NCBI RefSeq assembly: GCF_000497125.1
Contig: NC_090598.1
Span: 62,001-126,000 of the forward strand
DNA: 64,000 bases
Direction of reading: 5' to 3'
DNA from: Spironucleus salmonicida
Lineage: Eukaryota
The position numbers were made by a program, and so were the translations under genes. Below are positions 1 to 64,000 of this stretch, piece after piece; within the stretch, counting starts at the first letter, position 1, and every line of letters begins with the position of its first letter. Under the pieces are notes generated by a model. That model was not told where the DNA came from. It worked only from the letters and a program-made list of their open reading frames with translations, and made no database searches.

Positions 1-528
1 CGTATAATTATTGACAACAGTATAATATTTAAATTTTACGTATTAAGTAAAATAATATAGTTAAATTTAATATATTCTTTGCTATTGAAGGTAAATAAAT
101 AATAACAATTATATTAAAAATTAATGTTTAACTAGTGCTATAAAATAATAACATAATATAAAATTAACGTTTCTAAAACTAAAAAGTTAGTAATACTATC
201 CGTTTACTTCATTGTGATTTATTAATTACACATCCTTTATTGTCACAAAATTTTAATTAATGTTAAACTCTTAAATTTATACAATCAATATAGAAAATAT
301 TATGATTAATTTTGCGAATCTAGTAAATTTTATAAGAATGGGAAATACTACTCTCACTAACCAGTCTAATTTTATAAATAATCAGCGATATAATGGATTA
401 TTTATTTCCTTTAATATAAGATTTTATAAAATTTTCAGAGTTGATAAGCTAACATTTAGGATTATATCAAAGATACATTATTATTTAATACAATTATTAA
501 ATATTTTCTTTTCAAAACCACTCCAAAA

Positions 529-1215
529 ATGACTCTTGTTGATCTTGCTGAAATTGATTGTCGTACGGATGATGTCAAGCTCCAATTAGTTAAATTAATT
601 GAATCCACAATTTAACTTACATCTGTTAAATCATAGCTTCCATTGGCCTCACTTCTTCCTTATTTAGTAACTTTAGATGACACTGCAGAGTTTCTATCAA
701 CATTTAACTATATACCTCTAGATTTTGCAATGATACGGATTAGACTTCTATCTAGCTATTATAACACCTTCTATACATTTATAAAAGACGTTTAGTTAGC
801 TCTTGATCACTACGAAAAGATAAGAGAACCATATGGTCTACCAAACATTCAACAATAGGCAAAAGACTAAATTACTTAAGGAATAACAAATCTTCCTTTC
901 ACATAGTTTCTTCATTAACCATTTGATTTCTAACTTCTTCTAGAAAATGAACCTATTGAATCAATCAAAACACTTTAAATCAACGAGGTGGCTTTATTTT
1001 TCAACCTTTTATAAGATTTTGATTCTGATCAAATTACAAAAATAGAATAAGTCTGTACTTAATTAAAAGTAGTGGAAAACGATCAAGTCTAGTTATCAAA
1101 ATCTGTACCTAGATTGAGTAGAAAAGTTATAGAACTTACTAAATCTATTGCTGTACCAGGTTAAATTGAGACAGCCAAAAGGAGAATTAAAATTGCTGAT
1201 GAATTAAGTAAGTGA
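529..1215 (+). CDS. Divergent bromodomain-like protein (228 aa)
   Basis: Table-6 ORF MTLVDLAEID...DELSK*. YIPLDFAMIRIRLLSSYYNTFYTFIKDVQL resembles the bromodomain PMDL..I..RL...YY...F..DV.L segment. C-rich motif (accactccaaaa) before the ATG; ends in AGTGA. Confidence 0.5.
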
Positions 1216-1280
1216 GAATATTGTTACATTAATAAATAATATATAAATACATATTCTCAATAAATTATACCACTCCTTAA

Positions 1281-2102
1281 ATGAAGGAAAGTAGTATAGT
1301 AATAAATAATCATGCGGTTGATATTATCAGCTATAATTATAATAATGAGGATGAAGAAGAACCATTTTTAAAAGTAACAATAGGTTTATATGTTTTTGAT
1401 GCAGTTTTTGGCAAATACGAAGATGAAAGTTATTATATTAAGGCTTTAATTTTTGCTTCTGTATAGAAAATTTATGTTCTTTATCATATTAAGAACTTAA
1501 ACGGTAATATTTTGGGTCTTCTTAACAAGTCTACTACGAAAGTAGTATTAAACCAAGATATATTCGAAAGTGTAATAAAGTTTTACTAAGTTTAAGATAT
1601 AAACGCAACTTATATCGATGAAGAAGTTAAGATTAAATGTTAAATTGACGATTAAATAGTATTTAATTCTTTATATTATGATAATTTTATTATTGACTAA
1701 CATATTTTTTCTAGAGCTATGGCAGTTGTTTCTCTACAAACTAAATAAAGATTGTAATAGTCAGATGAAGACACATAGAGATTTGATCAAAATAAAATCC
1801 TAAAAACATAAAATGGTTAGTAACCTGCTTAAATATCTAAATTGAATATAGTGCAGAATTCTACTAAAGACATTAATAATTAATAATAGGATATTAAATA
1901 AATTTTAATAAGCTCAGGAATGAATGGAGGATTTATATTTAATTGTAAAAAATTTACTTTGGCTAATGTCCTGCTTATATTTAAAAATTTTGAGATTCTT
2001 AACTAAGATTAAATCTACTATAAGCATGACTTTTACTTTATTATTGATTGTGAAAATTATAAATCAGTTGAGAAAATAATAAATTCTGAATATATTCATT
2101 GA
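1281..2102 (+). CDS. Hypothetical protein (273 aa)
   Basis: Table-6 ORF MKESSIVINN...SEYIH*, preceded by accactccttaa. Confidence 0.75.
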
Positions 2103-2103
2103 A

Positions 2104-5100
2104 TCACTTAAATATTTCTTTAAGATTATAAAACTTTTATGTTTAAAATCCTTACTTTTTCTTAGCAAATGTTTCTAAAAATATGTTTCCTTTCAAAACA
2201 AGTTCTTCATGTAGATCTTGCTTAGTTTTAATAATATTCCTTTATTTGATCTATTTTGGTACATTATAATTATTTTTTAAGGTAACTGGTATAATTCTTT
2301 TTTTGCCTTCAGGATATTTTTTAAAATAATTTGGAGCTATAAAAGCTCTTTTATGAGATAATTAAGGTACAATTTCTTGCTAACAAACAACCTATTCATC
2401 AATACATATAATATTTGTTTCTATTTATGCCACCTTTTCAGTATTTTTTCCAAATATAGAAATATTGAAAAATGTACCTTCATCTAAATGTTTAATACTA
2501 GTACTATCGTCAAACTAACCTTCATCATTAACATCTTCATCAATCACACCAAGTTTAACATTAATACTAACAGCTACCTTAAATTAAGGTTCAATATTAG
2601 GTATTTCATAATCTAATGTATTAGAAGATGCTTATTAAATTTAACCTAAATAATCCTAAAATTTTATCTTATAAGATCCTAAGTTTTAGTAATTTTAAAC
2701 TATAGAATATTAACATTCACCTAGCCACGAGTAATCAAGTATTAACGGTATACAATTTAAAATGTCAAATTTATTTTTATTAATAAAATTAATATAGACA
2801 TCTTTTTGGGTAATCGGATAAACATTATAATTATACTATCTTGAATAGTTAAGAATTTTGTCCATAAAATCTAATGAATTTGATTATTTTTGGGCAATAA
2901 TGAAATAATTAGTATACAAATTAGATAGAATACAAATTTTCTCTTAATTATTTTTAATTTATGTTAAAAATTCTACACTATTTATATAATACCTACTGTG
3001 ATAAAACCCTTTCTCAGATATTTTCAATAAAAATTTAATTTTACTTGTAAAATTAGGTAAATTAATTTTTGTTTAACCTAATAATCCTGGTGTTACAATG
3101 ATATTATTATTGTCCACTTATGGTATGTTAAACTACTACTACCAAAAATTTATAGGAAGTTATTCGGATAAGTTTTTAATAATTTAAGGGTCTCTGATCT
3201 GGTTAATTGTTTCAAGTGTTTTAGCAGCTATTTCAGATATATAATCCTACAAAATAAAATTGAAAAACTAGCCTTATAAACCAAAATTACCGATATCATA
3301 AACAGTAATACTTTAAATATGTAAATATTATTTAACATCAAAAACATCAATTTCCAACAAAATTTTTAACAAAACATCATTATTATCTTAATAATATGGC
3401 AATGAAATATTAAACGATTATCCAGTTGTATATAACTACTTTATTGAAAAGCTAGATGTTTAAACTTCTACCCAAATCTTTTGTTTAGATTCAAATAAAT
3501 TATCTAAGTCAGAATCAATATCTAAATTATTAATATACAAGTACTACATTTAGTTGGAATTCTATTTGATTTCTAATAAAAAAGATACCATTGTATCATT
3601 AGTACAAAATTATCCACGCGTCATAAGTTTTAATATATTTTATTAAATTTTTTACAAAATGTTTAAATTAGACAAAAGTACTTTACGGTCTACGAAAATA
3701 AAATTATCCTCATTAAACTACAAAATAATCAGTTAAAATACAACATTTGCATCTAACCATAATATAGGTATTTAAAGACTTATTTTAAAATTAGTATCTT
3801 CAATCGTATTAATTGAGTGTTCGAAATAATATTCATGTTAGTCACTAACAATCGTAATTTTAGCAGAATAATGAGTAGCTAATTCGTGAAATTTAATTTT
3901 TTCCAAGCAAAAATCAAAAGTAAGTACTGATATTGTTTATTATTATGATGACAAATTTAGTGACCTCCCACTAGCCAATGAAAGTGAAAACGATGTATTG
4001 TCTGAATGTCCTTCATCAAATAATGGCAAATCGATTAGCTAGCTTGTTGATCGTATATTTAACCTACTAGAAAATAGTGGCTAGATTTTCGACACCTTAT
4101 TTTGCTACTTCGATTAGAATCCTGAAACACTGATAGAAACACCATTTATAATAATGTCAGTTTACTTATTTTCTAATAAATTAGATAAAATTTAATTTTT
4201 AAATAATTTTAAATTTAATTAGATATTAACTTCTTTGCCATCTTAAAATATAATCACATGAAATATCGGAGATGTATCAATAATATCTTACAACCCACCT
4301 TTTACTAAATATAATACTGTTGGTGGAAAATAAAAATAATTATCATTTAGGAATACTGATGCTATTTTTGTATCTTTATTTTGATTAATTTTAATGATAT
4401 AATTATTTAAGCCTTACATAACAACTTTTTATGTAATTTGTGAAATCTTAAGTATATTTTAAGAAATTCCATAGAATCCTACCTAACCATTAACTTTAAA
4501 GCCTAAAATTCCTTAAAATTCTCCTAATATATCCTAGTAATATTAACTAGATGAATCATATCTTTCTCTAAAAGATAACATTGGCTTGGTGATGGTGCAA
4601 ACAAAACTAATGATTGATTTAAAGTTTGATTCATCTTAGCCTTTCTATACTTTTAATAATTAATCTGGTTTGAATTGAGGTAAATTAATATCATTTAGAT
4701 TAAACTATCTTTAGAAGTAGTCAGGTGGTATGATGTCAATAAATTATTTTAAATCAGTAGACTATTTAACAAAATTCTATAAAGCTACTATTTACTTATA
4801 AACATGTTGATCTAGATAATCAATTAATAATAACTCAATCTGATGGCCTTTTTCTAAGGTACTAGTACTTTCAAATTAAATTTATTAAATAGTAATGAAT
4901 TCTACATGATCTAAAATTTAAATTTTTTGCTATACTTTAACTATAAATTCATAGCATTAAGGTAAACATAATCCATTAGTTAATTATCTATTTAAAAATT
5001 TTCTAGAAATTGATAAATAAGGCGTTTATAATTACACCCATAAGTCATCCAGCTCTAGAACATAATTACAATCTATAAACAAATTTTAAAGCTATAAAAA

Positions 5101-5478
5101 CTATATTCTATCGTAATTTTCTTATAAATCTACAATGTATTTTACTTTAAGCTTTGGGAAAATTCCTTCCTAGTCAAGTTCTTATAACATAATAATATCA
5201 TTAAGCTTTTTTATCACTATAACTTTATCTATATCAATAACTAAGAAATTTATCTATAATTGTATTAGATATTCTCCTTTTAATAAAGGTTAAATGATTG
5301 AAATTGGAATTTCAGCTTAGTTTTCTTAAGTATCTGTAATAATTGATGGAAATTCAATAATTTGATGATTTTAAATGAATTATACTATCAATTAAATATG
5401 AGAAATTTATATATCAATGCTTAGTTATTCAAAATTGAGTTTTATTAATCCATCATACAACTAATGATCTGTTTTCAT
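2104..5478 (-). CDS. Large hypothetical protein (~1124 aa)
   Basis: ATG (MKTDHQLYDG...) and TGA (...KEIFK*, AGTGA) are in the same frame; no family recognised. Confidence 0.7.
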
Positions 5479-5519
5479 TTAATATATAAATAATTTATAT
5501 AATTTATAAAATATAAGAA

Positions 5520-5789
5520 TCATTTTTAAAACTATTTTAATTAAGATTACAACATCTGCAACTAATTAAGATATTCACTATTAAATTCTTATCCTGCTGT
5601 TTTTTACCTAGCTAAAGCCATTTATACGAGTAGATATTTCTAATCCAATAAAAATTATATTTAATTTTATAATTTTACATTGACGTTAAGTTTTTCATCT
5701 ACATGACATTGTAATTGCTAGTTATGCTATTTTTAAAATTATACCAATACATTCAAAGCCTAATTAGATATTTCAATTTATTCAGACAT
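5520..5789 (-). CDS. Small hypothetical protein (89 aa)
   Basis: Table-6 ORF MSEQIEISNQ...LKQFQK* filling the gap between neighbours. Confidence 0.55.
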
Positions 5790-5843
5790 ATTAAACTGAA
5801 AAGTAACTAGAGTAAATAACATATATTAAATATATTATGTTTT

Positions 5844-6908
5844 TCACTCAACGGCAAGACTTTTTCCTAACTTAACATATAACTCATTTCTTTTTTTCAA
5901 TTCATCCGCATCAATCCTTAAGCATTCTACTACACCTTAACACCAGAAATCTCTTCTTTCTTCCTTCCCAATCAAAACACCCTATGCTCCAATAATCATA
6001 CCCTCCAAAACATGGTTTTCTTTAATATCTCTTTTATGTTTCTCTAATTCTTAAATTTTATTACTAGTCGTAAGGCTTACAAATTCATCTACTTTTTCTC
6101 TATCAAAAACTTCTAGAACCACATAAATTGAATTCAGAAGTTATGTTTATTTAGCAATATACTCTCCTGGTGAGAACGAACAATATTAAGCTAACTAAGA
6201 AAGCAAATCTATTTCTTCATCAGTTAATGAGATAAAATATTTCTTAACATATTGGTGGAAATAACCAGCCCCCTAGGATAACGTTTACAATTGGTTTTCA
6301 TAAATAAATTTTATGCTATTTTCTTTGGTTAAATATTAAGTTTCAGCACCTAATGGACCAGCAATAATTTCATAAGGGTGAACAGTTTCCTATTATAAAA
6401 GAGAATATTAGCAAGCAACATGGCCCGCAGTAACTTAAATATTATTAACAAAAAATGATCCTTTAGTAATTATATAAGCTTTATCTGCTGATGAATTTTT
6501 ATTAGCTATAACTTAATTTGGCTCATAAGTTACAATTTCTAAAGATGATAACACCTATTTTTATATTTCTTAGTTAAGACAGGAGAAAAAAGAGTCTTTT
6601 TATAAGATTTATTCCGGAGTTTTCCCTAAAACGTTATTGGAATCGTTTTCCGTTGCTTTAAAATTGCGCAAACGCTATGCCATTACATTGAATGGATTAT
6701 CTGGTAAATCCTACAAGGATTCTATCATCTAAGTAATAACTGGAAACATTTTTTAATCTGATAAATATTTATCTAATTCTCTATGAGAACGCTGGGCATG
6801 AGCATCAGCCAATAATGCTTTTTTGATTTATTCTGACAAAGATTGCTAAGTCGGTGCTTTTTTATCTACAGTATTCAAATCTATAATAGGTATTTCTTCA
6901 TCAGACAT
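5844..6908 (-). CDS. PKA regulatory-subunit-like protein (D/D motif plus two degenerate cNMP-binding domains)
   Basis: LDKYLSDQKMFPVITQMIESLQDLPDNPFNVMAQRL is RIIa/Dpy-30-like. Two cNMP-like repeats follow (VTYEPNQVIANKNSSADKAYIITKG; CSFSPGEYIAKQTQLLNSIYVV). Ends in AGTGA. Confidence 0.6.
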
Positions 6909-6962
6909 TTTGGCGGTCTATTATAAATATTAATATTTAGATATATAATTTATGATTATAAT

Positions 6963-7334
6963 ATGAAAGAATATATTCCTATTTCTAATGAACTATATTA
7001 ATCAATAAAAAACTCACACTGTCCTTAACGTAAACATAATGTACCTTCTAAATGGGGAGTAGATTTATCAACGAACAAACTGAAATAAATTCCCGTTTAA
7101 GAGTAACCATTATTACCTTCCATCGGATAAATAAGAGGGAAATATTAAAACTTTGGACAATTTCTTAACCTTATAGAAGAAACAGAGATAACCCCAATAG
7201 TTTAAGAACGGTTGTAAGTTTAAAGAGAAAAAAAACATAGATTGTTTGCATATAAATATACCTTAAATCAAACTAGCAAAATATAACTATAGATAAATGG
7301 AATATCATTTATTGCGTAATCACTTCTTAAATGA
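6963..7334 (+). CDS. Hypothetical protein (123 aa)
   Basis: Table-6 ORF MKEYIPISNE...QSLLK*; overlaps the convergent gene by 15 nt. Confidence 0.6.
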
Positions 7335-8321
7335 GATTATGTTCTAAATTATCTATATTAATATATCTTAGATATCATCATCAATAAATTAACACAATAA
7401 TGCTTCTGAATTCGAAATTTTATTAATGATAGTATTATATATTAGCTAATATTTATCTTCTAATTTTATTTTTAATTCTGTCTCAACAATACTTATTCTT
7501 AATTCGAGTTCTAAATCATTACCTAGTAAAATATCCAGTAATTTTTTCAGATCATTATTATTAATGTTTAGTTAAATTATTTCTATTATCTTATTATTTT
7601 TTAGTCTATAATATACTTGTAATAAATCTTATTTTTCTTTTTTTAAATCAAACCCAGAGAATATAGTATTATTTATCAATTTTAAGGGTTCAGGTCGAGG
7701 CTTATAGTCTCTATTTAACATTGCCTTAATAATTTTATACAAATTGGCACTATAAAATGTAGGAATCGGTTAAACTGAGCTAAAAAGTATTCCTGTAACA
7801 ATGGTTTTTTAGGATATGGGAAAAGGCTATTAAAACGAAGAAATATAATATAAAATACAGCCAATGGCAAAAATATCAGATTTTTAATTATATTATTTAT
7901 TGGTAAGAAATTCTGGAGAGTCATACACGCTTTGTTACCTCCCACAAAAAAGTTACGAAAAAATTCCTATTTTGACATTAAAATTTTAATCAAAAAATAT
8001 ATTTTCTGGATACAACGCACGATGTATTAGCTATTACTTGTGCATTGAACAGATTGCTGATAAAATTTATTAAAAAATATATAAAATTTATCCTTCCTTA
8101 AAATAAATATTCTCTATTTTAAATAGTTAAATTAATTACTCTAACGAAATATATGATGATGAATCTTCAAGAAATATTTAAAGTTCTAATCCGACTATTT
8201 AAAAATTTATTATTTATAATAGTTAAGCAGACTAATTTTTTTAATAAACTTCAATTTTTTGGAGGAACTTCTAGATAGCAGCCTCATCCTTAAATTTAAT
8301 CACTTGTTAAGTATTGTTCAT
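7320..8321 (-). CDS. NEK-like pseudokinase (333 aa)
   Basis: LIHRALYPENIF (HRD to HRA), VKIGIFS (DFG lost), YDSPE and KSDIFAIGCILY; no Gly-rich loop. Confidence 0.75.
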
Positions 8322-8368
8322 TTATTGATAATTTAATAATTATATATAATTATATAATCTTGTAAATA

Positions 8369-9079
8369 ATGAAACTCATATCATAGTTTACTTCAGATGC
8401 CTTTATTTTATCAATACCTAAGTATTAATGCTTGCCTTAAATTTTTTCTTATAATTAATAAACTAATAGATTAATAATTAATGATAAAAATTATATCTTA
8501 TAACCGTATTAAGTTAATAAAATAGCAGCCATTACCTTTAATTAAGGACAATTTTTAATTTAAGATCTCCCATTTGTATTTAAATCTTCAATTTAAAAGG
8601 TTTTACCTATAGTTTATACATAAAAATCTATCAGAATTTAAGACTTAAACATATCATAAAATTATGGCGTTCCTAAAAATATACTCGGAATAACGTAGAA
8701 AATATTACCATCAGATACTGTTAATAAAATAAAGTTTGAAGATTTTACAAGTATTGCCAGTGTAAAATCATCTTTATCTTCAAAACCTCAATTATAAATA
8801 TCCTACGAATTATAGAACTTTGCCTGTAAAACATTACCTTTCTAATTAGAACATTCTACAAATATAATAGGTTTAGAAATTTATGAGAACTTAATGTAGT
8901 ATTAATTTTGCATTCCGTTGGTTCATTGGATTCGAGGAAATAAAAGTAGCTTCCTAGTATTTAAAGAAATTTTTATTCACTAAATGGGTAGTTTTGACAA
9001 TTGGGAATTGAAAATTAGTAAGCTTTTACGAGGAAGTCAAAGAGGATAATTTTTAGCAATGCTCCCTAAATCTGAATGA
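8369..9079 (+). CDS. Hypothetical protein (236 aa)
   Basis: Table-6 ORF MKLISQFTSD...MLPKSE*. Confidence 0.65.
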
Positions 9080-9127
9080 TAATATATTATATAGCAAATA
9101 TTAAATTATATATTTAAACACCATTCC

Positions 9128-9285
9128 TTTGGTCTATCATTCAGAAGTGACATGCTTAGATCAACTGTAGTACAAGTTTATACCTTAGTGAAATAAGGTA
9201 TCCAGATATTTCTGGTATTATCTTTTTTTATAACTTCAGGAAAGTTTCCGCGAAAGCATCTTTGGGAATCAACCTGCTGTTTTTC
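9128..9285 (+). ncRNA. U2: U2 spliceosomal snRNA candidate (ends approximate)
   Basis: GCTTAGATCAACTGTAGTA (9154-9172) closely matches the U2 core GCUUAGAUCAAGUGUAGUA, including the branch-point-pairing GUAGUA. Hairpins follow in U2 order: atacctta-gtgaaa-taaggtat (IIa), ccaga-tatt-tctgg (IIb), a U-rich Sm-like tract and a 3' stem-loop. Intergenic position. Confidence 0.8.
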
Positions 9286-9343
9286 AAATATATTTTCAAT
9301 ATAATATAATATATTTATGAGTAGTGTATTTCCATAATTTATA

Positions 9344-10003
9344 ATGTCCGCTCCAATTTAGTATGTACCTCCAAACTATGAGACACCTGCGCCAAACAGG
9401 TATAGTGTTAATAATAAATATTTAGAAAAATAAGCACCTGCTTACTCTTTTTCTTCTAGAACTCCATTACCATAATCTTAAAAAAATAATCCTGGTCCTA
9501 CAAAATATACTCCCAAATACAAAGAAGTTACACCAAGTTAACCGGAATTTTCTTTAAGATATCGCCATGCTAGACCTTAAAATAATTTACCTGGTCCAGG
9601 AGCACATAATCTAAACTTTGCTTAAGTTGATAAGACGCCAAGGTCAGCATCGCTGGGTGCCAGAACATAGCCTGGTAGTATTTTTCGAACGCCTTTTTCA
9701 CTCAAACCAGTTAAATTTGATGAGATTCAAAAGAAACCTCCTCAATATTCATTTAGAGCTAAAAGATTCAACACACTTGAGCAGAAATCTACAACATCTG
9801 AAAAACTTTCAGCAGCCAATTATTATCCAGATAAAAATTTTGGAAAACCATCAACACCATAATTCACACTTAGAAGTCGTACAACTACATGCCGAGGCCC
9901 ATCAACTCCAGGACCCGCCAAGTATGCAAACTAGCGGACAAGTTTTAGAAGAGAAGGCTTTAGCTTTGGTGGATGGAACAAATAGGGGTTTAATATTTGG
10001 TGA
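9344..10003 (+). CDS. SHIPPO-repeat / ODF3-like axonemal protein (219 aa)
   Basis: Repeated TPAPNRY, NPGPTKY, LPGPGAH and TPGPAKY motifs with P.YSF spacers. An in-frame upstream ATG exists at 9317. Confidence 0.8.
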
Positions 10004-10114
10004 ATACTTTTTATTGTTTCTTAATAAAGTCACCAATTTAAAGAAATAAAATGAAAATGTATTACTAAAGGTATATATACCACATGTAAAACTTTCACAT
10101 CAAAAGTAAGGTCA

Positions 10115-13100
10115 TCAATCGTGTGTAAATTATATGCTTTTACGCTGGATAATCATTTTATTTAATCTCGTAAGTTGACTTTTAAAATCTAATTCAATTT
10201 TTAGTTCTGTTAATATTTTTGTTTAATAATGATTAGGGCATTGATTAAATTAACTAAGGTCATCTGGTTTCGTTTAAAACTCGACCATTAACCTTATTTA
10301 TGATATATATGACTCCTCAGGCCTATACTCATCTAGACCATGTTTTATTGCATTGTTTGCATCTACTTTTGCAAAGGTAACGGAGTTTTACTTGTCAAAT
10401 TAATGGCTTTTAACATTTCGGTTATGTTATCTATATATTATTGGGCCAATATTAGATTCTATTTAATATTTATATTAATAGAACCTATTTGATTAAATTT
10501 AGTCTCTTTAGTTTTTAAGGTGGATATCTATTAAAATTACTATACTTTCGAGGTCATGGACTTTAATAATAAGAAGTATAAAACTGGTTATATCCCAAAT
10601 ACTAAGGACCAGTTTATTTACATACTGCTTAAAATGATGATCGTATATCATAGATGCCTGATAGGATACTATTAGAAAATAATATGCTTTACAATGTATG
10701 TGTTTTGGAATAGCCAAGCTGCTATGTCTAAGCTAAGATATTTACTAAGTTTTATGAGCTCATTAATTAAATGAATATCTCTGTATTACCATATAATATA
10801 AAAGTCACTTCCAATTTCTTTCTTTTATATAAAGTGGATCTAGTTTATTTAAAGTTGGCTATTGTACATCTATTTCTGTTTACAAATTTTTTCCATTAAG
10901 TGTTTTATCTAAAATTCTAGCCTAGATGCTGTATTTATTGAGTGTTTATGACGAATACTAAAAAGTTCGTTTACCTTCTAGTACCTATTTTATAATACTT
11001 TCACCTTTTAGAGCTGTTCCCAAAAAGATATCATTTGAAACATTTTCTAAAATTTTATCTTTCTGAATAGCCTGATTGGGGCAATCACTTTCTGAGTTAT
11101 TAATTATTCCTGATTGAATATTAATCTAATATTATGGCAAATATTTTTAGCTTGCCCGTGGAGATTCTGTAGGTGAAACCACTAATAATTCTTCTGGTAT
11201 AGGTATTAATTCAGGCGCTTGAGGGATTGGTCTATGCTTAATAGTTAATATTTTTATCTATTTTTCTTTAACCTTGTTGATTTATTTTTGTGCAACAGGA
11301 CTAGTATTTTCAGATTTGCTAAAACTGCTCATAGTATCGTGTGAACCACTAACTATGCTTCTCTAAACACTTGTTAAGTCGTCAAACTTTTCAACATCAT
11401 TATCCATAAACAAAAAATTAATATCAGCTTATTTAGGTATATTCCCTGCAAAATTCTCAATTAATTAATCAATATCATTTTAATCGAAAAACAAATCTGC
11501 TTGTTGAAAACCACGAAGATCCATTTTAACTGGTTCTAATGGAAACAGTTTATTATCAACTATATTAAATAATTATATATATTTCTAAACCAGACCAATT
11601 TTCTAGCTAAATTATAAGCTCAATTTGACAATTGGCTTTACCAGGCTGAAATGTAGTAATAAGAATGCACTTTTCGGTAAACTACGCTTTCTGAAACTAA
11701 CTGCTGGTGCAGATTTGTAAGTACAGCCAACTTGATCTAAAATCAGTCTGAGATCTTTAAAGCTATCAAACTATGCAGGGCATTCTAAAAATATAAGCTA
11801 AGTATGTTTATCTATGAATCTGTATCCAGTTATAAATTGATAATTTAGAGAATGGAGATCAGGATTGCTTATAGCATCTGAAACATTACTAGTAGAAAGC
11901 AAGCCGATAAAATCAGATAAGCGATCATTTGCATCATCACTAAATTTGTCTTTAAACGATTTTTATGAATTCTCGCTAATGAACAATAAATTTTTTGCTG
12001 CTACATATTATAATATTTACTTTACCATTTCATTGTGCTTTGCACCTAAGTAAATATACATTCTCTCAAAATGCTAAAAATTGGGTTTAACCATATTTTC
12101 TAATTATATAATATTATTTTAACCTACTACTTGGTTTTTGCTATTTTTGGCAGAATTAGATCTAGACGGTGTTTCTTTGGTTTAAATCTACCAAGACGAT
12201 AAAGGTCTTTAAAATGCCGCCCTAACTGATACAAATGATTCTGACCAATCTCCAAGTGGTAAAGTTTCAGGAGCTTTTTAGTATTCTGAGAACTATGTCT
12301 ATTTAGTAACTTCTGGAACAGGCTCTTTTTATTTTACATCTTTAACTTAAGGTAAAATAGATACAGTTTAAAATAATGGTTATCTATCAAGCTAATTATT
12401 ATGCATTTTGCCTAAATCAGGTACTTATGTTTTACCATTTAGCTAATATTTTGGTACTAACTTAACTTCCTCTTCAAAAATCCTCTCCACTAATAATTAT
12501 TTCAGACTAATTTTACATTCGGCAGTGAAATTAATAAAACTGTCGTTGATAATTGGAACTGCACTCTTAGTTTATGCTGATTTTGGTTTTTCTACCTAGA
12601 TTTTATTCTTGGGTACTCTGCAATGAACAGTTATTTCCACAAAATTCTCCTCAATTTATCTCTTAATTAGGTATATCTCATTTTCGGTCTTACATGCATA
12701 CGCTGTTATCAAACGTATTTTAAACTCTACAGACTTCCGGTCAGATCCGAGAGCAATCTAATCTATAGGTTCAGAAAAATACGTATTTCCAAGTATTTTG
12801 CACTCTACTTTTAATGGTTATAAATAACGTTACCTCCATTCTGGATCAGCATATTGAAAAATTTTAGAGGCTTTTAAAATCTTAAAGGAAAGTACGGGGA
12901 ATGTTTTTGGTGATAAAAACGAGGTGACTCGTTAGTTTTCATGTCGTGATGACACTATTCTTATTGTTAGTTCTGCATTGTATGTGAACTCGTTAATTTA
13001 AAGTTAAATAAGCTCTTATAATTGTAGAGAAACTAAAAAGCAAGAGCAATCATATGATATGAATTATGCAGGAACTTTACCTTTTAATGATGGATCATCA

Positions 13101-13408
13101 AAAAATATTTTCAATTAATCAGCTATAAAGCTTTAAATACAGTTATCTGGATTAGGAATTTCAAATTCTTTTTAAATGGTTGGTTCAACTTTCACGTACT
13201 CAGCTAGTTACTAAATAGGTTCTTTTTATCTAGATGATTTTTTAGCAGATACAGATCTTGAACTTTTAGAAATTTCCATAGTCATAGGCTGTTATTAAGG
13301 AAATTAAAAAACTATTTGAGGAGTAATATAAGTTTCAGAAGCACTTATAGTTTTCAGTGTTATTTATATAGTAGCTGATGATGAAGATGCATTATCTTTT
13401 GGCGGCAT
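10115..13408 (-). CDS. Large protein (~1097 aa), possibly CFAP92-like
   Basis: MPPKDNASSS... ORF in frame to the TGA at 10115. FITGYRFIDKHTQLIFLE...SFRKR is reminiscent of CFAP92; the family call is weak. Confidence 0.55.
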
Positions 13409-13455
13409 TTTTGAAAATAAAAATATTAAATATAATTATACATAATATTATGAAC

Positions 13456-15534
13456 TCACTTTGCAAATTCAATATAATTAGCATGACTTTAAGTCACTAA
13501 TCTTTCTATGTATTTAAATATATCAGACTTCTAAATATCACTATTAAATATAATTTTTGCATCAAATATAAGTTTTTTATTAAATTTATTTACTAACATT
13601 AAATAATTAGATTTCACAATTAATTTTTATCCAGTAAATTTATCTTGAAACTAAAATTAGTCGTCATTTAGTAAAAAAAATTACTATTCCGATATATTTT
13701 TCCATTTTTTAATATAAGGTAACGGTAATTAACCAAAACTAGTAAGTTTGTGTAAAAATGATTCTTCTATTTCTTCAAAATTTAAATTCAACACTGTTTA
13801 TTTTTCATATATTTTATTATATTATTTAGATAAGTTTTACACTTATTTAGTAGCATATTCAATATTAAAATTATCTAATTTGGTATGTGCCTACTAGTTT
13901 TCTGAAGGGTAAAACAAATTGAATTCATTGCCTTTAAAAAGCAAATCACAATTCTCTAAATCATTTTAATGTAATGTACTATATTATTATAAATACTTAC
14001 TAAATTATAAGAATATCATCCAATTTTTCTTTGGAACAATTTATTCAGCTTTATCATATTGAAATCTAATTGTGTGGCCGATCTCATCAGTATAATCTCC
14101 GAAAATACAATGAGGGCTAACAACAACTTATGTTCTATCATTAAACACGAATCCTTTATAACCTTATGATAATTAATATGCTATGCCATATTTCTCTGAA
14201 TGATCTTTAAGTTAAATAATATAATATATTTCATGAAAATTATAAAATTATTACTTTAAATTGTTAAAGAAATGACCTAATTTTTCAAAGCCTTCTAGTT
14301 AATCAGAATTGGTGGGGTAAATACGCTTAGAAAAAAACTAACTTGGATAGTATAAGAATTATATATCACCATCAGTTAAGAGAAATGTTAAATCAGTTGT
14401 CTCAAACTATGTAAAGGTTTCCTTTAAATATGTCTATACACTAATCATTTCTGTATCTAACTTTTAAGTCTATGAACATTTAATAGTAATTGAATCTGTA
14501 TAATTAAAGCTTTCTGTGAGTTAATGAAGTTTTTAAGAGAATTTTTCTGTAAATATATCCATAGGTAAATATTTTAATTTTATATTATTACCATTTTAAA
14601 TCCAACAATCATCTAATAAATCTTTTACTGACGGTCGTTAATCAGGCTACTTGATCAAGCACTAAGAAATAAATTTAAACATAAACTCGGAGTATTAGTT
14701 CTTATAGACTTTGGGAAAATTTATATGACCCTTTAGTATATTTTTATAAGTTGAAGTAGCATTCAATTATTCGAAGGGTGCTTTACAAAAAGCTAATTAA
14801 TAAACTAAACACCCTAAACTCCAAATATCAGTTGAATATTAATATCCTTATGTAAATACCTAAGGTAATCCTTTGCATATAGACTAACATTCATGATCAA
14901 TATTGTCTTCACAAGTTTATTATTATGATAATCTGCGAAATACATGAGATGCAATTAGTTCTGGCGATAAAAAATTTGGTGTTCCACATAAGGTAAATCG
15001 GAATTCATCTTTGACATATGCAGACAGGCCAAAATCTCCTAATTTAGTTATAACTTAACTATTAATTTTCTTTAAAAATATATTACTCGGTTTAATATCT
15101 CTGTGCACAATATGATTCAATTATAACTCTTATATAGATAGCAATAATTCATATGTGACTCTTTATATTTCCTCTTCGGTCAATCCATTTCTTCTTTTAT
15201 ATAAGGTTGATAATGAAATATTTTCACAAAGCTCTAAGATTATATAATAGTTATTACTATCTTTACATATTGAAACTACTTCACATATATGTAAATAATG
15301 CAAACTTTTATGTATTTTAATTTCTTGGTGGAATTTTTCAATTACTTTCTTATTAGTAAGCCGTTCTTTAGATGTAATCTTACAAGCAAATGATTAACTT
15401 GTATGTATATCAGTAATTACATAAACTTCCGCAAAGCCTCCTTTACCCAATAATTAACCAACTTTATATTATTTAAGGCGTCTTTCATCCTTTATAATGT
15501 CAGGAACTTTAATACTAATTTGTTTCTAGTTCAT
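13456..15534 (-). CDS. PLK: Polo-like kinase (692 aa)
   Basis: LGKGGFAEVY, ACK, HRDIKPSN, DFGLS and TLCGTPNFLSPE, contiguous in frame with the polo box DHSEKYGIAYQLSQGYKGFVFNDRT. Confidence 0.92.
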
Positions 15535-15598
15535 TTTAAAATGTAAAACTGTATAACTAAATATATTATATTTTAAATTATATTTTATTTAACTTTAA

Positions 15599-15943
15599 AT
15601 GAATATAGAGTTGTCTTCGGTTCAATCCTTTCTAACTGAGTTTCAGTAATTTACAGAATCATAAAATTAAAATAGCTAATTAAATTTAATTTTATAAGAA
15701 TTGCATGCAAGTCATTTATTTTTAGTAAATGATACATCTGCCCTTAAAAACATGCTCATTAATAAAAAGTAATAATCATTGTCTTTGTGCAAATAAATAT
15801 CATAGATTGAGTTAACTATATAAAAAGAATCGATATATAATGTAAAATCAGTACTCTAGAACAAAATTAAAAGAATTTAGTAATAACGACTTAGATTAGA
15901 TTAAACTTAACTCAATAATTTAAATAATATACTATGGTAATGA
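15599..15943 (+). CDS. Hypothetical coiled-coil protein (114 aa)
   Basis: Table-6 ORF MNIELSSVQS...NILWQ*. Confidence 0.55.
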
Positions 15944-15962
15944 CTATTATTAATTTAGTTAA

Positions 15963-16088
15963 ATGGAGGAATCAATAATTGATCTTGATAATATTGAAAA
16001 ATAGTCTGAAAACAATATAGTTAAAATCCTAGTTTACTCAAATATTTACATCGAATACAGCTATATTAAACAAGGGTTTTTCGAATGA
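15963..16088 (+). CDS. Small ORF (41 aa)
   Basis: MEESIIDLDNIEKQSENNIVKILVYSNIYIEYSYIKQGFFE*; short, with no recognisable homology. Confidence 0.35.
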
Positions 16089-16726
16089 TATATTATTTGA
16101 TTTTACATATAGATGATATATTATAGAATTCCATTTATATTTTCACTTCCTCTCGTAATGGCTTATTAGAAGTAGAAACTATTTTCTAATTTTTATGCTT
16201 CCATTGCATATCATATCAATGCTATATTACATTAGTGTAATATCGTTTGATAAAATTTTCCTAAATAATTATTACTTTAATACTCTATCACTTAACTATG
16301 ATTTATTATATAAAATTGCTTTATTTCAAATGCTAAATTATATTGCTAATAATTGTATCATATTATCTATGATGCATCCTTCTGTTTTTTCTTTATTAAG
16401 ACAAGTCCATAGTAATTATATTCTTATTTTTAAGCAATACAACAAAAGCGAATCATATACACAAGGTATATAATACTCATAATATTTAAATTCTCATTAG
16501 ATTCATACTCCTTCTATTTATTCCTCTTAAATACTCAAATATATTCTTAGATAGGAATTATTCATTTTGATATTCAAATCTTAATAATAACAGACAAACT
16601 AATTTATTCTTACCTTTTTTTGATAAAAATTATATCATTATAAATTTATTACAAGGTTTAACAATTACATCCTCATAATACAGTTCATTTTTAATTTTAT
16701 AACCGCCATGTAAATAAATAATCCAA

Positions 16727-18343
16727 TCACTAGAAAAGCTTGTAATACTTTTCAGCTCCTTAAATCTCTAGTTTTGTAAAAATTTGAAACCCCTACCCTG
16801 ATAACTTCTTAAAATCGTACAAACAATAAAACAAAGCAGATTTGACCCCGCAAATCTTAACAAAACTCAGGTCTTAAAACTTAATAAACGAGTAGATTTA
16901 GTCAACCTAATCTATATTTTTAGGGGATAAACAAGATAAAATTAGATTTTTATTGAATGTCTCCTAATAGATTTCTGACTTTATTTTATTTAGAAGCAGT
17001 AATAGACTAGCTGCAATTTTAAGCTTTTATACGAAAACAAGCTCAGATTTTAACTTTACAAGAAGAGCAGAAAACGCCCGACACGCCTAGTTTTCATCAC
17101 AAAAGCTGGAAAATAACGGTATAAGCTTCAAATTGTGGAAATTTCCATGTTCCAAACTTATCAATATATGATTTCTAGAAATGTCAAAAAATGGTAAAAA
17201 ATCAGTAAAATTTGATAAAATAAGCTAAGTTTGTAGCATTTAATTGATTTCTGGGATAAAAATTGGGTTAGCTTTCTAAATTGCAAGTTTGATTGCTTTG
17301 ATATTTTGTTAGTCCAAATTTATAGATAAAAGATACTAAATAAAGTTTTCAAATTCCAATTGAGGAACTATGTAGAGTGATGTTAGGAATAAGAAATCAA
17401 TGATCAATGCAGTTATTTAATTTGAAGCTGTTATTCTCTTAGTTTGATATATAAGCAATTTGAAGAATGAATCTGGTTTAAATATAGTAAAATTAGTAGC
17501 ATAAATTTTGAGTGAAATAAGTAATTAACAAAATAATGAGCTATTTGTTTCTGTTTTAATGTTATTGAACAAAAATTACTCGAACTTTTCTTAGAATACT
17601 GATTATTAAAACTCAGAATTTGGCGTTATTTATTTTTCATATAGACTAAATAATTGTTTATTAAAAGTAATATGACTTGATTTTATCTCATATTCTTGAA
17701 CTTACCCTAAATAAATTGGCAGGTTCATAAAGTAATTCGCAGTTTATAAAAACTCTTCTATATATTGAAGGATTTTGAGTTTTTAATGAATATTTGCTTT
17801 TTTATATATACTATAGATTACAGAACCGTCAGATATACTTAATGATGCTGGTATCAAATCTTTTAAAGCATCAAATTTCTCTATAAATTATAGCTTAATT
17901 TCTTAATTTATAAAATCCTAAGTTTAATTTCCAACAAAGCTTAAGACACGTAAAGCAGTACAAAAATGTGTCTATGTTTTTAATTACGACGCTGCTAGAA
18001 TCGGTAATAGATACTATTTTATTTCTTCAAAATTTCCTAATTCTCTAAGATTCACCTATGGCTTAATATTTACTGGTGGTAGATGTTATGTTTACACACA
18101 GCATACGTCTTCCTACGTTTTTATTGGGTGTTATAATGCAGATTTTTTAACGTTGGACTATAAAAAATCATCATTATAATCTTCTTCCCAATTTATTAAC
18201 TATTTATCCACGGTATTACTAATATGTTATTCTGTTAATGAGTTAATAGCATCTTCTAATATTTATAGTGATTATTAATCATTCTAAACTTTTGATACTA
18301 AGAATGTATCTGAAATTTCTGAATTAGATATTTAATTGTCCAT
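16727..18343 (-). CDS. Hypothetical protein (538 aa)
   Basis: Fully traced table-6 ORF MDNQISNSEI...YYKLFQ*, ending in AGTGA. Confidence 0.75.
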
Positions 18344-18381
18344 AATTCAAAACAATATATATTAATAGCAATAAAATACTA

Positions 18382-19398
18382 ATGTTTACAATAATAAAAA
18401 TGAATTTGGATATTCCTAACTTACGGGATATCCTAATCACTAAAGCAATAGGAATAACTATGGTACTTATTTAAGTTTTACTATATGCTAATGTCAATGT
18501 TGATTTAGTTATTATGCTTTTACTAACTTCAAGCTTGGTATTCGTTTTTACTTTAGATTATTTTATTAGTTCACTTTTTAGTAATAATGTATAAGAAATA
18601 AATATAAAAATGAATTTTAGATCCTTCTAACATCTTGTTCTTTATGAGAAATAAGGATAAATAAATAACCTGCGTAATATTCAAAAATAGTATTTGCCAA
18701 ATATATCTTTAAAAACTCCATTTCCTCATCCAATAAACAAAGAAGTCTCCATATTAATTTTAGATTTAGTAGGCTTCACATAATTTGCCTCAGATTCTAC
18801 GTTATCTACAACATCTACAATAATTTCTTAGTTTTATGATCAAATATCTAGGTTTTCTTTGGTATTTAATGGAAACATAATTTCTTATTTAGGAGATGGA
18901 GCTTTAATCTTGTTTGAAACATGCATATAAGCAAAAAACTTTGTGTTCTAGCTATCTTTGTAACTGCATAATGATATGAAACTATCTGCAGGTTTACATA
19001 GAGGAAATGTGATGATAGGAGCATTTAGCTAATCATTTAACGTAATTGGCGATGCAGTTAATCTAACTAGTAGAGTCGAACAATCCACTAGATTACTCAA
19101 ATGCAATTTTTTATGCACCAAAGAGTCAGCCATATCAATGTCTTAATTTACTAGAATAGCTGGAGAAGTACACCTTAAAGGTAAAGGGGCAATTTAATTA
19201 TTTCATGTATGTGATGAAAATATAATTAAACTGACAAACTAAATCTTAAAATATGAAGAACTATAATTATATGAAGATGCTTACAACTTTTGCATTGAGG
19301 CATTAAAAATATATCATGATGACCAGATATTTATACAAAAATCTAAATTATTATTAAAGCGTATATAAATATTTTAATTTGATCTAAAATTAACTTGA
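18382..19398 (+). CDS. Membrane-anchored class III nucleotidyl (adenylate/guanylate) cyclase
   Basis: Two N-terminal hydrophobic segments; SILILDLVGFT, SYLGDG, AGLHRG, VIGDAVNLTSRVE and LKGK. Alternative start at 18400. Confidence 0.88.
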
Positions 19399-19400
19399 TA

Positions 19401-20327
19401 TCACTCTAAAACATCAAACATAGGCTCACCGCTCCATTTAGCGTTGACCGCATGCAATGCTGCTCCAATAGCTGCTGTTTACGGTTTAGTTACCCAAAAC
19501 TTACAATCTTTAAATTATTCAAAAAGTATTTTTTTAGCTGCTGGCTAACTATCTAATGATCTCCAAAATGAACCTACACATATAATATCAGTAAAGTTTT
19601 GTTCTAACTTTAATGCTTTGATCATGCTAGCTAAATATTCAAACTCTTCGATATAAATTTTTTCAACTAGAGAAGAATGATTCTCCTTCATAATTATGTT
19701 AAAGCTGGCTACTTTACCTTTAAATCCCTCACCATAAAATAATTCCAAAATTCCTGAATCTTGATAATCTTACCCCGGGAAATTGAAAAACTTAGTAAAT
19801 TCTTCCCATAAATCACCATATGACCCATATTCCGATTTAAACCCATCCTTTTATAAGCAAACATTCTCAATAGCGCGTCTAACAGCAGAAAATCCACAAC
19901 CTCTTTCTTTTAAGAAATGACCAAGACCTCCAATTTGACGGTGGAAAAATCCAGCAGAGCCAGTTCCAGATATAACAACCGCGGCTTTTTTGTTAAATTA
20001 TCTTTCAAACATCTAAATTGGCCCACTTGTGTCATGAGATTACACAAATTAAGAATAATTTGCAAAATGCTTTTCAACATGTTCATTAACCGTATTGAAC
20101 CCTGCAGCAGTGATACCTAAAGCTTTAATATTAATTATTTTATGCTCTCTTTCTGACTCTTCTACCATTTTAGTAAAATCATTACATACCTACTAAATAG
20201 ATGTCAAATAATGATTTGAGGGAATGTCATAACTTTTATCATAAACTATTTCAGATTTAGCATAATTAACAATAACAACTCTAGTTTTTGTTCCACCACC
20301 TTCGATACCAATTGCGTAATCAGTCAT
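19401..20327 (-). CDS. NAGK: N-acetylglucosamine kinase (BadF/BadG/BcrA/BcrD family)
   Basis: IGIEGGGTKT, SHDTSG, VVISGTGS, GGLGHFL, VGSFW and AAIGAA motifs. Confidence 0.85.
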
Positions 20328-20515
20328 TTTGAATGTAAAGAAATGAATTATAACTTATTATAATACTATGATTTAAAGAATTTATGTAGTGTGTAGTGTT
20401 AGTTACTAGAGCAAAAATGAAATAAAATATCACCTTAAATAATATCAATTCAGTGAAAAAATACAGTAATATCAAAAGTAAATAATAAATCAGATTTATT
20501 TTTCTCAACTAAAAA

Positions 20516-22228
20516 TCATCTTAATTTTTTCTACTTTAAAATATCGTTTTTCTAAACAAAACTACATATTTAACATATTTACCTTATTTGACCAGTTTTT
20601 AAATCCTTAAATAGACTCTTTTATCCCATATTTTCCATTTCAAAAACATCAAAATCACCCATAAAATTTAAAAAATCATTGTTATTTACCTAAGAAATTA
20701 TCAAGTTAGTTCCTAAATCAATATCTAAGCCAGATAGATTAAATTTTGTGAATTTTGCGAATAACAAATTTACTTCTCTGGATGCCTTATCTAGACTAAT
20801 GATGCCAGGAAACTGTGGAAACACAAACTTTGTGCTTTTAGCATTTTAATTTATAAGCTCCAACGCTGCTTACTAAATCAAACATGTAGCTGCCCTAGAT
20901 GCACTCCAGTCACTTAAATGGAATTATCTATATACAATTTAGTCTATTTATGACAATTAATTCGACATAAAAATTGCAAACTCAAAATCAAAATCTATCA
21001 TAGTTTGGTAATTTTGCACTAAGCTAGGGTAGAAAAGCTATTCCCGGTAATAAAAACTCTAAATATCTGCGTAGAAATCCTGAGACTAATTTCTCGATTT
21101 TTTTGCATTGAAAAATATATCTGTTTTCTCGAGGAGAGAAGTTTATGGTGATAATTAAAGTTTTACATCAGATGGCTATAAAATCTGCTTTCCAGCGGAT
21201 GAAAATTATAATACGTTAAGACACCTTCGAATATCACCAGATGCATTTTCACCACAAATATCAGCTATTGCAGATATATTGCCTTTAATTGCCTCTGCCG
21301 TCATTATTGTAGATAATAATTTACTAATTTACTATTTTTGTGGCCTTTTTAATTAAAATAATTGGGAGTATGTTTTTAATGTTTTAAATTTTTAGTTACC
21401 TGAATCCTGAGAGACTAGATAAAATTTAAGTACAGTGTGTAGTTGACTCTATTTTATAATCTCTGGAATTCCATAAGCTTCTATTGATTCTGCATCATCA
21501 AAAATAAAAACTTGTCTTTATTTAGTTACAGCAGAGTGAGAGTATTTTTAAACTAGAAGCTTTATTGACTTGCCAGTTCTAGATTCATCAGAATTAGAAT
21601 AGACAAAGTTAAATCGTTTGTCTTGAGAAAGAATATTCAAAATAGATGATTTTCCAGTTCCAGGAGGGCCTGTAATTAAAAATAAGTTATTATCTGAATC
21701 TAAAGAGTGCTTTATTTGAGCTATTATAGAATTATTTCCTATAATATCCTCAAAACACTTAGGTTGGTACTTTATTGTCCATAATGTTGGGTCTCGAATT
21801 AAAACCTCATCTGTTAGACACTATTCCTATTTAATAATATTTTCACAGGTTATCTATTTATAATTTTAGATTAAAGATTACTCGTAATCTACTTCCTAAC
21901 ATACCTGTTTAGATAATTAGTATGATAAATTTCTGACTAACTGAAAAAATTAATCCTCTGTTATCATTGAAACATTCTTATCTCGGGCTGTTCTTTTTTT
22001 AACTTCTCCTGGATCCTATCCTAATACTAAATATGATGTTTTCCCTGAGACTGCAGATGTTGCTTTTCCTCCATTAGTCTAAACGTAAGTTATAAACTAT
22101 TTATCTGTGAGTGCCTTTAGCTCACCAGTTCTTACTATAGTAAGTCCTTATAAACAATGTGGAACTCCTCGCGGCCTAAGTAAAGAATTATCAGCTATAG
22201 TTGCATTTGTTTATTTATTTCTCCACAT
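20516..22228 (-). CDS. RFC1: Replication factor C large subunit
   Basis: BRCT domain (CLQGLTIVRTGEL...GGKATSAVSGKTSYLVLG), LWTIKYQP, Walker A GPPGTGKS and GDIRRCLNVL. Confidence 0.9.
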
Positions 22229-22287
22229 TAAATAGTATAAGTTTATTATATATATATACAATATACAATATATAATTTTTGCACTTA

Positions 22288-22578
22288 ATGTAAAGGAAAT
22301 AAAATTCTCTATAACTTAATGATTCTACTTAAGAGTTAATTAATAAACATAAAAATTCTATAATATAAATATTAAATAAAGAATTTGACCAGGAAGAGTA
22401 TTTAAATAATGAGCTTGATGAGGCTTATAACTTATCAGCACGTAAATTAGTTTTGGCGAAGTCTTATCAGTTTTAAAAAGAATATAACCATGAGAAATTA
22501 AATTTTGACAAAAATGCTAAAGTTATTTTTGACTAAATTTAGTAAATGAAAAAAATATCATAATTAAATATTTAGTGA
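22288..22578 (+). CDS. Hypothetical protein (96 aa)
   Basis: Table-6 ORF ending in AGTGA. Confidence 0.55.
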
Positions 22579-22608
22579 ATAATATAATGATTTTATTTTA
22601 AAATTTAA

Positions 22609-23265
22609 ATGGAGGATAATGAAGATCCAATAGATAAGGCAATAAACTGGGAGTTTTAATTATGGAAAGCTGCTGAATAATCAAGATTTTAAGCAGAATT
22701 AAAGAAAATAGAATCTTAGAGAATGAATCTCTTAAAAAAATAATATCAGGAAGCATTAGATCAACTAGAAGATTAAAAATTTTAACGGTCTTCTTAAATT
22801 GATAAACTTTAGCTTTAGATATAGTAATCTATTTCTTAAACATAAGAAAAAATTTAATAATAATAATCTTTACAGTCATCAGTTAAAAATTAAATCTCCA
22901 ACATAAAAAATAATTTAAAGTAAACACTATTATAAGCAGACCACTAGCTACAAATAATGTTAACCGAAGCAGAAACAATGCTATAGGCAGAATCTGCCAA
23001 ATCTGAGTAGTTTTCTGCTTAAGCCGCTTTCTTTTAGCAAGAGATTTAAAACGTAGAACAAAAACGAAAAACCGAAGTTATAGATTTTTAAAAATTTTTA
23101 AAAGATTAAAATAATGTCAGAATCCTTTAAAATTAAATATTAGAAATAAGTGAAAATCTTGAATCTAAGAGATAAACTGACCTAGAACTTAACTAGCAAA
23201 TTTAGATTTTTGAGATTTAACTCTAGAAAATAATTAATGAAATAAATTAATTAAAAATGATGTGA
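22609..23265 (+). CDS. Coiled-coil protein, possibly resembling the CEP120 C-terminal region
   Basis: WEFQLWKAAEQSRFQAELKKIE followed by a Gln/Glu-rich coiled coil; the family call is weak. Confidence 0.6.
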
Positions 23266-23279
23266 AGTAAATTAATTAA

Positions 23280-23960
23280 TCATTCAGCAAAATCAGCGGT
23301 AGCAGGAGCTACATCACCTTCAACTTATTCTTCTTTAACCATAGCATCCATGGTTTTCTCGTCGAGAGCAATGAAGATATCAGGAAGTTGCCATTCGTCT
23401 TCACGCTTGATAGTACCTTTCATGATGAGAACCTCGCGAGCGAGCATCCAGAACATGAGACCAACTGAGTTTTTAGCCTTGTTGTTACATGGGATAGCGC
23501 AGTCAACAAAAGATAACTTGGAATCAGAGTTGCAAAGGGATATAACGGGTACATTACAATAAGAAGATTCGGCAAGAGCCTAGTGATCAATGGTTGGGTC
23601 AGCAATTATTAAGAGTTCAGGCTCAAAATACTTGGGAGCAAGCCTGTTAGTGAAGGTACCAGGCTGATAACGGCCAGCGTAACCCTAAGAACGGATGAAA
23701 CGGCAGAATTTATGAACAGCACGGTGAGCTTCAGGGCGGCCAGCTACTACAGCAATTCTGGAAGGGTCAGCAACAGCAGTGATCATACGAGCAGCAAGCT
23801 AAATCTTTTACCAGGTTTTATCAAGATTAAAGATATAAGTGCCATCTTTTTCACGAGAATGGATATAATAAGCAAGCTTCTTATCCATATTACGGTGACC
23901 AAGGTGGGTATTGGCAATGATCATTTTGATTACGTCTTCTTTCTGTAAGTTGTTAGACAT
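23280..23960 (-). CDS. RPSA: 40S ribosomal protein SA (uS2)
   Basis: [33 protein letters not shown] and [12 protein letters not shown] motifs. Confidence 0.97.
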
Positions 23961-24036
23961 GTCTCACAGTGGAGTGGAATTATAAATTTAATATCTGAAG
24001 AGATATATTTTATACGATAAATAATTGTTAATATAA

Positions 24037-24744
24037 ATGAACTCACTGGAAGATGATTATATGTTCTAAGAGAACTACATTATAGAGTTCCCAGATAGAA
24101 TCGCAGCAATAGCAAACAAAGATCCAAATTTTGACTTTGATCTAGTATTTGATCATACTGGTTAATCTGGAATTTTTAATTGCTCTTAAATCAAACCATC
24201 AAAAATGTACTTCAGAATGTTCCCATTACCATTGCCCACTGAACTATACACATCATCCGATGCCTCATTTTACTATAAAAATTCAGATGTTTCACATATC
24301 ATTATTATCTATGACCCATAATCTCCACCTCATGTATTTCAAGATTATGAAGAATTCTAGCTAGCTTAAGCAGCCTTAGCTCTTAATAAGCATCCATTTT
24401 AATATAATGTACTTCCACATGGGTTGACACCCCCTACACGCTGGGCTCCATTTTAACTTTATCCTTAAATCCCTTTACGTCCAAGGTTTTTCGAATTCGC
24501 ATAAGGCGAAGATATTTCAATCACAAAAGATGAACAGTAAAAATAGGTGAAAGATAGCACAAAAAAACGTATTTAGGAAATAGAAGGCTAAACTAAAAAG
24601 ACAGAAAAGGCATTAGAAACAGAAAAATAAAAAAATAATAAAGCTGGATAGCAAACCAGCGATAAACAAGATAAACTTATATAGTAGCTTAGTGAGCTAA
24701 GATTTAAGTTAGATCAGCTGAAAAATGATGAAGATACAGAATGA
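24037..24744 (+). CDS. TAF7 (TAFII55 N-terminal domain)-like protein
   Basis: QENYIIEFP, PLPLPTELYTSSDASFYYKNSDVSHII and LPHGLTPP parallel the TAF7 motifs E.Q.ILR, DLP...ES.KT.D...YK..DI and HG.TPP. C-terminal coiled coil. Confidence 0.65.
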
Positions 24745-24754
24745 TTGCAATATT

Positions 24755-26125
24755 TCACTTGCACCCGTTACAGCCACTACCACATTAATCTTTATCATCA
24801 ACACAATTTTCATCGCCGCATCCCTAGTCACCACAGGCTGCATCACCACAACCTCCTCCACAGCACCCACCTGTTTCAACCTGTGGAACAGCAAATATTA
24901 ATTCCTTGGTGATTGTCACACTATATAATTTTGATAAAATTTCTTCAAATAATTCTAATTCGCCATCAAACTCAAGATTTTAACCAGCTATCTCTGTAAT
25001 ACATGCGGCAATTCCCTCAGGAGTTGTTTGATTAATGACGTTCGACATGGTAATATCAATATTATAGGCGATACAAACTTTTTTAACCGATAACATGTCA
25101 AATAAAATGCTTTAACTGATAGCAACACGGGCATCAGATAATTATAATAATAAATCAAAATCTAAATCTGTTAATGAAGACTAAAATACAACTACATTAG
25201 ACATACACTTCTTTTCATTTAAAAGTTTGTTGTTAGAAGTCGTTTTTGGCTCATAGTAATTTCTACAAAACTTGATTAACTTGGATATTCCCTCTACTTA
25301 ATCCTCTCTTCTGCAAGGACGTTATGTTAAAACCACTACATATTGCTTTTACTATTCTTTTGCTTTTTGTTCTAGTGCTATTAATACTTGCTTGACCTCT
25401 TCAATAGGTACACTTTAGGTAACAGGTATAACAACTAACATGGGTTTTTAAGGATGTTGAATACCTTAGATCATATTATTAGCTATCTTAAAGTATTCAA
25501 ATGTAGTTCTGATACCATCAGTTACTTACTCCGGCATTCCAAACTCTTATGAAGTATATAACTTAACCCTTCTAGGCATGTCATGAGTAAAAGATAAAGA
25601 ACCATAAGCAGCAACAAACTTTTCGACTTGGATAGTAAATTAATTTAAAATTTCTTTGTCAGAATATAAAACTGTAATTTTATCTTGATCAAACGCCTAA
25701 ATAAACTCTTCTATTACAACAAATTATTACTTAACTAATTTATTTGAGGCTAAATGCGCTACTATCTTTGCTTTTTTCATAAAACAAAATACCTCAATTG
25801 CAAATAAAGATGACCTATTTAAGTCATCAAATACAATGTGTATAATTTCTGGATTGATTCTGAATAGATTATAAAATACGGAATAAAATTCAAGGAACTT
25901 AAAAAACCATGCAAATAATCCAAGCATGATTTTTTTGGCGTTTGGATACGTCTAAAATTTAATAGACTATGGAATAACATCATCAGGGTGATATTGTGTT
26001 GTTTCAAAGGGTGACATAAATGTAACAGCTGAAGGTATAAGTTGATAAAAATTAGTAACCTATCTTGATACCTTTGAATATTTATAAGGTTTAAAACCTA
26101 AAACTGCAATATTTTAATTGCTCAT
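24755..26125 (-). CDS. Degenerate ALG1-like GT-B glycosyltransferase with a Cys/Gly-rich C-terminal tail (456 aa)
   Basis: Motif order parallels ALG1 (see findings). Tail is GGCCGGGCGDAACGDQGCGDENCVDDKDQCGSGCNGCK*. Confidence 0.55.
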
Positions 26126-26395
26126 TTTAGAGGAGATGATTTAGAAACTAATAATATATTATTAAAATATGTTTAATATATATTAAATATTTAAACTAGA
26201 ATAATAAAAAGTTCTAAAACTGTAATTTTTAATCTCTAATCTTGAATTAATAGTATTCGATTCTATACAAAAAATGCAAGCAACACTTAGTTAAGTAAAT
26301 AGTACTATAATTAAAAACTTAATTTTACAAAATAAATATCAAATTGTATAATAAACAGAAATAATACAACTAATTTAAAAGTATCACTTAATTTA

Positions 26396-27817
26396 TCAAA
26401 ATCCAGCGCCAGTAGCCTTCTTAGCATAGTCTTCATACATTTTAACAAGACTAGTTGTAGCCATAAGTAAACCTGAACCGCTAACTAAGCAGCCAGAAAT
26501 ATCAGCAATCAAGCTGAGGAGACCCAAGATGATTCCACCGGTCATAGCGGCAACTGGGATGTATCTGTTGAGTTCCCTGACCATTTCCTGGTCGCGCTTG
26601 AACCCGGGTATGATCCACTTTGAGGCCTTAAGGTTCTGAGCAACGTCCTTAGCGGACTCCCCTGAAAAGTTAACCCACATCTTGGCAGCGAAGCCGGAGA
26701 TTGTTACCACGATAACAGCGTGAAGCAGGGTATGTATGGGGTGGAATATGGCAGATCTAAAAGAATACGGAGGGGCTAAAATCCATGCAAGGCCGCCTAC
26801 GGGGTAAGGGCTACCCGGGTTTTATTCATTCTCCTGCCACTTGCCTAAAATGCCAGTGACAAAATTATTGCCTAATTTTCTCCAAACAGCCTAGGATATC
26901 ATAAACACATTTTGAGTGACGGTTGATATGATCATCATGGGCGTTGATGAGGCATAAAGGAGCTTGATGGGGTAGGACTGCTGCATCTGGTCGCCAGCTT
27001 GCTCGTGAACAATCTTGATATTTTTCCTAATTCCTTAAAGGTACACAACAACGAAAAATATTACCAGGGTGGAGATGACATCTACCAAGTTGGGAAGGCC
27101 ATGACGTATAAAGGCAAGCTTCACGGCCTCGAGTTTGTTGCCTCTGTTTACAATCATGTAGATCGCTGCAGGAATTGCACCCTCGATCTCAGTGCCGTAG
27201 CCTCTGTCAATTTTCATGAACGAAAATGTTTTCCAAATGATGGACTCACAAGTCTAGGCAGTGGTGAAAAGTGACTAACCGGACCCGACGCCCCAACCCT
27301 ACTCCATCATGTGGTCCAGCATCTACAAGATAATAGAAGCACCAGACAACTGGAGGACGATTGCGATAGCATTGAAGGCGCCCAGTTCGGCAAAGTTACC
27401 ATACATACCAGTGAAGACATACAAAACGGCCTGACCGATAGTGAAAGCGGCGCCAACGAGAGATTAAAATCTACCAAAAAGTTCAGTTTCGTCTTAATCA
27501 TTTCTATTGAATCTAAGTAAACCTGCTGAAACACACATTCTTACTATTAATCCAGAAGTCATAGTAGGGCCTAATCCTAATTCCATAACAGATCCACGAG
27601 CAGAAGAAAAAATAGTTCTAAGCCAAAAAACAGGGTCTTTGGCAATAGTAGTTCTCATCCCATATAAAGGAATTTGAGAGCCTAATAAAAATACTGTTAA
27701 ACATAAAAATGTGTAGAACATCTTTAATTCTATAGTAACAGTGCTAGGAGCTTTTTATACATAAGGAATTAGCTTAGTATATGGTTCAATCGCTTTTAAC
27801 CATGAAGGTGGAGACAT
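26396..27817 (-). CDS. SEC61A: Protein translocon subunit Sec61 alpha (473 aa)
   Basis: QIPLYG, RGSVMELGLGP, GWGVGSGQSLF, GTEIEGA, YPIKLLYAS, SGESAKDVA and ELNRYIP motifs. Confidence 0.97.
26501..27470. repeat. 970-bp segment of Sec61alpha repeated in inverted orientation at 49057-50026
   Basis: Line-by-line comparison: 967/970 identical, no indels. Confidence 0.97.
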
Positions 27818-27836
27818 TTTAGAGGAAGTGAAGTGT
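27818..27836 (-). promoter_or_regulatory. C-rich pyrimidine motif immediately 5' of the ATG (example: Sec61alpha)
   Basis: cacttcacttcctctaaa-ATG. Similar tracts occur before the ATGs at 529, 1281, 23960, 26125, 31952, 34463 and 53178. Confidence 0.6.
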
Positions 27837-27943
27837 CCTCTAAACTTATAAATTACTCTATATTTATATATAATACTCATTTATGTCTAAAATTCTTAAA
27901 GTTATATTTATATTAATAATTATAGAATAATAATTACCTATTA

Positions 27944-29521
27944 ATGAATATATATGTCTTTATATCTTTCGTTCTTCCAGTAGTTCTAGCTCTCATTTAT
28001 TTTCTTGTATTAATGAAATTTTAGCCATTGCTTATAAATTCTATCAAAATAGATTTACTAATTGTTATTTTTTCTTTAATACCACCAATAATAGTTTCCA
28101 GTATATAAAATTTTAATTACAGTTCATATTTTTTTGGTGGATTATTACTAATAATGACGATCTCACTCTATCCTAGGATTCAGTATGCAAATCTATTGAC
28201 ACTTAGCTTATGTTTGTCTTACCTGACTACTATTATTATATTCATAATTTCTTTTTATTCAATATTTTAAAAATAAATTAACTACTATGATGGCTTTTAT
28301 CTTCTAGCTGTACTATTACCATTTACAAGTAATATCTATCTTTCAATAGCTTTAATAGTTAGAAAAATACGATTCAATTATATCCTTTTATAATTACCAA
28401 AAAATGGGAGATAATTTTACATAAATTACAGACTCTTTATTCCATAAAATCATCAAATACCATATTTAGAAAATTTTTAATGGCTATAATTATCCAGAAT
28501 GGCTGTATTAATTTAATGTTAAAGAAAAAGATTGTTTAAACTAATTATAAATAGATAAAAGATTTATGATGATATTGTAAACTAGATTAGTATAGCTCCA
28601 TTATATATGCTTAAATATCCTTTATTTGTCTAATTTAAAGGTGAAATTGCAGTAGATACTGGAGGTCTTAAAAATGAAATGGTCACTATTCTTTCTTAAT
28701 ATTTATTTGTTGACATTCAAACCTCGATATTTACTCTCAATGAGGATGGATAATATTTATTGACAGATAGGTGTTGCCCATAGAATGCTTTTTTATTAGG
28801 ATGGCTTATTGGTAAAGCCCTATATCATAATACAGTTATTTCCTTTAACGTATCCAATCTACTTTTAGCCATTATGTCTAATAATATATAATTCAATGAT
28901 ATATAAGATTATGATTTTTAGTTTGCAAAATTTATTTAAGATTCGGAGAATTATGATGATGTGTATAAGGAATACGTAGATATTTTAGGAACCCCAAAAT
29001 TAGTTAGCTAAAAACCTAGAAAAATATCTCTTTAGCATGCTGTGTATACCAGATACTTCAAAAACTCTATTGAATCTATAAAATATTTGTAGAAAGGCTT
29101 CATGTCAACATTCCCAATACCGGCTTCGTATTTTTTAAATACTTAATTAATCTCTACAATTTTTTCTACCAAATTAATATCTGTTGAGGATTGGCGAACT
29201 CATACTATTATAAAATGTTCTCATGAAATAGCAAATATTTTTTTCAATATGCTGGAAAATAACGAAACTATGAGGTCAAAGATCTTAAAATTTTCTACTG
29301 GTATGTCTAATGTTCCAAATAATAGTTTTTTATGGTTAGGAAAACCATTATTTAGTGGTGAAATTTAGTAGTAATTCAAATTAGAATCCATTGCCTCTCA
29401 TTTATTACCAATGAGTAGTACATGTTCATTTACGTTGAAAATACCTATAGTTTCAAGTGAAGAAATTTTACGATAGAGATTTTTGATAGCTTTGGAGTGT
29501 GATAATTTAGAGATTCCATGA
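27944..29521 (+). CDS. HECT E3 ubiquitin ligase with an N-terminal multi-pass membrane region (525 aa)
   Basis: VQFKGEIAVDTGGLKNE, LKFSTG and catalytic LPMSSTCSFTLKIP. The first ~140 aa are several hydrophobic segments. Confidence 0.9.
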
Positions 29522-29574
29522 TTAGATTGAATGGGAATACCATAATATTATTCAATTATTATTAAATATTGAAA

Positions 29575-30108
29575 ATGAAATATATTTCACTAAACGATGA
29601 ACTGTTAGGAATTATCTAGATAAAGTGTCAAAATTTGCCTCCAAGTAAATTTAAATAAAATATTGTAATTTATACATCTTAGCAAGCAACTCGTATACCA
29701 ATTGATATTTTAGAAAAACTTAATATTGACTATACTAATTTTATTAAATCAAATAAAGATGTAATAGTGGATGATGGAGTTATGCCATAAGGTACTGATG
29801 ATGCGTTAAAACTGATGAAAAACATGATATATAGTTAAAGTCTTGGTGAGATCTCTGAAAAATATGAACCTGGTACTTTTTAGATTAAAAAATAGGAAAA
29901 AATTATCCCAGTACATTTTTCTATATTAGATGTGTGTTTAACTACTTTCACACTATCATGTTTCGGTTGGTTTACTTCTATATCTAGGTAAAAATCTCCT
30001 ACTTACACAGCGACTGCAACTGTTGTATGTGGTTTCCTCGGCCTTATCATAGATACAATTTTGTGGTTTATAAAAGGAAATAAAATCAACCTACAAATGA
30101 AAAAATGA
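29575..30108 (+). CDS. Vma12/TMEM199-like V-ATPase assembly factor (177 aa)
   Basis: Soluble N-terminus, two C-terminal TM segments (…GFLGLIIDTILWFI) and a basic tail; call is architecture-based. Confidence 0.5.
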
Positions 30109-30113
30109 AAATA

Positions 30114-31133
30114 TCACTGATATTTATAAATATCTTTTGCATTCTAATTACATTTTTCAACTAACTCAGACAAACTTATATCTAAAGCTTAACTTAGTCT
30201 TGTTGCGATTTCAACCACCTGTTCAGGTCCACCTATTACAGCTCCGTAAGGAGAGTCGGTTTCTAACAATATGAACTTGTATCCTACATGTTTAATAATA
30301 CTGGCAATTTTTTTTGCACTGCTAAAAGAATTCATCGAACCTTTCCATCCCATATCATTCAATTGTTACGCTTGTTCCATAGTCCCCCCAAATCCATGGC
30401 TTATTCCCTTAATTTTAAATTATTTAACAATTTATAATACTGATCTTTACTATGATTCTTTATGACAATGCGTGATTAAACATTTTCCATATTTTTTACT
30501 TAGTTCACAATGTACTAATAAAGATCTCTTTTAAGCCTTAAATTCAGTTATTTAATGTTCTTCTACACTTATACCTGATTCTCCTATAGCAACTAATTTT
30601 GTGTTTTTAATATTTTCTTCAATAAATTGACGCAATAAAATACAATTTTGATCTAATTCTGCTATATTTTTAATGACAAAGTATGGATGAATACCAACTG
30701 TGAAATATAGTTATTTATTTTAATTCGCTAACTCTAAAGCAACCGACCATTCTGTAGGATTGGTAGCTATTATAACAATTTTTGAATTAAAATTCTATAA
30801 AGTATGATTAAAATTTAATGAAAATTTCTCAAAATGAGAAGGGAGAAAATGCGCATGTGTATCCATTATTTCAAGCTACTTTTGTGGTTATTTTTCATAA
30901 ACTAAATCATATTTAACTAATAAAGTTATTAAAATTGTTAAAATAGATGGGGAATTTACAAATAAATTTTCTATTGGTGGAATTGCTACTATATGTAAAT
31001 ATGATGATGGAAAATTTTAAGGTATTGTAAGAGTAAATATATATTTATTAGTAGTAAATTAAAGCTAAGTATTGCTTAGCTTAATCAGTGATTGAGCAAA
31101 AGTCAAATTTAACATGAATAACTCATCTTCCAT
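30114..31133 (-). CDS. TatD-family nuclease with an N-terminal RWD-like domain (339 aa)
   Basis: DTHAH, TVGIHP, AIGESGI, ITHC and LETDSP motifs. The frame is open 89 codons upstream of M-DTHAH to MEDELFML...FTLTIPQNFP. Confidence 0.85.
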
Positions 31134-31177
31134 TATATTTATTTCTCTTATTATATATTGATTTTGTATTAACGAAT

Positions 31178-31540
31178 ATGACGAAAAATTAGTTTTATCT
31201 AGTAACGATGACATATTCTGAAATAGCCAAGTATGATGCTCTAAATTAAGTTCTCTAAAAAATTATATAAGTATAGTAAACAATAACAATCAATATTACA
31301 GAAACAAGCAAACATAACTTCCTGAATTTTCACCCTATCAATAATGAAAACATCATTTGGAATACCTTAGATACCATTTCTAGTATACAGACAAATTTTA
31401 TACTAAATTTTGAGCTCCCTGGAATTCTTTAACTTAACAACTAAATCACATTCGCCGACTCAATCGACCTTATTAAAGGTGCCGCAATGGCCCATTTTAA
31501 GTAGCAAAATTTGAGAGAAATTATAAACTAAATTAAGTGA
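31178..31540 (+). CDS. Hypothetical protein (120 aa)
   Basis: Table-6 ORF ending in AGTGA. Confidence 0.6.
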
Positions 31541-31549
31541 AAAATTACA

Positions 31550-31879
31550 TCACAAACATGATTTTACTCGATCAATTTTATCTAAAATTGAATTGATTAA
31601 CAGGTCGATTTGGCGTGAAATTTCTTAAATTTCTAACTCATTTTCAGAGGCTTGCACATTAGCATTTTGTAACGTATAGGTAGGATATTGTTTTAATTGA
31701 AAACGTAGAGTTTAGACTTCATTCTATAAGATTTTAATACGGGATTCTCGCTGTTGCTAGTCGTATTTTAGTAAATTAAGCTAAATTAAGGGCTAATCAA
31801 TGTGTAGCTGAGAATTTTTAATTATTTGCTGCGTTAATTCAATGTCTTTAAGAATATTTGATTCCAAGGATTACTCCAT
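31550..31879 (-). CDS. Hypothetical coiled-coil protein (109 aa)
   Basis: MEQSLESNIL...RVKSCL*. Confidence 0.6.
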
Positions 31880-31951
31880 TTAATGAAATACTTATATATT
31901 TAGTTCATTATATAATAAATATAATACCTCTTCTATTCCCGCTTCTTTTAA

Positions 31952-32626
31952 ATGAAACGAACTTTTGTTCCATAGCATTCGCTAAAAGTAAATGATTTCT
32001 GTAAGCTTTTGATTATTAATTGCAATTTACCATAGTGTTAAGAAAAATTCATTGAAGTTGCTATAAATGATAGGGAAATCACAATTTAGACTCCTAAGTT
32101 TTCTAAGCATTTTTTAACAACGATGAAAATTCCTGAGTATTGTACATTACTTCCTGAATCTGTTCAAACCAAACATACAGGCCAACTTTATAATATTACA
32201 TATAAAGTTACAATTGATGAATCTAAAATACCTATGAAAGAAGTTAAATATCATGATAATCCTTCAACCTTGGTTTAATCTGAAATGTTAGCAGATGATA
32301 ATGCTACTAGGACAGGTATACCCGCAGTTGTTAAACCAGCAATCATAGAATCTAAATCAAAAGGGAAATTCACAACACAACCTCTTTAAAAAACTAGAGT
32401 ACTATCGAATATGATTAATAAAAAATTAAAATCTGAGTCAGAAGTATTAAAGAAAATAGCAGAAATTGCCATCAAGAAGGAAACAGAAAAACGTAGTGTG
32501 AAACTTGATCAAATTGAACACAAAGAAAAATAGATATCAGACTAATTAGAAGCTAGAGAAACTAGGAAGACTGCAAAAAGAACATAGGCTAAGAATAAAA
32601 AAGATTCTATGCTTAAAACAGATTGA
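31952..32626 (+). CDS. Hypothetical protein with a Lys-rich C-terminus (224 aa)
   Basis: Table-6 ORF preceded by the C-rich tract cctcttctattcccgcttc. Confidence 0.75.
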
Positions 32627-32711
32627 GATTTTATTCATTATCTATATGTTTCAATAAGTATATACAAATATATATATTAATAACACAATATGGTATCATT
32701 TTAATAAACAA

Positions 32712-33545
32712 ATGCTTTCGTCTTAAGTATGCACATAATTAGTCCCAGAATTAATAACCATTAAATAACTATTGGGGTCAGGATTCTATTCTGAAGTATA
32801 TGAAGGTGTATATAAAAATAAAAGTGTAGCAATCAAAATTATGAATTCTTCTTAAACTCCTGAAATGATGGAACGAGAATTATACTTTAACTAACTATCT
32901 CATCCTAACATAGCTAAAATCTATGGGTGGTACTAAAAGGATGATAAGTTTTATATTGTAATGGAGCTTTGTTCCGGTGGGGCTATATCCGAAATACTCG
33001 ACTTTATAACAGATGAAATTCGTGTGCGGATACTTTATTAATCAGCATTAGGACTATATTTTATGCATTAAAATTAGATGGTCCATCGGGATTTAAAGAT
33101 TCAAAACGTATTATTAAAGAAAAAAATTAATAGAGATATAAGTTAAGTGTAAACAAAAATTTCTGACTTCGGATTGGCAAGAAAACTTACTCTTGATTTA
33201 GAAAAAACTGAATTAGATCGTACAACGAGTAGATATACTACCGTTGGAACTCCACTTTTAATGGCTCCTGAAATTCTTATTAATGATAGTGTTTATAATG
33301 AATAAGTTGATATTTTTATGTTTGGACTTATGATATTAGAACTATTTCGCCAATGTACTGATCCTGATATTATAAGGGACTAATATTTCGGAATCAAAAG
33401 TGATGAGATAAGTAAAATGAACTTGCCTATATAACTTAAGGCTATTGTTATAAAATGTTGTGAAACAGATCCTCAAGCAAGACTTAGGTCAGAACATTTG
33501 GTTAAAGCATTAAAGTCTTTAGATAATTATTATAATGCGAATTGA
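32712..33545 (+). CDS. Protein kinase, TKL group, LIMK/TESK-like (277 aa)
   Basis: LGSGFYSEVY, VAIK, HRDLKIQN, DFGLAR, RYTTVGTPLLMAPE, YNEQVDIFMFG and DPDIIRDQYFG. Confidence 0.85.
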
Positions 33546-33950
33546 GTTTTTTAATCTAAAAGTAATGCGTATAATCACTCATTGTTTAAAAATAATGAAT
33601 AATGATACGGATCATCAGATATATAATATTAATTATCACTATACTTTACTCATAACTATTTATTTTCAAAAAATATGTTTTACAACTATTTTTAATAAAT
33701 TATTAAATATTGAGTTCTCTATAATCATAATTGTTAAGTGAGACAAATGATGATATTATAAAATAATATATAGTCATATATTAAAATAAGTAATATGTTT
33801 AAGATTATAATGTAAACTGATCAATAATATATTATCTCCTAAAATTAAGTTAACCAAGTTTACAATTTAATAAATTTGTAGCTAAAATATTACTTTTTAT
33901 TTTCTATGGTAAATCAAATATAAAATAAACCTTTATTAATAAAAATTAGC

Positions 33951-34463
33951 TCACTTAACAATCTTAAATATTGTCTTATTTGTACTAATAATACTAATTT
34001 CTAGTTCGCTGAAATGGTCTTCTACGAATTTTTAATATTTTTCAACTTACTCTTCTAGAAGTAATCCTCGTTAAAAGGCAATATTTGCCTATAAATATAT
34101 ATCTTTTACTAATTATAACTATGTTTAATAAAAATTAAATGCATTACGCTATTCTAAACTTTGTATTAATGTTTCCATCTAATAAAATTCATTTTTATAT
34201 TCAACTAGAAATGATAAAAATTATTTTTTGATATCAGGAGGTGGTATAAAAGGCAGTTCTTCTTAATTAATTAGTTCAAGTGCTTATTTTTTTGTTTATT
34301 ACTAAAGTTAAAATCTTTTATCTGAAGGTTAAATAAAATTACTAGTACTCTTTAACTTTAGATTAAATTTTTATAAATATTAATTAACCACGTATAAATA
34401 GTCTGGTAAGTCCAAAAATTATTTTGTTTAGTCTAATATTATGGATAGTACCAATTCATCCAT
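33951..34463 (-). CDS. Hypothetical protein (170 aa)
   Basis: MDELVLSIIL...FKIVK*; C-rich upstream motif and AGTGA end. Confidence 0.65.
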
Positions 34464-34523
34464 TTTTTGAATGGAGAAGAAATGGTAAATTTATTATAAT
34501 AAACAAAATAATATTTTAAATCC

Positions 34524-37500
34524 TCACCAAAATGGACACCATCCTACATAACTCTAGCACAAATTTTCAACGTTAGTTGCTGACTTTATCAGATAATTTA
34601 CTTATTAGTTAACTGATAATATTTGGGTTGTGTCAAACTCTCTTCCCTCTAGCTTGACTTTTATCCTATTTATAAAAACATCAGGCGTTAAATCATCTTC
34701 ACGAACAAGAGGGTCTTCTCTAAATGTTTCAAAAATAGCCATAATAGCCAATTTTTCTTTTCTAAAAACTGACATTGATAATCTAAAACAAGTAAAGAAA
34801 TGGCCATTAATTCCGTTAGCCTCCAATGCGTTGATTAACATTTTTGTTAATCTGAAGGGAACTTTTTCTGGCAATTTTTATCTCATCATAGCTGCTTCAA
34901 AGCAGTCACCAAAATCTATATGTAAAACATGTCCTGAGCTCTTTGTAACCATAATATTTTAAGGGTGTCTATCACCCAGTCCTAAAATATGACCTACTCC
35001 ACTCATAACAGCCAATGTTGAAGCAAATGCGGTTCGTCTTAGTAACCAATCTTCTGCAGATGACGAGTCATCCCAAATAGCTTGTCTCAGATCTTATGAT
35101 GAAGCAACTTCCATAACATTTTTATAACATTCTATTTTTTATAAAAGTGAACAGTTTGAATAAGGGGCCGCTCTTTATTTAAAATTAATGTCTTCTGTCA
35201 TTTCCTATACATTATGTAGTTAACGCTATTACTTAATCATATCATGTAAGGTTTCTGTTTTGGGAACCCAAAATAACATTCCACTTGTTCTTCCTAACGG
35301 CGTCACTGGATATCTTAATATCTTAAGTTATCTTATCGAACATTAATGATCATCATTCATAAGAGCATTGTTTAGTTTAAATAATTACATAACTCTTTCA
35401 TCTAAACGTAAGTCTTCTCTGCCCTTTAATAAATATGCATATATTTCGCCATCAGATCCAACTAAAGCCATCTTGCGAGGCCTTTATTTGCTTCGCATTA
35501 CATTCATGCGTGGTAACATTCTAAGCACGGTTAATTATTCACTATCTTACCCTGGTAAAGGAATAATTGAATTTCTTAACTAAAATAAATATGGTGATGC
35601 AAATTCCAACTCAATTGATGTCAGATTAAGAGATAGATTAAGTTGATGAACAAGCTCTATTAGCTACTATTTTGCTGACTCCACCAATTAAATTTATGAT
35701 GTTTTAATTCCTTGCTTTAATTTTGTAAATGAATCTAAAAATATACTTAAAAACTAGTCTTGGAATAATTTTTCACTTTATGAACTCTTATTTTACGTTA
35801 TTTCTGAATGAATTTGTGATATTGAATTATAAAACTACATTTATTTTTTATTGCTATTATATGCTAATACAGCCGCATTTATAGAATCATACGCCATTTC
35901 TGGCCAAAGAATTGCAACTTTGTTGAGCTCTTTCTAAAATTCTATCATCTAAGTAACAATCAATGGATGTTGTCTTCTAACTTCTTCTAATATAGAATAT
36001 GCAATAGATTAGTAATTGACATCTATTCGCTTTGTCGCTACTTAAAGTGGGAATGCCATAAATTACGGCTATGCAAGAGCTAAATCTTTAAGAATAGAAT
36101 ATATTGTATTATTCTTTTTAGAAAGCAATTATGGAACAGCATGAATAAAAGTCTTAATGTCTATAGACTGCATCTCTTCTAAAAATATTTAACATAATGC
36201 CTCTTAATTTTGAGACCAAATCTAAATAATTTTAAGTATAGATGCTATAATGAACTAATTAGCCCTTATACAAACGAAAAATGCACGGAAAGCTGTTTTA
36301 ATTAAATAATCTTTTTCCTCTTAATATAATTCTATATAAGAAAATGCTAAATTGCCTAATTCTGTTTAAATTTAAATATTATTTGCATTTAACACAGCTG
36401 CCTTTTCTAAAAGTCGAAGAGACTCTAATCTAATAACAGTAGTAACACTATCTTCAGGACTTTATGGAGCTTGTTGACTAATACCATTATCATCAACATT
36501 AGATTGATTATTTTAAATAGATTATTATAATATAACTTTCAATTCTGTTAAAATATCAACATTTATTGAATTCATTGATGCTTACTCCTTTATAATCCAT
36601 CTGGATTTTTCAATGCAAACATCAGACTTAAGTATTTTATCATTATCTACCTATTCTAGTAAATCGTTTAACTAATCTTAAATAATACTAATGTCCATAT
36701 TATTATCCCATTTATACTTTAATAAGTTAAATTAAATTTTATTATTAAATGTAACCGACGACGATTTTTACAATAATTGGTATTATTTTAATGCGAGATG
36801 CAGTTTTTTCTCTTTTAAACAAAGATCAGCAAACGTTAAATATATGACTTCGTCCTTTTACGGCAATAATATTAATTATCTAATTTTAATCGTATTTTAT
36901 GTTTACGATGAGTTTTCAATTCGAATATCCCAAATCTATTTAAGTTTAAGCAATTGTAAATGAGATGATTTATCATTATGGGATTTGAAGTATAAAACCT
37001 CCTCTAATAAACAAATATCTTACAATTATAATAGAATCGGATATGCTCTCTAATAACTTTCAGATAATGCAGATTATACTAAACTTAAAAGCTACTTAAA
37101 TTAAATATTAATTATTGACTAAGCCTCTGTAAATTCTTCATTCTTTAGGAATTGTAATATTTATAATATATTACGCTGGTCTTCCCCAACTAATAATAAC
37201 CAGTCGTTAAGTTATTATATGTTTTATAATTCATAAGCTGCTTATGCACAAATTAATGCAACTTATTATTAAAATTATGTTAAAAATTATATTTACAGTT
37301 GCTAGTCAATAGGGAAATCAATCTATTTATATTTATTAGCTTCTTCTAACACTAGCTCATAAAACCCTGAATTGTAATAACATTATATTTTTTAAATTTA
37401 AAGCAACTAATATTATCGTATTTATTCTTTTAACTTAGAAAAATCTCTTCTTTAGATTAATGTATAAAGAGTTGTGATTTATTAATCATACTTTAAGATT

Positions 37501-40500
37501 GCTAATTCATACTCTTTTTTATACTCATATAATTTAGGTTTCAAATCAATACCCAAAGCAAACATATTAAAATATGTTTAAATTAATTCTAAAGTAAAAT
37601 TATATACATCAAACTATAAATGTTATTAAATTTAGCCTAGTTATTCTTTATATTAAAATAGTAGTTGTTAAAATATACTAACTACATTAACATCCTCAAT
37701 TTAACTAAATATTCCTGCTGAAACAAATATATCTTCAATTGCAGCGTTCTAGATGTTTATATCAGATAAATTTTAAAGATATTGATCTAACTTTTCCTTG
37801 AAATTTAATTCAAAATTTTCTTGATTAAAATATGGCTAAAAAGACGCATCTTTTACAAATTTTATTTATTCATCAAAAATAAATCGAATAGCCAATAAAC
37901 CTCTTAATATAAGATCTTACTACTATACTATTACCAATCCATTAATTGAATCTAAATAACCTAGTTACTAATTTATTTACATGAGAATATCTGTGTTTAA
38001 TTATTTGGTTAATGATTCTTATTCCCTATATCTCAAAGATCTAGCATACGCACAGCATCTGTCTGATACTTTAGATAGTGAAATATTATGATCCAATAAA
38101 TATGAAATTTAAATCTATTGGTGTTCTAAAAACTCCATTAAATCTAAAAATAATAACTATATATCCTACGGAATAGTAGAGGATTGGAAAACTGATTTTA
38201 ATGTTTAACTTGCTGTACTCCTTAGTTCATTCACCATATTATTGTCAGTAATAAAGCTGAAAAATGAATAATTTAATAAGGATTTCGCAAACTAAACTGA
38301 ATTTGTGGCTAACTCATAACAATCTCTAATAATTGGTACTGGACTATGTGATATCAATGCTAGGTTGAAATTTTGAATCCATTATCTCCATTGCATTTCG
38401 TCTAAAATATCTTCGCAAACCCAAACTTTTTTAGGTATGTTATTAACAACTTCTACTTATTCTATTTATAATTATAACTAGTCATAACCAGAGGTAGATG
38501 GAGGTATTGGTGTAACAATATTTGATGTTTATGATGATAAAAATTACTCAACTATTTATTCTGTTTGGTAATCTTTATTAACCACAATATTTACATTAGA
38601 ATGTAATACATTTGCTACATAATTATCAGTTATCATTGTTTTACTATAATATTCAGTAATAAACTAAACAGCCAAATATTGATCAATTAATATATTATTA
38701 AGGTATAATGATAAAATTGCATTAAATACATAACTATAATATTAACATTCCATCATAACATCATTAATAATAGGAATAAAAATTTTAAACTTTTTACCAG
38801 TTGAACATGCAAATATTTATAAAGTCTCAAATGCTTTCATCCCTACAGGGTTATTTGAAAATGAATTCTATTAATTTGGAAAACTTTATTAAAACTAGTA
38901 ATACGATGATTTCATTAATAAAATTAATGACTAAACAGTTAAACTTGAAACATTATTAATTTTGATATAAGCAAATATACGTCCAATTACATCCAATGTA
39001 GCAATTTAAAAATCTTACGATTTGTGATTAGTTAATACAAATAACTATGGTATAATTAATTTTAACTATGATTTTAAATGAGGCAATAATACTATAATTA
39101 AATTATAACTAGAAATAACTAAATCTATATCTATAATTTCTTACGTATATAGATATAATAATTTTTCAATAAGTGCGGTATTATTTTCAATAAAATCATC
39201 TTAAGGAAGCCTTTTAGATAACTCCTCCATTAAGATGAATGCCTTACTTAGTAACTAATCTTATAACATAATACTATAAGTAAAACTAAATAATTGTCTA
39301 GCAAATATTTTTATACCATTCTCAAGAAAATGTACAATTATTATCAACTCCTATAATAAGGAATCCTAAAACTCAGTGTTATCTGAATTTTAAACTAAAT
39401 TTATAATTTAGGTCAATGCTTCTTGTATAAGATTCGTTGAAATATCTGGTTTTTTAAGTATTTTTCTAATTAAAATAACTGCCTATAACTAGTTTTTATA
39501 ATTAGACTCTTCTTTAATAATTCCAATTAATAGCTAAAATATATGAGTCAGTAAATCATTATCTTTAATTTAAGTTTAACCAACAATATTAAGTTTAACA
39601 ATCTCATTTTTATCAATAACAGTATCAGTTATGATATCAAAAACTGCTGCACCATGGGATATAATTTCAGATACTTTCTCTGTTTTCTTTACAATAAAAC
39701 TAAGTTCTTCTGGTATCTTATATATGAATTATTTATTAATAACTCCCAATATTACTAGAGTTTTTGCAGCGGACTCTTTTAATTCTTCGTCGGTTAAAAT
39801 TAACTAAACTAATTTTTTGAATAAATTGTCATTAATAGTATACGGAACTACAGATACTCCAGTATTATAAACTATATTCTATAAGCACAACAAACTAAGC
39901 TGTACAATACTTTTATTTTTAGAACAAATTTATAGATAAATAATATTGACTGCCTTTGGTAAATGAATATATATTTCATTACAAATAAACATCTGCTATA
40001 AAATTTATAGTGCTAAAATTATTTCCTGGTCTCTATCTAAGATGAATACATTAAAAATAGAATCAATTGCAGATGCAAAATATGGTATTAATTAAACATA
40101 GCATGAATTTACTAATGTAAGCATTAATGATAATGCTTGTTTACGCTATTCTAAATCTAACTATTTCTGATTTAATTCAAATACTTAACTCAAAAAAATT
40201 TCTCTAATTTTTGGTAAAACAAAAGTAGGATTTAAGGAAGATATCCTTCCTATTACTTCAAATATATTATGACGAACACTAAACTCTTAATCAGAAACAG
40301 AAACAAATAAAATCTCAATATTTTCTTATAAAGCTAAATAATCATCAAATTTAGAGTTATTAAGCAATTACTTGCTAAGTTCATATCTAACTTATTTTTA
40401 TACATCTGAAACTATTGTTATTATTACTTATGTTAAAGCCATATTGACCACCTAATTATTTGAATTTTAGATATGTTTAAGGATAACTGAGCCAGCTGCG

Positions 40501-41741
40501 CATCTAACTTTTGAACTGCTATGTGTTAAATATCGAGTAATATAATCAGTACAAAAATCTGTTAAATTAAGCCAATCAAAATCAAACTATATTAATGATT
40601 GCAAGCATAGAATAGAATTCTATGTATATTTTCCTGTAAAATCATAGTTAATATCAAATAAAGCAATCCCAGTGAGCTCAACAGCAATTGTCTATAATAA
40701 TTAATAATTAAGTTCCTATAAATTTAGATACTAAATTGCATTTATAGAATATTCTGATAACTACTGTTAAAATATCTTTTACGAAATAATTTGTCTATTT
40801 GCATGAACTAACGTACTACACTCTTTTGCTAGGATTTTTATACATATTAATGCATCTTCAGAAAAATTTTATTGAGAAATTTCATTCCATATCTATTTAA
40901 AATAAGTAGATATATGTTATTACCCAACATTCTAAATAATATTAGCTATTTCTACTAAAGAATGATTTGTTAATAAATAACTCATTATTTTAGGTAAAGA
41001 TAATATAAAAACATCCCTACAATGGGTAGACATTAATGAAAAAACTATTGGATATTTAGGTTTATCTAAAATAAGTTGCAATATTTTAGGATAGTATAAA
41101 ATAAATTAACTACTAGGCTCCTATATATCTCCTTATTCTAATAACTACTTTAATATATCAACTGAATGTCCTTTTGGCAATACGTTAATCAAATACTCAT
41201 AACCAATATCAATCTTGAGTAAAGCTACAAATGCTTAAATTTCCTCTGATTCATATACATGTTTAATATACCCTTACGCCTTTTCGATATTTGTAACTGC
41301 AATATTAGACAGCATAATACATATTTAAGGTTTAAACTATTTCTATGATATTTTACTATCAACTTCATACCATGTAGTTTATAATATATTTGAGCTATCT
41401 TCATTTTTTTATAATAATAATACAAGCTTTGATGCTTATTGACATGTTGATTTATTAAAACAAAGTGAAATAATTTACTTTTCTAAAAAATGTATTGGTA
41501 AATAAATAGGCGCATTGTTAATAATATTTTCCAGTATATTTAAAGCAGCTAAATTTTACCATAAATATTAGTTATCAATAAGTTAAATTATAAATATCTA
41601 AAATTATTCTAATAATGCATTTCTTTTATCTTAAAATAAATCCATTTACTACTTTTTCATAAGTATAACTAATTTTCTGACAGCTTTTATTCGTTAATTT
41701 TCATGTTTAAAATCATTTATATATTCAGCAAACTTAATCAT
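34524..41741 (-). CDS. TOR: Target of rapamycin kinase (~2405 aa)
   Basis: HEAT/FAT regions, FRB start [54 protein letters not shown] and FATC end GWCPFW*. Confidence 0.96.
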
Positions 41742-41840
41742 TTAATATCCAAATTACTATAATATATAATAATTATATAGTATTTTTAAAAAATTAGTAA
41801 ATATTAATATTATTTTATATATTTAGAATGTAAATTCGTA

Positions 41841-42803
41841 ATGAAATCAATATTTTTTTTCTCATTTTTCTTTGTCTTTTTTGTTATTTTCTTCTCATTA
41901 TCAATGTTATCATTATGTCTATCCAGTGATGTCAGTAGTTCTAAACGTAAATTTTATGACTCATATATTAGAAATATAAAACTACTACATTCAATCATCC
42001 TATCATTTAATTCTAAATCTATTGTTCCCTATGTTATTTTCTTATATGGAATTGTTATTTCATCAATATTCGTCCACAAAGAATTATTGACATAAACTAA
42101 ATAAATTAAGATTAGTCTGTTTAAAATTATCTCTTTAGTCCCTCCTAATTTAACATCTATTCAGAAAATATTCATAATCATTTTTTACATTATTTAACCA
42201 TTATCATATACTATTCTTCTCTTCCGTACTTTTAAGACAAATAAAGTCTTCAAATCTGATCTTATATATTATAAATTGGAAAATCGCTAAAGATACTGCA
42301 AATTATGTGATAAAAATGTTGCTAAGTTTGATCATCATTGCGCATGGGTCGGTTCGTGTGTTGGTGCCGGTAACCATTTTTGGTTCACTATATTTTTGAC
42401 ATCTACAGCTTTAGTTAATATAGGAATTGGAATTTGGAACTATTTTATATTTTAATAGCTTAAACTTTAGTTATAATTTACATAAATATGGCATTACTAT
42501 GCTTCTTTTCTAATTTAAACATGGATGTGTACATTTATAGGTCTAGCAATATCACCGTTTGCAATAATGCATATACGTAATCTCATATTAAATCAGACAA
42601 CTTTTGAGCGTTTAAAAAAAGAGTTGATAATAAGACAGCTTTAAGATTGTAAAATTTTTATTTCGAATTAGTTTGAAGTAGTAGAAGTCAATAATGATAC
42701 ATTCAATTTAGAAGAGAGTCTGAACATAATGAGGCATCGAAATATATGGAATTAAGGTATTTTAGGTAATATAAAAGAAAGTATATCTACTGCATTCAAA
42801 TGA
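41841..42803 (+). CDS. DHHC palmitoyl acyltransferase (320 aa)
   Basis: YCKLCDKNVAKFDHHCAWVGSCVGAGNH, NQTTFE, NIWNQG and TM segments. Confidence 0.93.
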
Positions 42804-42818
42804 TAATTGTTAAATCAC

Positions 42819-45800
42819 TCATTTCCAAGAATTTTCTACTTCCACTAAATAATCAATTATTTATGGGGAAATATTACCAAAAATATCATTTACTTCTTTA
42901 ATAATAGAAAATTTACAATCTTAATCTTATAAAATTTAATAAAAATATATCTCTGCTCTAAAGTCTTTCTGATATTGATATCTAAGCTGCTAAATACCGG
43001 CCTCTGCATCTATTATATTATCAACTAATATTAATTTCAAACATTATTTTAACTAATCATCTATTTAAGGTTAAATAGATTATTATAACTAAAATTATAA
43101 TCTAAATTTTTCTATTTCTTCTGAGAATTTGTTTCTTTTATCTATTCTTTAATTTTATAGTAGTAATTCAGTAAAATTAGGAACCAAACTAATTCCTAAT
43201 AAGTTTGTTTCAATTTAATTTTAAAATACTGTGCCACTCTCTTCTTTGAATTTATAATACACAGGTATAGGCTGTGAGTAATATTAATTATTTGAAGCAA
43301 CAAAATTAATATTACTTTATATATTTATTTCCTAATTATTTAATTTGAACAGATTAGTCTACACACGTTTGATTCCATTATATACAGTATTAATAGTTTC
43401 TGATGGCAAATTAACACATGAAAATACTTCATCACGTAACTTAATTAAATTAAATGTAAAATTTTTTTCATGCATTAAATTTTATGCATACTTATTAGTT
43501 ATTAGTACTTGTAAAGCTTATTAAGCAGTAAATCTTGTTTTTTCAAATTTACAGTAAACTGATAATTATAGGATTTTTGAAAATATTTAGTCAAAATCAT
43601 TAAACAGTAATCTTCCTTCTTCTATTCCACAAATTAAAGCAAAAGCCCATAAATTACCTCTAAAAGAATATCTTTCATAATCTTCTGAGTATAATTTTTG
43701 CTAAATTTCAGCTACAAGTCCACTTTATAAAATCAAATTCCGCCCAAATTCATGAAGGCTTAAACTAACTAAAACTGATCCTCTAGCATATGACTAACAT
43801 GAAGAAAATGATTAGTTTTGAATTTAAACTGTCCTGTTCTACCAAAAATCTTTTCTGACGATTTCTGGAATGTCATCTAATGATTCTGGAAGCTATAAAA
43901 CAACCCTACCACAAGAATTATTATGTGGTAAACATAGAAAATCATAAGCAAATTGATCTTATGTAGTGTAATATATATCAGAAGAATAATCTGAGTTTCT
44001 AATAATTTTATCGTAATTCGAATCTTTAATTGACGAAGATAATTACCGTGTAAGAGATAAAAACTATTTATATTCTAAATTATGTACCCATCGATAAATC
44101 CATTACTAATTAAGACTAGATAATATTGTATTTACTCCTAAAAATTTGCATCCTTTTTCTGATTACATTATTTTAACTCTTAAATACTATCCTAAATTTT
44201 TCCAATTATCTAAATTAATCTGATTATCAACAAATATATCTACGTCTTCAATTGAAACTAATTCTTCAATAATACATAAACATGCCACAGCTATCTCGGG
44301 CTATATATCATTAATCATTGGTACTAAGCAATATAATGCCCATTTCTCGTCTTCTTTTGATATTAGCATAGATTAATGTTAGATATTAGAGCAGTTAAAA
44401 CACAGGCAACTACAAATTGGTTTTGACAAATTAAGAAAATACTATCTTTTTCTAAATTATTAAGCTAAGCGATTGACACTTTAATATCTAATTCTAACAT
44501 CATGTGACTGTAAGAATCCTTAAATTGCTACCTTTACTTTATCATTTTCTGAATATTTTCTTAAACAATTTTTGCCACAAATGCAGGTTGTTGACTTTTA
44601 TTCCTTAGCACTTTAACAAGAAGGTGAAAGACTTATTATCAAAAATGAAATTAATGATGGATGTATTTGCTTAATTTGAAGTTCATATAATATATCAATT
44701 ATTTAAAAATCATCCATAACTTAACAACATTCATATGATAACGAAAGCACTCCTAAAATTGATGATATTATTGCAATATGTTACCTATTATATTATTATT
44801 CATTCAAAGTAAATGTTAAATGTTCCACTATGAGATGAAATATCTTACTACTTTTAATCATGATAATACCACTTTAATACTGTATTAACTTACTCAAAAA
44901 ATTTAAACAAATTTAGCCAATTCTTGCAGTTTAATTACAAATAGGCAAGGAAAGTAATGAAGTATATTTAATTGAATTTTTAAGAAGATCATTAAAAGCT
45001 TAATAATCATAGTTCTCTTTTAAATCTGGTAAGGGTGGTAAAAAGGCAAATAGATAATTTTTATTCGATTTTATATTATCAATTTAAAGTTCTATAGTAC
45101 CATCTATAAATTAAATTAAAAACTCTAATAACTTAGTATTACTTTAAATGAAAACAGAAGACATGTGATGATTGATAATAATATTAATTTGCTCCCAATT
45201 CCATTTAATAGGTTCATCTTAATAATCCCAAATATTAAGTTCAGTCAACTAAGGATCTGTTGAAAACAGCAGATTATTCTATAATTCAGACTTTTATGTG
45301 ATAAATCTTGAATATTTTTCCTCCTCTATTAGATAATCATGACACGTAGACTCATTAACCTCCGCAACTAATGTTTTTGTCTTAGAAATTAGTAAACTAT
45401 TTTACGAATATTAATTTGAATAAGAATTAACTGGAATGAATATTTTATGTCGATAATAATCATATACAATAGGAACGTGAGTTTTACAAATATTTAAAAA
45501 CTCTGATAAAATATAAAGAAACGCTGAGATAACTTAAATACTTGATCTTTTGCATATTTAATAAATAACAGCCTCAAAAAATCCTATTTCAAGTAGCCTA
45601 TATATCAAATTTGTCATATAAGAAATTGATAAATTTTATCCATATTTGTTTCCTATAAATGAAGTAGGAATAAGCTTCTAATATTAAATCCTTTCTAACC
45701 CATCTAAGTACATATAAATATATGTAAGAGTTTGCGTCTAGCTACTATTAAATTACTAATCTAATAATCCCGAAATAAGTGGATAAAATATACTGTTTCC

Positions 45801-47294
45801 ATAATTATCCAATCTAATATGATCTACTTCTATTAAGTTTCCACAATTTAATAGTGAATAAATATTCTTTCTAGAATTATTTTCTAACAATAAAGCATCC
45901 GAAATAAAGTTTATGCATGCTATTAATTATGTGGACTTGTTTAATGAAGACAACATAATACAAAAATTTTAACCTAATTCTACACGTTAAGTAAAAAATT
46001 AAAGACCTTCAGGTAATTTAATCAAAAAAGATAAAAATGCTTGACTAAACTAAAGAATAGGTGTATTATCTAATGTCAAAGATATATCTATCTTCTGCTC
46101 TTTTTTTAATTCTTAACTAGATACTAACTAAGGAGATAATCCTAAAAACTAATTAATTTTATTTTCTATACTCTAAACTTCTTACTAACACTATTTTTCA
46201 ATCTGAAATAATACTGTTAACTCTTTTTCTTTTTGTGACTATCTTTTTTCTAAATTGCTAATCTGAACATTAAGGTCATTAACTTTTGTTTCTGATGTTC
46301 TTAACTATTATTAATGTTTTTCATAATTCTCTATCTAAATGAGCTACTAAGGTGACTTTTTTGCCTGATTGTGTTCTTGTTTGTTCATTGTTTTTTATAG
46401 TTCAATAAATTTTTCTTTAAGTATTTATAATACTTCTCTCTAACTTACTAAATTCGGTTACTATTTAATAATATCTTATTATAACTCTTTAATTTCATCT
46501 TTCTTATTAGTAATATTAATTTTAGCAATCTTCACACGTTTTTATTATGTAACTAATTCAAATTTTAATCCCTCTAAACTAATATTAGCTATAGTAATAT
46601 TTTTATTTTCTGTTTTTAAAGAATTATCTTATTTAATTAATTATGCTAAATTCTATACAACTTTTCCTAAAGATACATAATCTACATATAATGGAGATTA
46701 AATAAGCCATGATATAGCATGTATAATATACACTATATCTGTAAAATTGTCTGATTATAATGCAATACTAATAAATATTTAAACAAAAATTGGATTTACT
46801 TTATTATTTACAAATACTGCTACTAAATTACACTTAAATTAAGAAAAATGATAAAAAATAGCTTTTAATAATAAGCTCGAAATGTCTCCTGTAGATAATT
46901 ATTCTAGGCAACTAATATAGATAGATTAATTCTATTTATATTTAATTATATGTCTAGATAGTAGATACTGGCCTCCATTCATCTTTAACTACGTCAAAAA
47001 CATAGAATCTTTGAAAGAAAATTTTTGTATTAAATTTGCAATTAATATTGAAGTAGATTAATAATCTATTGATAACAACTATCTAACTAACTACGAAATA
47101 GCTATTGGGTTTGGATGTGTATTCATGAAAGTTTTATAGCTCTTTGGTTATTTTGAACTTATAACACTAATAAAATCAGTAAATTCGCCAATCTTAATAT
47201 TAAGTTTCTATAACACTGATAATTAAGGATCATCATTCTGTATTTAATCTAAAATGTTCCACAGATCATTTATAAATATACCGATTTAATCCAT
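42819..47294 (-). CDS. Rictor/Avo3-like TORC2 subunit (~1491 aa)
   Basis: Coiled coil followed by a helical-repeat region. DEPIKWNWEQI parallels Rictor KD..KWNW..I; SLSLHEFGRNLILQSG and RGNLWAFALICGIEEGRLLF parallel Rictor domain-5 motifs. Confidence 0.6.
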
Positions 47295-47365
47295 TAATAA
47301 ATATGATAAATATAAAATTTAATATATAAAATAATAACATATAAAAATTCAGCAAAAATTAAAAA

Positions 47366-48001
47366 ATGAGCTCTTCAGATTTAGATTTCTTAGAATCTTC
47401 GAAAAGTTCCCTTAATTTTCTGAATTCTGTAACTTCATAGAACAGCTTATAGCCTATTCAATCAATGAATTTTCTAGATATATCATCAGTATAGGAACCT
47501 ATAAATAAAGAAGATTCTAGTTTAGTATAGCAAATTAAAAGATAAAAATAACTTATATTACGCTAAAAATAAGAAATTAATAGACTAAAAAATATCAACC
47601 TTATTAATGATGAACGAATTTAAGAATATTAAGATTAAACTTTAAGTTAATTTAATGAAAATTAAAAAATAATCTAATTAGCATAGTAATTGAAGTAAAA
47701 TAATGATATAAGTGATTCGCAAAAGAGAATAGAATAGTAAGTAATTTTTGATTTATTAGAATTTATTAAAGTTTAATCATAAAATAATTAAGATCTTATT
47801 TAAGGAATTTACTCTACGACTTTAAATGCCTAAAGTTATATCCTAGCTATGAAAAAATAATTTGATTAATATGAAATAAAATATAAAGAAATGAAAAAAC
47901 GAATTAACAAATTACAAAATGATAAATTAGATGCTTAAAAATGTCTCCTTATTCAATCTACTTAATTCTAGCAGAAACTTAGTTAACTAAGATTACAGTG
48001 A
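47366..48001 (+). CDS. Hypothetical Gln-rich coiled-coil protein (211 aa)
   Basis: MSSSDLDFLE...LRLQ*, ending in AGTGA. Confidence 0.7.
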
Positions 48002-48450
48002 CATTTAAAAAAATACTAAAATAATATTATTTTTATTATGAAAGAGAGTATAAAGTCAATTTATCACTAAATTTTAATTCACTTAGAAAACTAGTTATTG
48101 CTTTAATTTTTAATAAAATATTTCATAGACTGATTTTATTTTTTAAGACCAACAGTATTATCAATATATTTATACTTTTTTCTATCATATTAATAATCAC
48201 TTGTAAAAACTATACAATTTATCATTAAATAGAATTTAACACATAATATACGTAATTATATTTAGAGTAAATTATATATACTTATTAACATAAATTTTAA
48301 TAAATATTCAAAAAGTATACAATAGAATATATTAATATCATTATAAAACATTCATTTAGTAACCAAGTAACTATACAAAAGTTAGTAATTATAATCATAC
48401 CTATATATATTATTATTCATGTAAAATTATACAAATGCATTTCCTTCATA

Positions 48451-48567
48451 ATGATTCACTGTGATACTTACGTTGACCCTTATACTGGATTTGTTACATG
48501 TCAATTACCTACCAATTATCTATGTTGTAGTGATGAATAATCAGGTATTGAAGAAGAATAATAATGA
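48451..48567 (+). CDS. Candidate 38-aa Cys-containing micro-protein
   Basis: MIHCDTYVDPYTGFVTCQLPTNYLCCSDEQSGIEEEQQ*. Preceded by tttccttcata, nearly identical to the enolase leader tttccttcaa. Confidence 0.5.
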
Positions 48568-49056
48568 GTATATTTTTATATATTAATTAGCATTATCATC
48601 TATAAGAATACGAAGAAAAAGATACATTGTTATCAAATTATATTTTTACTTAGTGTCAGGTAAATTGTGAGCTACATTTTTATTTTCAGAATAGTAATTG
48701 TGTCATAAATAATTTATTCCTTACCTATTAAAAAATATTATTAGCGATTAAAATCTAACAATCTGCTTTTAGTATACTTTTATTAAATCGCAATATATTA
48801 TGCTCTTAAATAATAAATAGACCACTTTAAACGCATACACTTAAATTATAAAAATAATTATTCAAATATAATGTATTTAGATAAGTTTATGAATAGCTAA
48901 TATCACTAATAAGAAAAGTTATAATAATTTAGTTATTTATATGATACTTTCAGTAATATATCTTCAAAATTAGTTTTAAACCATGCGAGTATTGGTAATA
49001 GTTTATTATTTAAAATGAATTGAATTGCTAATTTAATATTTTTAATATTATAGTAC

Positions 49057-50026
49057 ATTTTAATCTCTCGTTGGCGCCGCTTTCACTATCGGTCAGGCCG
49101 TTTTGTATGTCTTCACTGGTATGTATGGTAACTTTGCCGAACTGGGCGCCTTCAATGCCATCGCAATCGTGCTCCAGTTGTCTGGTGCTTCTATTATCTT
49201 GTAGATGCTGGACCACATGATGGAGTAGGGTTGGGGCGTCGGGTCCGGTTAGTCACTTTTCACCACTGCCTAGACTTGTGAGTCCATCATTTGGAAAACA
49301 TTTTCGTTCATGAAAATTGACAGAGGCTACGGCACTGAGATCGAGGGTGCAATTCCTGCAGCGATCTACATGATTGTAAACAGAGGCAACAAACTCGAGG
49401 CCGTGAAGCTTGCCTTTATACGCCATGGCCTTCCCAACTTGGTAGATGTCATCTCCACCCTGGTAATATTTTTCGTTGTTGTGTACCTTTAAGGAATTAG
49501 GAAAAATATCAAGATTGTTCACGAGCAAGCTGGCGACCAGATGCAGCAGTCCTACCCCATCAAGCTCCTTTATGCCTCATCAACGCCCATGATGATCATA
49601 TCAACCGTCACTCAAAATGTGTTTATGATATCCTAGGCTGTTTGGAGAAAATTAGGCAATAATTTTGTCACTGGCATTTTAGGCAAGTGGCAGGAGAATG
49701 AATAAAACCCGGGTAGCCCTTACCCCGTAGGCGGCCTTGCATGGATTTTAGCCCCTCCGTATTCTTTTAGATCTGCCATATTCCACCCCATACATACCCT
49801 GCTTCACGCTGTTATCGTGGTAACAATCTCCGGCTTCGCTGCCAAGATGTGGGTTAACTTTTCAGGGGAGTCCGCTAAGGACGTTGCTCAGAACCTTAAG
49901 GCCTCAAAGTGGATCATACCCGGGTTCAAGCGCGACCAGGAAATGGTCAGGGAACTCAACAGATACATCCCAGTTGCCGCTATGACCGGTGGAATCATCT
50001 TGGGTCTCCTCAGCTTGATTGCTGAT
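49057..50026 (+). pseudogene. Internal fragment of Sec61alpha (about codons 117-439), lacking the 5' end and last TM helix
   Basis: Inverted copy of 26501-27470. In-frame TGA at 49016 upstream with no native start; the frame ends IADYQNI* at 50041. Confidence 0.9.
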
Positions 50027-50643
50027 TACTAGAATATTTGATAAATCATATTAAAGGAATTGATTCTTAGCAATAGTCATAAAATGATATTGTTATACTA
50101 ATATATATGCGAGTCTTATGTTTATAGTATATTGATATTGTATAAATAATCATGATATCATTAAAATTTTACTTTAAAAACGTTTACGTTTCAATTATGA
50201 TTCATAAAGTATGAGAAGAAATATAATATAAGACATCTGTTATCATACAACAGCGGTTTACTGTATTAGGAGATATTACATAATTTTCATTTCTAAATAA
50301 TAGATAAATAAGTTATATACTAATTATTATTAATTAAAAATATCATAAATAGCTTGATCAAATAAAGTGAAACATGCCGTATTTAGCTAATTTATGAGAT
50401 ATAAATATTTTCAATATAAATATATTGTATTATGTCGATATCAATAAAAAACATCAACATTTTTTTATTCATCTATCTATTTTCGTCAATACTTGATTGA
50501 AGATTGAAGAGTGCTTTTATTCCCATATCTAGTATACTCATTATAGGTATATATGTAATATTTTATATAGCTCTAATAGTTTTCTATATTTCAAAAATTC
50601 TTTTTAGTTTTAATATTATATATTAAATAAATTTTTATAATTA

Positions 50644-51624
50644 ATGACAGACTAATTACCTTTAACTTTTGAATTTATTTGCCCATATTAGTCTCTTACT
50701 GCTTAGCTACCCTCGAGAGTATTGAAAGACGAAACATTCTTATATTACTAATAAAATATAAATATATTTTAACATGCCACGTTTTCCAATTTGGAATAAG
50801 ATGTTATTTATGAGGATATTCAAATAATCGCCGACAAATCAGGGTATCATGTACGATCGGGTTCATATATTTTACAGAGGAGATACTATAATTCTCAGCT
50901 CAATAGAATGTATTTATTTGGGATAATTTCCGCACTACTTAATGAAAATATACAAAATTTGAGAATTGGAGTAGGTTCTAAATTAATACATTAATATTTC
51001 AGTGAAGTTTTCCCAAAAATAGTCAATGAAAAACGATATTCTCCGTTAAATAAAAATATAAAGAATCCTATCGCTAATCCAGAAATAGTTTTGCAAATTA
51101 TTAAACTTATGAATAATAGATCTATAATTTTTTACCATATCGAAGCTAAATCCAAATTATCTGAGCAGTAATTACTATTTGGAGAATTTTCTGGTCCATT
51201 TTGGTATGACCAATATTATGAATAAATATATCTTATTAACTTAATCAAAAATTAAAAAGTACCACCTTAGCCAGTAAATTATATGGACTAAGCAGAATTA
51301 AATTTATAATTTATTGTTTAAGAAAATTAACCGATAACTGAGCCTGTTTAAAAATCAACCATTGTTACGGATCCCCAGGAAATTTAGCAAACTTTGTAAC
51401 CATCCTAGTCTTAAAACTGTGGCCAATAAGAGGAAAACAAACAAGATTTATTAATTTAATCAGAGGCAGAAGATCTAGTTTCTGAGTATTAGGAACCTCA
51501 ATTCCCCGACAAAAATATACTCACAGTTAGCGGATCAATGCAAGAAATAACATAACTTTTGTTATTCTTACAGGATAAAATAGGTTAAAATTCGATCTAA
51601 ATTAGCAAAATTTACACTAAATGA
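50644..51624 (+). CDS. Hypothetical protein (326 aa)
   Basis: Table-6 ORF MTDQLPLTFE...KIYTK*. Confidence 0.7.
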
Positions 51625-51642
51625 ATAATTTTTCGATCACTC

Positions 51643-52926
51643 TCAGACATCAACAATCTCGCACTGGCAAAGCTCACCGATCTCACCGATCATGTTGTTG
51701 TTCTTCAGCCAGTCGCCGAGCTGGATTTTACATTCGCTCTCGAATTGCACTTTCGCATCACCCTATAGACTCGTAATTCGGTCTTGAATCTGCGAAATTT
51801 TCTTCACCCTATCCTCCAGGCTTGTGCTAAAAGGCGCGTGGAGCTGAAACTCGAATTTTGCGTTTTTCTGATCATGGAATGGAATAACATGCGTGACAAA
51901 GTCTTGGATTGGCTGGATTTCTGCTAAAAAGCCGTAGCCAAGTGGCCCATTCATCTTGAACTGCTGCCAGGAATTGACAAGAAACTCGTCTAAATTTGCC
52001 TTTTTGAGTATAGTTTTCATCTCTTTTTCGATGATGTTATTGGGAGCGCATTTAAGGCTCACGGAATCTTAAATACAGTAATGACTAGCGTTTGCGAAGA
52101 TCTTCAAATCGTCGCATTTTTGAATTTTTAGGAACTTGCAGTTCGTGGAAATGATACCATTTTTACTGCTGCTGATACTCAAAAACTTGGTTGCGGGTGC
52201 GTAAATTTTGATATTCTTGCAGTTAGCGATTGTGATTTGCTAGGCGTTAAAAACATAGAAAATAGAGTTTTGTGTGTTAAAAATTTTGACATGAGTGTTG
52301 GTTACACAATTAATAGCGAATGCACGCTTTTGAAGGTTTGAGTAATTAGAAGTTTGGGAAGTAATTTCCGAGAAGCTTGAGACTAAAATAGAGGACGCTT
52401 ATAATAAATTTTACGCTTTTTGAAGGTTAAGTTTTACTGGATCGGATATTTCTAGGAAGGCTTGAAGGTCAGTTGTGTATTAAGGCTTGAATGGGAGCTG
52501 AGATAGGTCAAGTTTTTCGACAAATTCAGTACCAAGAGATGCCAGTAGGACATCAAAATAAGTCAGGAGATATGTTTATAATAAGCCTTCAAAAGTTTGA
52601 TTTTACTAAACTAAAGAGTCTTCCGATAATATTTTTTGTCTTCTTGAAGATACGGTTGATTTGAATAGTATGCAAAATAAGAAAACTACAAAGTTTCCTT
52701 TTAATTCTTCATAAAGTTAGAATAATGCTAAAGCTTCTTCTTCTTTCAGTCCACAAAATTAAACAGCAATTTAGTTCCAAGCACTGATTGTGAACTTTTT
52801 AGATGGGCAAGCTTCAGCAGCTTACTAAATAAGATATGATATAGAGGGTAAGTTATCAATGTTTAAGTTTGTTTTAGGGTGAATTTAAAATAAAGTGTTA
52901 ATAAACACATCAGTCTTCACCTGCAT
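51643..52926 (-). CDS. Tubulin-binding cofactor C domain protein, TBCCD1-like (427 aa)
   Basis: Beta-helix pattern HVKIFNTQNSIFYV, ITIANCKNIKIY, LKIQKCDDLKIF and CAPNN; C-terminal QLGDWLKNN. Confidence 0.75.
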
Positions 52927-53177
52927 TGAAAATTTGTATAATATATATTACTTGTATAATAATTATATATTATTACAAATAGTATAGATAATATTTTATT
53001 TGATATATATTAATTTAGACTGATACTTAGCTATTTTAATTGATACTTATAATTACTATGATAAAATAAGCCCATAAGTTATTTATATAAACCACAAAGT
53101 ATAAACACGAATATTATATCGTAATAGTTTAATATTATGAGTAATTATTACAACCAAATCAATCGCCTTTCCTTCAA

Positions 53178-54485
53178 ATGTCTAAGATCATTAAGATACA
53201 TTAGCGCATGATCATTGATTCTCGTGGTGCCCCTACCACTGAAGTAGAAGTCACTACTGCCGACGGTACCTTCCGTGCTGCCTGCCCTTCTGGTGCTTCT
53301 ACTGGTATTTATGAAGCTCTTGAGCTTCGTGATGATGATAAAAAGAACTATTTTGGAAAGGGTGTTTCTAAGGCTCTTGATAACATTAAGAACGTCATCA
53401 CCCCAGCCCTTCTTGGTATGGATGTTTGCAACCAGGAAGCCATTGATGCAAAGATGTAAGAACTTGACGGCACTGCCAACAAGACTTTCGGTAAGCTTGG
53501 TGCCAATGCTGTTTTACCAGTTTCCATGGCATGTTGTGTTGCAGCTGCTGCTCATAACAAGATGCCCCTATGGAAATGGATAGCAAAGATTTCTGGTACC
53601 GAAAAATGTTGTCTCCCAGTTCCCTGCATGAATATTATCAATGGTGGTAAGCATGCCGGTAATCAGCTTGCTCCCCAGGAATATATGGTCGCATCAATCG
53701 CTGCTACCACCATGGTTGAAGCTATGAAGTAAGGTATGGAAGTTTATAACGAACTTAAGAAGATTCTTAAGGGTCGTTTTGGCATTGGTGCCATCGCCAT
53801 CGGTGATGAAGGTGGTTTCGCTCCCCCCGTCAATAACTGCGAAGAACCTTTAGAATGTATCATGGAAGCCATCAAGAACGCTGGTCTTGAAGGTAAAATG
53901 GGTATTTGTATGGATGTTGCTGCTTCTGAATTCTATGTTGAAGATAAGAAGATGTATGATCTTAAGTTCAAGAATGGTAATGACGAACACCAGTATATCT
54001 CTGGTAAGGACCTCGCCGCCATGTATGTTTCTTGGGCTGAAAAGTATCCTATCGTTTCTATTGAAGATCCCTTCGACCAGGACGATTTCGAATCTTATGC
54101 TCATCTCCTTGCTACCATCCAGTCTAAGGGTCTTAAGACCCAGGTTGTCGGTGATGATCTTACCGTATCTTAGGTTTCCCGTGTCCAGATGGCCATCGAT
54201 AAGAAGGCTTGTAATGCCCTCCTCCTCAAGGTCAACCAGGTTGGTACCGTGATGGGTGCTATACACGCTGCTAAGCTTGCTATGAAAAACGATTGGCATG
54301 TTATGGTTTCCCACAGATCTGGTGAAACCGAAGATTGCTTCATTGCCCATCTTGTTGTTGGTCTTGCCACCGAGCAGATCAAGACTGGTGCCCCCACTCG
54401 CTCTGAGCGTACCTGCAAGTATAATGAACTTATGCGTATTGAAGAATGCGGATAGCTTCCTTATGGTTGTGGTATCTGGAAGTGA
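53178..54485 (+). CDS. ENO: Enolase (435 aa)
   Basis: [47 protein letters not shown] and SHRSGETED; continuous only if TAR=Gln. Confidence 0.98.
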
Positions 54486-54537
54486 TTTACTTCTCGTTTT
54501 ATTATTTATTCTATTCTATTATATTTTCTATTTAAAA

Positions 54538-55380
54538 ATGTTTCCAAACATATAATTCAAAAAACCGTATTGGGAGGCAAAAGACACACCAATAGAACTC
54601 ATAAAAGAAAAGGCAACAAAGTATTATACACCTACGTTGAAGTTGGCACCACTTAAATTTTCACCAATTCCCAGGAAACATATACGTAGTCATTTAGCTT
54701 AAACATAGCCTGTTTAATTTAAACAAGACTACAGTTAGCGTGTATAATTTTTATAAAAATCAATGAAACTTGATCTTGACACTTAACGGTCTTAGCTGCC
54801 TCAGGTAATCAGTTTTAAACCTGATTATGGTAGAGTATCAAATGGATAAAAAATAGCGCAAAACATTAAAAAACAAACCTGGTAAAAATTTTGTACTAGC
54901 TAGAATGGCGAGTGCTTGGAAACTGTAAATTGGATGAAATAGCAATAGCATTTGGCAGGTATAGTGGGAATTAAAGTTGATACACACCAAGAGGGTAAGT
55001 TAGTTTATGAACATCAAGATATAGATATAAAAGACGTATAATTAGAAGTGGATCAAAATTTAGAACTAGTGCATGATGATTATTAACAAGAAGTTACTTT
55101 ATAGTAGATAACATTTGTGGAAATAGACGACCATGGAATTAAGCCTAGTTTATCACTAGAAGATATTACCTGTGATTTGTTAGAGATGTAAGAAAATCTG
55201 GAACTATATTAAGAAAATGATATGACAGCTACTCTGATTAGGGTTCCAATTTCAAATTAAATTAATTCATTAGAACACAATTTATATGCAGAATTTTTTG
55301 ACTTTGAAATAGAAACGATTAAAATATATTAAAATATATAATAAGTATATTTTGATATTTTTGAATTTACGGTTGAGTGA
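54538..55380 (+). CDS. Hypothetical protein (280 aa)
   Basis: MFPNIQFKKPYW...EFTVE*, ending in AGTGA. Confidence 0.7.
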
Positions 55381-55410
55381 CTTATTATACTTTAATTTTA
55401 TTATTTTATA

Positions 55411-55602
55411 ATGAACGATATTTCAAATCTAGGATTCAAATAGAAATATTCACTAAACCCGAAACTTTATGATGAATAACTAGAATGTTTCACGCTTAAG
55501 ACTAGAATAGATGATTTAGAAAATTCTTACAACGAATCCCTTATCAACAATACATTTTTAATTCTCTAAAAATAGATAAAACAGGATCTTCTCAGAAAGT
55601 GA
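55411..55602 (+). CDS. Small hypothetical protein (63 aa)
   Basis: MNDISNLGFK...DLLRK*, ending in AGTGA. Confidence 0.5.
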
Positions 55603-55636
55603 TTTCCGATAAATTTCTAAGCATTCTAAAATCTTA

Positions 55637-58600
55637 TCACTTATCAAATTCGCTAAACGCAGCGAACAACAAACAGTCAGCTAGATTAAAACCTTCAACA
55701 CCATCAAATTAGTAGTCAAAAACATCTTTGAAGTAAGATGCTAGCTGCGCTGTTAAATCGATTTTCTCACCATCTAGGGCTAATATAACAATTTACTCAG
55801 ATAATTCTTATAGCTCAGATTGTGGTTTTAAGCTAGAGATTCGATTAAATACTTCCTTTGATGACTTAAAATCGGGTATTTACGTTATAATTTGTGAATT
55901 TAAGGTAAGAATTTCGTAATATTAATTTGATTATATAACTGAAATTTACTTACACATAAGCGGCTAAGGAGTAAATTTAAGTGGTTTCAGTGTTGCTAGA
56001 ATACTATGAATTGACTATAAATTTTAGCAAGTAGATACCATATCACTAAAGCTCTATCCAATATTCTGAATGATGGAAGTTAATATATCTATATTTATTT
56101 CGGTTGTTTTTGCAGAGGTATTTATTTACTAGGTTAACCAACAAAAATTATTGATAATTTCATCTAAAATTGATGTTTTATCATCGATTTTATTAATTTA
56201 TACTAATTAGTAAAGAGCTAGATCAGGGGTTATTGGCGGAAATTGATCAATTTGACACTCATTTCTTATATACAAATATTAGACATTTTCGTTATAAAAG
56301 TTGATGAAATTAATTTCATCTTTCATACATTGTTCCGTAAGACACTCAAAATTGTAGATCTAGTTGTTATATTTATCTAATAAATTATTTCGTATCGTTA
56401 AAGTCATATAACTTAGACAACATAGTTTCTATAAACTTCTAGCATGGGTTCTGATAAAATCTGTCATTTTTGCATGTTTTTCACTATAAACAAGAAATCT
56501 ATCAATTTTTTACTTTTCCTGGAATTAGTAGAAAAGTTTCTCACCAGTAAAAATATTGTCTCGTCTATTCTTCTTTTTTAGTTTGCTTACAATATCTTCT
56601 AACATTTCAACGTTATTTTCTAAACCAGCTTCAAAACGTGAAACCTAGTTTGAATTTAACTAAAATTATATCAAACCTTCATTAGTATCTTCATCTTACT
56701 CATCTTTAGCTTGAATATTTTCCTTTTACTAAAAATTTTAACACACTAATAGTATTGCTTAATCAAAATCACACTGCATTATAAGCTATTCCAATGTCTG
56801 GGGAAGTGCTTGGTCATTAATTTATGAAAAGAATAATTCATACATTGAATTTATATAACCTACAGCACCATATTCAGTAAATCCTTTCACGTTGCAGATT
56901 ACATTTAACGAATTGGAAATTTAAGAAATTAAATAAATAAACCTATCCTATTCTAAGACAGAGAAATTTGATAAAATCGTGCAATATTCTCCATGCATTT
57001 TGTAATTATTAAATATTAAAGATGAGATAAAGATAAGAGAACAATAAATGATGATAAAGAATCTAAATGCAACAACGGATAATTTTTTTACGGAGAAATG
57101 CAAAGAATCTCCAGTTATATAATCCTTTATTAGACAGTCATAATGGAAAACCCCTCCAATAAGTTCAGTTACACCTGCTGCTTGAAATTCCTTCATCAAA
57201 GAATAATCTTCAGCAATTTTAAAAAATACTGAGTCTGTTGACATATTTAAAAGATAAATTACCATATTTTAAATAACTTCTTTAATAGGTGACTTTTCCT
57301 AAGCATATATATCTTCAATAGGTCGTATTTATCTAGTCTTTGCTACTTCTTCTTTAACTGAGAAATAATTAAATGATTAAGGTGAAATAAGAAATTTTAA
57401 TAATTTTTATTTAGATCGAGCTAATTTAGGCAAAATAATATCCAATGCATATTTAATTTCTGGACTATTAAGCGTTTTATTAAGTCTTCTACCATGAATT
57501 AAAATAGTACCAATAAACATAGCACTTTAATTTAATGTGTAGTGATCAGATTCAAAATTAATATCTATTGTTTTATTCTTAACATCATCATAAAATATAT
57601 AAAAATTATTTGGCACAGTTTCCTTTAATTAAACGAAGCAGAATGCCGGAACAATAACTCGTTCATCATCAGGAGTTCTGTTGCTTGAATTTTATCGTAA
57701 AATAAATTTATCTAACTATGGACACACACGTTAAAAATTTGATATTTTTTAGCTAACACCGATAATTATACTTATATATTAGCTGTTTTTTAATAAATCA
57801 TCCGTCAATTAATCATAATAAAGGTCAACATATTAAGCTAATATTGGTTAGAAAATTAAACTAAGTTTATCTTAATAAACTGTTTATTATAATATTTCAT
57901 TTTATTCTAAATTTTACTCTTGAATAATAGCTAGTTATTCTGACCTTAGCTTGTCAATTTACAATAGTAACTAGTCTTACAAATCTAGCTCATGAAATTG
58001 GGAAATAATATAGGATATTGCCTTGAAAAATACAGATTTTGCAATCTACAGTTTAAACTACTCATTTTTGTAAGATCTTTATGTTTATCCTATTTTTAAC
58101 TTTTATGATTATTAAGCCTCAAATGGGAAAAATTCTTAAATACGAAATCTTTCATTTAATGGTTCAATTTTTTAGTTTAATTTTTCTAAATCTTCTAAAG
58201 TGCATACATTTTTGAAAAGTTTGTGAATAAATTATTAAATGCGTTTAAAAACTTAATGACTTGATATTACATATTCACCTTCTTAAATATACATTTAAAA
58301 CTATTAATCAAATGTCAGTTACTACAATAAATATTTATATTATAAAAAAAGTGAGTCCAACTATTCTTTAACAACTTTCCATAAACAATTTTAAAACCCT
58401 AACTATGCATTTTTAGATATTGGACCTTACATTATCAACCAAGCTTTACATGGGGCAAAAATAGTCTTAGAACTAAATAGCTAAAGTGATAATTCAGATT
58501 TTTGAAGGAAATAATCTATATTTTAAGGGTCAGAGAATTCAGAAAAATCAAGAACTTAAACAACTTCCTCAACAGTCCTTGGAATAAAGTTAAAAAGAAT

Positions 58601-58981
58601 ATAATTTGCAGTATTTTAATAGATAAGAAGATTACTTTCAAGTGATTTCTTGGGATTGTCAATATCTAAGGTAGTAGAAAATTTAGCTGGAATGAATAAT
58701 TTGTTAGCAGGTTTGAAATTTTATGAATCTAGAAGTAAATCTCTGAATGTTTTCTACCATAAACTGATATATATTTTTGCTAGATTACCTTAATAAAATG
58801 TGTATTTTTCATCAATTGCCAGTGTTTATTCTGGAGTTTCTGTATCTTTTAATGGGTTCGTTAGTTTCAAATTTAATTTCTTTGCTAAGTAGTATATTAA
58901 ATTGTTATTAATACTATTGATATAGAGTGAGTAGTTTTTAAACTACTTGATCTACTAAAGTAGTTAGTCAAATTAAATCAT
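55637..58981 (-). CDS. Large hypothetical protein (~1114 aa)
   Basis: Single table-6 frame, which includes track ORF 56948-57265, from MIQFDQLL to SEFDK* (AGTGA). Confidence 0.7.
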
Positions 58982-59089
58982 ATTTGGTATACAAAAAATT
59001 ATCTAATATCATATAGTATCATAATTATATAATTTTTTGATATTTATAATTATATATATAATAGTTATTTATTCAGTCCGCAAATTTAA

Positions 59090-62000
59090 ATGTTGAGTAA
59101 GTCAATTGTTGAGGAAGCGGCTGTTAAGTCAGCTTATGTGAAATATTCTGATTTATAGCGAGAAACTTTTAATGAATCATATCACTTCGGTGTTGATACT
59201 GTAAGGTTTTAAAATTTGGTTTACGTCAATGAAAATACGATTCTTTTTGCTTCAGGAAACGCTCTACGGTCATTTTCAATGTTATCATAAACACTTACAA
59301 CAGTTCCTACCGATTTACCAGGAGGTATTATTTGCACAGCTCAAACTTTTGATAATTAATTTGTTGCTGTTGGATATTCAGGAAAAACAGGCTATGTTAG
59401 GATTTTCGAAATTATTGCAGAATAATAGGAGAATTCATTCCCTGTTGTTTTGGATAAGAATGTATTTTTTAAGTTAGTAACCGAAATTTAAGATGTTGCT
59501 CTTGTTGGAGTAGACTGCTTATCTTTTAATCATACAAATAATTTACTTGCAGTAGTTACTTCAGCACCAGATTATAATTTGATGATTTATGAATGGAGAT
59601 CGGCTAAGTTATAATTAAAAGCCAAAGCTTTTACAAATTCCGTATTTAGGATATAGTTTTGTAAATACACACCTGAACAGTTAATTACCGGTGGTAAAAA
59701 CCATATCAAATTTTGGTAAATGGCTGCAACCTTTACTGGCTTTAAGCTTAAAGGTGATTTGGCAAAGTTTGGTATACTTGATGCTTCTGACACAGTCGCC
59801 TTTGGTGAATTACCTTGTGGAAATTTTATTTCTGGATAGGGGACAGGTGAGTTAGCACTATGGGATTTTACATCTGTTAGATTAGTATATAGAAGAAGTC
59901 AAACAAAATAATGCCACGATGGAAGAATCGAATTTTTATAAATTGATGCTACTGATATTTGGACAACTGGAAACTAATAATTAGTATAAACTTTAGAACT
60001 GTGTGGCATACCTTAGTAATCTGATGGGTGGTGGGAATAAGTTCCTGAGGAGAATACAAAAGGTTAGGATTTGAAAAAACCATTTCCAGTTATAGTAACA
60101 GGAGGATCTGATGGTTATATTAGAATTTGGTCAGGCCATGAGATTATGCAGTCTTAATTTATTGAAAAAGAAGATGCTTCTTTATACTATGATATTCAGC
60201 CAGTTGAAGAAATTTTCATTGGTAAAGGTGTTATTGTAAGAAATATCATATTTTCAACAGATAAGACTACAGCAATAATTTAAGATGCTGGATTAGGTGG
60301 ATTTATCAAAATGAACATCGCTGATCGTACATTTTAAAGACTGTATTATGGTCATGCGGGGCCGGTCAAGGGCATCGCATTTGCTAATAGTTCTACTTCA
60401 CTTAATCCTTCTAATGAGTCTTGTAACTAATTTAAAGCAAGATCTAATCTTGTTGCGACTATTGGTGCTTCTGGTGCAGTATTTTTACATGATGTTATTT
60501 CAAGGAAGTTGGTTGCCACTAAAATAACTGCATAGTTAGATGCTACTTCATGCCACTTTATTCATAATACTCTTTGCCTTGTTGTTGGTTATGAAGATGG
60601 ATCAGTTCGTTTGTTTTCATTATTTACAGAGGAACTGGATGATTAAGCTGAGTTACTATCCTTAATTACTGTTTATCGTTGTTTTAAAACTGCTGTTACC
60701 GATATTACATGTTCAGCAAGAGGTGTTATAACTCTAATTAATGAATAAGGATAAATATTTTTAATAGATACTAATCTTTGTTTAGTGAGAAAAGAAGAAA
60801 AGATATCTGCTGCAGATTAGAATTAGGTGAAACTTAATTCTATGGCTCAAGGCTTAATAAATGTAGTTGTTGATGGAAACCAAGATGAAGAGACCAAAGC
60901 AGCTACAGAACTGGCTCGAAGAAATGCAAAAGGCAAATTAGGTATAAGCAGCTAAGATGTACATCCGATTTGCTTAATTGATTGTTGTAAACTTATATTT
61001 GGTGAAGAAACAAGTAAGCTTTTGAAATTTCCAATTTGGATAGACGAGACACATATATCATTTGTAGTATCAGGTGATAGAAAAAGCGATAATCGAATGG
61101 TTATAGTATAAGTTCCAGCAATTGAAGAAATTATTTAGTATAGAAGCTCACATCCTGAATAAGTTTTATAATCAACTTTATTTGGTGAATCTGAGCACTC
61201 GCTTATTAGTTTTGATATTACTGATTTTATACCCAAGTAAAATATTAAATTTGTTAATGTTCATGTTCCCCCTAGTCAGTTACCAGGTACCAACGAAGGT
61301 ACTGTTGCTAAAATTGAGCAATAAGTAGTTTCGAATAAAATTTAGGCAATGCTACCTTCAAAATCAGCGTTAGAAGATGCTATGGAAGCATTAAAATAAA
61401 TGGGAGGGGGAGATGATCAAAAAGAGGAAGAGGAAGAAGAGGAAGAATTAGATGATCTTGGCCAGCCTATTGAAAAAGATAAGAAAAAGAAAAAGAAGAA
61501 ACTAGGTATTTTAGATCCGTTAGATGAGGATTTAAAATAGTCCATTTAGTATGATTTTTAATAAGTATCTGTTACTAGGTCAGACGGATTTGTGTCAACC
61601 ACTGCAACAGAGGGATAATAATTGTAAATTTTGTTGGAAGTATTTGTAGATTAAGATATTTAAAACAGAGCTAAAAATGCGATGGATATGGTTAGAGCCC
61701 GTGCTGAAGCTGCCGCATTAGGTACTACGATATCAACTGCTGGTTAAGATGATCCATCTTTAGCTATGGCGTGTCTTGCTGTAGCAGATCTACGCGCACA
61801 GTATCGTTCTTCTATTTTGTACACATTTAGTTTGTAGGAATTAATAGAATATGCAAATTCAACTATTCAGTCTTTAACTATTTAACCAAAAATTTCTACT
61901 CCAATAGCAATGCCAGAAAATTTAATAGATGTACCTTTGTTTACGGAATCTATTATTGAAGATGATAATTATAAGATATAGAATCCAATTTCTGTGAAAA

Positions 62001-64000
62001 TATTAATTAAGAAGCCTCTTTAGACATATGCTATTGCGCTTAAAAATATTACGGAATTTTGCACATCCTAAACATAGAAATCAAGTATGTAATAGTATTA
62101 CGAAAGTAACTACGTACCATATGGATGTTTGTACTCTATAATTGAAGGTGGTGATTTAGTGGTTTAAACATTTGATAAGCTTGAAGATTTTGATTAATTA
62201 AATAATGAATCAGCAAAAGTATAGTTTTTAGATAGAAGATATTTATTTAGTATTGGATAGGTATAGACTGGTTTGAACTGTTTATAAATAGGATTTGGTG
62301 GCCATTGCATCGGTGTCGGAGATAATAGTGGTAATATGTACTGCATTTTTACTAATATTTTCAACAAATATATCGAATAAGAAATAATTGAGAGTTTGGA
62401 GAAACATATTAATGGGATTTCTTATTGCTATAAATAAGATACGCTATGGAGTACAGGAAATGCTGTAATTTAGCTTAATAGAGCTGTATAATATAAAGAC
62501 GAGGTTATTTCTTTATTGCCTGTAGGATCGTAAATAGACAAAAATGCTATTAATTAAGTTTTATGTGAAATAGAAGATTTTGTTTAAGTTAAAACAATAG
62601 AAGAAACCAGACTACAAGCACTCGATGCTGCTGATAATATGCGTGGAGCTGATTCTAAAGCTGGAGTTTAGGCTAAAATTGATTAACTAAAATTAAGATA
62701 TTAAGCTATGTTGAAAGAAAATGAATAGTAAAGCCAATCAAGAAGACTATAAGTCCATGAGATATCTCCAGATTTATAACTAACGAATGGATGGATTAAA
62801 AGAGAAGAAGCCAGAGCATTTGAATTATTATAGAACGAGCTAGGAGCTGTCATGAATAGTACTATTGAAAAAATATTTAATTTATAATAAGCTTTCCCTC
62901 TTATCGAGTTGCCACTTTCAGTTAGTTCTTTTTCGTCAGCTACTACTTCTGTTTAATCATTTAGATTGGTTCCATTGCCTAACGATTTTGAAAACTAACT
63001 TTGTAAAGGTTTAGGCGTAGGATCTTTATAAGAACTAGAAGAATTGTAAAATTCAACATTTGCTAACACTCTTAATTAGACAATGGATACTACGATGAGC
63101 AAGTTAAATGATACACTCGGAGATTCTATGATGTTATCAAATAATGAAGATTAATTGGCTTCATAAACAGTTAAACACAATTAAATTTAAATTAAAGCAC
63201 CAAAGTCACTTAGACCTGTTGATAAAATAGTTAAATAATTATTGAATGAATAAAAAGGAATTAAAACTGTAAATGACGATGGAGCTAGTGATTTTGATAC
63301 TAAAAAGGCTAGAATTTAGTAAAGAGCTCAATAAAGAGAAGAACGTATGTCTAGATATAGAGAAATTCTTGATAGAAAACCAGATCCAAGAAGTATCCAT
63401 CCGGATGACAGTGCTGTTATTCTATAAGCACAAAAGACTTTCGGAACTTTCCCACTTAAAATGTAGGATGATTATATTTCTATAATTTAAAAGCTATAAG
63501 AAGAATAAGAAAAAATCGCAATGTTGAATCCTTAGGATGCAATTTAGATTAATCCAGGAGAGAATAGAGAAGGAAAGTGGTTAGAATTCTTATTCACATT
63601 AAAAGGCCTTCAAGATGCAAAGAAAGAATTCAATTCTAGGGTTAGAGTGTTGTTTGCACATAAGTAAGCGGTTGTCAAGGCAGTTTCAATGTTTAAATAA
63701 GAAGCTCTTAGAATTTCAGCTCTAATCAAAGAGCTAGTTGGCCCTGCTATAGCGGATGAGTTAGATGCTATTCAGTCAGAAGAGATTAACCCTGATTATA
63801 TTATTTCGTTTATAAATCTTTATCCTGAAGAAGAGAAATTTGTTATTAAGGAAAAGATGATGACTTCTTGGAATAAATTCCTTGCAGATAAGTAAATTTT
63901 AGAGCATGTCTAATAACTTAATAATGATGAAGATAAAATCCATATATTCTTTTAGTAGCTCTAGTTAGAACTTGGTGATATTTTCAATTCTGATGAATTT
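59090..64000 (+). CDS. CFAP44: CFAP44/WDR52 flagellar WD40 plus coiled-coil protein (3' truncated by the window)
   Basis: APDYNLMIYEW, LKAKAF and HIKFWQMAATFTGFKLKGDLAKFG, a CFAP44 signature. Confidence 0.88.

What the first reader, a model, noticed from the sequence alone, without database searches (positions are those of the whole stretch)
9128..9285. U2 snRNA candidate hidden in an intergenic gap of an apparently intron-less region
Seen: GCTTAGATCAACTGTAGTA at 9154-9172 differs by one base from the yeast-type U2 core. Stem I is extended (ggtcta/tagatc plus tcatt-caga-agtga with a catgct bulge). There is a perfect 8-bp stem IIa (9180-9201), stem IIb (9202-9215), an atypical Sm-like tract (ttatcttttttta) and a single 3' stem-loop (cagg..tttcc-gcgaaagc..gggaa..cctg). 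It follows the same kind of C-rich motif that precedes mRNAs. Known: diplomonad snRNAs are divergent and introns are very rare. Inference: a reduced spliceosome is retained, UGUAGU would pair with an ACUAACA branch point, and only one 3' stem-loop remains.
Basis: partly seen in the sequence, partly recalled or inferred. Interest (0 to 1): 0.75.

Follow-up and report, generated by a model that had tools for sequence, protein, structure and literature searches.

The report
Known U2 splicing RNA of Spironucleus
This is a real U2 splicing-RNA gene that was already published for the fish parasite Spironucleus salmonicida; the possibly new point is that it can pair with an unexplained motif found in each of the parasite's four published introns, which may make up for the U2 proteins reported missing in this species.

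Summary
Window 9133-9280 (+) is letter for letter the 148-nt Spironucleus salmonicida U2 snRNA candidate of Hudson et al. 2019, who already reported the missing stem-loop IV. Rfam scores it only 22.3 bits (cut-off 46). Against the S. vortens U2, 7 of 12 pairs of stems IIa/IIb change on both sides and none breaks (by eye, two sequences). Three points are not in the paper's text. (1) U2 9174-9178 pairs 5/5, in register, with the unexplained AACUU just upstream of the branch point in all 4 published introns, against 0 of 24 non-intron sites; this gives a 12-pair branch helix, -8 against -4 kcal/mol. All 12 U2 proteins searched were reported missing in this species. (2) The 'Sm-like' tract forms an equally stable stem-IIc-like helix. 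(3) The 'odd' base C9165 closes a hairpin presenting the branch-pairing bases. Fig. 6 of the paper could not be seen. No U6 was found; expression is not shown. The scan had not noted this RNA on other DNA.

The parts
9118..9129 (+). C-rich promoter-like motif (CCATTCC core at 9121-9127) after an AT-rich stretch
   Evidence: same core as before the ribosomal-protein genes in L018, L032 and L023. Motif described as a putative promoter in PMC3916229 (passages). Function untested.
9133..9280 (+). U2 snRNA gene, published bounds (148 nt); true ends unmapped, and the 5' end may lie as far up as about 9120
   Evidence: Identical to Ss_U2 in Additional file 10 of PMC6679479 (one search compared by eye; length 148). 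Single copy in G000. Rfam U2 22.3 bits, alignment starting at 9120.
9131..9162 (+). Stem-loop I, with a lower stem that holds the U6-pairing bases
   Evidence: -6.8 kcal/mol; the lower 6 pairs need two bases 5' of the published start.
9154..9162 (+). GCU (9154-9156) and GAUC (9159-9162): U2 side of U2/U6 helix Ib and Ia
   Evidence: named as conserved. No U6 partner found.
9163..9178 (+). 4-pair hairpin AACU/AGUU with loop GUAGUACA, like the branchpoint-interacting stem-loop; uses C9165
   Evidence: Present in the minimum-energy and centroid folds of 9133-9280; weak alone (-1.3 kcal/mol). S. vortens has G at that place.
9166..9172 (+). Branch-point recognition sequence UGUAGUA; 7 pairs with UACUA(A)CA, branch A bulged
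   Evidence: -3.9 to -4.0 kcal/mol.
9174..9178 (+). AAGUU: complementary, in register, to the AACUU motif upstream of the branch point of the introns (extended branch helix)
   Evidence: 5/5 in L006, L015, L018, L032 and L023; 0 of 24 sites without a 5' splice site reach 5/5.: -8.0 to -8.1 kcal/mol; the 10 slid registers give 0-3 of 5.
9180..9201 (+). Stem-loop IIa, 8 pairs, 6-nt loop
   Evidence: 4 of 7 comparable pairs change on both sides in S. vortens, 0 broken (by eye).
9202..9215 (+). Stem-loop IIb, 5 pairs
   Evidence: pair probability 0.81-1.0; 3 of 5 pairs change on both sides in S. vortens, 0 broken (by eye).
9218..9231 (+). U-rich tract: atypical Sm-site candidate and 3' strand of a stem-IIc-like helix with 9188-9200
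   Evidence: 12 of 13 positions pair (3 G-U), -14.2 kcal/mol with IIb, equal to IIa+IIb; pair probabilities about 0.5 for each form.
9233..9280 (+). Single 3' stem-loop (SL III); no SL IV
   Evidence: -10.7 kcal/mol for 9233-9282; loss of SL IV published.
8369..9079 (+). Upstream neighbour: 236-aa ORF of no Pfam family (code 6)
   Evidence: contigs of 4 guessed-RNA runs of one study cover parts of 8381-9060.
9344..10003 (+). Downstream neighbour: SHIPPO-repeat protein (start 9317 or 9344)
   Evidence: PF07004, E 5e-15; contigs cover 9326-10001.

Best explanation
The locus is the single-copy gene for the major-spliceosome U2 snRNA of Spironucleus salmonicida (about 0.93). It is probably transcribed by RNA polymerase II from a C-rich promoter like those of ribosomal-protein genes (inferred: an internal run of 7 T would stop polymerase III, by my recall of its terminators). 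Proposed working: the hairpin 9163-9178 presents GUAGUA; the intron's UACUAAC pairs with it and bulges the branch A (complementarity shown, use inferred from the known U2 mechanism); the intron then displaces the hairpin, and its upstream AACUU pairs with U2 9174-9178, giving 12 Watson-Crick pairs in 13 positions (complementarity shown; use in the cell inferred, about 0.65). Stem II toggles between IIa and a IIc-like form (inferred, about 0.55). GCU and GAUC pair with a U6 that is still unidentified (inferred). The longer RNA helix may stand in for the SF3a/SF3b proteins that hold the branch helix in other eukaryotes and were not detected in this species (inferred, about 0.35).
For: Identity with the published candidate. 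The S. vortens orthologue was detected by RT-PCR. Stems IIa/IIb keep 12 of 12 comparable pairs, 7 by double change (by eye). Core match in 0 of 100 shuffles. Prp8 is present in G000 (70.3 bits, over the cut-off), as is a U5-like stem-loop in two copies (2 of 16 loop-I matches). Extended pairing: 5/5 in the 4 published introns and in L023, 4/5 in L007, and 5/5 in 0 of 24 other sites (30 of the 33 sites were fetched). Energy doubles, and slid registers give at most 3 of 5. The two A's 9174-9175 are shared by both Spironucleus U2s and differ from the four non-diplomonad U2s and the Giardia U2. By eye, 10 of 10 S. vortens introns (7 supported by EST or RACE, 3 predicted) give at least 4 pairs with the same U2 stretch, 5 in register and 5 with the C bulged. 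Rps4, which lacks the AAC motif, still gives 5 pairs, and 4 introns extend to a G opposite a C specific to the S. vortens U2. In model systems the branch helix extends to 15 nt and is stabilised by SF3A2, SF3B1 and SF3B6 (PMC11482624, passages), and IIa/IIc are mutually exclusive (PMC8516221, passages). 0 of 12 U2 proteins were found in S. salmonicida.
Against: Below the Rfam cut-off, and a genome-wide RF00004 search did not list this locus (47 of 1254 candidates scored). No expression data for this species in the paper's text or here. No U6 found. The intron test is in effect one coincidence, not five, because the introns share the motif: P about 0.002 from base composition. Three of the five bases (GUU) are ancestral in U2, so only two pairs are new. 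Two registers had to be allowed in S. vortens. A U-rich tract pairs easily with any purine-rich loop, and G-U pairs are many. The presenting hairpin is weak and has a G-G mismatch in S. vortens. The authors warn that missing proteins may only be too divergent to detect, and my two searches (PHF5, SF3b1) found nothing but had no positive control. The authors assign the AAGUU stretch to U2/U6 helix III.
Confidence: 0.93

Rival explanations
1. It is U2, but 9174-9178 works only as U2/U6 helix III, and the intron's AACUU is a protein-bound pyrimidine tract; the complementarity is a coincidence (the published labelling).
For: PMC6679479 labels the U2 stretch helix III and calls the intron motif pyrimidine-rich. 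Three of the five U2 bases are ancestral. S. vortens spacing varies by one base. Giardia U2/U6 is described as forming helices I-III.
Against: No U6 is known to test helix III. U2AF65, U2AF35 and SF1, which would read a pyrimidine tract or branch site, are scored absent. The register is exact in 5 of 5 sites. The motif-less Rps4 intron of S. vortens keeps pairing (by eye).
Confidence: 0.3
2. A minor-spliceosome (U12) or hybrid U2/U12 RNA, because of the single long 3' stem-loop.
For: A single extended SL III is a U12 trait; Giardia snRNAs are hybrids.
Against: GUAGUA and GAUC match U2 and not the U12 rows. There is no CUACUUU loop and no U11/U12 protein (0 of 8). Rfam lists U2 and no U12 at E up to 10 (overlapping clan matches keep only the best).
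Confidence: 0.03
3. A silent relic, with a better U2 elsewhere in the genome.
For: No expression shown; atypical Sm site; Rfam score below the cut-off.
Against: Single copy. The only RF00004 match listed elsewhere is a 46-nt partial without the branch-pairing motif (16.4 bits). Three introns are RT-PCR-confirmed and need a U2. All stems are intact.
Confidence: 0.02
4. Protein-coding or chance sequence: the 5' part of the SHIPPO-repeat frame from the ATG at 9152, or the minus-strand frame 9141-9668.
For: Both frames are open under code 6; folding z-scores are modest.
Against: The first SHIPPO repeat listed starts at residue 78 of that frame, and the minus frame has no Pfam match. Open frames are common with one stop codon (248 of at least 80 aa in the window). 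Core match in 0 of 100 shuffles, and the orthologue is conserved in S. vortens.
Confidence: 0.02

Closest known systems
S. salmonicida U2 snRNA candidate, Hudson et al. 2019, PMC6679479 (Fig. 6c, Additional file 10)
   Same: Identical over all 148 nt; same SL I, IIa, IIb and III, missing SL IV, and GCU/GAUC reading.
   Different: The paper's bounds start at 9133, so the two outermost pairs of the lower stem I fall outside. Its text has no occurrence of 'IIc', 'BSL', 'promoter' or 'C-rich', and the sections read do not link the intron motif to U2. The figure itself was not visible.
S. vortens U2 snRNA candidate (same paper; RT-PCR detected)
   Same: 36 of the first 45 nt identical per the paper; same UACAAGUUU after the branch-pairing bases; IIa/IIb kept by double changes; a IIc-like pairing of loop and U-tract is possible (7 pairs, 2 G-U, by eye).
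   Different: 163 nt, GC-richer; G instead of C9165, so the presenting hairpin is weaker; 3' two-thirds divergent.
U2 spliceosomal RNA, Rfam RF00004
   Same: Core 16 of 18; order of SL I, branch-pairing bases, IIa, IIb, U-tract and 3' stem-loop.
   Different: 22.3 bits against the 46 cut-off; CAA in place of UCU after GUAGUA; no SL IV; no RAU4-6GR Sm site.
Giardia lamblia U2 snRNA, PMC3510501
   Same: Short diplomonad U2, single copy, no canonical Sm site, described with an extended branch-site pairing.
   Different: There the pairing covers the branch-site consensus AACUAACAC itself and the ancestral CUGUU is kept; here it runs further upstream through changed U2 bases. Giardia keeps several SF3 proteins.
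Co-evolved U1 snRNA of Entamoeba, bioRxiv 10.1101/2022.06.08.495308
   Same: An snRNA pairing region changed to match a transformed, extended intron signal in an intron-poor protist (passages).
   Different: U1 and the 5' splice site, not U2 and the branch region.

Membership tests
U2 snRNA (RF00004) | Branch-point recognition sequence GUAGUA able to pair with the organism's branch sites, bulging an A | tested here: met
   9166-9172 gives 7 pairs with each of the 4 published introns and L023.
U2 snRNA (RF00004) | GCU and GAUC for U2/U6 helix Ib/Ia, spaced by two bases, just 5' of the branch-pairing bases | tested here: met
   9154-9156 and 9159-9162.
U2 snRNA (RF00004) | An actual U6 partner forming helices I and II | tested here: inconclusive
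   Two patterns and the Rfam U6 model gave no credible U6; none published.
U2 snRNA (RF00004) | Stem-loops I, IIa and IIb, conserved in structure | tested here: met
   Folds; 12 of 12 comparable IIa/IIb pairs kept in S. vortens, 7 by double change (by eye; two sequences only).
U2 snRNA (RF00004) | Alternative stem IIc between the IIa loop and a tract 3' of IIb | tested here: inconclusive
   An equally stable helix exists and S. vortens allows one (by eye), but the tract is U-rich and of low specificity.
U2 snRNA (RF00004) | Canonical Sm site RAU4-6GR between IIb and SL III | tested here: not met
   9218-9231 has a C before the U run and an A after it (consensus as). The U5-like RNA has a canonical site; Giardia U2 also lacks one.
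U2 snRNA (RF00004) | Stem-loop IV (U2B''/U2A' site, from established knowledge) | tested here: not met
   One 3' stem-loop only; published as a diplomonad loss, with U2A' and U2B'' scored absent.
U2 snRNA (RF00004) | Rfam gathering score of 46 bits | tested here: not met
   22.3 bits. It is a divergent U2 by function and orthology, not a curated-threshold member.
U2 snRNA (RF00004) | Expressed, capped, Sm-bound RNA | not testable with these tools
   No RNA holder on record; contigs cannot show a short RNA.
U12 snRNA | U12-type branch-pairing bases and CUACUUU loop in SL III | tested here: not met
   Alignment B of Additional file 10; no such loop in 9233-9280.

The most novel reading that the evidence does not exclude
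Spironucleus runs a spliceosome whose U2 particle has really lost SF3a and SF3b and picks the branch point by RNA alone. U2 and the few remaining introns co-evolved a 12-pair Watson-Crick branch helix, so the unexplained AACUU intron motif is a second U2-pairing signal that replaces protein anchoring, with a rebuilt presenting hairpin and a protein-free IIa/IIc switch.
Probability: 0.3. Interest if true: 0.72.

Novelty: already known. Interest (0 to 1): 0.3.

Why it matters
The gene itself adds nothing to the record. The extra pairing matters because branch-site recognition was thought hard to simplify: the reduced spliceosome of C. merolae keeps all three SF3a and five SF3b proteins, whereas none of 12 U2 proteins was found in S. 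salmonicida. If a longer U2-intron helix is what allows that loss, it would be a natural case of RNA pairing replacing SF3a/SF3b. It would also explain a conserved intron motif that has no assigned role, and it can be tested with one compensatory-change experiment on a 43-nt intron.

Tried and rejected
Expression: no RNA holder listed on record. Contigs of 4 guessed-RNA runs of one study cover both neighbours but not 9061-9325; this is no evidence either way.

Relatives in metagenomes: a 21-nt pattern gave 2 loci (L034, L035), neither with U2 structure or an Rfam U2 match; rejected as chance.

U6: (a) ACAGAG N0-4 GRTYAGC gave 1 match (L033:1501) where about 3 are expected by chance; it has no Rfam U6 match and no canonical internal stem-loop by eye. 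(b) ACAGAGA N0-5 RTYAGC gave 2 matches against 3 in the control, both in what read as coding sequence. (c) Rfam U6 gave 13 matches, best 21.1 bits, which lies in what reads as the end of a cysteine-rich membrane-protein gene and lacks ACAGAG (5 of the 13 rescanned, 1 read). No Rfam match at E up to 5 in 19.5 kb around the two U5-like copies. U1 and U4 were not searched.

The genome-wide RF00004 search missed this locus and gave one partial match, so that search is insensitive here. PHF5 and SF3b1 searches found no candidates but had no positive control. Folding z-scores were not significant. Hexamita inflata intron sequences were not found by a term search of that paper's supplements (the table was not opened), so a third species could not be tested. 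No covariance model or formal covariation count was made, because only one U2 sequence was held as a locus; the S. vortens comparisons are by eye. L007 and L021 have a 5' splice-site-like word but were set aside: L007's ATG opens a 512-aa frame unspliced, and L021 has 0/5 pairing. A literature search for 'branch helix' with 'anchoring site' and 'helix III' returned 0 papers.

Full report
Setting. The window has only 5 ORFs of at least 100 aa under the standard code and long ORFs under table 6, as in hexamitid diplomonads. The stretch in question lies between an ORF of no Pfam family (8369-9079) and a SHIPPO-repeat gene (9344-10003, PF07004, E 5e-15). It is single-copy in G000. With one stop codon, frames also run across it (an ATG at 9152 in frame with the SHIPPO gene, and a minus frame 9141-9668), without Pfam support in those parts.

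Observation. The 18-nt U2 core of the Rfam consensus matches with 2 mismatches, reached by 0 of 100 shuffles of the window (8 of 100 at 3 mismatches). Rfam ranks U2 first among 7 matches in 8600-9800, but at 22.3 bits against a cut-off of 46. Folding energy is not exceptional (z -1.84 and -1.21). The comparison with yeast U2 rests on recall and was not tested.

It is published. Additional file 10 of Hudson et al. 2019 (PMC6679479) prints a 148-nt S. salmonicida U2 candidate. Read, it is window 9133-9280 letter for letter. Of that paper I read the abstract, parts 2-3 of 8 of the text, sections 10, 11, 13, 14, 16, 17 and 21, passages, and Additional files 2 (long cells cut), 5, 9 and 10; figures are not held. 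It reports SL I, IIa/IIb, III, a predicted Sm site, the loss of SL IV, conserved GCU and GAUC, RT-PCR detection of the S. vortens orthologue, a U5 candidate, and no U1, U4 or U6. It reports no experiment on the S. salmonicida RNA in those sections. The four published introns are in G000 as L006, L015, L018 and L032; three were RT-PCR-confirmed and the one matching L006 was not (PMC3916229, passages). The species is named from these identities.

Structure across two species (by eye, loops aligned). Stem IIa: 7 comparable pairs, 4 changed on both sides, 3 unchanged, 0 broken. Stem IIb: 5 pairs, 3 changed on both sides, 2 unchanged, 0 broken. The spliceosome core is present: a Prp8 domain scores 70.3 bits, over its cut-off, and 2 of 16 U5 loop-I matches, identical over the stretch printed, fold into a long stem-loop followed by a canonical Sm site. 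I could not check whether that is the published U5, whose sequence did not turn up in the supplements.

Extended branch helix. After GUAGUA, four non-diplomonad U2s read UCUGUU and Giardia reads ACUGUU after its GUAGUU, while both Spironucleus U2s read CAAGUU. The paper notes a conserved motif, AAC followed by pyrimidines, directly upstream of the branch site and calls it a pyrimidine tract. Placed in the register fixed by the branch pairing, U2 9174-9178 is its exact complement. Of 33 genomic RCTAACAANNYAG sites, 30 were fetched and scored. Of the 6 with a 5' splice-site-like word within 62 nt, 5 pair 5/5 (the four published introns and L023) and L007 pairs 4/5. Of the 24 without one, none reaches 5/5, and two reach 4. 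The helix then has 12 Watson-Crick pairs in 13 positions, with C9173 unpaired and the branch A bulged. Its energy goes from about -4 to about -8 kcal/mol, and the 10 slid registers give 0-3 of 5. Caution: the introns share the motif, so this is one coincidence (P about 0.002 from composition), and three of the five U2 bases are ancestral. In S. vortens, by eye, 10 of 10 introns (three only predicted) give 4-8 pairs with the same stretch. Five do so in register (Rpl30, Rps4, Rps24, FolC-like, ORF 3) and five with the C bulged (Rpl7a, Rps12, Rps15, ORF 1, ORF 2). Rps4 lacks the AAC motif yet pairs at 5 positions, and four introns extend to a G opposite a C that only the S. vortens U2 has. In model systems the branch helix grows to 15 nt by displacing the presenting stem-loop and is held by SF3A2, SF3B1 and SF3B6 (PMC11482624, passages; PMC12407996, passages), so this region of U2 does face the intron. 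The paper scores 0 of 12 U2 proteins, and also SF1, U2AF35 and U2AF65, as found in S. salmonicida, with the warning that they may be too divergent to detect. My searches for PHF5 and SF3b1 found no candidate, without a positive control. The inference is that RNA pairing replaces protein anchoring. The general idea that intron features compensate for lost components is in the paper's abstract; this specific pairing is not in the text I read, where the stretch is labelled U2/U6 helix III. Fig. 6 may show more. Searches bearing on whether it is in print were (listings; only the top 12-20 of many were shown). Term searches in PMC10158995, PMC10711314, PMC4829280, PMC9509377, PMC11787283 and the Entamoeba preprint gave passages only, none describing it. 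Theses and subscription papers are not covered.

Two smaller points. First, the 'one-base difference' C9165 pairs with G9176 in a 4-pair hairpin whose loop is GUAGUACA. It appears in the best and centroid folds of the published RNA, is weak alone (-1.3 kcal/mol), and has a mismatch in S. vortens. Second, the U-tract pairs with the IIa loop and 3' strand at 12 of 13 positions, with the same energy as IIa (-14.2 kcal/mol each with IIb), as expected of stem IIc (PMC8516221, passages). The two loop differences in S. vortens are A/G exchanges opposite U (by eye). The tract is not a canonical Sm site, and Giardia U2 is also described as lacking one (PMC3510501, section 14 and passages). U-rich tracts pair easily, so this is suggestive only.

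Promoter. CCATTCC at 9121-9127 shares the core seen before three ribosomal-protein genes. PMC3916229 describes an 11-nt C-rich motif about 10 bp before start codons in 16.7% of genes. Of 20 other long window ORFs inspected, only 3 to 5 show a C-rich stretch, in line with that.

What failed. No U6, no metagenomic relative, no usable expression data. Earlier notes of the scan on this genome concern the introns, not this RNA, and no look-alike was noted elsewhere.

Verdict. A real, divergent U2 snRNA gene, already known. It works like U2 and is the orthologue of an expressed U2 candidate, while failing three canonical features (Sm consensus, SL IV, Rfam cut-off). Interest 0.3, carried by the untested extended-pairing reading (0.3 probability for the full 'RNA replaces SF3' case, interest 0.72 if true).

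Noticed in passing
L023:1475-1513 (+) = G000:C5:49987-50025: A 39-nt intron-like stretch with GTATGT, AACTT and the exact 13-nt branch/3' motif, beyond the four published introns. It lies in frame in a 52-codon ORF of no Pfam family, head-to-head with a gene that reads as Rpl19 (name from my recall). It may be a fifth intron, but PMC3916229 says all motif matches were inspected and tested, so it may have failed.
   Followed up: partly
L059:1456-1565 (+) and L060 (-); G000:C6:884550 and 890972: U5-like RNA (loop I, long stem, canonical Sm site) in two inverted copies 6.4 kb apart, identical over the 215 nt printed, in a GC-rich region unlike the AT-rich U2 locus. The paper reports one U5 match.
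   Followed up: partly
window 9152-10003 (+): Under code 6 the SHIPPO-repeat frame is open from an ATG inside the U2 gene, so a longest-ORF annotation would swallow the snRNA; contigs of guessed-RNA runs begin at 9326-9364.
   Followed up: yes
L033:1501-1550 (+) = G000:C2:966532: The only ACAGAG-GATCAGC word in the genome, followed by two short hairpins; chance level by count (about 3 expected), not a credible U6 on present evidence.
   Followed up: partly
window 9146-9150 and 9187-9191: The U2 gene contains AGTGA twice, the word that overlaps the stop codon of 9 of 20 long window ORFs and that I recall as the poly(A) signal of this genus.
   Followed up: no
L032:1452-1513: The Rpl30 intron is 62 nt in G000, while Additional file 5 labels the same letters 67 nt.
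   Followed up: no
L045-L048 (G000:C2:640150-908400): Four 58-nt matches with identical weak U6 scores on contig 2 point to a dispersed repeat.
   Followed up: no
window 7320-8321 (-) and 13456-15534 (-): Two kinase-like ORFs near the locus: the first has a Pfam kinase domain but reads HRALYPEN and IGIFS where HRD and DFG motifs are usual (motif names recalled); the second looks Polo-like by eye.
   Followed up: no

What the first reader, a model, noticed from the sequence alone, without database searches (positions are those of the whole stretch)
26396..27817. GC step inside Sec61alpha coincides with its duplicated interval, suggesting long-term gene conversion with the fragment
Seen (hand counts): about 32% GC in the unique 5' part (27481-27780), about 50% in sampled lines of the duplicated part, and about 41% in the unique 3' 100 nt. 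The duplicated part uses G-ending codons (ggg, ctg, gtg), unlike the ggt/ctt/gcc usage of enolase and RPSA. A recent copy could not have changed the parent's composition, yet the copies are 99.7% identical. Inference: the start-less fragment is old and kept homogenised by GC-biased gene conversion, acting as a template for an essential gene.
Basis: partly seen in the sequence, partly recalled or inferred. Interest (0 to 1): 0.8.

Follow-up and report, generated by a model that had tools for sequence, protein, structure and literature searches.

The report
Sec61 gene's GC patch matches duplicate
In a fish-parasite (diplomonad) genome, the one stretch of an essential protein-channel gene that also exists as a second, truncated copy 21 kb away is far richer in G and C than the rest of the gene, probably because the two copies keep correcting each other with a bias towards G and C.

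Summary
The gene at 26396-27817 (-) encodes Sec61alpha in a diplomonad that reads TAA/TAG as Gln, most likely Spironucleus salmonicida. Codons 116-439 recur as an inverted, promoter-less fragment at 49048-50026. The 970-nt core differs at 3 sites, all synonymous.

GC3 runs 0.19 / 0.57 / 0.27 along the gene, and four-fold-site GC runs 0.10 / 0.50 / 0.11. The fitted change-points (codons 120 and 436) lie 3-4 codons from the repeat edges. Short-read contigs of a second data set reproduce both arms and the exact 21,646-nt span, so this is not a long-read misassembly.

The extra GC raises both G- and C-ending codons and does not match the codon set of highly expressed genes. Ten orthologues show no such step, and protein comparisons give no sign of foreign origin.

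Published work on this species already reports sharp, unexplained GC shifts, and duplicated regions at 44.7% GC against 30.7% elsewhere. This is a codon-resolution case of that pattern. GC-biased conversion between gene and fragment is the leading reading (about 0.5).

The fragment's age and the direction of the bias are not shown. A second GC3 patch in the window, in a TBCC-domain gene, has no detectable partner.

The parts
26396..27817 (-). Sec61alpha gene, 473 codons plus TGA, read with TAA/TAG = Gln
   Evidence: Open frame under table 6. PF10559 and PF00344 are precomputed for it, and diplomonad orthologues reach 50-60% identity. It is 473/473 identical to the Sec61alpha insert of a pSpiro episomal vector record.
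27480..27817 (-). Unique 5' part (codons 1-113), AT-rich
   Evidence: GC 33.1%, GC3 0.19, four-fold-site GC 0.10. The third-position profile (A3 0.38, T3 0.43) matches bulk genes.
26501..27479 (-). Duplicated, GC-rich interval of the gene (identical core 26501-27470, codons 116-439)
   Evidence: Inverted repeat arm. GC 47.3%, GC3 0.57, four-fold-site GC 0.50. Change-points fall at codons 120 and 436.
26396..26500 (-). Unique 3' part (codons 440-473 plus stop), back to low GC3
   Evidence: GC3 0.27, four-fold-site GC 0.11.
27818..27835 (-). C-rich stretch followed by AAA directly before the ATG; promoter-like by the published description
   Evidence: Sequence read. The published description is a C-rich motif about 10 bp upstream plus AAA before the ATG (PMC3916229 passages). 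No such stretch precedes the fragment.
49048..50026 (+). Truncated Sec61alpha copy (codons 114/116-439) set in 19%-GC intergenic DNA, inverted relative to the gene
   Evidence: tblastn gives 99% identity over residues 114-439. There is no homology beyond either edge. Short-read contigs reproduce the arms and the spacer.
49121..50041 (+). 306-aa open frame within the fragment, from an internal Met to a TGA 15 nt past the repeat
   Evidence: SecY, E=4e-38. It is present as an annotated protein in the same 90% cluster as the full gene.
27104..27104 (-). Paralogous difference 1: gene CGT, fragment CGC (fragment coordinate 49423), Arg238, synonymous
   Evidence: Both states are seen in the collapsed DNA contigs of X4 and X6.
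27356..27368 (-). Paralogous differences 2 and 3: gene GTC/GCT, fragment GTG/GCC (fragment coordinates 49171 and 49159), Val154 and Ala150, synonymous
   Evidence: The contigs of X1 and X2 that carry the gene's flanks also carry the gene's letters at these sites.

Best explanation
The window is nuclear DNA of a hexamitine diplomonad, most likely Spironucleus salmonicida. Its single expressed Sec61alpha gene shares codons 116-439 with a promoter-less, doubly truncated copy that lies inverted 21.6 kb away on the same chromosome.

I propose that the two arms exchange sequence by non-crossover (interlocus) gene conversion. This keeps them 99.7% alike. The repair of mismatches in these exchanges favours G and C over A and T.

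The genome's mutation pressure runs strongly towards A and T (bulk GC3 about 0.2). A GC-favouring correction that acts only where a partner exists would therefore hold or push synonymous sites to about 0.5-0.6 GC inside the shared interval. The unique ends of the same gene would stay at the AT-rich equilibrium.

Crossovers between the inverted arms would split the gene and are presumably lethal, so only conversion products survive.

**Shown:** the repeat, its reality, the sharp coincident step, the non-selective nature of the GC gain, and the absence of such a step in orthologues.

**Inferred:** that conversion is recurrent, that it is GC-biased, and that the fragment has existed for long enough. 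The 0.10 against 0.50 contrast at four-fold sites implies at least about 0.4 changes per four-fold site.
For: 1. The step and the repeat coincide within 3-4 codons at both ends.
2. G3 and C3 both rise (0.23 and 0.34, against 0.12 and 0.07 in bulk genes). The codon set differs from the T3/C3-type bias of enolase and RPSA (GGT, CTT, CGT, GAA), so this is not translational selection.
3. The unique ends of the same transcript have bulk-type composition, so expression level and chromosomal neighbourhood do not explain the patch.
4. All 3 internal differences are synonymous third positions, as expected if changes are filtered through the selected gene.
5. Of the 8 orthologue loci that cover both the N-terminal and middle parts, the largest rise is 0.16, against 0.39 here. 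10 of 16 loci were analysed.
6. There is no excess protein divergence of the patch. Against Hexamita, identity is 59% / 59% / 62% for the three parts. Against a closer unnamed relative it is 73% in the patch and 88% in the C-terminal part. That ratio matches five other diplomonad pairs.
7. Eight of the 18 Gln codons in the patch are TAA/TAG, so it evolved under this genetic code.
8. The arrangement is real. In DNA run X4, a 21,646-nt short-read contig ends in both arms in opposite orientation, exactly matching window 27441-49086. The 970-nt repeat contig sits at 2.4-2.8x (X4) and 1.7-1.9x (X6) the word depth of its flanks.
9. Published passages for this species report duplicated regions (at least 2 kb, at least 95% identity) at a mean GC of 44.7% against 30.7% for the rest (PMC9509377). 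They also report sharp, unexplained G+C shifts (PMC1805757; PMC2874811).
10. There is a precedent for GC-biased arm-to-arm conversion in inverted repeats with rare inversions (PMC3723533 abstract).
Against: 1. The fragment's age is unknown. Taken alone, 3 differences in 970 nt fit a very recent copy equally well.
2. No GC bias of conversion is demonstrated. Of the 3 differences, two are T (gene) against C (fragment) and one is C against G, and none is polarised.
3. GC3 does not taper towards the patch edges (outer 30 codons at each end 0.53, core 0.58, p=0.56). No zone of intermediate divergence flanks the repeat: in-register identity is 0.27 and 0.23 in the first 30 nt outside, against a background of 0.31. 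A long-eroding conversion tract might be expected to show both.
4. A second patch of nearly identical third-position composition lies in the TBCC-domain gene (codons 227-427, GC3 0.55 against 0.28, 0 of 500 permutations). It has no partner in the window, in its 90% cluster, or among shorter proteins. An unannotated copy elsewhere in the genome could not be checked because no genome is held.
5. The DNA runs may come from the same strain as the assembly, so they do not show that the fragment is widespread.
Confidence: 0.5

Rival explanations
1. Block copy of a pre-existing patch. The middle of the gene became GC-rich for a reason unrelated to the fragment. One candidate is an allelic or inter-nuclear recombination hotspot of the kind that may underlie this species' GC mosaic. 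The fragment would then be a recent copy of exactly that block, for example DNA released between two break-prone hotspot borders and captured at another break.
For: - The copies are 99.7% identical, which a recent copy explains without further assumptions.
- The patch is uniformly GC-rich with abrupt edges and no taper.
- No diverged margins lie outside the repeat.
- The TBCC-domain gene shows that such patches exist without a detectable partner.
- Published passages describe GC-rich regions that are not tied to gene content (PMC1805757).
Against: - Both copy breakpoints would have to fall within 3-4 codons of the patch borders. By my arithmetic that is about 3e-4 by chance, so a special mechanism must be assumed.
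- There is no target-site duplication, terminal repeat or poly-A at the fragment.
- It does not explain the published genome-wide GC excess of duplicated regions unless GC-rich DNA is copied preferentially.
Confidence: 0.25
2. Imported mosaic. A piece of a Sec61alpha gene from a GC-richer hexamitine relative, or from a lost GC-rich paralogue, entered the genome. It now sits at 49 kb and overwrote the middle of the resident gene by conversion.
For: - The edges are abrupt and the block is uniform.
- GC-rich hexamitine Sec61alpha genes do exist. Metagenome locus L001 has in-frame TAA/TAG and GC3 of 0.77-0.85 throughout.
Against: - The patch shows no phylogenetic or identity discordance against Hexamita, Giardia or a closer relative.
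- The TBCC patch has the same third-position profile, which points to a process native to this genome.
- Conversion from a diverged donor needs homology beyond the tract, yet identity runs to within 9 nt or less of the fragment ends.
- Earlier authors argued against lateral transfer for most high-GC3 genes of this species (PMC1805757 passage).
Confidence: 0.08
3. Artefact. The second copy or the mosaic gene is a misassembly or a contaminant chimera.
For: The window comes from one assembly, and repeats are classic sites of assembly error.
Against: - Short-read contigs of runs X4 and X6 reproduce the flank-to-repeat edges, the doubled depth of the repeat and the exact 21,646-nt span between the arms.
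- All 8 listed runs, from 2 studies, hold 94-99% of the gene's sampled words.
- The cloned gene in a vector record encodes the identical 473-aa protein.
- Both junctions in the gene are in frame.
Confidence: 0.02
4. Gene-intrinsic selection. The GC3 profile reflects selection on the mRNA or on translation of the membrane-spanning core of Sec61alpha.
For: Sec61alpha is a highly conserved housekeeping gene, and some highly expressed genes in the window have raised GC3 (enolase and RPSA, 0.38-0.41).
Against: - The codon set in the patch is not that of enolase and RPSA.
- The unique ends of the same mRNA are bulk-type.
- Orthologues show no step.
- A non-functional fragment shares the composition.
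Confidence: 0.03

Closest known systems
GC excess of duplicated regions and the unexplained G+C mosaic of Spironucleus salmonicida (Andersson et al. 2007, PMC1805757; Roxstrom-Lindquist et al. 2010, PMC2874811; Xu et al. 2022, PMC9509377; passages read)
   Same: Same organism (inferred) and same signal. GC shifts sharply, GC3 is high in a minority of genes, and repeated DNA averages 44.7% GC. The patch here is 47.3% GC.
   Different: The published association uses repeats of at least 2 kb and whole regions or genes. Here the repeat is 0.97 kb and lies inside a single essential gene. The GC border coincides with the repeat edge to within a few codons, with the gene's own ends serving as an internal control. 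No paper in the searched library links Spironucleus with 'biased gene conversion' (0 papers).
Arm-to-arm GC-biased gene conversion in human Y-chromosome palindrome P6 (Hallast et al. 2013, PMC3723533; abstract read)
   Same: Intrachromosomal inverted repeats are kept more than 99% identical by conversion. The bias is towards G and C, and crossover (inversion) products are rare.
   Different: That study measured the conversion events and their bias on a phylogeny; here they are inferred from composition only. The arms here are about 1 kb rather than many kb. One arm is part of an essential gene and the other is a truncated copy.
Gene/pseudogene conversion pairs and GC enrichment of concerted gene families (for example mammalian histone and Hsp70 paralogues, CYP21A2/CYP21A1P). 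Recalled from memory, not from a call.
   Same: A non-functional or redundant copy exchanges sequence with a functional gene, and converted paralogues become GC3-rich.
   Different: The partner here lacks both ends and a promoter. The effect is a threefold GC3 step within one open reading frame in a very AT-rich protist genome.

Membership tests
Sec61alpha / SecY translocon subunit | Full-length match to the SecY (PF00344) and plug (PF10559) domains, with orthologue-level similarity along the whole protein | tested here: met
   Precomputed Pfam domains and 50-60% identity to diplomonad Sec61alpha over 98-99% of the length. The fragment ORF matches PF00344 at E=4e-38 but lacks residues 1-115 and 440-473.
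Interlocus (non-allelic) gene conversion pair / concerted evolution | Two loci share a tract that is far more similar than the age of the duplication allows. Copies group by species although the duplication predates the species. | not testable with these tools
   No genome is held and no DNA of a close relative was available. Only protein pieces of a relative at about 73-88% identity were found.
Interlocus (non-allelic) gene conversion pair / concerted evolution | Near-identity confined to a tract with sharp borders, flanked by unrelated sequence | tested here: met
   970-nt core with 3 differences. In-register identity outside is 0.27 and 0.23, against a background of 0.31 +/- 0.03.
GC-biased gene conversion (gBGC) | GC gain at weakly selected sites of all kinds, with both G and C raised and unlike the preferred-codon set, confined to the recombining interval | tested here: met
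   Four-fold-site GC of 0.10 / 0.50 / 0.11. G3 and C3 are both raised, and the codon set differs from enolase and RPSA. The change-points fall at the repeat edges.
GC-biased gene conversion (gBGC) | Excess of AT-to-GC over GC-to-AT among polarised conversion or fixation events | not testable with these tools
   Only 3 paralogous differences exist (T/C, C/G, T/C as gene/fragment) and there is no outgroup DNA.
Processed pseudogene / retrocopy | A copy that reaches the mRNA 3' end, carries a poly-A tail and has target-site duplications | tested here: not met
   The fragment lacks the last 34 codons and the 3' end. It has no poly-A and no flanking direct repeat beyond chance AT-rich matches.
Laterally imported gene segment (mosaic gene) | The segment shows discordant similarity or phylogeny relative to its flanks | tested here: not met
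   Identity to Hexamita is 59% / 59% / 62% for the N-terminal, middle and C-terminal parts. The patch-to-C-terminal identity ratio against a closer relative is 0.83, within the range of five other diplomonad pairs at 0.83-0.95. TAA/TAG Gln codons occur within the patch.

The most novel reading that the evidence does not exclude
A promoter-less, doubly truncated Sec61alpha fragment has persisted as the conversion partner of an essential single-copy gene for roughly 0.4 or more substitutions per synonymous site. Interlocus GC-biased conversion alone has produced a codon-sharp, roughly threefold GC3 step inside one reading frame.

If so, having a repeated partner is the direct cause of the G+C mosaic of Spironucleus salmonicida, which has been described as unexplained since 2007. 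Sub-kilobase partial duplicates across the genome should then mark the borders of GC patches.
Probability: 0.4. Interest if true: 0.6.

Novelty: new member of a known kind. Interest (0 to 1): 0.4.

Why it matters
The sharp G+C mosaic of this fish parasite's genome was called hard to explain by either mutation or selection in 2007 (PMC1805757). In 2022 it was linked only statistically to large duplications (PMC9509377).

This locus is a natural experiment at codon resolution. Within one transcript, in one chromosomal setting and under one expression level, only the interval that has a second copy is GC-rich.

That makes the causal question directly testable: does having a conversion partner drive GC content? 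The tests are a genome-wide scan for short repeats against GC change-points, and a comparison with relatives.

It is also a caution for annotation. The 306-aa 'protein' at 49121-50041 is a truncated copy and not a second Sec61alpha. It is equally a caution for codon-usage or lateral-transfer screens that read GC3 outliers as foreign or as highly expressed.

Tried and rejected
- **Own genome.** None is held. I could not search for further copies of the Sec61 fragment or for a partner of the TBCC patch outside the window.
- **Earlier notes of this scan.** Nothing by place, words or sequence.
- **RNA.** No RNA holder is listed for the gene's runs. X1 and X2 are only guessed to be RNA. Their contigs give no cover on the fragment's flanks (48400-49015 and 50094-50632). 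Contigs cannot show absence, so I draw no conclusion on whether the fragment is transcribed.
- **Bridging rule.** The flank contigs of X4 and X6 run only 30-39 letters into the repeat, as expected at a branch of a k=31 graph. At the right junction they fall one letter short of the tool's 31-letter bridging rule. The support is therefore at word level, plus the exact contig length, and not a spanning read.
- **Promoter and terminator scan.** It uses bacterial consensus patterns and is irrelevant to a eukaryote, so I disregarded it.
- **Terminal repeats or target-site duplications around the fragment.** Only short AT-rich chance matches were found.
- **Remnants of the gene's 5' or 3' parts beside the fragment.** None. 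The blastn word-7 hits were no better than in the deliberately mismatched control pairings.
- **Taper of GC3 towards the patch edges.** None was detectable.
- **Partner for the TBCC patch.** Its 90% cluster has 1 member. No shorter protein matches residues 205-427 (0 of 19 candidates). tblastn finds only the gene itself in the window.
- **Close-relative DNA.** The metagenome scan gave one hexamitine locus at 59% identity and 15 more distant or partial ones. The closer relative is known only as protein pieces.
- **Supplements.** I did not open the supplements of the 2014 and 2022 genome papers. Their lists of partial genes and duplicated regions may already include this fragment.

Full report
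**What is there.** The region 26396-27817 on the minus strand is broken by ten TAA/TAG codons under the standard code. It is a single 473-codon frame ending in TGA under table 6.

The protein is Sec61alpha, with the SecY and plug domains. The best named relatives are Hexamita inflata (60%) and Giardia (54-55%). The window is therefore nuclear DNA of a hexamitine diplomonad.

The protein's 90% cluster contains the Sec61alpha insert of an episomal vector record named pSpiro-BSR-Sec61alpha-2xOLLAS-C, which is 473/473 identical. Together with the genetic code and the literature, this points to Spironucleus salmonicida. That is my inference and was not given to me.

Directly before the ATG at 27817 lies a C-rich stretch followed by AAA. 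This fits the published description of promoters of highly expressed genes in this species (PMC3916229 passages).

**The observation.** The only long repeat in the 64-kb window is an inverted pair, 26501-27479 and 49048-50026.
- Three of its six mismatches lie in the last 9 nt at the 5' edge. The real core is 970 nt with three differences, or 99.7% identity.
- All three differences are synonymous third-position changes: Ala150 GCT/GCC, Val154 GTC/GTG and Arg238 CGT/CGC, written gene/fragment.
- GC is 33.1% / 47.3% / 40.2% for the 5' unique, duplicated and 3' unique parts.
- GC3 is 0.19 / 0.57 / 0.27.
- Four-fold-site GC is 0.10 / 0.50 / 0.11.
- A two-change-point likelihood fit on the GC3 series places the GC-rich block at codons 120-436. 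The support intervals are 118-123 and 434-446, and 0 of 100 permutations reach the gain.
- The repeat core covers codons 116-439.

Bulk genes in the window have GC3 of 0.17-0.25.

**Is the second copy real?** All eight listed runs, from two studies, hold 94-99% of the gene's sampled words. I laid the contigs of four of them on 48400-50700.

In the two DNA runs (X4 and X6, which are one sample):
- Contigs come in from both AT-rich flanks and stop 30-39 letters inside the repeat.
- A separate 970-nt contig carries the repeat at 2.4-2.8x (X4) and 1.7-1.9x (X6) the word depth of the flanks.
- One X4 contig of 21,646 nt ends in the repeat at both ends in opposite orientation. That is exactly window 27441-49086.

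By the tool's 31-letter rule the flank contigs fall just short of 'bridging' at the right junction. This is word-level support, not a spanning read, and the sample may be the strain that was assembled. Even so, it excludes a long-read assembly artefact.

In X1 and X2 (guessed to be RNA), the contigs that cover the repeat continue into the gene's own flanks. They carry the gene's letters at all three variable sites.

**What kind of GC enrichment is it?** Third-position use in the patch is A 0.15, T 0.28, G 0.23, C 0.34. Bulk genes have 0.41 / 0.41 / 0.12 / 0.07, and the gene's own 5' part has 0.38 / 0.43 / 0.11 / 0.08.

Enolase (53178-54485) and RPSA (23280-23960) reach GC3 of about 0.4 through a different, T/C-ending preferred set: GGT, CTT, GCT/GCC, CGT and GAA. 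The patch instead uses GGC, CTC/CTG/TTG, GTC/GTG and GAG.

Its point stands, though: this is not the bias seen in highly expressed genes. Eight of the 18 Gln codons in the patch are TAA/TAG, so the patch evolved under this genetic code.

**Tests of alternatives.**
- *Gene-intrinsic selection.* I analysed ten of the 16 metagenome loci that encode Sec61alpha. I dropped four N-terminally truncated loci and two with short matches. None shows a comparable step. Of the eight that cover both the N-terminal and middle parts, the largest rise is 0.16, against 0.39 here. The one hexamitine locus, L001 (59% identical), is GC3-rich throughout at 0.77 / 0.85.
- *Foreign origin.* Identity to Hexamita is 59% / 59% / 62% for the three parts. 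Protein pieces of a closer, unnamed relative give 158/217 (73%) in the patch and 29/33 (88%) in the C-terminal unique part. Five other diplomonad pairs show the same ratio. There is no discordance.
- *Remnant of a larger, older duplicate.* No trace of the gene's 5' or 3' parts lies beside the fragment.
- *Retrocopy or transposon capture.* There is no poly-A, target-site duplication or terminal repeat.

**Context from the literature.** Three sets of passages bear on this.
- Andersson et al. 2007 describe sharp shifts in G+C within S. salmonicida contigs, and high-GC3 genes located in them. They state that neither mutational nor selection scenarios easily explain the pattern, and they argue against lateral transfer for most such genes (PMC1805757).
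- Roxstrom-Lindquist et al. 2010 report that the S. barkhanus orthologues of high-GC3 S. salmonicida genes are not GC3-rich (PMC2874811).
- Xu et al. 2022 report that duplicated regions (at least 2 kb, at least 95% identity; 19.2% of the genome) have a mean GC of 44.7% against 30.7% for the rest. They mention gene conversion only in connection with surface-protein families (PMC9509377).

A search for 'Spironucleus' together with 'biased gene conversion' returned 0 papers. GC-biased arm-to-arm conversion of inverted repeats with rare inversions is documented for a human Y palindrome (PMC3723533 abstract).

**Best explanation (about 0.5).** The gene and the truncated copy exchange sequence by non-crossover conversion with a bias towards G and C. 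Against a strongly AT-directed mutation pressure, this holds synonymous sites near 0.5-0.6 GC only where a partner exists.

This accounts for the coincidence of borders, the non-selective codon pattern, the bulk-type ends of the same transcript, the purely synonymous differences, and the published genome-wide GC excess of repeats. A crossover between the inverted arms would split the gene, so only conversion products should persist. That last point is inference.

**What weakens it.**
- The fragment's age and the direction of the bias are not shown.
- The patch is uniform up to its edges: the outer 30 codons at each end have GC3 of 0.53 and the core 0.58 (p=0.56).
- There are no partly diverged margins.
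- The TBCC-domain gene at 51643-52926 has a second GC3 step, 0.28 to 0.55 after codon 226. The support interval is 207-234, and 0 of 500 permutations reach the gain. Its third-position profile is almost the same as that of the Sec61 patch.
- I found no partner for that TBCC patch in the window, in its 90% cluster, or among shorter proteins. An unannotated copy elsewhere could not be checked.

**Rivals.**
- A recent block copy of a patch that became GC-rich for another reason (about 0.25). This needs a mechanism that cuts at the patch borders.
- Import of a GC-rich segment (about 0.08).
- Gene-intrinsic selection (about 0.03).
- Artefact (about 0.02).

This is a codon-resolution example of a pattern already reported at coarse scale for this species, and of a mechanism known elsewhere. 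I therefore rate it a new member of a known kind, with moderate interest (0.4). Its value is as a clean internal-control test case for the cause of this genome's G+C mosaic.

Noticed in passing
window 51643-52926 (-), especially 51643-52248: A TBCC-domain gene has its own GC3 step. Codons 1-226 are at 0.28 and codons 227-427 at 0.55, with 0 of 500 permutations reaching the gain. Its third-position profile (A .19, T .28, G .21, C .32) is nearly the same as that of the Sec61 patch. No duplicate was found in the window or among annotated proteins.
   Followed up: partly
window 49121-50041 (+): The truncated Sec61alpha copy is carried as a 306-aa protein in public protein collections (P0121). It lacks residues 1-137 and 440-473 of the full protein, so it should be treated as a partial gene or pseudogene.
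   Followed up: partly
window 27818-27880 (-): The frame stays open upstream to an ATG at 27880, giving 494 aa. The vector record's protein includes these 21 extra residues. However, the C-rich stretch plus AAA sits directly before the ATG at 27817, which favours the shorter start.
   Followed up: partly
locus L001 (metagenome contig, 1353 nt): This is a hexamitine-type Sec61alpha, 59% identical with 3 in-frame TAA/TAG codons. Its GC3 is 0.77-1.0 along the whole gene. Very GC-rich users of this genetic code therefore exist in the environment.
   Followed up: no
proteins P0137/P0144, P0138/P0146-P0148, P0145 (unnamed assemblies): A closer relative (73-88% identical) is present only as short ORF pieces, cut at TAA/TAG by standard-code gene calling. 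Several variants 1-3 residues apart sit on different contigs. This could reflect allelic heterogeneity or several copies.
   Followed up: partly
window 24755-26125 (-): The neighbouring 456-aa ORF has no Pfam match. It ends in a Cys/Gly-rich tail (…GGCCGGGCGDAACGDQGCGDENC…CGSGCNGCK).
   Followed up: no
window 53058-54485 (+) and 23280-23960 (-): Enolase and ribosomal protein SA show the T/C-ending preferred-codon bias (GC3 about 0.4). This is distinct from both the bulk genes and the GC patches. The enolase frame is open for 40 codons upstream of the likely start at 53178.
   Followed up: partly
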